From: Eubacteriales bacterium
Lineage (GTDB): Bacteria > Bacillota > Clostridia > Oscillospirales > QAKW01
Length of the DNA stretch: 51,774 nt
Direction of reading: 5' to 3'
NCBI GenBank assembly: GCA_045546895.1
Contig: JAZQDS010000102.1
Span: 1-51,774, forward strand
The translations under genes were made by a program, and so were the position numbers. This document shows, one piece after another, positions 1-51,774 of this stretch (positions are counted from its first letter, which is position 1; the number at the start of each line of letters is the position of its first letter). The notes beneath the pieces were generated by a model. That model saw nothing but the letters and a program-made list of their open reading frames with translations, did no database searches and was not told the DNA's origin.

Positions 1-1082
1 TGGCCTCCGACTTTGGATTTCGCCTTTGGGGCGGTAATTGCGGCAGTCTCAGGCGCGGTGGATTCAGCAGTATTATTGTTATTATTCTGCGCGGGGGATT
101 GGACGGCGGGGGCATCATCGCTTCGCTCCTTTACATTTTTCAGAATCTTGCCGCTCTTGGCATGGAGGTCGATCTCGTATTCATAGCCGTTTGCAAAAAA
201 TTCCACCTCGTAGACCATTGCGCCGCCCTCGGCATCCAGCTCTACTTCCGCACGCGCTGCGGCATTCTTCGAAACTTTGGCGGCCTTCAGCGCCAGCTCC
301 AGCGCTTTTTCGGAGCCGATATAGGCCTTTTCGCTGGCGGTTCCGCTTTCGTTGACCTGTTCGGGATGAAGCTTTTGCACCAAGAGGGTTAATTCATTGA
401 TGGAAAGATCGATCAAGCCATCAAAGGTATAACGCTCGCTCTTGGCAAGGATTTTGCGAATCAGCTGGGCCTTTCCGCTGCTGATGCCTTCAGTCGGTTC
501 CTCAGCGGCGGGCTCTGCTGTTTGGGTAAGGACTGCGCCGTCAAAGGTCTCCTGATGGAGGAGATCGCCGAGGCGCTCGGCAATTTTTTTCTGCAGCAGC
601 TCTGCCTTGGCAGCATCCTTATGGTCGACCGTTACCAAAACAGAATTGGCAATATCGCTCAGATAGCCTTTTTGGAGCATGGCGCCGATCAGCGCATTCA
701 AGGTAACATCCAGCGCGCTGCCCTTGAAATCAAGATCGCCGATGATGGCGGCACCATCATCATTGAGGGGGATCACATTCAAAACACGCTCTTTTTTATT
801 GATTTCAATATTGATGGCGGGATTGACCTCCAGCGCAACGGTGGAGGCGACCGCATTTTGATTTTGATAGGCAAATACGCCAAAAATTCCGACCAGCGCA
901 ATGGCAAAGGCTGCGGCTATCGCCAAAACGGAACGGGCGGGGAAACGGATTTTATGATCACGGTTTGTCATTTGAATAGCATCTCCTTTCAATTCGGTGG
1001 AGAGCAGATTTTCCGGAAGTTGATTCGGGGGGAGCGCAGAATAGGCTTTGCGAATACGGTTTTCCAAATCTTTTCTTTTCAT
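1..1082 (-). CDS. Anti-sigma factor-like membrane protein (RsgI-like extracellular domain plus PepSY domain); 3' end runs off the window
   Basis: Not in the ORF track because it has no stop in the window. ATG at 1082 overlaps the sigma factor stop (ATGA). Manual translation: MKRKDLENRIRK..., a TM segment, VALEVNPAINIEINKKERVLNVIPLNDDG (RsgI-like), then YIGSEKALELAL...VYEVEFFANGYEYEIDLHAKSGKILK (PepSY). Confidence 0.8.
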   Translation of the reverse strand, partial: MKRKDLENRIRKAYSALPPNQLPENLLSTELKGDAIQMTNRDHKIRFPARSVLAIAAAFAIALVGIFGVFAYQNQNAVASTVALEVNPAINIEINKKERVLNVIPLNDDGAAIIGDLDFKGSALDVTLNALIGAMLQKGYLSDIANSVLVTVDHKDAAKAELLQKKIAERLGDLLHQETFDGAVLTQTAEPAAEEPTEGISSGKAQLIRKILAKSERYTFDGLIDLSINELTLLVQKLHPEQVNESGTASEKAYIGSEKALELALKAAKVSKNAAARAEVELDAEGGAMVYEVEFFANGYEYEIDLHAKSGKILKNVKERSDDAPAVQSPAQNNNNNTAESTAPETAAITAPKAKSKVGG

Positions 1083-1654
1083 TCTTGGCTCTCCTTTTCT
1101 ATGTATTTTTTAAGTTTTTTCAGGGCTCGGTGATATTTGGAAAGAACAGTGGAAAGGGGCAGCTGCATGGCTGCGGCGATTTCCCGATGGCGCATCCCGC
1201 CGAGAACATGGAGAACAACAATCTCCCGCTCCTCATCCGATAATCTTTGCATACATCCTCTCAGCACGATCCGATCCTCCGCATCAGGGCCGTCTTCACC
1301 GGCGGGAAGCAGCGCCCAATCCTCGGGAGGGAGGGTATCGGCCTTTTGGCGCTCTCGGATGGTTTGCAGGCAGCGATTGCGGGCAATGGTGGTAAGCCAT
1401 GCCATTGGCTTTCCTTGGGGCTGATATTGCGATGCTGCGCGCGCGGCGGCAAGATAGCAATCCTGGAGGGCATCCTCCGCATCATGGGTATTTTTCAAAA
1501 TAGAGAGGATATAGCCATAGATTGCTGCTCGGGTATGCTCATAAAGCGCGCTCAGCGCATCGGAATGGCCTTCCGCCAGCTGCGCCAAAGCTTGCTCAAT
1601 TATTTGATTGCGGGTTGATTCGGTTGTTGCGATTGACGTCAGAAAGAACAACAT
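1079..1654 (-). CDS. ECF-type RNA polymerase sigma-70 factor
   Basis: Region 2 (DAEDALQD...WLTTIARN) and region 4 (LSDEEREIVVL...HREIAAAMQLPLSTVLSKYHRALKKLK). ATG at 1654 follows AAGGGG. Confidence 0.92.
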   Translation of the reverse strand: MLFFLTSIATTESTRNQIIEQALAQLAEGHSDALSALYEHTRAAIYGYILSILKNTHDAEDALQDCYLAAARAASQYQPQGKPMAWLTTIARNRCLQTIRERQKADTLPPEDWALLPAGEDGPDAEDRIVLRGCMQRLSDEEREIVVLHVLGGMRHREIAAAMQLPLSTVLSKYHRALKKLKKYIEKESQE

Positions 1655-1860
1655 TTTATTTCCCCTTTCGTTATAATAATGCAAAAACTGCCGATTTTAT
1701 TGCATCTTTTTTAAAATTATAAAAAATTTCCCTGCACTTTGTAAAGAAAAATATTTCAAAAATACGAGTTTATCACTTTCTTTAATTTTCTTCGTAATGT
1801 GTATTAAGGATTAAAAGAATGGAAATAATAGTAACATCAAGAAGAAAGGACAGAGGGAAG

Positions 1861-2196
1861 ATGATTAAACGCGGAGATATTTACTATGCTGATCTTTCGC
1901 CGGTTGTTGGGAGCGAGCAGGGCGGGCTGCGGCCTGTTTTGATTGTTCAAAACGACATCGGTAATCGATATAGCCCTACCGTTATCGCCGCCGCCATTAC
2001 CAGCAAGATTGATAAAGGGCGGCTGCCTACCCATATAAATATTGAAGAATCCTGCGGCTTGCAGCGTAAATCAATGATTCTTTTAGAGCAGGTACGTACA
2101 TTGGATAAGGCTCGCCTGCGGGAGAAGATGGGGCATATCGGCGCCGAAACGATGGAGCAGGTAGATAAGGGGCTGCTGGTTAGCCTCGGATTATAA
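1861..2196 (+). CDS. mazF: MazF/PemK-family endoribonuclease (EndoA/NdoA-like)
   Basis: [48 protein letters not shown] is the Firmicutes MazF signature. Confidence 0.95.
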
Positions 2197-2223
2197 AAAA
2201 AGTCGCCAAACGGCGACTTTTTT
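2195..2223. terminator. Intrinsic terminator after mazF
   Basis: AAAAAAAGTCGCC-AAAC-GGCGACTTTTTT. Confidence 0.85.
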
Positions 2224-2289
2224 CTTTACAAATTGAAGGGTTTGAGAGTATAATATTAAAATGTAGAAAAAAAGAAAGGATTGGCAGGA

Positions 2290-3273
2290 ATGAAGATCAG
2301 AATCGGAATTGCAGGTTATGGTAATCTTGGGCGCGGCGTTGAAAGCGCATTGCGCTCCGCAAAGGATATGGAGGCGGTAGCGGTATTTACCCGCAGAGAT
2401 CCCGCCTCGGTAAAAACCCGTACCGGCTTGCCTGTTTATTATATGGATCGCGCGGCTGAGATGAAGGATCAGATCGATGTTATGATCCTTTGCGGCGGCA
2501 GCGCCAAGGATTTGCCGGAGCAGACCCCTGCGCTGGCGGCTCATTTTAATGTTGTTGATAGCTTTGATACCCATGCCCGCATCCCCGAGCATTATGCGGC
2601 GGTGGATGCCGCCTGCAAGGAGAGCGGTAAGATCGGGATTATCTCTGTTGGCTGGGATCCCGGACTCTTTTCCCTTAATCGCGCCTATGGGCAGGCAATT
2701 TTGCCTAATGGCGCGGATTATACCTTCTGGGGTAAGGGGGTCAGCCAAGGCCATTCCGATGCCATTCGAAGAATTGAGGGGGTATTGGATGCGCGGCAGT
2801 ATACCATTCCGGTGGCAAAGGCTCTGGAGCAGGTAAGAGCGGGGGAGACCCCTGACCTCAGCGTTCGCCAGAAGCATACTCGCGAATGCTATGTTGTTGC
2901 AAAAGAGGGGGCGGATCTGGCGGCCATTGAGCAGGAGATCGTTACCATGCCCAATTATTTTGCCGATTATGATACTACCGTTCATTTTATCTCGATGGAG
3001 GAATTGCAGCGGGAGCATCAGGGCATTCCCCATGGCGGAATGGTATTCCGCAGCGGTACAACCGGCCTTGAGAATGAGCATCATCATATTATTGAATATC
3101 GGCTGCAGCTGGATTCCAATCCCGAATTTACCTCCAGCGTTTTGGTGGCGTATGCCCGCGCGGCTATGCGGCTGGCGCAGGCGGGCGAAAGCGGCTGCAA
3201 AACAGTATTGGATATTGCGCCCGCTTTGATCCATCCCGATAGCGGCGAGGCGCTGCGAGCAAGCCTGCTTTAA
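2290..3273 (+). CDS. ddh: meso-diaminopimelate D-dehydrogenase
   Basis: GYGNLGRG nucleotide-binding motif, DSFDTHA, GWDPG, TFWGKGVSQGHSDA, HGG, SNPEFT. Confidence 0.95.
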   Translation: MKIRIGIAGYGNLGRGVESALRSAKDMEAVAVFTRRDPASVKTRTGLPVYYMDRAAEMKDQIDVMILCGGSAKDLPEQTPALAAHFNVVDSFDTHARIPEHYAAVDAACKESGKIGIISVGWDPGLFSLNRAYGQAILPNGADYTFWGKGVSQGHSDAIRRIEGVLDARQYTIPVAKALEQVRAGETPDLSVRQKHTRECYVVAKEGADLAAIEQEIVTMPNYFADYDTTVHFISMEELQREHQGIPHGGMVFRSGTTGLENEHHHIIEYRLQLDSNPEFTSSVLVAYARAAMRLAQAGESGCKTVLDIAPALIHPDSGEALRASLL

Positions 3274-3280
3274 ATTTTTC

Positions 3281-3308
3281 TTGCAAAATTCAAAAAGTGT
3301 GGTATACT
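3281..3308 (+). promoter_or_regulatory. sigma-A promoter for the riboswitch-oadB transcript
   Basis: TTGCAA, 16-nt spacer, TATACT with an extended TGn; lies 12 nt before the riboswitch. Confidence 0.65.
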
Positions 3309-3319
3309 AATAACGCACG

Positions 3320-3411
3320 ATAAAAGGGAGTAGCCTGCGGAGCAATCCGTAGTAACGGCGTCAATTCGGCTCCTCGGAGCCCGCCTTTATTTTAAATGGC
3401 AAGACTTTTAT
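3320..3411 (+). ncRNA. yybP-ykoY (Mn2+-sensing) riboswitch aptamer
   Basis: Family hallmarks AAAGGGAGTAGC ... CGTCAA ... GGCAAGAC. P1 formed by ATAAAAG/CTTTTAT. Internal hairpins TGCGGA-GCAA-TCCGTA and GGCTCC-TC-GGAGCC. Confidence 0.8.
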
Positions 3412-3445
3412 TGGAGGGGAAGCCCTGCGATAAAAGTCTTTTTTT
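3401..3445 (+). terminator. Riboswitch expression-platform terminator
   Basis: AAGACTTTTAT...ATAAAAGTCTT followed by a T run. The left arm is the 3' strand of aptamer P1, so the two structures are mutually exclusive. Confidence 0.8.
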
Positions 3446-3481
3446 AGTCATTATATATTTGCTTTAAAAAGGAGAAAGGAT

Positions 3482-4576
3482 ATGAGTATTCTTTATGAGA
3501 ACCTGCTGGAATTCAGCTGGCAACAGGGCGTAATGATCCTGATCGGCTGCCTGCTGATCTATCTGGCAATCAAAAAGGAAATGGAGCCTACCCTGCTTTT
3601 GCCGATGGGCTTTGGCACCATCTTGGTCAACATTCCCTTTTCGGAGGCGCTGACCGGACCGATCAAGGAGCTTTACCATGCCGGTATTGCCAATGAGCTT
3701 TTCCCGCTGCTGCTGTTTATCGGTATCGGCGCGATGATCGATTTCGGCCCGCTGCTTACCAATCCTAAGCTGATGCTTTTCGGCGCTGCGGCGCAATTCG
3801 GTATTTTCTTTACCCTCTCGATGGCTTCCATCTTTTTCGGGGATAACGATGCCGCCTCTATCGCCATCATTGGCGCTGCGGATGGTCCTACCTCGATTGC
3901 GGTTGCCAATACCCTGAAATCCGAATATGTCGGCGCGATTACGGTTGCCGCCTATTCCTATATGGCGCTGGTTCCCATCATCCAGCCGCCTGTAATTAAG
4001 GCGCTGACTACCAAAAAAGAGCGGATGATCCGTATGCCCTATGAGCAAAAGGATGTATCTAAGCTGACTCGGATTTTATTCCCCATCATCATTACCATCG
4101 TTGTTTCTGCCATTGTTCCGCAGGCAACTGCGCTGATCGGCTTCTTGATGTTTGGTAATCTGATCCGCGAATGCGGCGTTTTGGATTCTCTTTCCGAAAC
4201 GGCCCAGAAGGTGCTGGCCAATCTGGTAACCATCTTTCTTGGCATCTCGGTTGCTTTCAATATGACCGGCGAGCAGTTTATCAAGGTGGATACCTTGCTG
4301 ATCATGGGCCTTGGCCTGATTGCCTTCATCGTTGATACTGCGGGCGGTGTTCTTTTTGCAAAGTTCCTGAATTTGTTCCTCAAAAAGAAGATCAATCCCA
4401 TGATCGGCGCTGCGGGCATTTCGGCTTTCCCGATGTCCGGCCGTATTGTTCATAAAATGGGCCTGCAGGAGGATCCTCAGAATTTCCTGCTGATGCATTC
4501 CATCGGTGTTAATGTTTCCGGCCAGATCGCATCGGTTATCGCCGGCGGCATTATCCTGAATATGTTTGGTTCTTAA
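3482..4576 (+). CDS. oadB: Na+-translocating decarboxylase beta subunit (OadB/GcdB/MmdB family)
   Basis: EPTLLLPMGFG, FIGIGAMIDFGP, IIGAADGPT, AYSYMALVPIIQPP, GAAGISAFP, GVNVSGQI. Confidence 0.93.
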   Translation: MSILYENLLEFSWQQGVMILIGCLLIYLAIKKEMEPTLLLPMGFGTILVNIPFSEALTGPIKELYHAGIANELFPLLLFIGIGAMIDFGPLLTNPKLMLFGAAAQFGIFFTLSMASIFFGDNDAASIAIIGAADGPTSIAVANTLKSEYVGAITVAAYSYMALVPIIQPPVIKALTTKKERMIRMPYEQKDVSKLTRILFPIIITIVVSAIVPQATALIGFLMFGNLIRECGVLDSLSETAQKVLANLVTIFLGISVAFNMTGEQFIKVDTLLIMGLGLIAFIVDTAGGVLFAKFLNLFLKKKINPMIGAAGISAFPMSGRIVHKMGLQEDPQNFLLMHSIGVNVSGQIASVIAGGIILNMFGS

Positions 4577-4589
4577 GGAGGTTTTAAAA

Positions 4590-4754
4590 ATGCTGAAGTT
4601 TTTTGAAAAAATCGGGCTATCCTTTAATCCCTCCCGCTTTGTTGAGATGCTGGACGAGATGGGAATCGGAATGCTGCTGATCTTTATCCTGATCGGCGTT
4701 ATCATTCTGGCTACCTTATTGATCAATAAGATCTTTTCCAAAAAGGCAAAATAA
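4590..4754 (+). CDS. Small single-TM protein, probable OadG-like (gamma/delta) subunit
   Basis: AAGGAGG RBS; MGIGMLLIFILIGVII TM helix; directly downstream of oadB. Confidence 0.65.
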   Translation: MLKFFEKIGLSFNPSRFVEMLDEMGIGMLLIFILIGVIILATLLINKIFSKKAK

Positions 4755-4760
4755 AAAAAT

Positions 4761-4789
4761 AAAAAAGAGGCAAATTTTGCCTCTTTTTT
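4761..4789. terminator. Bidirectional terminator between oadG-like gene and trkH
   Basis: AAAAAAGAGGCAA-AT-TTTGCCTCTTTTTT. Confidence 0.85.
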
Positions 4790-6260
4790 ATTTTAACTTT
4801 TTCTTTAAACGATTGCTGCGCAGGGAGGAATGCCAGATCTGCGGGCTGAAGAGCAGCAGCATCGGGAAGATTTCCAAGCGGCCTGCCAGCATATCGAAGC
4901 AGAAAACATATTTTGAAAAATCCGAAAACCCGCCATAATTTCCAAATGGGCCGACCTTTGCAAGGCCCGGGCCGATATTATTGATGGTGGCGGCAACGGA
5001 GGTAAAGGTGGTTTCAAAATCAAAGCCATTCAGCGCGATCAAAAGGACGGAGCCGACAAAAACAGCAAGATAGGAAAAAAGGAAGGTACTGACCGAGCGG
5101 GAGGTGCTATGGTCGATGGTTTTACCTTCCAGCCGTACCTTTTTAACGGTGCGGGGATGGATCAGGCGAGAAATCTCATTGCAGGCGGATTTCCACATAA
5201 TCAGGATGCGGGAAACTTTTATTCCGCCGCCTGTGCTGCCCGCGCAGGCGCCGATGAACATCAAAAGAACTAAAATAATCTTTGATAATGATGGCCATAG
5301 ATTGAAATCAGAGATACTGTAGCCGGTGGTTGTTATAATACTGCTTATATGGAAGAAGGCCTGACGGAAGGTATATTCCGCATTGGCAAGGGTAGAGAAG
5401 GTATTGCCGAAAATCAGGAGGGTGGCGCAAAGGATAATGATAATAAACCAGCGCGCTTCCTCGCAGCGGGCTGCTTGCCGCAGATGGCGGCGAACCAGCA
5501 GATAGTAAACATTGAAATTTACGCCAAAGAGAATCATAAAGACGGCAACTATATATTGGCAGGCAGCTGAATAATCGGCAAGGCTCGAATTGCGGATGGC
5601 GAAGCCGCCGGTACCCGCAGAGCCAAAGGAGAGGGTAACCGCATCAAAGACAGGCATTCCCGCAAGGATCAGCAGGAGGATTTCCAAAATGGTCATGGCG
5701 GTATAGATCAGATAAAGAATGATCGCGGTATCGCGGATTTTCGGAACAATTTTGCCAACCTGCGGGCCGGGGCTTTCGGCGCGCATCAGATGCATGGTGG
5801 CGCCGCCGGTAATGGGCAATACCGAAAGGATAAAGACCAAAACGCCCATGCCGCCGATCCAATGGGAAAAGCTGCGCCAGAAAAGGGAGCAATGGGCAAG
5901 CGCTTCAACATCGCTTAAAATGGAAGAGCCTGTTGTTGTAAATCCCGAAACGGTTTCAAAAAAGGCATCGGCAAAGCGGGGAATATCGCCGTTGAGAATA
6001 AACGGCAGGCAGCCGAACAGGCTGAGCATCAGCCAGCTGAGGGCAACGCTGATAAAGCCCTCTTTGGCATAAAAATTCTGATTTTTCGGCTTGCGCAGGG
6101 TAAGCAAAATACCCAGAAGGGCGGTAAGGGCGGCAACGATCAAAAATCCGCCTGCCTGCTGCTCCCGATAGCCGATGCCGATCAGCGCGGGAATGAACAT
6201 CAGCAGCCCTTCAATTTTTAATACATAGCCGATAATATAAAAAATGATATGGAAATTCAT
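4788..6260 (-). CDS. trkH: Trk potassium uptake membrane protein
   Basis: FETVSGFTTTG, WIGGMG, GTGGF, GACAGSTGGGIK, NNIGPG, GRLEIFP. Confidence 0.95.
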   Translation of the reverse strand: MNFHIIFYIIGYVLKIEGLLMFIPALIGIGYREQQAGGFLIVAALTALLGILLTLRKPKNQNFYAKEGFISVALSWLMLSLFGCLPFILNGDIPRFADAFFETVSGFTTTGSSILSDVEALAHCSLFWRSFSHWIGGMGVLVFILSVLPITGGATMHLMRAESPGPQVGKIVPKIRDTAIILYLIYTAMTILEILLLILAGMPVFDAVTLSFGSAGTGGFAIRNSSLADYSAACQYIVAVFMILFGVNFNVYYLLVRRHLRQAARCEEARWFIIIILCATLLIFGNTFSTLANAEYTFRQAFFHISSIITTTGYSISDFNLWPSLSKIILVLLMFIGACAGSTGGGIKVSRILIMWKSACNEISRLIHPRTVKKVRLEGKTIDHSTSRSVSTFLFSYLAVFVGSVLLIALNGFDFETTFTSVAATINNIGPGLAKVGPFGNYGGFSDFSKYVFCFDMLAGRLEIFPMLLLFSPQIWHSSLRSNRLKKKLK

Positions 6261-6263
6261 GGC

Positions 6264-7619
6264 TTATTTCAAAATATCCTTAAAATCATTTAATTTGGTA
6301 GTGCTTGTTACAATAATGACCCGATCCTCGGGCTGAATGGTTGTTTCACCATTGGGGATGATAAAACGCCGCCCGCGGATGATACCGCAAACGATCAGAT
6401 TATCGATCAGCTTCAGCTCCTTTAAAGGGATATTCAGGCCGGGCGCATTTTCATTGATCTTAAATTCCAGAGCCTCAACCCGATCTTCTACCAGCTTATA
6501 GAGGGTTTCAATATTATTTCCCAGCGCATTTTGCTTGGCGCGGGCATAGCTTAAGATGATATCGGTAGTAAGGGTATGGGGGATCACAACGCTATCCAGA
6601 TCCAGATTGGCCACCAGCTCGGTAAAGATGGGGCGATCTACCTTGGTAATGACCTTGGCATTAGACATTTCCCGCGCATAAAGGGAAAGCAAAACATTTT
6701 CCTCATCAAAGCCGGTAAGGGCAACAAAGGCATCGGTAGAGGTAATCCCCTCTTCCAGCAGCAGGCTCTTATCGGAGGCATCGCCCTGAATGATCATCGC
6801 CTCGGGCAGCCGCTCCGAAAGTTCATGGCAGCGCTCCTCATCGATTTCAATGATTTTAACAGAGATATGGGTATCCAGCAATTGGCGGGCCAAATAATAA
6901 GAGATGGTACCGCCGCCGACAATTACAACATCTTTTACCGCATGGGTTTCCATCTTGATCTGGCGGAAGAATTTCAAGGCCTCCCGCGAGGTGGTGATGA
7001 TGGTGGCGCAATCGCCCGCCTGCAAAACAAAATTACCCGAAGGAATGATATATTCTTCCTCCCGCTTGATGCTGCAGAAAAGGAAGGGGGCATGGACCTT
7101 GCTCTTTACGGCGGGCAGGCTTTTTCCGTCCAAAAAGGAGCCCTTGGCAATGCGGAAGGTCAGCAGCTCGGCGCGGCCCTTGGCAAAGGAGGCGATATCG
7201 ATGGCGGAGGGGAAGCGCAGCAACCGCGAGATGGTGGCTGCCGCTTCATATTCGGGGTTGATGATCCGCGAAAGGCCAATCTGCTCGCGGATGAAATCCC
7301 GCTCGTTAAAATACATCGGATTGCGCACCCTTGCGATGGTGGAGCAATTGCCCACCTTCTTGGCAAAGAGGCAGCAGAGCAGATTTTGCTCATCGGAGCC
7401 GGTAGCCGCTATCAAAAGATCTGCTTCCTCCAGCCCTGCCTCCTGCAGGGAAGAAGGATTCATACCATTGCCGACCAAGCCCATAACATCATCATCATCG
7501 CAGATTTGCACAATGCGCTGAGCATTTTGATCGATCATGGTAACATTATGACCTTCGCCGGTTAATGCTGTTGCAAGATTAGCGCCGGATTTACCGCCGC
7601 CTACGATTATAATCTTCAT
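6264..7619 (-). CDS. trkA: Trk potassium uptake NAD-binding regulator
   Basis: Two RCK domains with GxGxxG-like motifs (IVGGGKSG, IVGGGTIS); adjacent to trkH. Confidence 0.95.
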   Translation of the reverse strand: MKIIIVGGGKSGANLATALTGEGHNVTMIDQNAQRIVQICDDDDVMGLVGNGMNPSSLQEAGLEEADLLIAATGSDEQNLLCCLFAKKVGNCSTIARVRNPMYFNERDFIREQIGLSRIINPEYEAAATISRLLRFPSAIDIASFAKGRAELLTFRIAKGSFLDGKSLPAVKSKVHAPFLFCSIKREEEYIIPSGNFVLQAGDCATIITTSREALKFFRQIKMETHAVKDVVIVGGGTISYYLARQLLDTHISVKIIEIDEERCHELSERLPEAMIIQGDASDKSLLLEEGITSTDAFVALTGFDEENVLLSLYAREMSNAKVITKVDRPIFTELVANLDLDSVVIPHTLTTDIILSYARAKQNALGNNIETLYKLVEDRVEALEFKINENAPGLNIPLKELKLIDNLIVCGIIRGRRFIIPNGETTIQPEDRVIIVTSTTKLNDFKDILK

Positions 7620-7698
7620 TTTTGAAAAACCATCGTTTCTTTATTTATTGGTCTTATATTTTATCATAAAACCTTAGAAATAGCAATATAAGAAGAGA

Positions 7699-8403
7699 TT
7701 ATTTTTCGCTATCGGTAATAACGCCGTCCAGCTCATCAATATGGCAAAGCTTAAAAAGAAACTGTTTGCCGCGCTTGGAGCGATCATAAACGAAGATGCT
7801 GCGCTTGGCATGGTGGATCATCAGCCGCCGCAGGCGGGTCTGATCCTCGGAATAATCGCTGATAATGCCGTTTTCATCAATGCCCTGAGAAGAGAAAAAG
7901 CAAACATCGGCATAAAGGGAGGATAATGCATCCTCCGCCAGCTTGCCGACCAGCGCATGGGAATTATCCACCGGCATCCCGCCTAAAAGATAGCAGCGTA
8001 TCTGTCGCCCGTTGAGGCGTTCCGGAATCCGAAGGCTATTGGTAATAATGGTAAGATTTTGCTCGGGCTGGATATAATCGGTAATATGGCAGAGGGTAGT
8101 TGATGCATCGATGAAAACCGTATCCCCGTTTTTCAGCATGGCGGCCGCCTTGGCCGCAAGCTGCGCCTTGGCGGAGGAATGCTCCCGCTCCCGCAGCGCA
8201 AAGGGAACCTCCCGATTGGGATGATCCGGCAGCCCCGCGCCGCCATGGCAGCGGCGGATCAGCCCCGCTGCCTCCAGCTCCTCTAGATCTCTGCGGATGG
8301 TAATCGGCGCAACATAAAGCTCCTGCGCCAGCGCCTGAACCTTGCAGTATTTTTGTTCGGTTAAACGTTTTAAAATATAATCTTGACGCTCTGATTTGAT
8401 CAT
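7699..8403 (-). CDS. DeoR/GlpR family transcriptional regulator
   Basis: TIRRDLEELE...RCHGGA HTH; VFIDASTT; TIITNS. Confidence 0.93.
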   Translation of the reverse strand: MIKSERQDYILKRLTEQKYCKVQALAQELYVAPITIRRDLEELEAAGLIRRCHGGAGLPDHPNREVPFALREREHSSAKAQLAAKAAAMLKNGDTVFIDASTTLCHITDYIQPEQNLTIITNSLRIPERLNGRQIRCYLLGGMPVDNSHALVGKLAEDALSSLYADVCFFSSQGIDENGIISDYSEDQTRLRRLMIHHAKRSIFVYDRSKRGKQFLFKLCHIDELDGVITDSEK

Positions 8404-8467
8404 AATTGTTCGTTTTTGAGCGCTTTTTGCTCAAAAAATGCTCCTTTATCAACTTTTTGGTCATCTA

Positions 8468-8496
8468 TTGACACAAAAACATTCAGTTTGTATAAT
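8468..8496 (+). promoter_or_regulatory. Consensus sigma-A promoter
   Basis: TTGACA, 17-nt spacer, TATAAT; upstream of AAAGAGGAGG and the ATG at 8530. Confidence 0.85.
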
Positions 8497-8529
8497 TGTA
8501 GCATAAGCTAAAGAGGAGGTCAATAATAA

Positions 8530-9576
8530 ATGAAAAACATTACAATTATCGGTGCAGGCATGATGGGCTCTGCGCTTGCATTTCCCGCCCGCGAAAACGG
8601 CAACGATGTTCGCTTGGTTGGTACTCCCCTGGATCGGGAGATCATCGAAACCAGCCGCGCAACCGGCCGCCATCCCAAATTTGTTAAGGATTTTCCTGCC
8701 GGCGTTCGCTATTTCCAGATCGAGGAGCTGGAGGAGGCGCTGAAGGATACCGATTTTATCATCTGTGGTGTCAGCAGCTTTGGTGTGGATTGGTTCCGCG
8801 ATGAGATTTTGCCGATTTTGGATGAGAAGGTTCCTGTTATCTCCGTTACCAAGGGCTTGGTAGATCTGCCCGATGGTAAGCTGATCAGCTATCTGGATTA
8901 TTGGCAGGAGAAGCTGGATGCGCTGGGTAAGAAGACCCTGCTCAATGCCATCGGCGGCCCCTGCACCAGCTATGAGCTGGTTGCCCATGATCAGACCGAG
9001 GTTGCTTTCTGCGGTAAATGCATGGATACTCTCAAGATGATCAAGGAAGCAATGGCTACCGATTATTATCATATCAGCTTGTCTCGCGATATCATCGGCG
9101 TTGAAAGCGCGGTTGCTTTGAAGAATGGCTATGCGCTGGGGATTGCGCTGACCATCGGCCTCAATCAAAAGGCCTTTGGCATTGATAGCGAGCTTCATTA
9201 TAATTCTCAGGCGGCGGTATATGGTCAGGCGGTTCGCGAAATGACCAAGCTGCTGCAGATGCAGGGTGCAGGCGATCTGAATAACATCGTTATCGGTCTG
9301 GGCGATCTTTATGTTACCGTTTACGGCGGCAGAACCCGCTTGGTTGGTATCCTGCTGGGCCGCGGCCTGAATATCGATGAGGCCAAGGCAGAGCTTAATG
9401 GCGTAACGCTGGAATCTCTGGTAGTTGCCGAGCGTGTTGCCAGAGCGGTAAAGGTTAAGGCGGAGCGCGGCGAAATCTCGCTGAAGGATTTCCCCTTGCT
9501 GATGCATATCGATGAGATCATCATCGGCCGCAAAGAGGTTAATATTCCTTGGGAAGCATTTACCTTTGAAAATTAA
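8530..9576 (+). CDS. NAD(P)-dependent glycerol-3-phosphate dehydrogenase-family protein (divergent GpsA-like)
   Basis: IIGAGMMGSALA, SVTKG, GGP, VALKNGYA (catalytic Lys), GLGDLYVT..GGRTR. Confidence 0.8.
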   Translation: MKNITIIGAGMMGSALAFPARENGNDVRLVGTPLDREIIETSRATGRHPKFVKDFPAGVRYFQIEELEEALKDTDFIICGVSSFGVDWFRDEILPILDEKVPVISVTKGLVDLPDGKLISYLDYWQEKLDALGKKTLLNAIGGPCTSYELVAHDQTEVAFCGKCMDTLKMIKEAMATDYYHISLSRDIIGVESAVALKNGYALGIALTIGLNQKAFGIDSELHYNSQAAVYGQAVREMTKLLQMQGAGDLNNIVIGLGDLYVTVYGGRTRLVGILLGRGLNIDEAKAELNGVTLESLVVAERVARAVKVKAERGEISLKDFPLLMHIDEIIIGRKEVNIPWEAFTFEN

Positions 9577-9589
9577 TTTAGGCGAAGTT

Positions 9590-9628
9590 AAGCCCGCCGA
9601 TCCTTGGGATCGGGGGGCTTGTTTTTTT
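9590..9628 (+). terminator. Intrinsic terminator
   Basis: AAGCCCGCCGATCC-TTG-GGATCGGGGGGCTT followed by GTTTTTTT. Confidence 0.75.
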
Positions 9629-9683
9629 GCAGCTGTTATGATATACTAAATGCCGATATGATTATTTTATAAGGAGCGAAAGA

Positions 9684-11555
9684 ATGCCCTTTTTACCGAT
9701 TACCAAAAAAGAAATGCAGCAGCGTGGCTGGGCTGAGGCGGATTTTATCATTGTAACGGGGGATGCCTATGTAGATCATCCCTCCTTTGGTACTGCCATC
9801 ATTTCCCGCGTTTTAGAGGATGCAGGATATCGTGTTTGCATTTTGGCGCAGCCGCGCAGCGAGGCGGATTTTTGCCGCTTCGGCGCGCCGCGGCTTGGAT
9901 TTTTGGTCAACGGCGGCAATATCGATTCGATGGTTGCCCATTATACAGCCGCAAAAAAGCGCCGCAGCGAGGATGCCTATACCCCCGGCGGCAAGGCGGG
10001 CGTTCGCCCCGATCGGGCGGTGATTGTTTACAGCCGCCGCCTGCGCAGCCTTTATCCCGATGCCTTTATCGCCATCGGCGGATTGGAGGCTTCCCTGCGA
10101 AGATTTGCCCATTATGATTATTGGGATGATCGGGTAAGGCCTTCGATTTTGCTGGATGCCGAAGCGGATTTGCTGATGTATGGTATGGGGGAGAAGCATA
10201 TTGTTGAGATCGCTGATCGGCTGAATGCGGGGGAGCTTCCCCAAAGCCTTACCGATATCCGCGGCACCTGCTATTGGGTAAAAACCGCCGATTATCAGCC
10301 TCGCTCGGTAAGGGAATGCCCGCGCTTTGAGGCGGTGGCGGAGCCTACGCCCGCAGGCAAGCGGAAATATGCCGAATCCTGCAAAATTCAGCAGGAGGAG
10401 CATGATGCTTTGCGGGGGCGGATTGTGATCCAGCGGCATGGGGATCGGATTGTTGTGCAAAATCCGCCGATGCCGCCGCTGGAAACCGAGGAAATGGATG
10501 CGGTTTATGCCCTGCCCTTTATGCGTACCTATCATCCCTCCTATGAGGCGCTGGGTGGGGTGCCCGGCATTGAGGAGGTTCAATTTTCCATTATCCATAA
10601 TCGCGGTTGCTTCGGCGCCTGCAATTTTTGCTCCCTTGCTTATCATCAGGGGCGGCAAATCAGCTGCCGCAGCCATCAATCGGTTTTGGAGGAGGCCCAA
10701 AAGATTACCGAAATGGAGGGCTTTAAGGGCTATATCCATGATGTTGGCGGACCGACTGCCAATTTTCGCGCTCCCTCCTGCAAGGCGCAGCTGAAGCGCG
10801 GCCTTTGCGCCGATAAAAAATGCCTTGCGCCGCAGCGTTGCCCTGCAGTGGAGGTAGACCACAGCGATTATCTTGCTCTGCTGCGCAAGCTGCGTGCTTT
10901 GCCGAAGGTTAAGCGGGTATTCATTCGCTCGGGCATTCGCTTTGATTACCTGATCGCAGATCCCGATGAAAGCTTTTTCAAGGAATTGGTGCAGCATCAT
11001 ACCAGCGGCCAGCTGAAGGTTGCGCCGGAGCATTGCTCCGCCAATGTTTTGAAGAGAATGGGCAAGCCGCCCATCGAGGTCTATAATCGCTTTAAAAAGC
11101 GCTTTTACGAGCTGACCCAAGCAGCAGGCAAGAAGCAATATCTTGTGCCCTATTTGATGAGCTCCCATCCCGGCAGCACCATTAACGATGCGATCGAGCT
11201 TTCCCTCTTTTTGAAAAAAGAAGGGATGCGGCCGGAGCAGGTGCAGGATTTTTACCCTACGCCCGGAACGGTGTCTACCTGCATGTTTTATACCGGCTTG
11301 GATCCGCTGACGATGGAGGAGGTTTATGTTCCTCGCTCGCCGGAGGAAAAGGCGCAGCAGCGGGCGCTTTTGCAATATTTCCGCCCCGAAAATCGCAGGA
11401 TTGTTTATGAGGCCCTGAAAAAGGCAGGGCGCCACGATCTGATCGGGGTGGGCAAGAATTGCCTGGTTGCGCCGCCGCCCGGTGCAGCGCAAAAGCCTCG
11501 TAAGCCCATCAGCAGGCTGAAAAAGAAAAACCAAATGAAGAAGAAAAAGAAATAA
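9684..11555 (+). CDS. YgiQ family (UPF0313) radical SAM protein
   Basis: GDAYVDHPSFG, ASLRRFAHYDYW, RGCFGACNFCS (CxxxCxxC), DVGGPTAN, QVQDFYPTP. Confidence 0.93.
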   Translation: MPFLPITKKEMQQRGWAEADFIIVTGDAYVDHPSFGTAIISRVLEDAGYRVCILAQPRSEADFCRFGAPRLGFLVNGGNIDSMVAHYTAAKKRRSEDAYTPGGKAGVRPDRAVIVYSRRLRSLYPDAFIAIGGLEASLRRFAHYDYWDDRVRPSILLDAEADLLMYGMGEKHIVEIADRLNAGELPQSLTDIRGTCYWVKTADYQPRSVRECPRFEAVAEPTPAGKRKYAESCKIQQEEHDALRGRIVIQRHGDRIVVQNPPMPPLETEEMDAVYALPFMRTYHPSYEALGGVPGIEEVQFSIIHNRGCFGACNFCSLAYHQGRQISCRSHQSVLEEAQKITEMEGFKGYIHDVGGPTANFRAPSCKAQLKRGLCADKKCLAPQRCPAVEVDHSDYLALLRKLRALPKVKRVFIRSGIRFDYLIADPDESFFKELVQHHTSGQLKVAPEHCSANVLKRMGKPPIEVYNRFKKRFYELTQAAGKKQYLVPYLMSSHPGSTINDAIELSLFLKKEGMRPEQVQDFYPTPGTVSTCMFYTGLDPLTMEEVYVPRSPEEKAQQRALLQYFRPENRRIVYEALKKAGRHDLIGVGKNCLVAPPPGAAQKPRKPISRLKKKNQMKKKKK

Positions 11556-11593
11556 AAAAGATCCGCATTGGAGTATCCCAATGCGGATCTTTT
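11554..11593. terminator. Bidirectional terminator
   Basis: AAAAAAGATCCGCATTGG-AGTATC-CCAATGCGGATCTTTT. Confidence 0.88.
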
Positions 11594-11596
11594 TAT

Positions 11597-12535
11597 TTAT
11601 TCTTTGGTATCCTCGGCGATCACATAGCGGGGGCGATCTTTCAGCTCTTCATAGATGCGAGCGAGATAATAGCCGATAATGCCGAGGCTGATCATCAGCA
11701 GGCTGCCGACCAATAAGATCAAGAGGATGACGGTAGTAAAACCCTCCAGCGCGCGGCCGCTCAGCTTCATCCAAAGGGAATGGGCGCCCAATAAGAGGGT
11801 GCCGATCATAAAGATCGCGCCCATCAGCGTTATCATATTCAGCGGCGCGGTGGAAAAGGCGCTGAGGGAGGAAAAGCTATATCGAATCAGGCCGAAGAGC
11901 GACCATTTTGTTTTCCCTTTGCGGCGGGGCTGCACTTCATATTCCACTTGCGCGGTTTTGAAGCCGATCCAAAAGGAAAGGGCGCGAAAAAAGGTATTCT
12001 TTTCCTGCACCGCCAGCAAGGTATCTACCGCCTTCCGATCCAACAATTTGAAATCGGAGGCGCGGGACATATCGGTACCGGATGCCTTGCTGATGGCGGA
12101 ATAAAAGAGCTTGGCAGAGGCGGTATAGAGAGGGGATTCCTTGCCCCGATCGGATTTGATCCCTTCGATGACCTGATAGCCCTGCTGCCAAAGGCGATAC
12201 ATTTCGATCAATTTTTCGGGCGGATGCTGAAGATCGCAATCGATTACCGCAACGCAATCGCCCGCTGCCTGCGCAAGCCCTGCAAAGATGGCAGCCTCCT
12301 TGCCGAAATTGCGGGAAAATCGAATGCCGCGGATCCGCTCGCTTTTGATGGTTTCGATCTCTGCCCAGGTCTGATCCTTGGAGCCGTCGTCGATAAAGAG
12401 CAGCTCAAAGGGGATGGCTGCCGCCTGCAAAATTTCCGAGATGGTTACCGCGGTATCGGCAATATTGGCTGATTCATTATAGGCGGGAACAACCACCGAA
12501 AGAAGCCCGGATTTTTCCTGAATTTTTTCGTTCAT
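11597..12535 (-). CDS. GT2 polyprenol glycosyltransferase (GtrB-like)
   Basis: VVVPAYNE, IDDGSKD, FSRNFGKEAA, IDCDLQHPP, two C-terminal TMs, RPRY. Confidence 0.92.
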   Translation of the reverse strand: MNEKIQEKSGLLSVVVPAYNESANIADTAVTISEILQAAAIPFELLFIDDGSKDQTWAEIETIKSERIRGIRFSRNFGKEAAIFAGLAQAAGDCVAVIDCDLQHPPEKLIEMYRLWQQGYQVIEGIKSDRGKESPLYTASAKLFYSAISKASGTDMSRASDFKLLDRKAVDTLLAVQEKNTFFRALSFWIGFKTAQVEYEVQPRRKGKTKWSLFGLIRYSFSSLSAFSTAPLNMITLMGAIFMIGTLLLGAHSLWMKLSGRALEGFTTVILLILLVGSLLMISLGIIGYYLARIYEELKDRPRYVIAEDTKE

Positions 12536-12541
12536 TTTTGT

Positions 12542-14128
12542 TTATCTCCTGTTTTCATAGGCGATTTCATAAGGCTGCTTGGGGGTATATTCCTCCGCCA
12601 GCTTTATAACCAAGCGCCCATCAATGGCGCGGATGCTATCGGGCGCGGGGTAGAGAGGCATTTCTTTAAACTCCGCCCCTTGAGCGGCGGCGATCAGCGT
12701 TTCCTCCGCCGGCTCCTCGATGGGGGTGTTGAGCCAATGATTTAAATAATAGTAGATATGCTTATTATTAGTTGCAACATTATTGATCGGCACGCTGTAG
12801 TGATCGATTTGCTCATAGCTTTCGATGGAGGCTTTTATCTGCGCGGGAGGAATTCTTCCGATGATTAAAATCTCCATTCCCGCCTGATAATCGGGATGGG
12901 CCTCAATGCGGGCCAGCAGGCGGGTAAGATAGCTTTCGGTGGCGCGGTGGGCCTGCGCCGAGGCGGTATAGATCAAATTATTGGTATTGAGGCAGAAAAG
13001 CATCATCCCCGCTGCCCATAGGGACAGCAGCGGCAGCTTCAGCCGCTGCAAAAGGCTGCAAAAGCGATCCTCTGCCGCATCGATCAGCAAAAAGAGGGCG
13101 ATGAAAAAGAAAACAAAGGCATATTTCATAATCGGGGTAGGATCGGAATAGGGGCTGATAATCTGCCCGAAATTCGCGCCCAGCGGCAAAAGCAAAAGCA
13201 TAGCGCCGCTTGCGAGCGCGCGGCTGATTTCCTTTTTCCAAAGGGCGGCAATCAGGGAAATCAGTAGCATGGCAAGCGCAGCGCTGCTGAGCAGAGCCAG
13301 CCCGATGGTGCAAAAGCTATCGGCAGAGCCTGCAAGGAATAGGGAGGCAAAAAATTGCCGATAGGCATTCAAAATCAGCGCGGGCAGCTGCCCGATGGGA
13401 TAGCCGCTAACTACTGCATCGATGCCGAGATAGGAGAGCAGCTGCAGATCCTTAACCTTTAAGAAAATCATTAAAATTCCGTAATAGAGGGCGGCGCCTG
13501 CTGCAATGCAGCCCATCAGCTTCAGCCCCTGCAGGAGAAAGCGCTTGAAGGTGAAATCGGGGCGCAGCGCTCGCCGCAAAAGGAGCAGCAGCGCCAAAGC
13601 AATAGCGACCGCCGCATAGGCTTGATAGATGCCCATTGCCGCCGCCAGCAGCAAAATACCGAAGCACCAGCCAAAGCGATAGCGCTTGATCAGCCAGATC
13701 GAAACCACCGCCATCAGGATCGCCAGACTGTAAGCCGCGGCGGTAAACATATAAAGATAGGTATAACCCAGCGCGGGGAAGGCGGCCATAGAAATTCCGA
13801 TCAGCGCAGAAAGGAAGCTGCTTTTAATTTCCAGCGTTTTAACGGTAAAGACTGCTGCCGCTGCAATCAGAAAAAGGGAGGTGAGCCCGATCGCCATCGG
13901 CATTTGGGTAAAGCGATTGAGATATGAGGCAAAATGAAGAAACCAGCGGCCCGATACGGTCATCTGCTGCGCATCAAAAACGCGGCTCAGCCCATCGGCA
14001 TTGGGGATCAGATTGGTAAAGGAATAGAGATGGATCAAAAGACCGCTGATCAGCGCAGCCAAAAAAGCCGCCGCCTGCTGCCGCGGAAAATATTTTTTCA
14101 TTTGAAGAACCCGCTGATCGATGGTCAT
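12542..14128 (-). CDS. GtrII-like integral membrane glucosyltransferase (GT-C)
   Basis: N-terminal N.DG, SGRWF and GIYQAY motifs; many TMs; paired with the GtrB-like gene. Confidence 0.8.
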   Translation of the reverse strand: MTIDQRVLQMKKYFPRQQAAAFLAALISGLLIHLYSFTNLIPNADGLSRVFDAQQMTVSGRWFLHFASYLNRFTQMPMAIGLTSLFLIAAAAVFTVKTLEIKSSFLSALIGISMAAFPALGYTYLYMFTAAAYSLAILMAVVSIWLIKRYRFGWCFGILLLAAAMGIYQAYAAVAIALALLLLLRRALRPDFTFKRFLLQGLKLMGCIAAGAALYYGILMIFLKVKDLQLLSYLGIDAVVSGYPIGQLPALILNAYRQFFASLFLAGSADSFCTIGLALLSSAALAMLLISLIAALWKKEISRALASGAMLLLLPLGANFGQIISPYSDPTPIMKYAFVFFFIALFLLIDAAEDRFCSLLQRLKLPLLSLWAAGMMLFCLNTNNLIYTASAQAHRATESYLTRLLARIEAHPDYQAGMEILIIGRIPPAQIKASIESYEQIDHYSVPINNVATNNKHIYYYLNHWLNTPIEEPAEETLIAAAQGAEFKEMPLYPAPDSIRAIDGRLVIKLAEEYTPKQPYEIAYENRR

Positions 14129-14263
14129 TTTCGAAAATGCCTCCTGTAAAATGTTTATACGAAATCATTATAACATAGCGTTATTTTATTTACAAGAATA
14201 TTATTTTTAAAGTACTTGATTTACGAAAACGGATGTGATAGAATGGCGGGGAGGTGATGATCG

Positions 14264-16417
14264 ATGAAGCTGAATCTTTTACCTTCGCCGCAATATGCAA
14301 AAGCAACGCCCATCGAAGGGCGCTCCTTGGTCGAGGGGTTGAAAACCGTTTATATAGAAGCAGGGCTTGAGGAAAAAATAGCTTCCGCCCTTGCTTTTTT
14401 GCCTTCCATGCAGCCCGCCGCCCGCGAGAAGGCGGCTCTGGTATTGAGCTGCACGCCGATGGAGGAGGATGCCGAATGGTTTCGGCATCCTTATGCTGCG
14501 GAGCAGGGCTATATTATAAGAGATTGCGGCGCGCAGGTGATTATTACTGCTTGCGCTGCGCAGGGATTAATGTATGGCATTGCGAGCCTGATCCAGCTCC
14601 CTGCTTTGCAGGCGGGCTTTGAAATCAAGGATTATCCCGATATTCGCTATCGCGCCAATAAATGGCTGATCTGGGCAGAGAGCGAGATCTGGTCCTATGA
14701 TCTCGGGGATGGCTATGATGCGGTTGTGGAGCGAATCCGCCGCAAGCTGGATGTTTGCCTGAAATATAAAATCAATTTGGTTTATTTTGACGGTTGGGGC
14801 GCCGATGTTGAGCGCTTTCCGCGTTATAAAGAGCTGATGCGGGAATGTAATCAGGAGGCGGAAAAGCGAGGAATTCGGCTGGTTTTCGGCGCCTATACCA
14901 TGGGCTATGGTCTTTCCGGTCATCAGATCGGAAAGCATTTCGGCAAGGTTTATATGAACCGCGCGCCTTATCCCGATGGACCGCTTTATGAATGCATGGG
15001 CACCTTTATCCATGATAAGCGCAACAATGGCATTCCCTATATCAAAGGGCGGGAGTACGGCACCTGCATTTCCAATGATGCCCAGCTGGCGGATAAGCTG
15101 GAGGAGCTTTGCCGCTTTGTTCGGGAAATTCAGCCCGGCGCGCTTTATTTACATAATATGGATTCCTGCAAAATCGATCAACGTCTTTGGCAGGCGCGCT
15201 GCTCCGAATGCAGGCGGCGCTGGCCATCGGATGATCTTTATGCCGCCGATGGAATGGCGGGCGCTTTTGCGGATTATTTTGATCGCTTGAATGGAGCGCT
15301 GAAAAAAGAAAGGCAGGATCTTTTGATTTTCAATGTTTCGCCCGGCTATATGGAATACAGGCTGGAGGATGATGAAATTGAGCGTGCCACGGAATTTTGG
15401 GCGGCTGTGCAGCGCTATTCCAAGGTGAAGGATGGCGTTTACCCGCTGGTAAGGGAGCTTTTCCAAAATAAGCGTAATGATGAATGGCGTATTCCTGCGA
15501 TGGCAAAGAAGCTTGAAAACTTCGGTATTATCAATTTCAGCGGCAGCGATGGTTTTTATAGCGATCAGCTGGTTGTTCCTACCGCGCTTATTTATAAGAT
15601 GTTTAAGGGCGCGGAGGTATTGATCTCCGCCAGCGGCAATTATTTTCAGGAACCGCTGCAGCTGGTGAATGCGGAATATATGTGGAATACCGATAATGCG
15701 GAGGAGCTGCCGCGCAGCTATGAGGAATTTCTTGCGCGCTATCATGATATGCGCCTCGGAAAGGATCGGCCTGCATTGATTTACGGCGCGGGCGGGCTGC
15801 TGGAAATCGCCTGCCAAAAGCTTTATGGCGAAGCAGCTCCGCAAATGGCTGAATTTTTCGGCCTGCATGGGAAGGGCGGGGAATGCCCCGTTCCCTATGC
15901 CTGCAGCAGGGAGATCGCAACCAATTGCAATAATGTTTTGCTCCATTATCGCTGGGATGTTCCCATTTCCGAAGAGGAACTGCAGGCTTGGACGGAACGC
16001 TTTGGCGAAATCCTGCGGCTGAATGAGCGGGGGCTTGCGCTGCTGGCGCAGGCGGCCGAGAAAAATGCCGATGCGGCGGAATATCGGCGGATTATGATGC
16101 TGAATCAGCCCTTCCTTTCTCTTTGGTATGAATATTTAAAGCTCTATCGGCAATTAGATGCCTATTTCCGCGGCGAAGGCGCGGAGGAAGGTGCAGCGGA
16201 GGCGGCTGCGCAGTTGATGCAAAAGGCAGAGGAGGAACAGGCGCATTTTGATGCGCTGGGCCTTGAGCCGCTGGATCCGATGGAAGGGGTATTCTGCCGC
16301 CGCAGAGAGCTGCTGAATACTTTGAAATATAATCTTTTACTGATGCAAAAAAGCTTGAAGACCAATCAGAGAATACCTGCCGATCGCGCGGAGCTTTCGG
16401 ATGAGGATTGGTGGTAA
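14264..16417 (+). CDS. Cytoplasmic glycoside-hydrolase-like protein (GH20 domain-2-like N-terminus plus uncharacterised barrel)
   Basis: EQGYII...VIITA..QGLMYGIASLIQL...EIKDYPDIRYR resembles hexosaminidase domain 2. GGAGGTG RBS. No signal peptide. Confidence 0.6.
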   Translation: MKLNLLPSPQYAKATPIEGRSLVEGLKTVYIEAGLEEKIASALAFLPSMQPAAREKAALVLSCTPMEEDAEWFRHPYAAEQGYIIRDCGAQVIITACAAQGLMYGIASLIQLPALQAGFEIKDYPDIRYRANKWLIWAESEIWSYDLGDGYDAVVERIRRKLDVCLKYKINLVYFDGWGADVERFPRYKELMRECNQEAEKRGIRLVFGAYTMGYGLSGHQIGKHFGKVYMNRAPYPDGPLYECMGTFIHDKRNNGIPYIKGREYGTCISNDAQLADKLEELCRFVREIQPGALYLHNMDSCKIDQRLWQARCSECRRRWPSDDLYAADGMAGAFADYFDRLNGALKKERQDLLIFNVSPGYMEYRLEDDEIERATEFWAAVQRYSKVKDGVYPLVRELFQNKRNDEWRIPAMAKKLENFGIINFSGSDGFYSDQLVVPTALIYKMFKGAEVLISASGNYFQEPLQLVNAEYMWNTDNAEELPRSYEEFLARYHDMRLGKDRPALIYGAGGLLEIACQKLYGEAAPQMAEFFGLHGKGGECPVPYACSREIATNCNNVLLHYRWDVPISEEELQAWTERFGEILRLNERGLALLAQAAEKNADAAEYRRIMMLNQPFLSLWYEYLKLYRQLDAYFRGEGAEEGAAEAAAQLMQKAEEEQAHFDALGLEPLDPMEGVFCRRRELLNTLKYNLLLMQKSLKTNQRIPADRAELSDEDWW

Positions 16418-16421
16418 AAAC

Positions 16422-16460
16422 AAAAACGGCAACGAAGGGTGCATCCTTCGTTGCCGTTTT
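16422..16460. terminator. Bidirectional terminator
   Basis: AAAACGGCAACGAAGG-GTGCAT-CCTTCGTTGCCGTTTT. Confidence 0.88.
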
Positions 16461-16461
16461 A

Positions 16462-17561
16462 TTATAGCTCAGAGGCAATATCGCCGAAATAATCGGAAAG
16501 CGCATTCCCAATCCCTCTGCGCAGTCTTTCATTTCTTTAACGGTATTGATATGGATCGAAATGCCGTTTTTCAGCCGCTCCTCCATAGCGATAATTTCCT
16601 TTTCGCCATGGGTATAAATTCGATCGCAGCCCTCCGCCAAAGGAGCTTGACGCAGCTCCTCCAGATAGGCGGAAAAATGCGCCCTGATGGCCTCGGGATC
16701 GCCAAACAAATTGGGATTGATGGCGATAAAGCCATGGCAGATCAGCGCTCGATTATCCTGATAAGTTTTATCGCTGGTAAGCCCTTGGGAGAGAATGGCG
16801 CTGAAAATTTCGCAGAGCATACCGTAGCCATATCCTTTATGGCCGCCGGTGGTTTCATAGGCGCCGCCCAGCGGCAGGATCCCGCCGCCTTGATGCGCCG
16901 CAATGCAATCGAGAACCTGCGGCGCGCCGGTGCATACCTTACCTTGGGCATCCAGAGCCCAGCAATCGGGCATTTCTTTTTCGGTCTTTTTATATAATTC
17001 CAATTTGCCGCGGGTTACTACCGAGGTGGAGGCATCAAAGAAGAAGGGATAGGGGTCTGCGGGCATCGCGACCGCGATGGGATTGCTGCCCAGCATCGCC
17101 TTGCGGGAGTTTGTGGGGACCATGATGGGCGCGGTATTGGTTACCGAAATGCCGATCAGCCCCTCATCGCAGGCCATTTTTGCGTAGTAGCCTGCGATGC
17201 CGTAGTGATTGGAGTTCTTTACCGTTACCATGCCGATGCCGGAGGTTTTTGCCTTTTGAATGGCCAGCTTCATTGCGCGATGGCTAACAATTTGGCCCAT
17301 TCCCTCCTTGGCATCGATCACCGCGGAAATCGGCGTTTCAAATATTGTTTCGGCTTTTGCATCCGCCTTGATCATCCCGCATTGCAGATGCTTATAATAG
17401 CGCATCAGCCGCTGGGTGCCGTGGGAATCAATGCCGTAGAGATCGGAAAGCAGGAGAACATCGGTGATAATCTTTGCCTGCTCGCAGTCGAAACCGAATT
17501 TTTGGAAAATATCGTTGCAGAATTACTTGAGATCCTGATATTGGAAGGTATATTCAGCCAT
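16462..17561 (-). pseudogene. Ldh_2-family oxidoreductase (malate/L-lactate/ureidoglycolate dehydrogenase type) with a nonsense codon and a 3' frameshift
   Basis: From ATG 17561 (AGGAGG RBS): MAEYTFQYQDLK*FCNDIF...SDLYGIDSHG, with TAA at 17523-17525. Motifs NSNHYGIAG, GSNPIA and GHKGYG are present. The apparent native end SDYFGDIASEL* (stop 16462) is in a shifted frame after about 16500. Confidence 0.85.
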
Positions 17562-17592
17562 AATGAGGCCTCCTGTTTTAAAATCTATTAAT

Positions 17593-17621
17593 ATTATAAA
17601 TTCCGGAGCGATGGGTGTCAA
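17593..17621 (-). promoter_or_regulatory. Consensus sigma-A promoter of the Ldh_2 gene
   Basis: Minus strand TTGACA, 17-nt spacer, TATAAT. Confidence 0.8.
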
Positions 17622-17734
17622 TATTTATGATCGCAAAAAGGAAAAATGGAAGAGAATGATGCATAAATATGGAAAAACAGTGCTATTTTGGGCTGCAGAC
17701 TATGGGAATGAAATATAGGCCCGTCTGCGAGGAT

Positions 17735-17898
17735 ATAAATCAAGTCTGTTAGCAAATAAGTGATAAGTGATGCAGCTGCGCTGTGATAGGCGATGCGGTG
17801 CGTTCTATTCACGCGCCAAAGGCGCCCACCTCGTTCCGCAGGAACGCATCACTCAAAAAAGTCTCTTTTGTCTGGTAGACAAAAGATACTTTTTTGTT
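17735..17898. repeat. REP/BIME-like element, copy A (terminator plus 2 hairpins)
   Basis: Near-identical to 18266-18466: ATAAATCAAGTCTGTT...GTGATAAGTGATGCAGCTGCGCTGTGATAGGCGATGCG...GGAACGCATCACTCAAAAAAGTC.CTTTTGTCTGGTAGACAAAAG. Confidence 0.9.
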
Positions 17899-17959
17899 GC
17901 GAAAGAGTGCCCAAAAGCAGCGTAAGTATGGGTAAGAAAGGCTAAAAGTAGTGTAGATC

Positions 17960-18235
17960 CTATTTAGCCTTCTTTTCGTTCTCTCGTATTTTTTGCAGAG
18001 AATACGAATTACTGCAAACATTACACCAAAATTCCGTCCATACAAATTTTATATTTCCCACCATGTAAGTATCTCCGGATGAAAAATCATAATTCTTCGC
18101 TTCTTCAGATTTTGAATTGACGATCTTCGACATTTTAATTGGTGTAAGCAAAGCATTGCAGGCGGGACAATGGTGTTTCTTGAAGCGCACCCAAAAAGGT
18201 CTTGACCATTCTCTTTTTACGCCATGAATTTTCAA
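17960..18235 (-). CDS. Small hypothetical protein with a Zn-ribbon-like CxxC pair (91 aa)
   Basis: AAAGGAGG precedes TTG at 18235; CPAC...CNVC; AT-rich compared with neighbours. The ORF-track extension to 18424 just reads through the repeat. Confidence 0.75.
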   Translation of the reverse strand: MKIHGVKREWSRPFWVRFKKHHCPACNALLTPIKMSKIVNSKSEEAKNYDFSSGDTYMVGNIKFVWTEFWCNVCSNSYSLQKIRENEKKAK

Positions 18236-18265
18236 ACGGATCGCCTCCTTTAGAGATATTATATC

Positions 18266-18466
18266 ATAAATCAAGTCTGTTTGTAAACAAGTGATAAGTG
18301 ATGCAGCTGCGCTGTGATAGGCGATGCGATGCGTTCTGCCCACGCGCCGCAGGCGTGCATCACAGGCGAAGCCTGCATCACGCACGTAGTGCGCATCACG
18401 TTCCGCAAGGAACGCATCACTCAAAAAAGTCCCTTTTGTCTGGTAGACAAAAGGGACTTTTTTGTT
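18266..18466. repeat. REP/BIME-like element, copy B (terminator plus 4 TGATG-spaced hairpins), abutting the tRNA-Leu 3' end
   Basis: Minus strand: GTGATG CGTTCC-TTGC-GGAACG TGATG CGCAC-TAC-GTGCG TGATG CAGGC-TTC-GCCTG TGATG CACGCC-TGC-GGCGCGTG. Confidence 0.9.
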
Positions 18467-18548
18467 GGTGCGGGCGACAGGACTTGAACCTGCACGCTTT
18501 CGGCAATAGATCCTAAATCTATCGTGTCTGCCATTCCACCACGCCCGC
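18466..18548 (-). tRNA. tRNA-Leu(TAG)
   Basis: GCGGGCG/CGCCCGC acceptor stem, A73 and CCA. Anticodon arm ATAGA-TTTAGGA-TCTAT. Long variable arm; GTTCAAG T-loop. Confidence 0.95.
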
Positions 18549-18585
18549 GATTGCCATATTATTTTATATTACTTTGGCGGGAATG

Positions 18586-19431
18586 TCAAGGGTTGATTGG
18601 CTGAACCGAGCGGCGATATTGGCCGGGGGTGAGGGCGGCCTCCCGCTTGAAGGCTATTGAAAAATATTGCGGGGTATCAAAGCAGAGCATTTCCGAGATC
18701 TCCGCAACGGTATAGCTTTCCTCCCGCAGCAGCCGCTTGGCCTCGCTGATTTTAAGGCGGCGGTAATATTCCATTACGCTTTGCCCCGTTTCCTGCTTAA
18801 AAAGATGGGAAAGGCGGGTCTTTCCATAATGCATCTGCTCGCAGAGCTCTGCCATCGAAAGGGTGCCGTAAATACGGCTATTGAGATAAAGGATAATCTC
18901 GCTCGGAAGATCCTGCGCAACCGGCGCAGCGCTGCGCTGCTGCAGCTCCCGATAAAGGGCGATCAGCAGCTGCTCCAGATAATTGCGGATCATCTGATCT
19001 CCGCCGGGAAGCGGATTAGGCAGGGGAGAGAGCCCGTTGGTTTCCATATCGTAGCAGGCGCTGGCCTCCCGCATAATACCTGAAATCAAAATCCGCAGCT
19101 GGGGCGGGAGCTGCAGCCGCAGATCGCGGAATTGCTCCATCGCAGGGGAGCGGGAGCTGAAAGAAATAATGAAAATATGCCCCTGATCCTGCCCATTACC
19201 CTCCGCACAATGAAAGGTTTTGGGCGCATGAAAAAGGATTTCTCCTGCAGAGGCCTGCCAATCTTCCTCGCCGTTGCGAGCGTGGATGGCTCCATTATCA
19301 ATATAAACAATTTCCCAAAAAGGATGCTCCTCCCCTTCAAAGCGGTAATCGGCATCGATTTCATAATAATGGATCGTTACCAGATCCTGAACACGAATCA
19401 GCGGCGCAGAGCGTTGATGGCGGTAGTTCAT
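18586..19431 (-). CDS. AraC family transcriptional regulator (cupin plus HTH)
   Basis: GEEHPFWEIVYID cupin; LFKQETGQS...EAKRLL...EISEMLCFDTPQYFS..FKR...TPGQYR. Confidence 0.93.
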   Translation of the reverse strand: MNYRHQRSAPLIRVQDLVTIHYYEIDADYRFEGEEHPFWEIVYIDNGAIHARNGEEDWQASAGEILFHAPKTFHCAEGNGQDQGHIFIISFSSRSPAMEQFRDLRLQLPPQLRILISGIMREASACYDMETNGLSPLPNPLPGGDQMIRNYLEQLLIALYRELQQRSAAPVAQDLPSEIILYLNSRIYGTLSMAELCEQMHYGKTRLSHLFKQETGQSVMEYYRRLKISEAKRLLREESYTVAEISEMLCFDTPQYFSIAFKREAALTPGQYRRSVQPINP

Positions 19432-19548
19432 AAAATACCTCTATTGATCAAAATTATAATGATTGTGAACAAAAACACATTTCTTTGCGGATGGATTTAA
19501 TATATCATAGAAATATCGAAAATGCAAGAAAAAAAGGAGGTTTTTTCA

Positions 19549-20556
19549 TTGCTGAAAGTTGCGATTCTCGGATATGGCGGTATTGCCCGCTCCCATCGAA
19601 AGGGTTATAATATTTTGGCGGAGCAGGGTGCGCCGGTAGAGCTGGTGGCTCTTTGCGATATTGATCCTGCCCAATTTGAGAAAGGGATTGTTATCAATTC
19701 CGGCGGCGATCAAAAGGAAGAGGCGCTGCCCTATCGTACTTATACCGATCTGGAGGAGATGCTGGAGAAGGAGGATTTGGATATCATTGATATCTGCCTG
19801 CCCACCTATCTTCATTGTGAATATGCAACCAAGCTGCTGCGGCGGGGCTATCATGTTCAGAGCGAGAAGCCGATGGGCCTCAATCAGGCAGAATGTGATG
19901 CCATGATGAAGGCAGCGGAGGAAAGCGGCAAAAAGCTGATGATCGGCATGTGCTTGCGCTTTGATGCGATGTATCTTGCCCTCAAAAAGATGATTGATGA
20001 GGAAACCTACGGCAAGGTGGAGAGTGCTTATTTCGAGCGGCTGAGCGATCTGCCGGTTTGGGGATTTGAGCAATGGTTCCAGGATTATAATAAGGCGGGC
20101 GGTGTTGCGCTGGATATGCATATCCATGATGTTGATATGGTGCGCTATCTCTTTGGCGAGCCCAAGGCAGTAAGCGCGGTTACCAACGATGCCAAAACCA
20201 AATGCACCACCATCCATAGCCGCTTCCTTTATGAGGATAAGCTGGTCTTTGCTATCGGCGATTGGGGTCGTAGCAACAGCACAAAATTCGGTTTTTCCTG
20301 CAAGATGAACTTTGAGCGGGCATCCATTGAGATGGATACCAAGGAGATCAGGGTTTTCCCGCAGGATGGCGAGCCGTTTGTTTTGGATGTTGATAAAACC
20401 AATCATATGGCGGAGGAAATTCATTTCTTTGCTCGCACCATCTTGGGCGAGATTGAAAACACCTGCAATACTCCGGCGGATGCGGCGGGAAGCGTTCGCT
20501 TGGTTGATAAATTGATGGAAAGTGCTGCGAATAACGGCGCGTTTGTGGAGGTATAA
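19549..20556 (+). CDS. Gfo/Idh/MocA family oxidoreductase
   Basis: AAGGAGG precedes TTG; VAILGYGGIA, ICLPTYLH, SEKP, DMHIHDVD. Confidence 0.92.
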   Translation: MLKVAILGYGGIARSHRKGYNILAEQGAPVELVALCDIDPAQFEKGIVINSGGDQKEEALPYRTYTDLEEMLEKEDLDIIDICLPTYLHCEYATKLLRRGYHVQSEKPMGLNQAECDAMMKAAEESGKKLMIGMCLRFDAMYLALKKMIDEETYGKVESAYFERLSDLPVWGFEQWFQDYNKAGGVALDMHIHDVDMVRYLFGEPKAVSAVTNDAKTKCTTIHSRFLYEDKLVFAIGDWGRSNSTKFGFSCKMNFERASIEMDTKEIRVFPQDGEPFVLDVDKTNHMAEEIHFFARTILGEIENTCNTPADAAGSVRLVDKLMESAANNGAFVEV

Positions 20557-20559
20557 GCC

Positions 20560-21387
20560 ATGCAAATCGGTGTTATGATCCCGGTAAGGGAAGATACAAA
20601 CATTCTGGAAGAATTGAAGAAGGTACGGGAGCTGGAGCTGCAATCTTGCCAGATCAGCATTTGGAATCCCGATTTTTATACCGATGCCTTTGCTGCCGAG
20701 ATCAATGCGGCAGTTGCGGAGACCGGCATCGTTGTAAGCACCCTTTGGGCGGGCTACAGCGGCCCTGTTGAATGGAATTTCACCTATGGCCCCCTTACCG
20801 CAGGGCTGGTGCCGCAGGCTTATCGCGGCATCCGCGAAAAGGAATTGCTGATGGCTTCGGAATTTGCTGCCAAGATTCATGTGGATAAGATCGCCACCCA
20901 TGTCGGCTTTCTGCCGGAAAATTATTTTGATCCCGATTTCCGCGGGACGGTAGGCGCCCTGCGCAAGATCTGCACGGTCATGAAGGAACGAGAGCAATAT
21001 TTCCTCTTTGAGACCGGTCAGGAAACCCCTGTTACTGTTTTGCGCGCCATTGAGGAGATCGGGCTGGATAATGTTGGAATCAATTTCGATACCGCCAACC
21101 TGATGCTTTACGGCAAGGGCAATTCCGCCGATGCGATTTTGGTATTCGGCAAATATATCATGGATCTTCATATTAAGGACGGCTGCTATCCTACCGATGG
21201 CAAAAAGCTCGGTAAGGAGCTGCCCGCAGGCGAAGGGCTGGCTAATTTCCCGCTGATTCTCAAGCGGCTGAAGGAATGCGGCTATACCGGCCCCTATACC
21301 ATTGAGCGCGAGATTAAAGGTGATCAGCAGATTGCTGATATTAAGCTGGCGCGGGATATGCTGCTGGAGATTGAAAAAACCTTATAA
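20560..21387 (+). CDS. Sugar phosphate isomerase/epimerase (xylose-isomerase-like TIM barrel)
   Basis: FETGQE, INFDTAN, LHIKDG, YTIERE metal-ligand motifs. Confidence 0.88.
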   Translation: MQIGVMIPVREDTNILEELKKVRELELQSCQISIWNPDFYTDAFAAEINAAVAETGIVVSTLWAGYSGPVEWNFTYGPLTAGLVPQAYRGIREKELLMASEFAAKIHVDKIATHVGFLPENYFDPDFRGTVGALRKICTVMKEREQYFLFETGQETPVTVLRAIEEIGLDNVGINFDTANLMLYGKGNSADAILVFGKYIMDLHIKDGCYPTDGKKLGKELPAGEGLANFPLILKRLKECGYTGPYTIEREIKGDQQIADIKLARDMLLEIEKTL

Positions 21388-21392
21388 AGAAT

Positions 21393-21429
21393 ATACCCTT
21401 AGGCGTTTTTAAGCCTAAGGGTATTTTTT
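21393..21429. terminator. Terminator between convergent genes
   Basis: ATACCCTTAGGC-GTTTTTAA-GCCTAAGGGTAT followed by a T run. Confidence 0.85.
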
Positions 21430-21538
21430 AATCTTCAAAGCCGATGAGCAAGCCGCCCTCTTCGGCATAAAAGCTGCAAAGGGCGCCGCTCAGTTCAAAA
21501 AGATTGGAGGCGGAGTCGGAAATAATCTTATAATTCAT
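21428..21538 (-). pseudogene. Internally deleted DegV-family gene (36-codon in-frame N-to-C fusion)
   Basis: MNYKIISDSASNLFELSG|ALCSFYAEEGGLLIGFED*. KIISDS is the DegV N-terminal motif; LCSFYAE.GGLLIGFE resembles clostridial DegV C-termini. GAAAGGTG RBS. Confidence 0.75.
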
Positions 21539-21568
21539 AAAAATACACCTTTCTTTTGGTTTTGCTCT

Positions 21569-21597
21569 ATTATATGAATCCGAAAAAACTTTTTCAA
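21569..21597 (-). promoter_or_regulatory. sigma-A promoter of the degV remnant
   Basis: Minus strand TTGAAA, 17-nt spacer, TATAAT. Confidence 0.7.
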
Positions 21598-21694
21598 GAA
21601 TTATGAAAGAAGCTTAATATTAACATTTTTTAACAAAAGCTCTTTTTTTATAAAGGAATTTCGTATATAATAGAATAAAGTGAGGTGTTTCATT

Positions 21695-22378
21695 ATGAAA
21701 AAAGAAGAGATTTTAAAGGCTGTTGATCATACCCTTTTGAAGCCCGAGAGCACCTGGGCGCAGATTCAAGGGATTATTGAGGATGGCATTCAATATCAGA
21801 CCGCTTCGGTCTGCATTCCAGCCTCCTTTGTTCGGGAGGCGGCGGAATATGCCCAAGGAAGGATTGCAATCTGCACAGTGATTGGCTTTCCTTGCGGCTA
21901 TTCCACTACCGCCGCAAAATGCTTTGAAGCCAAGGATGCGATCCAAAACGGGGCCGATGAGATCGATATGGTTATCAATATCGGCTGGGTTAAGGATCAA
22001 AAATGGGAGGCCCTGCGGGAGGAAATCCGCGCGGTGAAAGAGGCCTGCGGCGGGAAGCTTTTGAAGGTTATTATTGAGACCTGCCTGCTGACCGAAGAAG
22101 AAAAGATCATGATGTGTAAAATCGTTGGCGAAGCAGGCGCCGATTTTATCAAAACCTCTACCGGCTTTTCCAGCGGCGGCGCCACTCGCGAGGATATTGC
22201 CCTTTTTGCCGCCCATACTGCGCCGGAACTCCGCATCAAGGCGGCGGGCGGGATCCGTTCCTTGCAGGATGCGGAGGATATGATGGCATTGGGCGCCGAG
22301 CGGCTGGGTACCAGCGCGATTGTGAAACTCATCAAGGAGGAGCAAAAAGATGGCCAATTATCCGACACCGCATATTAA
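21695..22378 (+). CDS. deoC: Deoxyribose-phosphate aldolase
   Basis: DHTLLKP, TVIGFP, GADEIDMVIN, LKVIIET, FIKTSTGF, KAAGGIR. Confidence 0.96.
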   Translation: MKKEEILKAVDHTLLKPESTWAQIQGIIEDGIQYQTASVCIPASFVREAAEYAQGRIAICTVIGFPCGYSTTAAKCFEAKDAIQNGADEIDMVINIGWVKDQKWEALREEIRAVKEACGGKLLKVIIETCLLTEEEKIMMCKIVGEAGADFIKTSTGFSSGGATREDIALFAAHTAPELRIKAAGGIRSLQDAEDMMALGAERLGTSAIVKLIKEEQKDGQLSDTAY

Positions 22379-23069
22379 TGCCAAGCCCGAGGATTTCGCC
22401 AAAACGGTATTGATGCCGGGCGATCCGCTGCGGGCAAAATTTATTGCGGAAAATTTTTTAAAAAATGCGGAATTAATCAATAATGTGCGGGGCGTTCAGG
22501 GCTATACCGGCAGCTGGCAGGGCGAGAAAATCTCTGTTATGGCAAGCGGGATGGGGATGCCCTCCATCGGCATTTACAGCTATGAACTTTTTGAATTTTT
22601 CGGGGTGGATCAGATTATTCGGGTCGGCTCCGCGGGGGCGCTGCATCAATCTCTGAAGGTAAGGGATATTGTTTTAGGAGCAGGCGCCTGCACCAATTCC
22701 GATTATGCCCGTCAATTTCGGCTGCGGGGCAGCTTTGCGCCCATTGCCGATTTCGGGCTTTTGCAGAAATGTGCCGCCGAAGCGGAGAGGATGGGACTCT
22801 CCTATCATGTTGGCAATCTGCTTTCCTCCGATACCTTTTATGACGCCGCCGATGGTGATACGCTGGCCTGGGGCAAGATGGGCGTTTTGGCGGTTGAAAT
22901 GGAGGCGGCAGCGCTTTATATGAATGCGGCGCGCTGCGGTAAGCGTGCGCTTGCTATCTGCACCATCTCCGATTCTCTGGTAACGGGCGAGGCGACCTCC
23001 GCCGAGGAGCGCCAGAATTCCTTTACCGATATGATGGAGCTTGCGCTGGCTACGGCGGTGAAAAAATGA
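22350..23069 (+). CDS. deoD: Purine nucleoside phosphorylase (DeoD type)
   Basis: PTPHINA, MPGDPLRAKFIA, GMGMPSIGIY, VEMEAA. Confidence 0.96.
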   Translation: MANYPTPHINAKPEDFAKTVLMPGDPLRAKFIAENFLKNAELINNVRGVQGYTGSWQGEKISVMASGMGMPSIGIYSYELFEFFGVDQIIRVGSAGALHQSLKVRDIVLGAGACTNSDYARQFRLRGSFAPIADFGLLQKCAAEAERMGLSYHVGNLLSSDTFYDAADGDTLAWGKMGVLAVEMEAAALYMNAARCGKRALAICTISDSLVTGEATSAEERQNSFTDMMELALATAVKK

Positions 23070-24208
23070 AGGTATTTTTAATTGTTTTGGATAGCTTAGG
23101 CGCGGGAGCATTGCCCGATGCCGCCGATTTCGGCGATTGCGGAGCCCATACCCTGAAAAGCATTTCCGGCGAAAAGGAATTTTCCATCCCCAATTTGCTG
23201 AAATTAGGGCTTGGAAAGATTGAGGGGCTGGAATTTTTAGGGGGCGAGGCTGCGCCCTGCGCTGCCTACGGCCGCGCCAAGGAGCGTTCCTGCGGCAAGG
23301 ATACAACGGTAGGCCATTGGGAATTGGCAGGGCTGATTTCAAAGGAGCCGCTGCCGACCTTTCCCGAGGGCTTCCCCGAAGAGTTACTTCAAAAAATCAG
23401 GGAAGCGACCGGCCGCGAAATCCTTTGCAATTTGCCCTATTCGGGGACAGAGGTTATCCGCGATTACGGCGAAAGGATGATGGAGAGCGGCGGGCTGATA
23501 ATCTATACCTCGGCCGACAGCGTTTTGCAGATCGCTGCTCACGAAGAGATTATTCCGCCGGAAGAACTTTATGAGATCTGCCGCAAGGTGAGAAAAATAG
23601 CCGCCGGCCCCTGGGGCGTTGGGCGGATTATTGCCCGCCCCTTTATCGGGAAGGTAGGTGATTTCCGCCGCACCGCCAATCGGCGGGATTTTTCCCTGGA
23701 GCCTGCCGGAGAAACCCTTTTGGATGTGCTGCAGGCGAAAGGGGTTTATACCGTATCCATCGGTAAAATTTTTGATATTTTTGCGGGGCGGGGAATTGAC
23801 CGGTCCATCCCAACTCACGGAAACTGCGAGGGGATGGCGGCCTGCGAGGCGCTGGCCCGCGAGGATTTTGATAGCTTTGTGTTTTTGAATCTGGTTGATT
23901 TCGATATGCTTTACGGTCATCGGCAGGATGCGGCGGGCTATGCGGCCGCCCTTTCGGAATTTGATGAATGGCTGGGGCATTTTTTGCTGCTGTTGGACGA
24001 GGAGGATCGGCTGATCATTACCGCGGATCATGGCTGCGATCCCGCCGATCAGAGCACAGATCATACCCGCGAATATATCCCCATTCTGGCCTATGGTGAG
24101 GGGATTGCGCCCTGCGCGCTGGGTACGCGCGAAAGCTTTTGCGATATTGGGCAAACAATCGCTGCATGGTTTGGGGCAGCGTTGAATGAAGGAGAAAAGA
24201 TGTTATGA
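23066..24208 (+). CDS. deoB: Phosphopentomutase
   Basis: IVLDSLG, GKDTTVGHWE, YTSADSV, NLVDFDMLYGHR, TADHGCDP, TDHTRE. Confidence 0.96.
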   Translation: MKVFLIVLDSLGAGALPDAADFGDCGAHTLKSISGEKEFSIPNLLKLGLGKIEGLEFLGGEAAPCAAYGRAKERSCGKDTTVGHWELAGLISKEPLPTFPEGFPEELLQKIREATGREILCNLPYSGTEVIRDYGERMMESGGLIIYTSADSVLQIAAHEEIIPPEELYEICRKVRKIAAGPWGVGRIIARPFIGKVGDFRRTANRRDFSLEPAGETLLDVLQAKGVYTVSIGKIFDIFAGRGIDRSIPTHGNCEGMAACEALAREDFDSFVFLNLVDFDMLYGHRQDAAGYAAALSEFDEWLGHFLLLLDEEDRLIITADHGCDPADQSTDHTREYIPILAYGEGIAPCALGTRESFCDIGQTIAAWFGAALNEGEKML

Positions 24209-24612
24209 CCGATCGGGCTTTATTGGATCTTGCGCTGCAAGCGCGGGAAAAGGCTTATGCGCCCTATTCCCGCTATCGGGTAGGAGCGGCTTTGCTGGCC
24301 GCAGACGGGCAGGTATTTCTTGGCTGTAATATGGAGAATGCCTCTTATTCCGCGACCCTTTGCGCCGAGCGGGCCGCCTTTGCGGCGGCGATCGCTGCGG
24401 GGGCGACCTCCTTTGAGGCCATTGCCATTGCGGGCGGAAGCGGGGAGGAAGCGGATGCAGAAACCCCGCCCTGCGGCGTTTGCAGGCAGGTTATGGCGGA
24501 ATTTTGTAAGGAAGATTTTGCTGTTATTTTAGGAAATCGGCATAAGATAGCGCGCCATACCCTCGGCGCGCTTTTGCCGATGGCCTTTGGCGCAGCCCAA
24601 TTGGAGGAATGA
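24205..24612 (+). CDS. cdd: Cytidine deaminase
   Basis: AYAPYS, GCNMENASY, CAER, PCGVCRQ. Confidence 0.96.
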   Translation: MTDRALLDLALQAREKAYAPYSRYRVGAALLAADGQVFLGCNMENASYSATLCAERAAFAAAIAAGATSFEAIAIAGGSGEEADAETPPCGVCRQVMAEFCKEDFAVILGNRHKIARHTLGALLPMAFGAAQLEE

Positions 24613-25925
24613 AGATGCGGGCAGTAGATTTGATTGAAAAGAAAAAACAAGGCCAAGCTTTATCGGCGGAGGAAATTCAATTCCTGATCCGCGGCTTTAC
24701 CGCGGGCGAGATCCCCGATTATCAGATGGCGGCCTTGGCGATGGCGGTATGCTTTCAATCGATGAGCAGCGAGGAAACCGCCGCGCTGACTGCCGCAATG
24801 GCGGAAAGTGGAGAGCAGGTGGATCTGGCGGCCTTTGGAGGCCGCTCGATGGATAAGCACAGCACCGGCGGGGTTGGGGATAAAACCACCCTGATTGTTG
24901 CGCCGATTGCCGCCGCTTGCGGAGGGGTTGTTGCCAAAATGAGCGGCAGAGGGCTGGGTCATACCGGCGGAACGGTGGATAAGCTGGAATCTATCCCCGG
25001 CTATCAAACCGAGCTTTCTTCCGATCAATTTATGCGTCAAGCGGAAGCGGTTGGCTTGGTTGTTGCCGGGCAGAGCGGAAATCTGGCGCCTGCCGATAAA
25101 AAGCTTTATGCGCTGCGGGATGTTACCGCAACAGTCAATTCCATTCCGCTGATTGCCTCCAGCATTATGAGCAAAAAAATTGCTGCCGGCTCGAAAAACA
25201 TCGTTTTGGATGTAAAGAGCGGCAGCGGCGCTTTCATGAAAAGCCTTGAGGATGCGGAGCAGCTGGCGGAGGAGATGGTAAAAATCGGCAGCGCCTGCGG
25301 CAGGCGGGTAACCGCCCTGATTACCAATATGGATCTCCCGTTGGGGAATGCTATCGGCAATGCTTTGGAGGTGGAGGAGGCTTTATCCCTATTGCGGGGG
25401 GAAGGGCCTTCCGATTTAAGGGAGGTATGCCTTGCGCTGGCATCGGAGATGATCGCCCTTAGCGGCGATATTTCCGCCGAGCAGGCCCGCGAAAAAGCGG
25501 AGCAGGCCCTTTGCAGCGGCGCTGCTTTAGAGAAGATGGAGCAATGGATTGCGGCGCAGGGGGGCGATCTTGCGGCGTTTAAAGCCCATCGCCAAAGCGT
25601 AAGCCTGCGGGAACATTGCGTTGCGGCGCCCTGCGATGGCTACCTTTGCGCCATGGATGCGGAATCCATCGGCAAGGCGGCGATGCTTTTAGGGGCGGGC
25701 CGCGCCACCAAGGAGGATAGCATCGATTACGATGCAGGAATGATCCTTTTGAAAAAAACAGGCGATCTTTTGAAAAAAGGAGAGCCGATCGCTCGCTTTT
25801 ATACCGCCGATGAGCGTTCGTTTGATGCGGCGGAGCAATGCTATCTGCAAGGGCTGACCTTTGGCGCGAAAAAGCCTGCGCTACAGCCCTTGATTTTAAA
25901 GAAAATTAGCGCAAAAACAAAATAG
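24609..25925 (+). CDS. pdp: Pyrimidine-nucleoside phosphorylase
   Basis: DKHSTGGVGDK, KMSGRGLGHTGGT, LYALRDVT, SIMSKK. Confidence 0.95.
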   Translation: MKMRAVDLIEKKKQGQALSAEEIQFLIRGFTAGEIPDYQMAALAMAVCFQSMSSEETAALTAAMAESGEQVDLAAFGGRSMDKHSTGGVGDKTTLIVAPIAAACGGVVAKMSGRGLGHTGGTVDKLESIPGYQTELSSDQFMRQAEAVGLVVAGQSGNLAPADKKLYALRDVTATVNSIPLIASSIMSKKIAAGSKNIVLDVKSGSGAFMKSLEDAEQLAEEMVKIGSACGRRVTALITNMDLPLGNAIGNALEVEEALSLLRGEGPSDLREVCLALASEMIALSGDISAEQAREKAEQALCSGAALEKMEQWIAAQGGDLAAFKAHRQSVSLREHCVAAPCDGYLCAMDAESIGKAAMLLGAGRATKEDSIDYDAGMILLKKTGDLLKKGEPIARFYTADERSFDAAEQCYLQGLTFGAKKPALQPLILKKISAKTK

Positions 25926-26020
25926 GTGTAATTTTACACCTCTAATAAAAAGGTCAATTTTTCGCATTGGAATGCCGTATTTAGGGTTATCCGAAGCAAT
26001 GAAAGGGGGAAACGCGCAAA

Positions 26021-26821
26021 ATGATTTTCCTGCAATGCCCTGTTTGCAGGGAGGCGCTGATGCGTCGAGAAAAAGAATATGCTTGCTCGCGGGGGCATCG
26101 GTTTGATATTGCGCGGCAGGGCTATGTAAATCTATTGCTAAGCCAGCGCTCCTCCGCCCGAAGCCATGGGGATGATAAAGGGATGATTGCTGCCCGCCGC
26201 GCCTTTTTGGAGCGGGGGCATTACCGCCCGCTGCGGGAGCTTTTGCAAGAAAAGGTGTATTTCTATACTAAAAAAGAAGGCATCCTTTTGGATGCCGGCT
26301 GCGGGGAGGGATGGTATACCGAGGGGCTTTCGGAGGCCTATACTGTGATCGGATTTGATATCTCGAAGGATGCTTTGAGATGGGCTGCAAAGCGAGGAGG
26401 CTTTACTCATCTGGCGGTGGCGAGCTGCTATGGGATGCCGATCGCTGATGACAGCGCCGATGGGCTTTTGAATTTCTTTTCTCCCTTGGCCGCGCAGGAA
26501 TATGCCCGCGTATTGAAGCGCGGCGGCCATCTTTTCAGAGCAGTGCCCGGAGAGCGGCATTTATGGGAATTAAAGGCGGCAGTATATGAAACGCCGTTGC
26601 CAAACCGCCCTGAGCCGGAGGATCTGGCGGGCTTTCGGCTGCTGGAGCGGATCCCGATCCGCTGCGAAATTGCTTTGGATAGCAATGAGGAATTGCAAGC
26701 CTTATTTCAGATGACGCCTTATTATTATCGTACCTCGCCGCAGGATCGGGCGAAGCTTGCAAAGTATAATTCCTTTACAACCGATGCGGAATTTACATTA
26801 TTGATTTATGAAAAAGAATAA
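26021..26821 (+). CDS. RlmA-like 23S rRNA m1G methyltransferase
   Basis: CPVC...C..GHRFDIARQGYVNLL Zn finger, HGDD, LDAGCGEG, MTPY. Confidence 0.88.
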   Translation: MIFLQCPVCREALMRREKEYACSRGHRFDIARQGYVNLLLSQRSSARSHGDDKGMIAARRAFLERGHYRPLRELLQEKVYFYTKKEGILLDAGCGEGWYTEGLSEAYTVIGFDISKDALRWAAKRGGFTHLAVASCYGMPIADDSADGLLNFFSPLAAQEYARVLKRGGHLFRAVPGERHLWELKAAVYETPLPNRPEPEDLAGFRLLERIPIRCEIALDSNEELQALFQMTPYYYRTSPQDRAKLAKYNSFTTDAEFTLLIYEKE

Positions 26822-26853
26822 GCGCCTCAGGAGGAGCCTGAGGCGCTTATTTT
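26817..26853. terminator. Bidirectional terminator
   Basis: AATAAGCGCCTCAGG-AGGAG-CCTGAGGCGCTTATT. Confidence 0.85.
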
Positions 26854-27349
26854 ATTTAAGCATAAGAAGTTTTTTTAAAAATCGGTTGCTTTGGATCATC
26901 CGCATAAAGGGAACGCCCAGCGCGAAGCAAACGATAAATTCGCTGATGGCAATCTCGCCCATCATGGTCAGCCAAGGGAGCCATTCAAAACGGCCGAGGG
27001 TCATAAAGGTCAGCATCGTTCCGATGATCAGCCCATTGAAGAGAATCGGCCAGATCGGCGCGATCAGCAGATGCTTGCTGCGGTAGGTAAAATAGGCGGC
27101 GATCAGTGTTGCAAAACTGCCGAAGATTACATCCCAAATCGAAGAAAAGAGCAGATTGGAGATAAGGCAGCCGAGGGTTACGCCCGGAATCGCCCAAGGG
27201 GTAAAGAAGGGCAGCAGCGTCAGCAGCTCGGAGATGCGAAATTGGATGGGACCAAAGGCAAGCTGCCCAAAGGGAAGGGTAAAAACAACGTAGAGGGCAG
27301 CAATCAGCCCCGAGGCAACAAGACCCGCAAGGGGGATTTTCTTTTTCAT
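26852..27349 (-). CDS. queT: QueT family queuosine-precursor transporter (ECF S component)
   Basis: IAALYVVFT...AFGPIQFRISELL...GVTLGCLISN...DVIFGSFAT. Confidence 0.9.
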   Translation of the reverse strand: MKKKIPLAGLVASGLIAALYVVFTLPFGQLAFGPIQFRISELLTLLPFFTPWAIPGVTLGCLISNLLFSSIWDVIFGSFATLIAAYFTYRSKHLLIAPIWPILFNGLIIGTMLTFMTLGRFEWLPWLTMMGEIAISEFIVCFALGVPFMRMIQSNRFLKKLLMLK

Positions 27350-27357
27350 ATTAAATT

Positions 27358-27403
27358 CTCCTTAGTAAATATTTTAAGTCCGGATAGGAATCTCGACGGA
27401 CTC
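27358..27403 (-). ncRNA. Candidate preQ1 (class I-like) translational riboswitch
   Basis: Minus strand AGTCCG-TCGAGATTCCTATC-CGGACT, then an A-rich tail ending ACTAAGGAG. Loop TTCCT can pair with the SD AGGAG. Directly upstream of queT. Confidence 0.55.
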
Positions 27404-27481
27404 AAACAGTTGAAACAGGCGCCTTTTAGCCGCTCTGTTTGAACCGTTTAGCGATCAATCATTAAATTCGGCGCCAAAAGC

Positions 27482-28924
27482 TCAAGAGAGCTTTTCGATA
27501 CCCTTTTGGATACGGGCGAGGGTATCCTCCTTGCCCAGCAGGTAGGCCAGCTCAACCCCGCCGCCCGGAGTAAACTGCTTGCCCGAAAGGGCGGTACGCA
27601 GCGGCCAGAGAATGATTCCGTTTTTCACCTCCAGCTTGGCGATCAGCTCAAAGAGCGCGGTATGGATCGCTTCCTGCGTCCATTCGCTCAAGCCTTCCAA
27701 AACCGGCAGGATTGCCTGAAGGGATTCCAGAGAATTCTCGGGATTGGTTTTCATTTTCTTATGGGTATAAAGGGCGATATCATAATCGGGCAGTTCATCC
27801 ATAAAATCGATCATTTCGGGAATTTCATTGAGGATCTGGGTCCGCCCCTGAAGCAGCGCGGCCAGCGCAGCCAGATCGATATCCTCCCGCTTTACACTCT
27901 CGCGGATATAGGGAGTGGCGCGCTCAAGGAATTCCTCGGCGGGCAGCGCCTTAATATATTCACCGTTGAGCCATGCCAATTTTTCATTATCAAAAATGGC
28001 AGGGGATTTGGAAATGCCGGCAATATCAAATTCTTGGATCAGCTCATCCAGAGTGAATTTTTCCTGCTCGCCCTTGGGCGCCCAGCCCAGCAGCGCAATA
28101 TAATTGATAACGGCATCCTTCAGATAGCCCTTTTTAATCAGATCTTCATAGGAAGCATCGCCATTTCGCTTGGAAAGCTTATTATGCGCATCCTTCATAA
28201 CCGGCGCGCAATGCACATATTTTGGAATTTCCCAGCCGAAGGCTTCATAAAGAAGATTATATTTGGGGGCAGAGGAGAGGTATTCCTTGCCGCGAACAAC
28301 ATGGGTGATGTTCATCAGATGGTCATCCACAACGTTGGCGAAATTATAGGTGGGCAGGCCATCCGTCTTCATCAGGATCTGATCATCCAGCTCGCTGTTG
28401 TCAACCGTAATTTCACCGTAGATTTCATCCACAAAGGTGGTGGTGCCACCCTCGGGGATTTTTTGGCGGATAACAAAGGGAATGCCTGCCGCCAGCTTTT
28501 CCTCGATCTCTTCCTTGGAAAGATTGCGGCAATGGCCATCGTATTTATGAGGAACCTTGGAGATGGAATGGATCAGCTTGAGTTCATCCAGCCGCTCTTT
28601 ATCGCAGAAGCAATAATAGGCAGCACCCTTTTCAACCAATTCTTTCGCATATTCCATATAAAGACCGCGGCGCTCGCTTTGAATATAAGGGCCGTAGTCG
28701 CCTCCGACATCGGGACCTTCATCCCAATTCATGCCGGTTTCCTTCATCGTTCTGTAAATCAAATCAACAGCACCTTCAACATAGCGCTCCTGATCGGTAT
28801 CTTCGATCCGCAGGATAAATTTACCGCCGTTTTGGCGGGCGATCAGATAGGTATAGAGCGCAGTGCGCAGGTTGCCGACATGCATATAGCCGGTAGGGCT
28901 GGGGGCAAATCTTGTTCTTACCAT
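27482..28924 (-). CDS. gltX: Glutamyl-tRNA synthetase
   Basis: [28 protein letters not shown]. Confidence 0.97.
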
Positions 28925-29045
28925 AGTAAAACACTCCTTTTTTTCTTGCTTTTATATGATATAATTTATTTTTGTAGTTGTCAAGCAGATTTATTTGTGG
29001 TACAATAACTATGTTTGTAAATCTCTCAAGGAAAGAGGAAGAAAA

Positions 29046-30035
29046 ATGGAAAAAAGAATTTTCAGCGGAATTCAGCCCAGCGGTATCATTACCTTGGGCA
29101 ATTATATCGGCGCGGTGCGCAATTGGAGCAAGGTCAGCGATGAGGGGCTGGGCATTTTCTCGGTAGTGGATCTCCATGCCATTACCGTTCGCCAGGATCC
29201 CAAGGAATTGCACGAGCGTATTCTTTCAACGCTGGCGATGATTATTGCCAGCGGGGTGGATCCCGAAAAGAATCTGATTTTTATTCAAAGCCATGTTCCC
29301 GAGCATTGCGAGCTTTCCTGGATTTTAAATTGCTATACTATGTTTGGCGAGCTTTCCCGTATGACGCAATTTAAGGATAAATCCAAGCGGTATGCCGATA
29401 ATATTAACGCAGGTCTTTTTGATTATCCTGTTTTGATGGCGGCGGATATTTTGCTTTATGATACCTCGCTGGTCCCTGTTGGGGTGGATCAAAAGCAGCA
29501 TCTTGAATTGGCGCGGAATATCGCCAATCGGATGAACGGCATTTTCCCCGAGCTCTTTACCGTACCCGAAGGGTATATTCCCTCGGTCGGCGCGAAGGTA
29601 ATGAGCCTGACCCAGCCGGATAAAAAGATGAGCAAATCCGATCCCAATCCTAAGAGCTATATCAGCATTATTGATGAGCCTGCAAAGATTTTGAAGAAAT
29701 GCAAGAGCGCGGTAACAGACAGCGAAAATCGTATTGCTTTTGAAGAGGGGCGCCATGGAATGAATAACCTGCTTACCATCTATAGCGCAATGACCGGCGA
29801 ATCCATCGAGGCAGCGGTAAGCCGCTTTGAGGGCCAGGGCTACGGTACTTTCAAAACCGCGGTTGCGGAAGCTATTATTGCGGAGCTGACCCCTTTGCAG
29901 GAGCGTTATCATCAGCTGATGGCCGATCCTGCTTACCTGAAAGAGGTTTATACTCGCAGCGCGGAGCAGGCGCGGGAGATGGCGGCCAAAACCTTGGCAA
30001 GAGTGCATGAAAGGATCGGGTTTGTTGCCCGATAA
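29046..30035 (+). CDS. trpS: Tryptophanyl-tRNA synthetase
   Basis: FSGIQPSG..TLGNY, YPVLMAADIL, VGVDQKQH, KMSKS. Confidence 0.97.
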   Translation: MEKRIFSGIQPSGIITLGNYIGAVRNWSKVSDEGLGIFSVVDLHAITVRQDPKELHERILSTLAMIIASGVDPEKNLIFIQSHVPEHCELSWILNCYTMFGELSRMTQFKDKSKRYADNINAGLFDYPVLMAADILLYDTSLVPVGVDQKQHLELARNIANRMNGIFPELFTVPEGYIPSVGAKVMSLTQPDKKMSKSDPNPKSYISIIDEPAKILKKCKSAVTDSENRIAFEEGRHGMNNLLTIYSAMTGESIEAAVSRFEGQGYGTFKTAVAEAIIAELTPLQERYHQLMADPAYLKEVYTRSAEQAREMAAKTLARVHERIGFVAR

Positions 30036-30041
30036 GGAGCT

Positions 30042-31136
30042 ATGACAAAATTCGATTATATTACCATTGGGCTTGCCTGGCTTGTGGCGGTGTTGATCAG
30101 CTTTCTTTCAACTCCATTGGCCCAAAAGCTTGCTTATAAAATAGGAGCCATTGATGTTCCGAAGGATAATCGGCGGATGCATAAAAAGCCGATTCCCCGA
30201 TTGGGTGGCTTTGCCATTTTTATCGGGTTCTTTGTAAGTACAATGGTCTTCACCTTTAATTTTATCGATCTGCCCATCTACGGTATTTTGATCGGCGCCA
30301 CCATCATTGTTGCGCTGGGAATGGCGGATGATGTTTTGGCGCTGCGGGCATCCCGAAAATTTGTTGTTCAGCTGATGGCGGTGGCGGCGCCGGTGGCTTG
30401 CGGTGTTCGGATCGAGCGGTTCCCCAATTTTTTTGGCGGGGATGCGCCTTATATTGAATTACCGCTGATCTGGTCGATCGTTGTAAGCATCATCTGGCTG
30501 CTTGCAATTTTAAATGCCGTAAATATTATTGACGGTCTGGATGGGCTTGCTTGCGGGGTTTCGACCATCATGACCATCAGCGTTGTTGTGATTCTGATTT
30601 TGCTGGAGGCACCTCAGGCGGCAATTATTGCCGCTGCGCTGGCAGGCGCTTGCATGGGCTTTTTGCCCTATAATTTCAATCCCGCAAAGATGTTTATGGG
30701 GGATACCGGCTCAATGTTTATCGGCTATACCCTCGCCTGCCTTTCCATTATCGGCCTTTTCAAGGCCTATGCCATTGTTGCCTTCTTTGTACCTGTTTTA
30801 ATTTATTTATTGCCGATTTTTGACTTGCTTTTTGCAGCTTGCCGGCGCATTTTGACCGGTCATTCCCCGATGGAAGGGGATAAATCCCATCTGCATCATA
30901 AGCTGATCGCCATCGGCTTTTCCCAAAAGCAGGCAGTAGTTACCCTTTACGGTGTTGCCGCAATTTTGGGCGGCTGCGCAGTATTGCTGACCTCTGATAG
31001 CTTTATTAAGGCCTTGATTATTATCGGGGTGGCATTTGTGTTTATTATGCTGGGCGCTTTGATCATGTATCGCCGCGAAAAGAAAGCGGAGCGGCAGGAG
31101 AAAGAGCAGGAGGTTCAAGATGAGCAAGAAAATTAA
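30042..31136 (+). CDS. MraY-family undecaprenyl-phosphate GlcNAc-1-P transferase (TagO/WecA-like)
   Basis: [36 protein letters not shown]. Confidence 0.92.
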
Positions 31137-32268
31137 AGTAATGTCCTTTTTCGGTACCCGCCCCGAAGCGATCAAAATGGTTCCTGTTGTGAAGGAGCTG
31201 GCGGCGCGGGATGCCTTGGAAAGTATTGTTTGCCTTTCCGGCCAGCATCGGGAAATGCTGCGGCAGGTGCTGGATGCCTTTTCCGTTACGGCGGATTTTG
31301 ATCTTGATATTATGAAGCCCCGCCAAACGGTAACAACCATTACCGCAGGCGTTTTGGAGGGAATGGAAGCCCTTTTGCAGGAGCAAAAGCCGGATCTGAT
31401 TCTGGTCCATGGGGACACAACTACCGCCTTCGCGGGCGCTTTGGCGGGCTTTTACGGCGGTATCGCTGTTGGCCATGTAGAGGCAGGCCTGCGCACCTAT
31501 GATAAGCATTCTCCCTTCCCTGAGGAGATGAATCGTTGCTTGATCGGCCGCTTGGCAGATCTGCATTTTTCACCTACCCGCTCTAACCGCGAAAACCTGA
31601 AAAAGGAAGCGACTATGGGCGAAATTTATGTTACGGGTAATACAGTAATTGATGCTTTGAAAATGACGGTACGTCCCGATTATTGCTATCGGGAGGCGGC
31701 GCTGAATCAGCCTGCGCTCTTTGAGGGGCGGCTGGTATTGGTTACCGCTCATCGCCGCGAAAATCTCGGCGAGCCGCTGCGCAATATTTGCCGCGCCATC
31801 CGCAGGATGGTGGAGGAAAACGAGGATGTTCGGGTGGTTTATCCCGTTCATCTGAATCCTGCGGTGCGGGAGGTTGTTTTCGATATTTTGGGCGGTCACG
31901 ATCGGATTTTCCTGATTGATCCGCTGGATGTTTTTGATATGCACAATTTGATGGATCGCTGCTATATGGTAATGACCGATAGCGGCGGCCTGCAGGAAGA
32001 GGCGCCTGCGCTGGGTAAGCCTGTTTTGGTGCTGCGCACAGAAACCGAGCGGCCTGAGGCGGTAGAATACGGCACCGTTAAGATGGCAGGCGTTGAGGAG
32101 GAAACCATCCTGCGCCTTGCCAATGAGCTTTTGCAGGATGCAGAGGCTTACAAAAAGATGGCCTGCGCGGTGAATCCCTATGGCGATGGAAAGGCCTCCG
32201 GACGAATCGCCGATGCTATTTTGCATCATTTCGGGCTGGGGGATGCTCCTAAAGAATTTGAAGCATAA
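31120..32268 (+). CDS. wecB: UDP-N-acetylglucosamine 2-epimerase (non-hydrolysing)
   Basis: [50 protein letters not shown]. Confidence 0.96.
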
Positions 32269-32269
32269 A

Positions 32270-32309
32270 TAAAAGCGATGCCGAGAAGCTTCTCGGCATC
32301 GCTTTTTTT
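32270..32309. terminator. Bidirectional terminator
   Basis: AAAAGCGATGCCGAGAAGCTTCTCGGCATCGCTTTT, a perfect palindrome followed by a T run. Confidence 0.88.
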
Positions 32310-32315
32310 GATGCA

Positions 32316-34040
32316 TTATTTGGTTTCAACAGAGGCCTTTAAGCCTTTGATATTGCAGCCTTCGGAGCAGCGCAGCAGCTGCAATTTTTTGCATTTTATC
32401 AGGCAGGTGGCGTCGGTAACCTCGGTATTGGAAATATCCAAGACCGTAAGATTCTTTGCGCCTGCCAGGAAAGAAATATCACTGATTTGCGTTTCAGCCG
32501 CTTCCAGATATGTAAGAGCGGCGGGGGATTTCAGATTGGAAAGATCCGCCAGCGGATTGCGGGAAACATAAAGCTCGGATACTTTTAAATTGAAGGTTGA
32601 AAGGGAGGACAATTGATTATCGCAGGCGCGAACAACGCTCAGCTTTTTATAATCGTTCAGCATGCTCAGGGAGGAAAGGCCGCAATCGGAAATATCCAGC
32701 GTAACCAAGGCGGGGAGCTTGCTGAGCTTCTTTAAATTGGAGGGGGAATTCCCCGCAAGGGAAAGCTCGATCAGCTTGGATAGCTTGGCAAGCGGCTCCA
32801 GATCGGAAATGCTGTTGCCCGAAAGATTCAGGCCGGTTAATTGCTTGAGGTCCGAAAGCCCCTCAACCTCCTCCAGACGGTTTTGAGCAAGGTTCAGCGT
32901 TTCCAGCAGGGGAAAGGCGGGGATAGAATGGGATTCGGTAATATCATTTTCCGCAACGCTCAGGAAATTCAGATATTGCAACGGTTCCAGCGCCGAGAGA
33001 TCCGAAAGGAGATTGCGATCCAGCATCAATTGGGAAAGGGCGGTGCAGGAGGTTATAATCTCCAAATCGCCATCGGAAAGGGCACAGCCTGAAAGGGAAA
33101 GATAGGTAAGCTCTGTAAGGCCTGCAAGCGGCGCAAAATCCTCGATCTGCATTTCATTATCCAGCCGCAGGGCAGTCAGCTCGGGCATATATTCAAGATC
33201 CTTCAGGCTGCGGATGCTGCCTGAAATATTTTCATTGCCGAGATCGGTAATGGCGGCGAGCTGAGCGGCATAAATACTACCGCTCGGCTTATTTAAGGAG
33301 GCTCTTACCATCTTTTCGATCTTTTTATCATTGAAGGTAATGGCTTCGTTTTTATTATCAATTTCAAATTCTGCCGTAAGCCGCGGGGAGGCAAGGCCGT
33401 TGCTGCCGATGGAAATGGCAATCAGGGTTGCATTGGAATTGATGGTAAAGGGCTCTCTGTAAATTGCCGAAGCGAGGGTGGGGTCCTTTCCGTTGAGGGT
33501 ATAATAAATCGTTTCGCCCTCTCGCTGCTCAAAGGAAACTTTTTGGGCAGTGCTATAGCGCCCATGGGCGGGAGAATAGCTTAAATCACGGGGGCGCTCG
33601 GATTGCAGCTTTTTATTGATATAAGAATTTTCGACCGAATCAAGGAAATCCGCAGCCTCTCCGATTCTGCCGTCCTCCGCCAGAATTTGGGCCTGCGCCA
33701 TATAAAGCGCCTCCGCGCCGCTGAAGCGATCAATACCGCGCTCCAAAATTTCGGCGGCTGCTTCATGCTCTCCGGCGGCGGCCAGCGCCTTACCGTAGCC
33801 CAGATAGATTTCCTCACGATTTTTCTTCAATCGCAGCGCCAACGCATAGCGATTGACCGCCTTTTCATAATCGGCATCCGCCATTGCGCGCGCCCCTTGA
33901 TCGGCAAAGAGCCCCGCAAAGGCGCCTCGCAGGAAGAGGAGGAAAAAAAGCAGGCAAAAGAGCAATGTTGCCGCGGCGGAAAGGGCGTAAAGTACCCATT
34001 TATTTTGCATCCGTTTCGGAAGATATTCGATCAAATTCAT
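32316..34040 (-). CDS. Membrane-anchored TPR + Fn3-associated/CHB-HEX-C + internalin-like leucine-rich repeat protein
   Basis: N-terminal TM; TPR-like helices; IYYTLNGKDPT; repeated LxxLxLxxNxIxDLxPL. Confidence 0.8.
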   Translation of the reverse strand: MNLIEYLPKRMQNKWVLYALSAAATLLFCLLFFLLFLRGAFAGLFADQGARAMADADYEKAVNRYALALRLKKNREEIYLGYGKALAAAGEHEAAAEILERGIDRFSGAEALYMAQAQILAEDGRIGEAADFLDSVENSYINKKLQSERPRDLSYSPAHGRYSTAQKVSFEQREGETIYYTLNGKDPTLASAIYREPFTINSNATLIAISIGSNGLASPRLTAEFEIDNKNEAITFNDKKIEKMVRASLNKPSGSIYAAQLAAITDLGNENISGSIRSLKDLEYMPELTALRLDNEMQIEDFAPLAGLTELTYLSLSGCALSDGDLEIITSCTALSQLMLDRNLLSDLSALEPLQYLNFLSVAENDITESHSIPAFPLLETLNLAQNRLEEVEGLSDLKQLTGLNLSGNSISDLEPLAKLSKLIELSLAGNSPSNLKKLSKLPALVTLDISDCGLSSLSMLNDYKKLSVVRACDNQLSSLSTFNLKVSELYVSRNPLADLSNLKSPAALTYLEAAETQISDISFLAGAKNLTVLDISNTEVTDATCLIKCKKLQLLRCSEGCNIKGLKASVETK

Positions 34041-34162
34041 TTCATCAGATCCTTTCTGTTTTTATCATAGCACAGCCTCAAAAATATTGCAAGATTGTAT
34101 ATTTTTGCCCCGAGCCGAATAAAATGGAAAAAACAGTCAATAACTGTAGTGAGGTGATTGAT

Positions 34163-34357
34163 ATGAAAAAAAGAAAACCCGATCGCAGGGAAGAAATGCT
34201 GGAGCTGCGCGCTCGGATGGAAAATATTGAAAATAAGCTGGCAATGACCAATGAACCCCTTTTACTGGATGCTCTTTCTTATGAGCTTTTGGGCGTTCGG
34301 GCGAGGATGAACTTTTTGATTGCCTGCGCCAAGACAGAACAGCCGGAACGGGTGTAA
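34163..34357 (+). CDS. Small protein, probable DUF2508/YaaL family
   Basis: GAGGTG RBS; TNEPLLLDALSYELLGVRARMNFLIACAK resembles the YaaL pattern. Confidence 0.6.
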   Translation: MKKRKPDRREEMLELRARMENIENKLAMTNEPLLLDALSYELLGVRARMNFLIACAKTEQPERV

Positions 34358-34498
34358 AAGATGCACAAAAATATTAAATAATGATTGTCTAATATAAACA
34401 ATTCTAATTTTTCTCTTGAAGTGGTCAAAAGAGTATGTTATACTATAAACGATATATTATATATTATCGAACTTGAGCGATTTCAGGAGGTAGTCAGT

Positions 34499-36547
34499 AT
34501 GAAATTCAAAAAGATTCTGGCGGCAGTGATGATTGTTGCAATGCTTGCGATTATGGCAGGTTGTAACTATGTATCCCGCCCCTACGGCGCCGGTAATAAC
34601 AGCTCCGATATCAGCAGCACCTTGAGCGAGCTGCTGAAGGTAACGGAGTATGAATATGCCGAGCCGAATACAGAGCCGGATTATATCTATACAGGGAAAG
34701 AAGAGGAACCCCCCAAGGATGAAACTCCCGAAGAGGAGCCCCCCAAGGATGAAACTCCCGAAGAGAATCCTCCTGAAGAAGATGAGCCCGAGCCCGATCC
34801 GGTTTATACTCCCTTTACATCCGAATACGATATCGAGAAGCTTTTGGATAAAATCGATTCTCTGATCAAAACCGTTCAGCAGAATAACGGCGTTGCCAAC
34901 AGCGCTACCGGCGTCAGCGATGAGCTGCTCGCAGGCAGAACGGTAAAGATTATGGTCCCCGATGATTTCCCGATCGCGGAGGAAAATGAAGCGGTTAAGG
35001 CTATGACCGAGCAATACGGCTGCGCGGTTAATGTTCGCAGAGCAGGGACCGGCTCCGCTTATGTTGCGGCTTGCCGCAAGGCGGTTCTTTCCGGCGATCA
35101 TGTTGATATGATGTATGTCGATAATTCTATCTGGGGCGATGTTCATCCCTTCGTTCAGCCGATTGAATCTTTTGTGAATTTTGATCTTGCCGATGAGCTT
35201 GGCACCTTCTCCTCCAACTTCTCCGAAAAGTTCTATACCATCAACGCTTTCGAAGAAACGGTTGACCATTACTATGTTGCGTCCGGTATGGGCGCTCCCT
35301 ACCTGCTCGCTTATAATAAAGATACCATCAAAAATGCAATTCTTGCCCCCGAGGCTGCCGAGGTAACCATTGGCGGCGTTACCGAGCAAAAGGAACTTCG
35401 TGAAATCGAGGTTGTTGATCCTGTTGCAATGTATAATAATCGCACATGGGGCGCTCAGGCCTTTACCGAAATGCTGAAGGCTACCACCGAAGGCTCTCAT
35501 GTTGGCCTGGCTTCCGAAATAGATGCGCTGGAAGGCTTGGATATCTGGTATGGTATGCTGGATGCGGAAGGTATCCGCATGAACTCCAATAACGGCAGAA
35601 GCGTTGATACCTTATCCAGCCGGAATCATCTTGATGTTAATCTTCTTCAGAGCTGGTATTGGGATCTGACCGGTGCCGATAAGAAAAATAATATCGGTAT
35701 CTTTGAGGATGCTGAATATTGGGAAAATGATGTAGCCTTTGAAAAGCTCTTTGGCCAATATAAGGGCGGGGATGCGGTTCGCTCCTATTCCTTCTTGGCT
35801 TGCGAGCCCGAGGATCTCCCCGCGCTCAAGGCTTTCGCGGAAGGCTTGAATACCGAATGGGATTTCGTTGCATATCCTTATGGCGCAACGATGGAAGCGG
35901 ATTATCGCGTCAATACCGAGGAAGAATTCGAAGCGAAGCTGAATGCGGATGCGGAAGGCGCTGAAAATCCCGAATACGATCAGCAGATCGTTACTCCCGT
36001 TGCAGGTTGGGCCGGCGGCTTTGCCGTTATGAAGACCTGCCAGAATCCGTCTGTTGCCCTGCGTGTCGGCGAGGAGCTGACCAAGATTTGGCTGGCAGAA
36101 GAGGAAGGCTCTTATCTCGGCGCCATGACTGCCGCTCAAAAAGCGCGCTATGCCGATATGAAGGAGCATATGAGCGTATCCTTTGTTCGCGCTCTGGTTG
36201 AGAAAGCTGCGGATGTTAATGCAACCTATCCCGGTTACAGTGAATTGATTTATGGTCTGCCCGGTTCCACCAGCAACGTTGTTGTTGACAACCCGAATAC
36301 GCTGACCACCGATCGTTCCAAGTATCTGGCGCTTTCTTATTTCGATGATAATGCGCAGCTGGCTGTTCATCCGATGTATCATAAGGATCAGGCAAACAGC
36401 ATCTATAACCCCAAGGTTCAAACCGATTGGGAGGACTGGATGCTCGGCGCAATCCATCCGGATTCCGAAAGCAAGAAGGAAACCAGCAGCGTTCAGGTTA
36501 TCCTGAATGCGGCAACCTTGCCCGCTACCATCTTGTTTGATTGGTAA
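34499..36547 (+). CDS. Large acidic lipoprotein, solute-binding-protein-like
   Basis: AGGAGG RBS; lipoprotein signal MKFKKILAA...IMAGC; Pro/Glu linker; DPVAMYNNRTW and WDFVAYPYG resemble clostridial SBP family-1 motifs. Confidence 0.7.
   Translation: MKFKKILAAVMIVAMLAIMAGCNYVSRPYGAGNNSSDISSTLSELLKVTEYEYAEPNTEPDYIYTGKEEEPPKDETPEEEPPKDETPEENPPEEDEPEPDPVYTPFTSEYDIEKLLDKIDSLIKTVQQNNGVANSATGVSDELLAGRTVKIMVPDDFPIAEENEAVKAMTEQYGCAVNVRRAGTGSAYVAACRKAVLSGDHVDMMYVDNSIWGDVHPFVQPIESFVNFDLADELGTFSSNFSEKFYTINAFEETVDHYYVASGMGAPYLLAYNKDTIKNAILAPEAAEVTIGGVTEQKELREIEVVDPVAMYNNRTWGAQAFTEMLKATTEGSHVGLASEIDALEGLDIWYGMLDAEGIRMNSNNGRSVDTLSSRNHLDVNLLQSWYWDLTGADKKNNIGIFEDAEYWENDVAFEKLFGQYKGGDAVRSYSFLACEPEDLPALKAFAEGLNTEWDFVAYPYGATMEADYRVNTEEEFEAKLNADAEGAENPEYDQQIVTPVAGWAGGFAVMKTCQNPSVALRVGEELTKIWLAEEEGSYLGAMTAAQKARYADMKEHMSVSFVRALVEKAADVNATYPGYSELIYGLPGSTSNVVVDNPNTLTTDRSKYLALSYFDDNAQLAVHPMYHKDQANSIYNPKVQTDWEDWMLGAIHPDSESKKETSSVQVILNAATLPATILFDW
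34700..34789 (+). repeat. 30-bp tandem repeat x3 encoding an EEEPPKDETP linker
   Basis: GAAGAGGA(A/G)CCCCCCAAGGATGAAACTCCC twice, plus one degenerate copy. Confidence 0.9.
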
Positions 36548-36559
36548 TTGAATAAATTA

Positions 36560-36594
36560 AGGGGGATGTGAACGAAATGTCACATCCCCTTTTT
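36560..36594 (+). terminator. Intrinsic terminator
   Basis: AGGGGGATGTGA-ACGAAATG-TCACATCCCCTTTTT. Confidence 0.8.
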
Positions 36595-36619
36595 AATATA
36601 TTAAAGGAAGGAGAAAACA

Positions 36620-37459
36620 ATGATGCCCTCTCGAAAATCAAATTTTGAGCCGGAGCGGCGCGGGATTCTTTATGCGGCTATGGCTTTTTTGGGCTTTTGC
36701 ATCATTATGGCGCTTTTGCTGGGCGGAATTGCGCTTTATCGGATGCAGCATGATTTTTATGCGGCGTTTCAGGGTGCATTGCGGCGGCAAATCTATTTTT
36801 CCGCTGTTTTGATGGTTGTGCTTTTCTCCCTTCTTTATACCCCTGTTTCTTATGGGATTTCTTGCTATTTTATTGATGCCCATCGTGGAGAGGCTGATAT
36901 TTCTTCACTGTTTTATCTCTTTTTTAAGCCGGTGGTACTGATCAAGGCGGTAGGGCTTGCTTTGCTGCGCAAGCTGCTGATTTATTTGCATCGGCTGCTG
37001 ATTTTATTGATGGCGGCGCTGGCGGAGGTTTCCCTCTTTTTCAGCTTTTTGGTAATGAGCGGAGAGGACATTTTTTCTCATACCGCAAATCCATTTGCGG
37101 AAGCGGCGAGCTTTATGCTGCAAAGCCCTTGGCTGATCGGACTTTCCATATTGCTTTGGGCGGTGGTTTTGTTTTTGTTTTTGCTGGGGTATTTGCGCCT
37201 GATTTTATGCAAATATGTTTTAATCCTTTATCCTGAAGCGAGCGTATGGCAGGCTTTGAAGGTCGGCTCCGCCTCCATTCGCGGTCATCTTTTTCAAACC
37301 CTGCTTTTTTATCTTCATTACGGCGCCTATTTTATGCTCACCGTCCTGAGTTTTGGGTTGCTTTTTCGCCGCCGTAGGATGACCGGCTTTTCTGTTTATG
37401 CAGCGCGCTTGGTTCAGCAGGGATGGCGGGAATATTGCAGTAAGCGCAGCTTGCGATAA
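36620..37459 (+). CDS. Integral membrane protein of unknown function (DUF975-like layout)
   Basis: AAAGGAAGGAG RBS; multiple hydrophobic segments; YVLILYPEASVWQALKVG..IRGH pattern. Confidence 0.6.
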   Translation: MMPSRKSNFEPERRGILYAAMAFLGFCIIMALLLGGIALYRMQHDFYAAFQGALRRQIYFSAVLMVVLFSLLYTPVSYGISCYFIDAHRGEADISSLFYLFFKPVVLIKAVGLALLRKLLIYLHRLLILLMAALAEVSLFFSFLVMSGEDIFSHTANPFAEAASFMLQSPWLIGLSILLWAVVLFLFLLGYLRLILCKYVLILYPEASVWQALKVGSASIRGHLFQTLLFYLHYGAYFMLTVLSFGLLFRRRRMTGFSVYAARLVQQGWREYCSKRSLR

Positions 37460-37544
37460 ACTGTTCTTGAAATTTATCGATTCTTTTGTTATAATAAATA
37501 TGTATATAATTTTGTGTTTAAGGAGCTGAGCTCGTTTGAATAAG

Positions 37545-39926
37545 ATGAATAAAATGCTTGCCAAAATCAAGGGCGTTTTTTCTCGCCGAAAGGCAAAAAA
37601 GGAAGAGGGGGAAAAGAAGCCTCGCTTTTATGCAAAATGGCCGAAATGGCTGCGGAAATCAGTTTGGGCAGTATTGCTTACCGGTGTTTTGACCTGCTTT
37701 TTTGTGGGGCTGGTATTTGCATGGTATGCCTTTATCTATCTGGACGATGAATTCGATCTTTCGGCGGTAGACAGCGCTTTGAATTATACTTCCGTTGTTT
37801 ACGCGCAAAAGGATGGCGCTTATGTTGAGGCGGAAACGCTTCATACCAGCGAAAATCGGATCTGGGTTGATATCGAGGATATTCCCGATGAGCTGAAATG
37901 GGCAGTTATTTCTATTGAGGATGAGCGCTTTTATCAGCATAGCGGTGTAGATATCAAGCGAACGCTTCATGCGGTTTTGAATTTTCTCAATCCTTCCGGC
38001 GATACCTTCGGCGGCTCTACCATTACCCAGCAGGTGATTAAGAATATTACCGGCGATGATGAGCAGACGGTCGGTAGAAAAATTCAGGAAATCCGCCGCG
38101 CTTGGTATGTGGAGCGTGAATATAAAAAGGATCAGATTTTAGAGGTTTATCTGAATACCTTCTATCTTTCGCAGGGCTGCTACGGGGTTCAGACCGCGGC
38201 GGAGCATTATTTCAATAAATCGCTGGATGAGCTTACCATTTTGGAATGCGCAACTCTTGCATCCATTACCAAGCTGCCTACCTATTATGATCCTATTCAA
38301 AACCCTGAAAACAATCGCAAGCGTGCAGGGTATGTTATTGATAAAATGGAGGAGCTGGGGCGGATTACTCCCGAGGAGGCGGAAAAAGCCCGCAAGGAAA
38401 AGCTGAAGCTGCGGGTTGGCGAAAGTGATGGCGAGGCTTCCTCCGATGAGGTTAATAGCTATTTTGTTGATCAGGTAATCAACGATGTTATCAAAGCGCT
38501 GGTTCAGGATAAGGGCTATACCGAAGCCTATGCCCGTTCGCTGGTATATTCGGGCGGGATTCAGATCTATTCAACGATGGATCTGGATGTGCAAAAGGCA
38601 GTGGATAAATATTATTCCAATCCCTCCAATTTCCCCAAGATCAAATCTTCGAAGGGCGAGGCCCCTCAAAGCGCGATGGTGATTATCGATAATAAAACCG
38701 GCGCAGTTGTTGGCATGGCGGGCGGAATCGGCGAGAAAACAACCGCGCGCGGGCTGAACCGCGCAACCCAATCCTATCTCCAGCCCGGCTCCTGCATGAA
38801 GCCGATCGGCACCTATGGCCCCGCCATCGAATATGAAACTACCATCGAAGGGGTAAGAGTTGCCCCCGGAATGCTCCTTTTGGATAAGGGCGTTCGCCAA
38901 AAGGCCGATGGAAAATGGTGGCCTAAAAACTATGATGCTACTACCGAGAAGATGATGAGCGTTCAGGAAGGCTTGGATCGCTCAAAAAATACCATCGCGG
39001 TAAGAGTAAATAATGCGCTCGGCGCAAAAACCGCCTTTAATTTCCTGAAAAATAACTTGGGCGTTACCAGCTTGGTTTCCGGCTCCGGCTATGATGAAAA
39101 CGATCAGGCAATGGCGCTGGGCGGCCTTACCAAGGGAATCAATGTTTTGGAAATTACCGCCGCTTATTCGGCTTTCCCCAATGGCGGCACCTATACCAAG
39201 CCCTATACCTTTACCAAAGTATGCGATCAAAACGGGCGGATGATTTTGGAAAATCGGGTAGAATCCCATACTGCAATGAAGGAAAATACCGCTGCAGTCA
39301 TCAATCAGATGTTGCAGCATGCCGCCAATTTCGGTACCGGAACTACCGCTAAATTCAGCGGGACTGCTATCGCAGGCAAGACCGGCACCACCGATGACGA
39401 TAAGGATCGCTGGTTTGTTGGCTACACCGGTTATTATACCGCCGGAGTATGGTTTGGCTATGATACGCCCGCTACCGTTTATTACGGCGGCGCCAATCCC
39501 TCGGCAGTTACCTGGAAGAATATTATGCGGGAGGTCCATTCCGGCCTTTCCTATAAATCCTTTAAGGCACCTACCGGCTTTACCACCGCAGAGGTTTGCG
39601 CGGAAAGCGGCAAGCTCCCCAATGAACTTTGCGAAACGAAGGTGAGCGGCCAATACTTTGCCGATAGCTTGCCGAAGGATGTTTGCGATGTTTGCCCGCC
39701 CGAAGGAGAAGAGGGGGCAGATGGGGATAAAAAGCCCGCAGATGGGGATAAAAAGCCCGAGGCAGATAAGAAGCCGGAAGCGGATAAAAAGCCCGCAGAT
39801 ACCGAGCAGAAACCTCAGGAAAGCGAGCCCTCTGAGGAGAATAAAAAACCTGAGCAGGATCAGGGCGAGCAGCAAGAAAATCCGCCTACCCCTCCCGAAG
39901 AGGAGCAGGAAGAAGCAACCGAATAA
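37545..39926 (+). CDS. Class A penicillin-binding protein (PBP1A family)
   Basis: Transglycosylase motifs EDERFYQH, GGSTITQQ, RKIQE, KDQILEVYLN; transpeptidase SCMK, SKN, KTGT. Confidence 0.95.
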   Translation: MNKMLAKIKGVFSRRKAKKEEGEKKPRFYAKWPKWLRKSVWAVLLTGVLTCFFVGLVFAWYAFIYLDDEFDLSAVDSALNYTSVVYAQKDGAYVEAETLHTSENRIWVDIEDIPDELKWAVISIEDERFYQHSGVDIKRTLHAVLNFLNPSGDTFGGSTITQQVIKNITGDDEQTVGRKIQEIRRAWYVEREYKKDQILEVYLNTFYLSQGCYGVQTAAEHYFNKSLDELTILECATLASITKLPTYYDPIQNPENNRKRAGYVIDKMEELGRITPEEAEKARKEKLKLRVGESDGEASSDEVNSYFVDQVINDVIKALVQDKGYTEAYARSLVYSGGIQIYSTMDLDVQKAVDKYYSNPSNFPKIKSSKGEAPQSAMVIIDNKTGAVVGMAGGIGEKTTARGLNRATQSYLQPGSCMKPIGTYGPAIEYETTIEGVRVAPGMLLLDKGVRQKADGKWWPKNYDATTEKMMSVQEGLDRSKNTIAVRVNNALGAKTAFNFLKNNLGVTSLVSGSGYDENDQAMALGGLTKGINVLEITAAYSAFPNGGTYTKPYTFTKVCDQNGRMILENRVESHTAMKENTAAVINQMLQHAANFGTGTTAKFSGTAIAGKTGTTDDDKDRWFVGYTGYYTAGVWFGYDTPATVYYGGANPSAVTWKNIMREVHSGLSYKSFKAPTGFTTAEVCAESGKLPNELCETKVSGQYFADSLPKDVCDVCPPEGEEGADGDKKPADGDKKPEADKKPEADKKPADTEQKPQESEPSEENKKPEQDQGEQQENPPTPPEEEQEEATE
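39717..39794 (+). repeat. 21/18-bp tandem repeats encoding a (AD)GDKKP/EADKKP tail
   Basis: GCAGATGGGGATAAAAAGCCC twice, followed by degenerate units. Confidence 0.85.
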
Positions 39927-39965
39927 AAATCCCGCAGCAGGAAATTTTCTGCTGCGGGATTTTTT
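39925..39965. terminator. Bidirectional terminator
   Basis: AAAAATCCCGCAGCAG-GAAATTTT-CTGCTGCGGGATTTTT. Confidence 0.88.
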
Positions 39966-40016
39966 GCAAACAAAAAAGAGGATCTGATGATCCTCTTTAA
40001 AGCGTTGCATATCGAA

Positions 40017-40205
40017 TTAAACAGCTCTCTGAACCTTGCCGGAACGGAGGCATCTGGAGCAAACATAAACACGCTTCGGCGTGCCGTCTACAACCGCTTT
40101 GATACGCTTAACATTGGGCTTGAACGCCTTATTGCTGCGACGATGAGAATGGGATACCTTAATACCAAAGGAAACACCCTTGCCGCATACTTCACATTTT
40201 GCCAT
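40017..40205 (-). CDS. rpmB: 50S ribosomal protein L28
   Basis: MAKCEVCGKGVSFGIKVSHSHRRSNK..KPNV...VCSRCLRSG; AAGGAGGTG RBS. Confidence 0.97.
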   Translation of the reverse strand: MAKCEVCGKGVSFGIKVSHSHRRSNKAFKPNVKRIKAVVDGTPKRVYVCSRCLRSGKVQRAV

Positions 40206-40358
40206 GATGAACACCTCCTTGTTTACGCAAACATTATTGTAACATAGCGAATTCGGAAATGCAAGAGTTTTTTTTATAAAAAATCAAACATTTTATTTGA
40301 AACCGAAGGGATTGTCTGCTATAATAGAAATATATATCGTTATAAAGGAGGGTTTTGC

Positions 40359-41288
40359 TTGTCGGATACGCAAAAATTAACCCTTGGCGACCTGATCCAT
40401 AAGATGGAGCTGGAAGCCGTTTATATGCCCGCGGGCGGGATGGAAACAGAAATTACCTCTACCGATATCAATCGCCCCGCTCTGCAGCTGGTTGGCTTCT
40501 TTGATTATTTTGATGAAAGCCGTATTCAGGTTTTGGGCAAGGTAGAGCATACATATCTGGATCATTTCGATGCCAACCGCCGCCGCAGGATTTTTGAGCG
40601 GTTGTTTGAATTTCGCTTTCCTGCGCTGGTAATTACCCGCGGCCTTTCGGGCTATCCGGAATTGATCGAGGTGGCGGAAAAATATAAGGTGCCGCTGCTG
40701 AAAACCAATATGCACACCGCGCAATTTATCAGCAGCGCGATCTTCCTTTTAAATGATCGCCTCGGCCCTCAGATAACAACCCACGGCGTTTTGGTCGAGG
40801 TTTACGGCGAAGGTATTTTGCTGACGGGCGAAAGCGGCGTTGGTAAGAGCGAAACAGCGATCGAGCTTGTGAAGCGCGGGCATCGCCTGATTGCGGATGA
40901 TGCGGTTGTAATTAAGCGGGTAACCTCCACCACCCTGAAGGGCACCTCGCCGACCAATATTCAGCATTTTATTGAGCTGCGCGGCATCGGAATTATCAAT
41001 GTGCGCAGGATTTTCGGTATCGGCGCCGTTAAAGAGGATGCTTATATCGATATGGAGATCCATTTGGAAAATTGGGATCAGAATAAGGTTTATGACCGTC
41101 TGGGGATGGATACCTATTATAATAGTATTTTGGGCGTGGATGTGCCCTCCCTTACCATCCCTGTTAAGCCGGGCCGAAATCTGGCCATTATTATTGAGGT
41201 CGCGGCGATGAACAACCGCCAGAAGCGCCTCGGTTATAATGCAGCAGAAGAATTAAATAAAATCATTTTAGGAACATCGGAGGAATAA
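40359..41288 (+). CDS. hprK: HPr kinase/phosphorylase
   Basis: DINRPAL, HGVLVEVYG, GESGVGKSE, LIADD, ELRGIGII, PGRNLA. Confidence 0.97.
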   Translation: MSDTQKLTLGDLIHKMELEAVYMPAGGMETEITSTDINRPALQLVGFFDYFDESRIQVLGKVEHTYLDHFDANRRRRIFERLFEFRFPALVITRGLSGYPELIEVAEKYKVPLLKTNMHTAQFISSAIFLLNDRLGPQITTHGVLVEVYGEGILLTGESGVGKSETAIELVKRGHRLIADDAVVIKRVTSTTLKGTSPTNIQHFIELRGIGIINVRRIFGIGAVKEDAYIDMEIHLENWDQNKVYDRLGMDTYYNSILGVDVPSLTIPVKPGRNLAIIIEVAAMNNRQKRLGYNAAEELNKIILGTSEE

Positions 41289-41292
41289 GCTT

Positions 41293-42240
41293 ATGTATTA
41301 TGTTGGAATTGATCTGGGCGGTACCAATATCGCCGCAGGCGTTGTGAATGAAAAGATGGAGCTGGTTTATAAAACCAGTATCCCTACCGAAGCCCAAAGC
41401 AGCACTGAGAATATCGTTGCGCGGATGGCGGAGGCTGCCAAGGCAGCTATCAGCGGTGCCAAGATCTCTTTGGATGAGGTGAAGAGCATCGGCATCGGTT
41501 CGCCCGGCGCGATCGATCCCGAAAAGGGCGTTGTTGTTCGCGCCGCCAATCTGGGCTTTATCAATACTCCGCTGGCCGATCTGATGAAGGCATATTTCCC
41601 CGATAAGGATGTGTTTGTTGAAAACGATGCCAATGTTGCGGCTTGGGCCGAGGCAAAATGCGGCGCTGCGGCGGGAACAACCGATAGCGTTACCATTACC
41701 CTGGGGACCGGCGTTGGCGGCGGTATGATCCTGAACGGCAAGCTTTACAGCGGCTTTAACCATGCGGGCGCGGAAATGGGCCATATCGTTATTAATGAGG
41801 GCGGCAGAATGTGCAGCTGCGGCAGAGCCGGCTGCTGGGAGGCTTATGCTTCCGTTACCGGCCTGATTGCAACCACCAAGGAATATATGGAGAAAAATCC
41901 TGATTCATTGATGTGGAAGATCGCGGGCAGTCTGGATAAGGTAAATGGTCTTACTTCCTTTGATGCGATGCGGAAGGGGGATGCAGTGGCGAAAGAGGTT
42001 GTTGGGAAATATCTGGATTCCGTTGCTTGCGGTATTGTTGATATCCTCAATATTTTGCAGCCTCAGGTGCTTTGCATCGGCGGCGGTATTTCCAAGGAGG
42101 GCGATTACCTTCTGAAGCCCATTCAGGCTTATGTGGATCGCGAAATGTTTGCGCGGATGAACGAAACCAAAACAGAATTGAGAATTGCCAAATTGGGCAA
42201 CGACGCCGGTATTCTCGGCGCCGCATTGCTGGGCGTTTGA
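41293..42240 (+). CDS. ROK family glucokinase
   Basis: GIDLGGT, ENDAN, TLGTGVGGG, EMGH, CSCGRAGCWE, GNDAG. Confidence 0.92.
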   Translation: MYYVGIDLGGTNIAAGVVNEKMELVYKTSIPTEAQSSTENIVARMAEAAKAAISGAKISLDEVKSIGIGSPGAIDPEKGVVVRAANLGFINTPLADLMKAYFPDKDVFVENDANVAAWAEAKCGAAAGTTDSVTITLGTGVGGGMILNGKLYSGFNHAGAEMGHIVINEGGRMCSCGRAGCWEAYASVTGLIATTKEYMEKNPDSLMWKIAGSLDKVNGLTSFDAMRKGDAVAKEVVGKYLDSVACGIVDILNILQPQVLCIGGGISKEGDYLLKPIQAYVDREMFARMNETKTELRIAKLGNDAGILGAALLGV

Positions 42241-42246
42241 TTTTTA

Positions 42247-42289
42247 AATGCGGTCGGCATTTCAAAGAATGCCGACCGCATTCTTTTTT
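42247..42289 (+). terminator. Intrinsic terminator
   Basis: AATGCGGTCGGCATT-TCAAAG-AATGCCGACCGCATT followed by CTTTTTT. Confidence 0.88.
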
Positions 42290-42310
42290 AGGGCATTTTT
42301 AAAATTTCCC

Positions 42311-42339
42311 TTGACAATCCATTTGAAAATGATTATAAT
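42311..42339 (+). promoter_or_regulatory. Consensus sigma-A promoter of tRNA-Trp
   Basis: TTGACA, 17-nt spacer, TATAAT. Confidence 0.88.
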
Positions 42340-42363
42340 AAGCAAGTGACTTGAAAAGAATAT

Positions 42364-42439
42364 AGGGGTATAGCTCAGCTGGTAGAGCAGCGGTCTCCAA
42401 AACCGCGTGTCGTGGGTTCGATTCCTACTGCCCCTGCCA
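42364..42439 (+). tRNA. tRNA-Trp(CCA)
   Basis: AGGGGTA/TGCCCCT acceptor stem, G73 and CCA. Anticodon arm GCGGT-CTCCAAA-ACCGC. Confidence 0.97.
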
Positions 42440-42479
42440 CAGCGGAGTTGCACTGCAACTCCGCTGAGTATATTTTTAT

Positions 42480-42553
42480 ACCGTATTAGCTCAGCTGGAT
42501 AGAGCACTCGCCTACTAAGCGAGAAGTCGTGGGTTCGAATCCCACATACGCTA
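42480..42553 (+). tRNA. Arg-like tRNA with anomalous ACT anticodon (possible pseudo-tRNA or att site)
   Basis: D arm GCTC-AGCTGGATA-GAGC; anticodon arm CTCGC-CTACTAA-GCGAG; T arm GTGGG-TTCGAAT-CCCAC. Acceptor ACCGTAT/ATACGCT has a C2:C71 mismatch. No encoded CCA; short variable loop. Confidence 0.75.
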
Positions 42554-42652
42554 CTTACATCATATGATGATAATATAAGAAACGGCTTAAACCCAATGTT
42601 TAAGCCGTTTTTCTTATGCCTATTTGATCGCGGCGCGCGGGCTTTTTTGTGC

Positions 42653-42741
42653 ATTGATGCTCTGAAATGAGCATCAATCTTGCTGTTTCGTGCTAACAAA
42701 TCCAAGGATTCCGTACCGTACAGCATCAATATAGCATCAAT
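42653..42741. repeat. GCATCAAT motif x4 (one inverted), candidate integrase arm-type sites
   Basis: ATTGATGC at 42653; GCATCAAT at 42671, 42723 and 42734. Confidence 0.65.
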
Positions 42742-42749
42742 CTTTTGGA

Positions 42750-43391
42750 TTATTTTTTTATTTCTTTCATGGACTTTTTAAGGTCGTTTATAAAGAATGA
42801 AAGTAGATTGCCTTTTTTTGTTCTTTTTAGTCCAAGATCTTTTCTCATTTCATTCATGATGCTTTCCATGACAAACATATTTTCTCGAGCAGTCTTTGGA
42901 TCAGCTCCGTTTTCTCTGAATTTGACCCATTTTTTCACAACTTTCTTAGAACCCCACAAAGTTATATCTTTAGAGAACCTTAATAGATCACTTATCATCT
43001 CTTCTTGGGTGTAGAAATTTGGATTTTTTGAGTTCTGTTGGATTTTATATACCATATCAACGAATTCGCCATAAGGTTTTTCACGCTTTTGTGCCAAATA
43101 TTCTTCTCTATTCTTTTTATAATCAATGATTTTTGAAACAACTGAACTAATGATCACACCGATAAGTGAAACGGTTGCTGTAATTAATGCAACTATTATG
43201 ACGGCATCTAATTTAGAGGCTAAAGAAGATAGCCAACCAACAAATCCCACCACACCTATGTATACCCAATAACAGAGTTGGAAAAAGAGATATCCGGCTA
43301 ATCCTGTAAGACCAAGAAAGAGAGCGACGCCAATAAGCATATTCAATTTGGGGTGCTTTTCACTAAATGGGCGAGGGTCTTTTTTATCCAT
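42750..43391 (-). CDS. Hypothetical membrane protein (element cargo)
   Basis: 213-aa AT-rich ORF with an AAGGA RBS; N-terminal hydrophobic segments and a helical C-terminus. Confidence 0.75.
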   Translation of the reverse strand: MDKKDPRPFSEKHPKLNMLIGVALFLGLTGLAGYLFFQLCYWVYIGVVGFVGWLSSLASKLDAVIIVALITATVSLIGVIISSVVSKIIDYKKNREEYLAQKREKPYGEFVDMVYKIQQNSKNPNFYTQEEMISDLLRFSKDITLWGSKKVVKKWVKFRENGADPKTARENMFVMESIMNEMRKDLGLKRTKKGNLLSFFINDLKKSMKEIKK

Positions 43392-43480
43392 AAGAACACA
43401 TCCTTGTTATTTTGTTAATGCTATTATACAACATTGATATGTTTTTGACAACTTAATTACTATAAGTTCTTCAAGGTGAT

Positions 43481-44050
43481 TTATTTGCTAAAGAGAAATG
43501 TTGCTAAAGTACCTAATACCCCTAATAAGAATGACATTCCGTAACCAATCATATTAGATAATATATTATCAAATATTGTTTTAAATATGTTGGCAATGGG
43601 TGTTTTTTGTAAAATCAGAGTTTTAAAGCCTTGCTCTGTTTTTTTGGAAAGGTTTGGAGAAATACAGTTAATGAGAATGGTAGTAGATTCTGTTAATTCC
43701 TTAAGGTGTTTGTCATCTTCTAATATAAGTTTTATGCGTGTGGATTGTTGTGCCGCTATATTAAGAAACATCTTTAAATAACGTTTTTTCTGGCATGAGA
43801 AAAGAAGTTGATGTTCCAATGTTGATAGACATTCATTTAATGAATTTAGAAATCCACTTTCGATAGTTTCTATGATTTTGGGAATTACAAACTTTTCATA
43901 ATTTCCCACACCGCTGACTTTGTGTTGTTGCGGAGCAATTAATAAGAATCTGCGACACTTAATAGAGTCTTCTTGTAATTGTTTTTCTAACTTGGTTTTG
44001 ATACTTTTAAATAATTGTCTGTTAGTCATTGATAGTTCCTCTTTCTTCAC
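43481..44050 (-). CDS. Hypothetical protein with a C-terminal TM (element cargo)
   Basis: 189-aa AT-rich ORF whose GTG overlaps the integrase stop (GTGA). Alternative ATG at 44029. Confidence 0.65.
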   Translation of the reverse strand: MKKEELSMTNRQLFKSIKTKLEKQLQEDSIKCRRFLLIAPQQHKVSGVGNYEKFVIPKIIETIESGFLNSLNECLSTLEHQLLFSCQKKRYLKMFLNIAAQQSTRIKLILEDDKHLKELTESTTILINCISPNLSKKTEQGFKTLILQKTPIANIFKTIFDNILSNMIGYGMSFLLGVLGTLATFLFSK

Positions 44051-45261
44051 ATTTCAAACTCATCTGTAATCCCATTCAGTCTTGTCGTATCCTTTTTCAC
44101 ATAATACATCTCGGTAATCTGTGACGTGCTATGCCCGAGCAGGTCGGCGACTTGCTTGGGGGATAGTGCTTTGATCGTGCCGTCCGCTTGTTTGATGCCG
44201 TTGACAAGGTTAGTGGCAAAGGTGTGGCGGAGAGCGTGCAGACCTTTCTTCTCAATCCCTGCAGCATCGAGGATGCGGTAGAAGCGTTTGCGGAAGTTGA
44301 CGGGGCGTGTGTAACCGCCCTTCTCGTCGCACACAAGGGGGCTATTTTCGCCGAAATAGAACTCTTTGCGTAGTTCCTTTATCATCTCAATAGTGGTGTT
44401 ATTAAGGGGAACATCGCGCTTGCTGGATACGCTCTTAAGCTTGCCAACCGATACCTCTCTGCCGGACTCAGCATTGACACCGTCACGCCGTGCAATCTCT
44501 TTGACACCGCGTTGCAGATGCATTACGCGATTTTCAAGATCGATGTCGCTGTTGAGCAGTCCAAGCATTTCGCCGGTGCGAAGTCCGGTGTTCAGCATCA
44601 GAATATACGCCGCTGCTTGCTGATACAATCGCTTGCCGGTCTTCCAGCATCTGAAACATTCCTTTTTGAATGTCTCAATCTCCTCGGGAGTGAATACCGT
44701 GACGGTTTCATTCGTGGGGAGACTTTCTTTTCCCTGCGCCGCCATAAAGTTTGCTTTCTTGATCATCGGCGCACTCTGCATAGGATTCTTTTGGATGATC
44801 TCCTGCTCGGTCAGATAACGGAAGTATTCATTCAGCAGGTTGTGGATCTTTTTTACAGTGGTGTAGGCGTACCCTTTATCCATACGGTCATTGAGGATCC
44901 TTTTGATGTCCGCTGATTTGATGGTGGATATAACTCGGTCGCCAAGTTCGGGGTAGATATGATTTTTGGCTGTACATTCAAGTCTATCGTAGGTGGTGCG
45001 CTCAACAGAGGGATACTTGAACACCTCAAGCCAACTTTGCATGCTGACGAATAGCACTTTCTTACTCTCATCCGATTCCTCAACCATTTTTTCAAAGTTG
45101 GCGATGTATTCGGTCATCTTTTTGTTGACCTCTTGTTTCGTTGTGCCGGAGAATGATTTGCGCTTACGCTCACCGCTCTCATCCATATACCAAACCACAC
45201 CGCCCCATCTTCCGTCGGTGCGCTTGAACGCATTACCATTGGTTAGTAGTTTCTTTGGCAT
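44047..45261 (-). CDS. Tyrosine recombinase/integrase of the IME
   Basis: KRTDGRW arm-binding N-terminus; TGLRTGE, HALRHTFAT, LLGH..TEMYY catalytic motifs; AAAGGAG RBS. Confidence 0.95.
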   Translation of the reverse strand: MPKKLLTNGNAFKRTDGRWGGVVWYMDESGERKRKSFSGTTKQEVNKKMTEYIANFEKMVEESDESKKVLFVSMQSWLEVFKYPSVERTTYDRLECTAKNHIYPELGDRVISTIKSADIKRILNDRMDKGYAYTTVKKIHNLLNEYFRYLTEQEIIQKNPMQSAPMIKKANFMAAQGKESLPTNETVTVFTPEEIETFKKECFRCWKTGKRLYQQAAAYILMLNTGLRTGEMLGLLNSDIDLENRVMHLQRGVKEIARRDGVNAESGREVSVGKLKSVSSKRDVPLNNTTIEMIKELRKEFYFGENSPLVCDEKGGYTRPVNFRKRFYRILDAAGIEKKGLHALRHTFATNLVNGIKQADGTIKALSPKQVADLLGHSTSQITEMYYVKKDTTRLNGITDEFEM

Positions 45262-45322
45262 ATTCTCGCTCCTTTCTTCAGCACAACACAATACCACAAC
45301 TCGTTTTAAATATCCAGCGTTT

Positions 45323-46654
45323 TTACAGATTCATTGTCGGCTCATTGTAATCGTAAGCTACACCTTTTTCAGTTTTAATACCGTGCGCCGCCTTCTTTGC
45401 TTCGATGGCGGACATCAACTTTCTGTCGATCTGCTTGCCAAGTCGGTTTGCGTGACGGTTATAATTGTTTTGGAATAATTTTAGGAAGGCACGGAACACA
45501 TTCGTAAACAGAAATCCGACCTTTTGCTCAGTGGAGTATCCTTGATTCACGAGATAGGTATCCATCTGCATCGCCGCCCTGATGATGTCGTTCTTCAGAC
45601 TGCGGAACTCTTTATTATCTTCCAGAGGAATATCCGGCTCTTTCTTTTCGTAATACAGGGACAGCTTCTCCTGATTGATTTTATTCCACTCGGCATAGAG
45701 TTCAGCCACATCCTCGTCTTTTGCAAACTCGGTAACGATTTTATTCACCGTTTCCTTGATCTTTTTCGGCAGATAACCATATACCTTTTTGCCTGAATGA
45801 TTTTTAAGCTGCTGTCGGAGTGCTTCAAATAAATATTGCATCTCCCAGCTCACTGGATACATGGAGAAAGCATCCTCCAACAGATCCTTGACTCGTTCTT
45901 TGACCAAGTCACGTTGCTGTGTTTCCATTTGGAACAGTTTATACTGTTCGTTACGAAAAATATCGTTTGCGAACAGTCGGCGCATATCCTCAATGGTTTT
46001 CTTGGTGATCCAACCTTGTTTGCCGTCTTTGGAGTATACCACCAAGTGAATGTGTGGATGATGATCCTTATTGTGAAAGCCGGCGTACCATTGCAGGTTG
46101 GAGAGACTGATGTTGTGCGCTTCGGCAATTTCAGCAACGTTGCGCCGTACTAAATCCTTCCACGCCTGTGCATTGTTGTAGCCGAGTCGTTCTGCATCCT
46201 CTCGGCGCAGACTGAGAATGTGTGTGAAGACGATTCCGTTATGAGCGTTGACTTCCTCAGCGACCTCATCCAAGTCTATCTTGTCATCGGTCTGAGTGAA
46301 CAGACCGTGAGTGCCGATCTTCTCAACGCCGGGGCGCTCCGCGATATACGAAACCAATTTATCGAGGCGGCGGACATCGTCACGCTCTATGACCGCATTT
46401 ATAAAATTGGTTGCGTTAGATTTTGTGGAGTCGGTTTCGTAATTTTGATACTCCACATACTCACGGCTGTGCGGAAACGATTTTACAATATCAGCGATGA
46501 GGCGCTGTTGCCGGACGGTTGACGGTGAGTGGTCAATCCCTATCGGTAATTTTTCAACGCTCTCGCGCGTTCCGATATACCGAAGGAGTCTCCCCGTGTT
46601 AGCTCTCGCCGGATTTTTATAATAGTTGCAAGTGAAAAATATCTTTGCCATCAC
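45323..46654 (-). CDS. Relaxase, MobP3/MobL-like
   Basis: RYIGTRESVEK, YIAERPGVEKIGTHGLF, ILSLRREDAERLGY, WYAGFHNKDHHPHIH (HUH motif). Confidence 0.88.
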   Translation of the reverse strand: MMAKIFFTCNYYKNPARANTGRLLRYIGTRESVEKLPIGIDHSPSTVRQQRLIADIVKSFPHSREYVEYQNYETDSTKSNATNFINAVIERDDVRRLDKLVSYIAERPGVEKIGTHGLFTQTDDKIDLDEVAEEVNAHNGIVFTHILSLRREDAERLGYNNAQAWKDLVRRNVAEIAEAHNISLSNLQWYAGFHNKDHHPHIHLVVYSKDGKQGWITKKTIEDMRRLFANDIFRNEQYKLFQMETQQRDLVKERVKDLLEDAFSMYPVSWEMQYLFEALRQQLKNHSGKKVYGYLPKKIKETVNKIVTEFAKDEDVAELYAEWNKINQEKLSLYYEKKEPDIPLEDNKEFRSLKNDIIRAAMQMDTYLVNQGYSTEQKVGFLFTNVFRAFLKLFQNNYNRHANRLGKQIDRKLMSAIEAKKAAHGIKTEKGVAYDYNEPTMNL

Positions 46655-47064
46655 TCATCACCGTCCTCGCTGTGCTGATAACGATAGGCATTTTCAAACG
46701 GAATGATGCCGTTGTTGGAAGCAACATCGCGGCAGCATCTATCGTTCAGATCGATTAGATCTTCTTCGCCGATTCTGAGGCCGAGGGATAATAAATGATT
46801 TTGTTTTGCGACCTCAACCGCCAACTTGAAAATAATTTCAGACAGGTTTCGCTCGATATCCGCCATCTGACTTTTCAGTATAGATGATAGGATCGGCGCG
46901 ATATAATCGATATTCTTTTCGTTGCGCAGATAGCCGATATAGAAATCAATCGCTTTATTGATAAAATCATTTTTGGATTTTGCATACCCATTATCTACAT
47001 ACGCATCAATCTCTGCGTTTTGCTCCGACGGAATATACACCGGAAACCTATATTTTTCAGGCAT
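46651..47064 (-). CDS. Ribbon-helix-helix relaxosome accessory-like protein
   Basis: AAAGGAG RBS; YRFPVYI...SKNDFINKAIDFYIGYL; overlaps the relaxase start. Confidence 0.7.
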   Translation of the reverse strand: MPEKYRFPVYIPSEQNAEIDAYVDNGYAKSKNDFINKAIDFYIGYLRNEKNIDYIAPILSSILKSQMADIERNLSEIIFKLAVEVAKQNHLLSLGLRIGEEDLIDLNDRCCRDVASNNGIIPFENAYRYQHSEDGDE

Positions 47065-47300
47065 TTTTATCTCCTTTCTGCAAGACCCCATAAATAAAGC
47101 CCTGATATTTTCGTAAAAGTCACAAACGGTCGGCTCTGCCGTCCGATGTAATAGGTGCGTAAGATGCTGCACTTTAACCTGCTTATCGTAATGACGATAA
47201 TTTTTCCGAAAAATCGTTGTAAAACCCTTTGGAAAGGGTTTTAATTGTTCCTTTATTATAGTTACTTGTTACCTTTTCACGCCGTGATAAGACTCTTTGT
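47065..47300. other. Candidate oriT/replication origin region
   Basis: Non-coding gap between rep and RHH-relaxase with inverted repeats TTATCGT-AATG-ACGATAA and AAAACCCTTT-GG-AAAGGGTTTT. Confidence 0.5.
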
Positions 47301-47302
47301 CA

Positions 47303-47692
47303 TCAGAATGGTAATTCTCCGTATTCCACCTGCTTTTTTCTATCCTCTTTTTTCTTGTGTTCAAAGAAATGGAACCGCCAGGGCGAATCAAAGTCTTGCA
47401 CGAAGTAATGATTATTGAAGGTGCGCGGTGTTCCGCTTTCAGTAACACCGCCGTGATAGTGCCTCTTGATATAGCGGCGCTCCTCTGAAATTTTAATGCG
47501 GCTTTGCGCGGTTGTAGGAGAGATATTCAGAGTCTTTGCAATGGTAGGTATGCTTGGCCAGCACTCACCTTTTGCACCGGCGCAACTTACAAGATAGGCG
47601 TAGATTATAAAGGTGTAGGGATCCAAGTCCATTTTGAAAATGTCGTTGGGCAACATAAAGAAGCCGTCTTGTTTTTCGTATTTCTTTTTCAT
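47303..47692 (-). CDS. Winged-HTH (HTH_36-like) replication-initiator-like protein
   Basis: FFMLPNDIF..IIYAYL..GECWPSIPTIAKTLNIS...N.Y. Confidence 0.75.
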   Translation of the reverse strand: MKKKYEKQDGFFMLPNDIFKMDLDPYTFIIYAYLVSCAGAKGECWPSIPTIAKTLNISPTTAQSRIKISEERRYIKRHYHGGVTESGTPRTFNNHYFVQDFDSPWRFHFFEHKKKEDRKKQVEYGELPF

Positions 47693-47904
47693 CGCCTTGC
47701 TCCTTTCTCTGCCTGTGTTGCGATCCATTTTATAAACTGTTCCTTTGGGATCACGATTCTCCCACGCACTTTTACACTGGGAAAGCCTTTTTCTTTTGTC
47801 AGCTCGTAGGCACTTGTCCGACTTACGCCAAGCACCGCACTTAGTTCCTGCACCGATAACATCAGCGGCAGGTCGTCGAAACTTTTATAATCCGATCGCT
47901 TCAT
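47689..47904 (-). CDS. Excisionase-like HTH_17 protein
   Basis: LPLMLSVQELSAVLGVSRTSAYEL...FPSVKVRGRIVIPKEQFIKW; GAAAGGTG RBS. Confidence 0.88.
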   Translation of the reverse strand: MKRSDYKSFDDLPLMLSVQELSAVLGVSRTSAYELTKEKGFPSVKVRGRIVIPKEQFIKWIATQAEKGARR

Positions 47905-48304
47905 TTTTCATCACCTTTCTAATGAAAATATCTTTTCTCTACAAATTTTACCATAGCACATCTGTCGAAAAAGAGAGAAATAAAGTTGTTACAAAAAATT
48001 AAACCGACTTTTAGTAACCAAATTCTAACATACTATATGTCCTATAAAACGGACTTCAAGAAGGTTGAATAAAAATGTTTAATATGAAAATCATGATCGA
48101 GCACATTATAACACTAACTTAATTTAGCATGGTCGCATTTTAGGCGACAAATTAATATTCTAAAATACTTGATTTTATTTCACATTCAAGTTAATATACG
48201 ACAAATGAAAAACGCCGCCGAAAAATCGGCGGCGTAACTCTTTTCGCAGAACAGAGTAATAAGCGAATAGACATATTACCCAAGATAATGACATTATATC
48301 ATGT

Positions 48305-49620
48305 TTACTTTGATAAAACAATCCCCCGAATGAATATTTTTAAAAAAATAAAATAAAAGGATAGTTTAAAAAGGCTCTTATAAATATTTTCAATGGTCAG
48401 ATTTGCCGTCATTGTAAAATAAAAAGCGCACAACACAGAAAGGATGAAAATAAATGGCAAAAAAAGGAACAAATATTTACAAACGTAAAGATGGCAGATG
48501 GGAAGGACGGTATATCTCTGAGGTTTTAAGTGATGGAACTAAAAAGTATTCGTCTGTTTATGGAAAAACATATAAAGAAGCCAGAGAAAAGCAACTTCTC
48601 CAAATGAGTAGTGTTCACCTTAAGAACAATAAAAAGTTTTTTATGACCACTGAGGAATTAATGTGGGAATGGCTTGGAACTATAATCAACAAAGTAAAGA
48701 GAACAACTTTTCAAAAATATGAAAGTATTATTAAAAATCACATATGCTTATCTTCAATTGGTTCTCTACAAATAAAATATATATCCGGAAAAATAATTTC
48801 GACCTTTGCAAACGAAAGGTTGAAAAGTGTATCGGCAAAAACGGTTAATGACATCTTGATAATAGTAGGTCTCGCCTTTTCGTATGCCGAAGAAGAATAC
48901 GGTTTGCCCAAACCACATATCCATCGCATTAAAGAAGAAGCGAAAGAAATGCGAGTGCTGTCTGTAATTGAACAAAAACGATTGGAAACATATTTATTTC
49001 AAGATACAGATTTGTATAAACTTGGTGTTTTACTGGCGCTTTACACTGGAATACGCATTGGAGAATTATGCGCATTAGAGTGGAAAGATATTACGGAGAC
49101 GTATATTGTTATTAACAAAACATTACACCGCATCAAAGAAGGTGATACGACTGTTGTTGAAATAACAGAGCCTAAAACAAAAACCTCAAATCGAAAAATA
49201 CCGATCCCTTTGTTTTTGCTGCCTGTTATCGATCGGTTTCGTACGGATGGCTATGTAATTACTAATAGAAATAAAAATTTAGTAGAGCCTCGACTTATGC
49301 AGCTTTCTTTTAAAAAAATCATTTCGGATTGTGAATTACCCAAAACGAACTTTCATGCATTGAGACATACATTTGCAACTCGATGTATTGAGGCTGGATT
49401 CGATGTAAAATCTTTATCAGAAATTCTTGGTCATGCTGATGTTAAAACGACGCTTAATAGATATGTGCATTCCTCTTTTGAACAAAAGCAACGAAACATG
49501 GATCTTCTGAAACCTGCAATCAATATGTAGTTTAAGCCGTCAAAAAAATGGTCATTGAATTATGATGGTGTAAGTAGTTTCTTGCATTTTTGTTTGTTCT
49601 TCCGTTATTACTCTGATAAA
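48305..49620 (+). mobile_element. Putative integrase-only element bounded by a TTACT(T/C)TGATAAA direct repeat
   Basis: Core-like repeat at 48305-48317 and 49608-49620; paired heptamers inside both ends; the only gene is the integrase. Confidence 0.5.
48454..49530 (+). CDS. Tyrosine recombinase/integrase (solitary)
   Basis: NIYKRKDGRWEGRY arm-binding N-terminus; TGIRIGE, HALRHTFAT, ILGH..TLNRY. Confidence 0.95.
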   Translation: MAKKGTNIYKRKDGRWEGRYISEVLSDGTKKYSSVYGKTYKEAREKQLLQMSSVHLKNNKKFFMTTEELMWEWLGTIINKVKRTTFQKYESIIKNHICLSSIGSLQIKYISGKIISTFANERLKSVSAKTVNDILIIVGLAFSYAEEEYGLPKPHIHRIKEEAKEMRVLSVIEQKRLETYLFQDTDLYKLGVLLALYTGIRIGELCALEWKDITETYIVINKTLHRIKEGDTTVVEITEPKTKTSNRKIPIPLFLLPVIDRFRTDGYVITNRNKNLVEPRLMQLSFKKIISDCELPKTNFHALRHTFATRCIEAGFDVKSLSEILGHADVKTTLNRYVHSSFEQKQRNMDLLKPAINM

Positions 49621-49639
49621 CGAAAAATGGAGGATTAAA

Positions 49640-51774
49640 ATGCAAACAGGGATTATCAAAAGAATTATTGCAATTGTTGTGGCTATTTTGCTGGTGATTG
49701 GAATTTCGGCCGGCACAACTTTGTTGTTAAAAGAAACCGATATTCCGGCATCCACTACGATTAAAGACGGATTATCCGCATATGAACTTGCTGTTCAGTA
49801 CGGTTATGAAGGGACTCTTTCGGAGTGGATTGAGTCCTTAAATGGTAAATCTGCATATCAGATTGCTGTGGAAAATGGTTATTCGGGAACTGAGACCGAA
49901 TGGCTGTCTTCGTTGAAGGCAAATGATACTGCGGCAACTATCAAGGATGCAAAATTCAATGCGAAGGGTGAGTTGATTCTTACTCTCTCGGAAGGAACTG
50001 TTTTGAATCTTGGTGTTGCTGTTGGTGCCAATGGTAAGGATGGTGCTAACGGAAAAGACGGCGTTCCGGGCAAGGATGGTCAAAACGGAACTGACGGAAA
50101 AGATGGTGTCAATGGTAAAGATGGTGCCAATGGTATAAGCATCTCTACCGCTAACATCAATAATGACGGGCAGCTTGTTATTGGTTTTTCCGATGGTAAG
50201 ACGGTCAATCTTGATAAAGTCGTTGGTACAAACGGGAAAGACGGTGTTAGCGTTACAGCATCTAAAATCAATGCAAATGGTGAGCTTGTAATTACTTATT
50301 CCAATGGTCAGGAAGCCAATCTTGGTGTAGTGATCGGTGCGAAAGGTGATAAAGGCGACAAAGGAGAAGCTGGTAAAGACGGAATTGATGTAATCACTTC
50401 TACAGAAATTAACAATGCAGGTGAATTGGTCATCACCTATTCGGATGGTTCAAGTGATAATTTAGGTGTTGTTGTAGGACGCGATGGTGCTGATGGTCAA
50501 AATGGACAAAACGGTACAGATGGAATTGGAGTTGTTGGAGCTGAAATCACAACCGATGGTGAACTTGTACTTACATATTCCAATAATCAGCGTTCTAATC
50601 TCGGTAAAGTAGTTGGCGCCGATGGCAAAGACGGTCAAAATGGGACTGACGGTAAAGATGGCGTCGATGGCAAGGATGGAGTTAGCGTTATCAAGTCGGA
50701 AATCAATGCCAAAGGTGAGTTGGTCATCACTTATTCTGATAATCAAATTGATAACCTTGGTGTTGTGGCTGGTGCTGCCGGTAAGGACGGCTCCGATGGC
50801 AAGGACGGTCAAGACGGAGAAAACGGTAAAGATGGTGCCGACGGAGAAGATGGTGTCGGCATTGAGAAAATCGAAATCACTGATAAAGACGAATTATTTA
50901 TTACTTTGACAAACAGCTCTACTTTAAATCTTGGTTGCATTAAAGGTGCAGACGGTAAAGATGGTGTTGATGGCAAAGATGGTCAAGACGGTGCTGACGG
51001 CATTGATGGTATCAGTATAACCGGTGCTGCCATAAATAATTCAAATGAATTGGTACTCACATTCTCCGATAATACCGAGAAGAATCTTGGTGTTGTGGTT
51101 GGTGCTGACGGTAACGATGGTGCCAATGGCAAAGATGGTCAAGATGGAGAAAAAGGCGTTGGCATTAAGAAAACTGAGATTAATGCTCTTGGAGAATTGA
51201 TTATTACATATACCGATGACTCTACCGATAATCTTGGTGTTATTGTGAGCGATAATGGCGGTGTAGGTACCGGATCGATTGCTCCTCGGGTGCAAATCAA
51301 TAGTAGCACAAATGAATGGGAAATATCTACAGACGGTGGAAAGACCTACGTTTCTACTGGTGTTAAAGCAACCGGCGAGGCCGGAAAAGACGGTGAGGAC
51401 GGTTCAGATGGTGCAAATGGTATCAGTATTACTAATGCGGTTATCAATGCTGATAATGAACTTGTTTTAACCTTCTCAAATAATACGAAAAAAAATCTAG
51501 GTGTTGTAGTCGGTACCGATGGTAAAGATGGTGAAGACGGGAACGATGGAACCAACGGAACTGATGGTGAAGATGGTGACACACCTTATATTAAAGATGG
51601 AAACTGGTGGATAGGTAACGAAGACACCGGAGTAAAGGTTGAAGGCATTGATGGCACCGATGGTGAAGACGGAGTCGGTGTAAGCGGCGCAGAAATTGAT
51701 GCAAAAAATCACCTGATTATTAAACTTTCCGACAATACATCCATTGATGTTGGCATCGTTGTCGGTGCCGATGG
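49640..51774 (+). CDS. Large secreted/surface protein with collagen-like GXY segments alternating with beta-rich modules; 3' end runs off the window
   Basis: Not in the ORF track because it has no stop in the window. GGAGG precedes ATG 49640. MQTGIIKRIIAIVVAILLVIGISAG signal/anchor; G.SAYELAVQYGYEGT..EW..SL x2; repeated (I)NxxGELVITYSxG...NLGVVVG plus GKDG; PYIKDGNWWIG. Frame checked at several positions to the window end. Confidence 0.9.
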   Translation, partial: MQTGIIKRIIAIVVAILLVIGISAGTTLLLKETDIPASTTIKDGLSAYELAVQYGYEGTLSEWIESLNGKSAYQIAVENGYSGTETEWLSSLKANDTAATIKDAKFNAKGELILTLSEGTVLNLGVAVGANGKDGANGKDGVPGKDGQNGTDGKDGVNGKDGANGISISTANINNDGQLVIGFSDGKTVNLDKVVGTNGKDGVSVTASKINANGELVITYSNGQEANLGVVIGAKGDKGDKGEAGKDGIDVITSTEINNAGELVITYSDGSSDNLGVVVGRDGADGQNGQNGTDGIGVVGAEITTDGELVLTYSNNQRSNLGKVVGADGKDGQNGTDGKDGVDGKDGVSVIKSEINAKGELVITYSDNQIDNLGVVAGAAGKDGSDGKDGQDGENGKDGADGEDGVGIEKIEITDKDELFITLTNSSTLNLGCIKGADGKDGVDGKDGQDGADGIDGISITGAAINNSNELVLTFSDNTEKNLGVVVGADGNDGANGKDGQDGEKGVGIKKTEINALGELIITYTDDSTDNLGVIVSDNGGVGTGSIAPRVQINSSTNEWEISTDGGKTYVSTGVKATGEAGKDGEDGSDGANGISITNAVINADNELVLTFSNNTKKNLGVVVGTDGKDGEDGNDGTNGTDGEDGDTPYIKDGNWWIGNEDTGVKVEGIDGTDGEDGVGVSGAEIDAKNHLIIKLSDNTSIDVGIVVGAD

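Follow-up and report, generated by a model that had tools for sequence, protein, structure and literature searches.

A short gene cassette behind a tRNA-Leu(TAG) gene of an Eubacteriales bacterium (NCBI GenBank assembly GCA_045546895.1) is mobile and modular: cargo, ladder type and target tRNA are exchanged across bacterial families. On balance it is probably a non-autonomous mini-cassette, inserted exactly behind the encoded CCA of the tRNA gene by a site-specific recombinase supplied in trans, with the crossover likely at a shared CA dinucleotide. The window analysed is the whole stretch of 51,774 nucleotides (contig JAZQDS010000102.1). A cassette unit is understood here as left hairpin, ladder, promoter, one or more genes and a right end named R1, since R1 is followed either by a new left hairpin or by an ordinary terminator-like hairpin. 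The locus contains the following features.

18589-18561, minus strand: promoter of tRNA-Leu(TAG)
18466..18548, minus strand: tRNA-Leu(TAG), the insertion target (ARAGORN; Rfam tRNA 57.5 bits)
18468-18466, minus strand: encoded CCA of tRNA-Leu(TAG)
17898..18465, minus strand: cassette unit 1 of 568 bp (left hairpin, ladder, promoter, gene and R1)
18422..18465, minus strand: left end of unit 1, a terminator-like 20-bp hairpin with A/T tails and a TTTGTC motif whose G is 18 nt past the CA junction (perfect 20-nt arms; fixed register; covarying stem)
18289..18421, minus strand: TGATG ladder of unit 1, a distant Gut-1 relative (RF01706, 20.8 bits)
18244..18287, minus strand: predicted sigma-70 promoter (TTTACA, 18 nt, TG-TATAAT; consensus 11/12) and AAAGGAGG ribosome-binding site
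17960..18235, minus strand: cargo gene of 91 aa, TTG start, CxxC-containing
17898..17957, minus strand: right end R1, T-rich, ending TTTC-R-CA (7 genomic copies; 45-copy alignment)
17735..17897, minus strand: repeat A, a second unit truncated to its left end, with no R1 downstream

The first base of unit 1 (18465) directly follows the CCA of the tRNA-Leu gene and its last bases are CA (17898). The tRNA gene, the two repeats and the small gene listed in an earlier note on this DNA are indeed all present on the minus strand where that note had put them. Repeat B runs from the tRNA CCA through a perfect 20-bp hairpin, four TGATG-led hairpins and inverted ATCAC units into a promoter and a ribosome-binding site. 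Repeat A consists of the same hairpin with one mismatch (17896-17854) and a ladder shortened to two hairpins; it is 37 nt shorter than B, ends at 17735 and lacks the -10, the gene and the right end. The two repeats share a 60-nt block that is 95% alike and a 90-nt block that is 90% alike (blastn E 1e-38); the arms of their long hairpins disagree at positions 11-13. The proposal that repeat B supplies the promoter of the next gene agrees with the predicted extended -10 promoter in B, which matches 11 of 12 consensus positions and is followed by AAAGGAGG and the TTG start, and with the end of repeat A ahead of its -10. The same note regarded the gene as bracketed by two repeats. A conserved 60-nt sequence, R1 (17957-17898), was found between the cargo stop codon and repeat A, so that the gene is not simply bracketed. 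Its view of a repeat plus gene placed behind a tRNA and stacked in an array was correct, and the boundaries had to be redrawn, from left hairpin to R1 instead of from repeat to repeat. A second unit has lost everything but its left end, which is repeat A.

The array is neighboured by AraC and Ldh_2 genes. The Ldh_2 gene behind repeat A (window 16092-17561, minus strand) has an in-frame TAA at codon 13 (17525-17523), which reads CAA in a 99%-alike contig from one sequencing run, and its frame extends across a 3'-terminal, terminator-like hairpin; it is possibly a decaying gene or an assembly error. Elsewhere in the window (42364-49530) an element with a tyrosine integrase, a MobP3 relaxase and another integrase gene lies behind tRNA-Trp and an unusual second tRNA call.

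The repeat was found by blastn directly behind the CCA of five tRNA genes in this genome, tRNA-Val(GAC), Ser(TGA), Leu(GAG), Arg(ACG) and Leu(TAG), which disposes of a one-off duplication; the first four of these copies are located on contigs C37, C46, C97 and C77, and a partial one lies at the start of C42. Left hairpins of this kind occur at 7 of the 44 tRNA calls in the genome. R1 closes 55 distinct units among the loci fetched, and 44 of these start at a tRNA. The left hairpin opens 41 of these 44 tRNA-to-R1 units, of 310-1615 bp and behind 18 anticodon types, a count in which one locus is entered twice and which is not fully independent because the loci were gathered partly by their left end and partly by R1 or cargo. 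Most units measure 0.5-1.2 kb. A protein family scan covered 46 of the 61 called cargo ORFs, those omitted being mostly repeats of the same protein; 9 of the 46 belong to a four-helix-bundle family (PF05635), 12 to other families (NUDIX, phosphatase, methyltransferase, DUFs) and 25 had no match, while a recombinase was present in none of the 46. Multi-unit arrays exist as well (C30, C25, L302). In the genus tRNA-Val(GAC) is a hot spot, with ladder units of several types at about a dozen examined loci (L332-L350). Four-helix-bundle genes (PF05635/TIGR02436, weakly Avd-like) were also noted behind ladders or within units on C30 (16-243), C66 (11388-11690), C42 and C81 (306-605 and 2492-2746), one of those on C81 being flanked by heptamer repeats instead.

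The 91-aa cargo protein belongs to no Pfam or NCBIfam family over cut-off, and weak FYVE and DUF5607 matches were discarded as under cut-off. It matches unnamed Bacillota clusters at 0.95-0.96, and 38 related loci were found in the genome collection. Six of these encode the protein at 88-90% identity, under the titles Acutalibacteraceae, Faecousia and Clostridia, and R1 directly follows the gene in all six. They sit behind tRNA-Leu(CAA), Gly(CCC), Ser(CGA), Ser(GGA) or another right end, and carry ladder types other than that of the window; a profile search over all loci gave no R1 match at E 1e-3 for the remaining 32. Only 1 of the 24 tRNA-Leu(TAG) loci of the genus, the window's own, holds the gene, yet its 88-90% identical copies occur behind other tRNAs and in other families, which speaks against the gene being fixed, a possibility the earlier note had raised. 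An upstream araC is common to 7 of the other 23 tRNA-Leu(TAG) loci, and 2 of them have ladder units of other types. One gut metatranscriptome assembly contained pieces of the 568-bp cassette together with a ~90%-alike cargo copy joined to another ladder; read cover in RNA libraries was not taken as evidence of transcription, and runs with a small share were not counted as evidence of habitat.

The left hairpin and the ladder behave as separate parts. In the ladder, four units of linker and hairpin are followed by a central copy of the first unit in inverse orientation (GAACGCATC) and then by inverted (C)ATCAC units. Compared with 200 shuffles, folding of the repeats gave z values of -10.0 (B) and -6.4 (A). 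It had been noted that the stems differ in sequence and stay paired. For the long first hairpin this holds, with compensatory changes in 5 of 19 pairs; for the four ladder hairpins it does not, two-sided changes being seen in 0 of 20 pairs (7 copies compared in both cases). In a larger set of 67 left ends, at least 14 of the 19 pairs are formed in 63, and the 13 nt before a TTTGTC motif covary with the closing arm. Behind one type of left end six ladder classes are found, or no ladder at all. The tRNA-Gln and tRNA-Leu(TAA) genes are followed by a left hairpin of the same kind and then a TGAAAT ladder. The TGAAAT ladders are the Rfam motif Gut-1, which has 20 matches above cut-off in this genome, and several of these true Gut-1 matches occupy the ladder slot of sister cassettes behind tRNAs. 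Repeat B aligned over the full length of the RF01706 model at 20.8 bits (E 0.04) and does not reach the gathering cut-off of 50 bits. Rfam miRNA and symR matches at the locus were far under cut-off. About a dozen non-tRNA sites in the genome carry Gut-1-type ladders that have other lead hairpins. The ladder is therefore an independent module, and in the cassette it is an exchangeable passenger. Gut-1 ladders of the TGATAT type, which have another lead hairpin, are found behind ordinary genes and not behind tRNAs on contigs C11, C31, C51, C107, C34, C66, C50, C9, C73, C20, C104 and C90.

These repeated hairpins had suggested a REP/BIME-like element spread by a RAYT, with a gene captured between two repeats. 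Small GC-rich intergenic hairpins are clustered here and Gut-1-type ladders do occur at the dozen or so non-tRNA sites, in line with such an origin. Against it, no RAYT or Y1 gene was found in this genome (0 matches to PF01797), and the sought RAYT/TnpA(Y1) gene flanked by the same hairpins was likewise absent from it; RAYT-like genes were detected in two cassette-rich relatives (G007, G073), where the flanks are unrelated to the repeats. The hairpins are led by TGATG and not by GTAG, copies of the TGATG type are located at tRNA ends or behind R1, and it is R1, not another ladder of like type, that accompanies the cargo. For the cassette the RAYT label is largely refuted, and we leave it hardly any probability.

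R1 is present in 7 copies in this genome and was found in 19 of 141 genomes of the order and in 7 of 30 genomes of the genus, the own genome included. Its terminus TTTC-R-CA is almost invariant in a tally in which part of the copies were selected on that motif. It consists of a pyrimidine-rich direct repeat, with two copies 31 bp apart (the self-match peaks at lag 31 with 0.57, the next value being 0.42), and by inspection it has no hairpin. R1 was also compared by inspection with the 3' end of recombinase genes, with no match. A class-wide scan for the R1 pattern matched 3 of 401 genomes, yet the reversed control also gave 3 matches and the scan is therefore uninformative beyond the order. 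Viral contigs gave 0 matches for the R1 pattern and 0 for the left-end pattern, and no match was obtained in plasmid and phage collections. Other right-end types, most of them ending in CA, close similar units (C25, C97, C106, C42, C52; L041, L115, L234); one has TTC 18 nt before CA and is tRNA-end-like, and one has a GTTCGAATTC-like motif further upstream. Two loci show inverted copies: a tRNA, a hairpin and an inverted R1 (L307:98, minus strand) and R1, a hairpin and an inverted R1 (L154:2983). In both, R1-CA joins the far foot of the left hairpin with the +18 register kept, and the loop of this hairpin is found in either orientation; inversion by a recombinase, template switching or misassembly may account for these joints.

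The geometry of the junctions favours site-specific recombination. Within 18 tRNA types the only sequence common to all tRNA ends and R1 is CA, and a copy of several bases of the tRNA 3' end is not present at the far junction, where the overlap is again CA. The G of TTTGTC is found 18 nt after CA at 22 of 27 tRNA junctions and 17 of 24 R1 junctions, these being the junctions with the motif within 30 nt (106 distinct tRNA flanks were examined). At tRNA-Val(GAC) the hairpin that follows R1-CA in this genome directly follows CCA in two congeners, and the stretch shared by the empty and the filled site starts at CA. The flanking genes of this pair differ and the downstream hairpin itself opens another ladder unit, so it is a comparison of sites and not a strain pair. 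By eye, the half-sites around CA have a weak inverted symmetry of TTT/AAA and one or two further positions. A circle or excision joint was not seen in the contigs of six sequencing runs, which cannot show their absence since contigs break at the tRNA and hairpin repeats.

With a recombinase acting at CA, the cassette would pass through a circular intermediate in which the right end is joined through CA to the left hairpin, and this circle would recombine with a tRNA end. Each new unit would thus land next to the tRNA and push older units, such as repeat A, downstream, where they would decay. On insertion the left hairpin would replace the terminator of the tRNA gene, and the internal promoter would express the cargo. 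The unit carries no mobility gene and was therefore probably moved in trans, as the earlier note, which saw no adjacent transposase or integrase, had proposed. DDE transposition was ruled out by the lack of terminal inverted repeats and of a target duplication, and RNA-mediated transposition by the internal promoter downstream of the left end.

A serine-type enzyme is the likeliest class of candidate, because such enzymes exchange at a central dinucleotide. Serine integrases recombine there with motifs at fixed distance, and the attP and attB motifs are shifted by 5 bp (PMC3783163). The common CA and the TTTGTC motif at fixed distance would fit this logic, but the arms are only weakly symmetric, and the searches gave no linked enzyme. 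The genome is 96% complete and has one weak recombinase-domain match and no match to the resolvase domain, which is also lacking from 2 of 5 cassette-bearing genomes. A serine-recombinase profile run over this genome and the fetched loci gave no link to R1, and none of 33 R1-pattern loci (about 7 of which are chance matches) has a recombinase upstream. The IS110 DEDD recombinase (PF01548) was found in none of five genomes, this one included, and a reverse transcriptase (PF00078) is absent from this genome and present in 2 of the five.

One common clostridial family of large serine recombinases, P0001, appears to integrate at tRNA 3' ends and occurs in 48 of 151 genomes of the order. In a congener (L003) a P0001 gene runs straight into a cassette left end, and at L003, L115, L089 and L096 a recombinase gene ends and ladder units directly follow. 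The P0001 gene ends read GTTY-23 nt-CA in 26 of 31 cases and the spacing is 18 nt in 42 of 44 tRNAs, a difference equal to the 5-bp attP-attB shift of serine integrases; judged from these motifs, the enzyme appears to recognise the T-loop of the tRNA as attB motif. Apparently intact P0001 sites in viral contigs, of four types and inspected by eye, are symmetric about tRNA nt 71-72 and keep the CCA. R1 has mostly TTA in the place of GTTY, ends in C-R-CA and contains neither GTTY nor CCA, so P0001 shares the target and is, from its sites, probably not the enzyme of the cassette. With its different register the P0001 recombinase of L003 was rejected as candidate, and the family cannot be named the enzyme. 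Side observations on P0001 are an attachment site inside the gene 3' end with a tRNA T-loop-like motif shifted 5 bp (L003, L088-L117, L171-L194) and left ends behind tRNA-Leu(CAG) in L120 and L130.

Other enzymes would read the same ends differently. A tyrosine recombinase tolerating unmatched overlaps, Tn916-like or host Xer-like, might use the 31-bp-spaced repeats of R1 as arm-type sites. Tn916 has comparable arm and coupling sequences, and the junction can be read as a T-tract, about 6 nt and an A-tract. Five tyrosine recombinases are encoded in this genome, none at cassette arrays, and such enzymes occur in all 6 cassette-bearing genomes checked, but equally in all 14 control genomes. No array in the 41 loci mapped has an integrase gene next to it. 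The tRNA end is not duplicated, the tRNA side has no T-tract and CA is kept at both junctions, which makes a tyrosine recombinase quite unlikely.

An HUH enzyme of the relaxase, Rep or Y1 type, moving the cassettes in trans as single-stranded DNA, is unlikely. On the bottom strand such a unit would start at TG with the two direct repeats as initiator sites and end at the hairpin before the TGG of the tRNA, with the ladder as single-strand origin or recognition structure, a plan that recalls rolling-circle elements. The absence of target duplication, the asymmetric ends, the covarying fixed-length hairpin at one end, the strong folding of the ladder and the weak symmetry around CA are consistent with it, and a relaxase-bearing element is located in the same window. 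However, Y1 is missing from this genome, and in the 3 of 5 relatives that have it the three weak or partial genes inspected do not adjoin ladders. R1 forms no hairpin by inspection, and the ladder behind one kind of left end may be any of six types or absent.

Finally, the units may be decayed, CIME-like remains of larger integrative elements, immobile on their own, with homologous recombination between hairpins or ladders shuffling the cargo among tRNA loci. Many units are truncated or lack a gene (repeat A; C37, C65, C42), mixed ladders and hairpins joined to inverted R1 occur (L154, L307), and no enzyme was found. However, the units are small and uniform in size, conservation at their ends is exact to the base, nearly identical cargo is found in different families, and a parent with both ends, left hairpin and R1, was not found in the searches. 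We regard decay from larger elements as quite unlikely and retain insertion by a recombinase acting in trans as the preferred reading.

It is tempting to place the cassettes in a wider, integron-like system of gene capture on the tRNA ends of gut Clostridia. Here a hitherto undescribed recombinase that reads the universal tRNA end would place mini-cassettes, with their promoter, a standard left hairpin and one of several types of right end, into nearly any tRNA gene at its CA, and Gut-1-type ladders and a four-helix-bundle, Avd-like partner would be working parts; this extension is possible, and doubtful as it stands. The cassettes offer a route for small genes across family boundaries in gut Clostridia with precisely defined recombination sites, and they give the orphan motif Gut-1 a context. 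If an enzyme inserts DNA behind the CCA of many tRNA genes without damage, it would be useful for genome engineering.

Integrons hold arrays of small, mostly single-gene cassettes of no assigned function, each closed by an attC hairpin with RYYYAAC/GTTRRRY ends. The arrays described here resemble them in their small single-gene cassettes and in the newest unit probably lying next to the fixed site. Unlike integrons, they have no IntI and many anchor sites per genome, and the units carry their own terminator and promoter. The suggestion of an integron-type array is accordingly not borne out: no integrase lies beside the array, and no attC-like hairpin was seen in the R1 alignment inspected by eye. 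REP/BIME elements have a GTAG/GGAG tetranucleotide at the 5' foot of the palindrome. The likeness to them is confined to repeated intergenic GC-rich hairpins, whereas the cassettes lack the GTAG foot (GTAG is confined here to the opposite strand, at the long hairpin's loop) and a cognate RAYT, are specific for tRNA ends and have a separate right end that is not a hairpin. To our knowledge, no autonomous parent of the cassettes is known.

Gut-1 was described from environmental sequences, as an orphan non-coding RNA (PMC2864571). Like the cassette ladder, RF01706 consists of a short linker and a small hairpin, three to four times in series (PMC2864571), but the linker is TGAAAT in Gut-1 and TGATG in the cassette. 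There, as part of a DNA unit, a terminator-like hairpin precedes a two-sided ladder whose first half is the Gut-1-type motif. The large serine integrases, following the A118/LI attP-attB logic (PMC3783163), and P0001 share with the cassettes an overlap of dinucleotide size, and P0001 uses the same tRNA 3' ends. P0001 differs in its GTTY-23 nt-CA ends, in retaining CCA and in an apparent crossover at tRNA nt 71-72; R1 has neither GTTY nor CCA. The accretion of recombinase-less, decayed elements at att sites by site-specific insertion has been reviewed, and the IMEs at tRNA ends in the table of that review have tyrosine integrases and one tRNA each (PMC5704250). Larger elements of Faecalibacterium are described in PMC12084326, and the main text of PMC10083194, whose supplements may list tRNA targets, has no occurrence of 'tRNA'. 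With CIMEs and tandem accretion (PMC5704250; PMC12084326) the cassettes have in common that they lack recombinase and transfer genes, keep their ends and are stacked at a tRNA end; in contrast to CIMEs they share only CA, use 18 anticodon types, measure 0.3-1.6 kb and have a standard layout. New here are the ends to the base, the overlap of CA alone, the constant register of the left end and the removal of P0001, the obvious family of serine recombinases, from the likely enzymes. The literature searched, which mostly lay outside subscription journals, contained no account of such cassettes. They are real and mobile and seem not to have been described in print, a variant of tRNA-end accretion that resembles an integron array but is not an integron.
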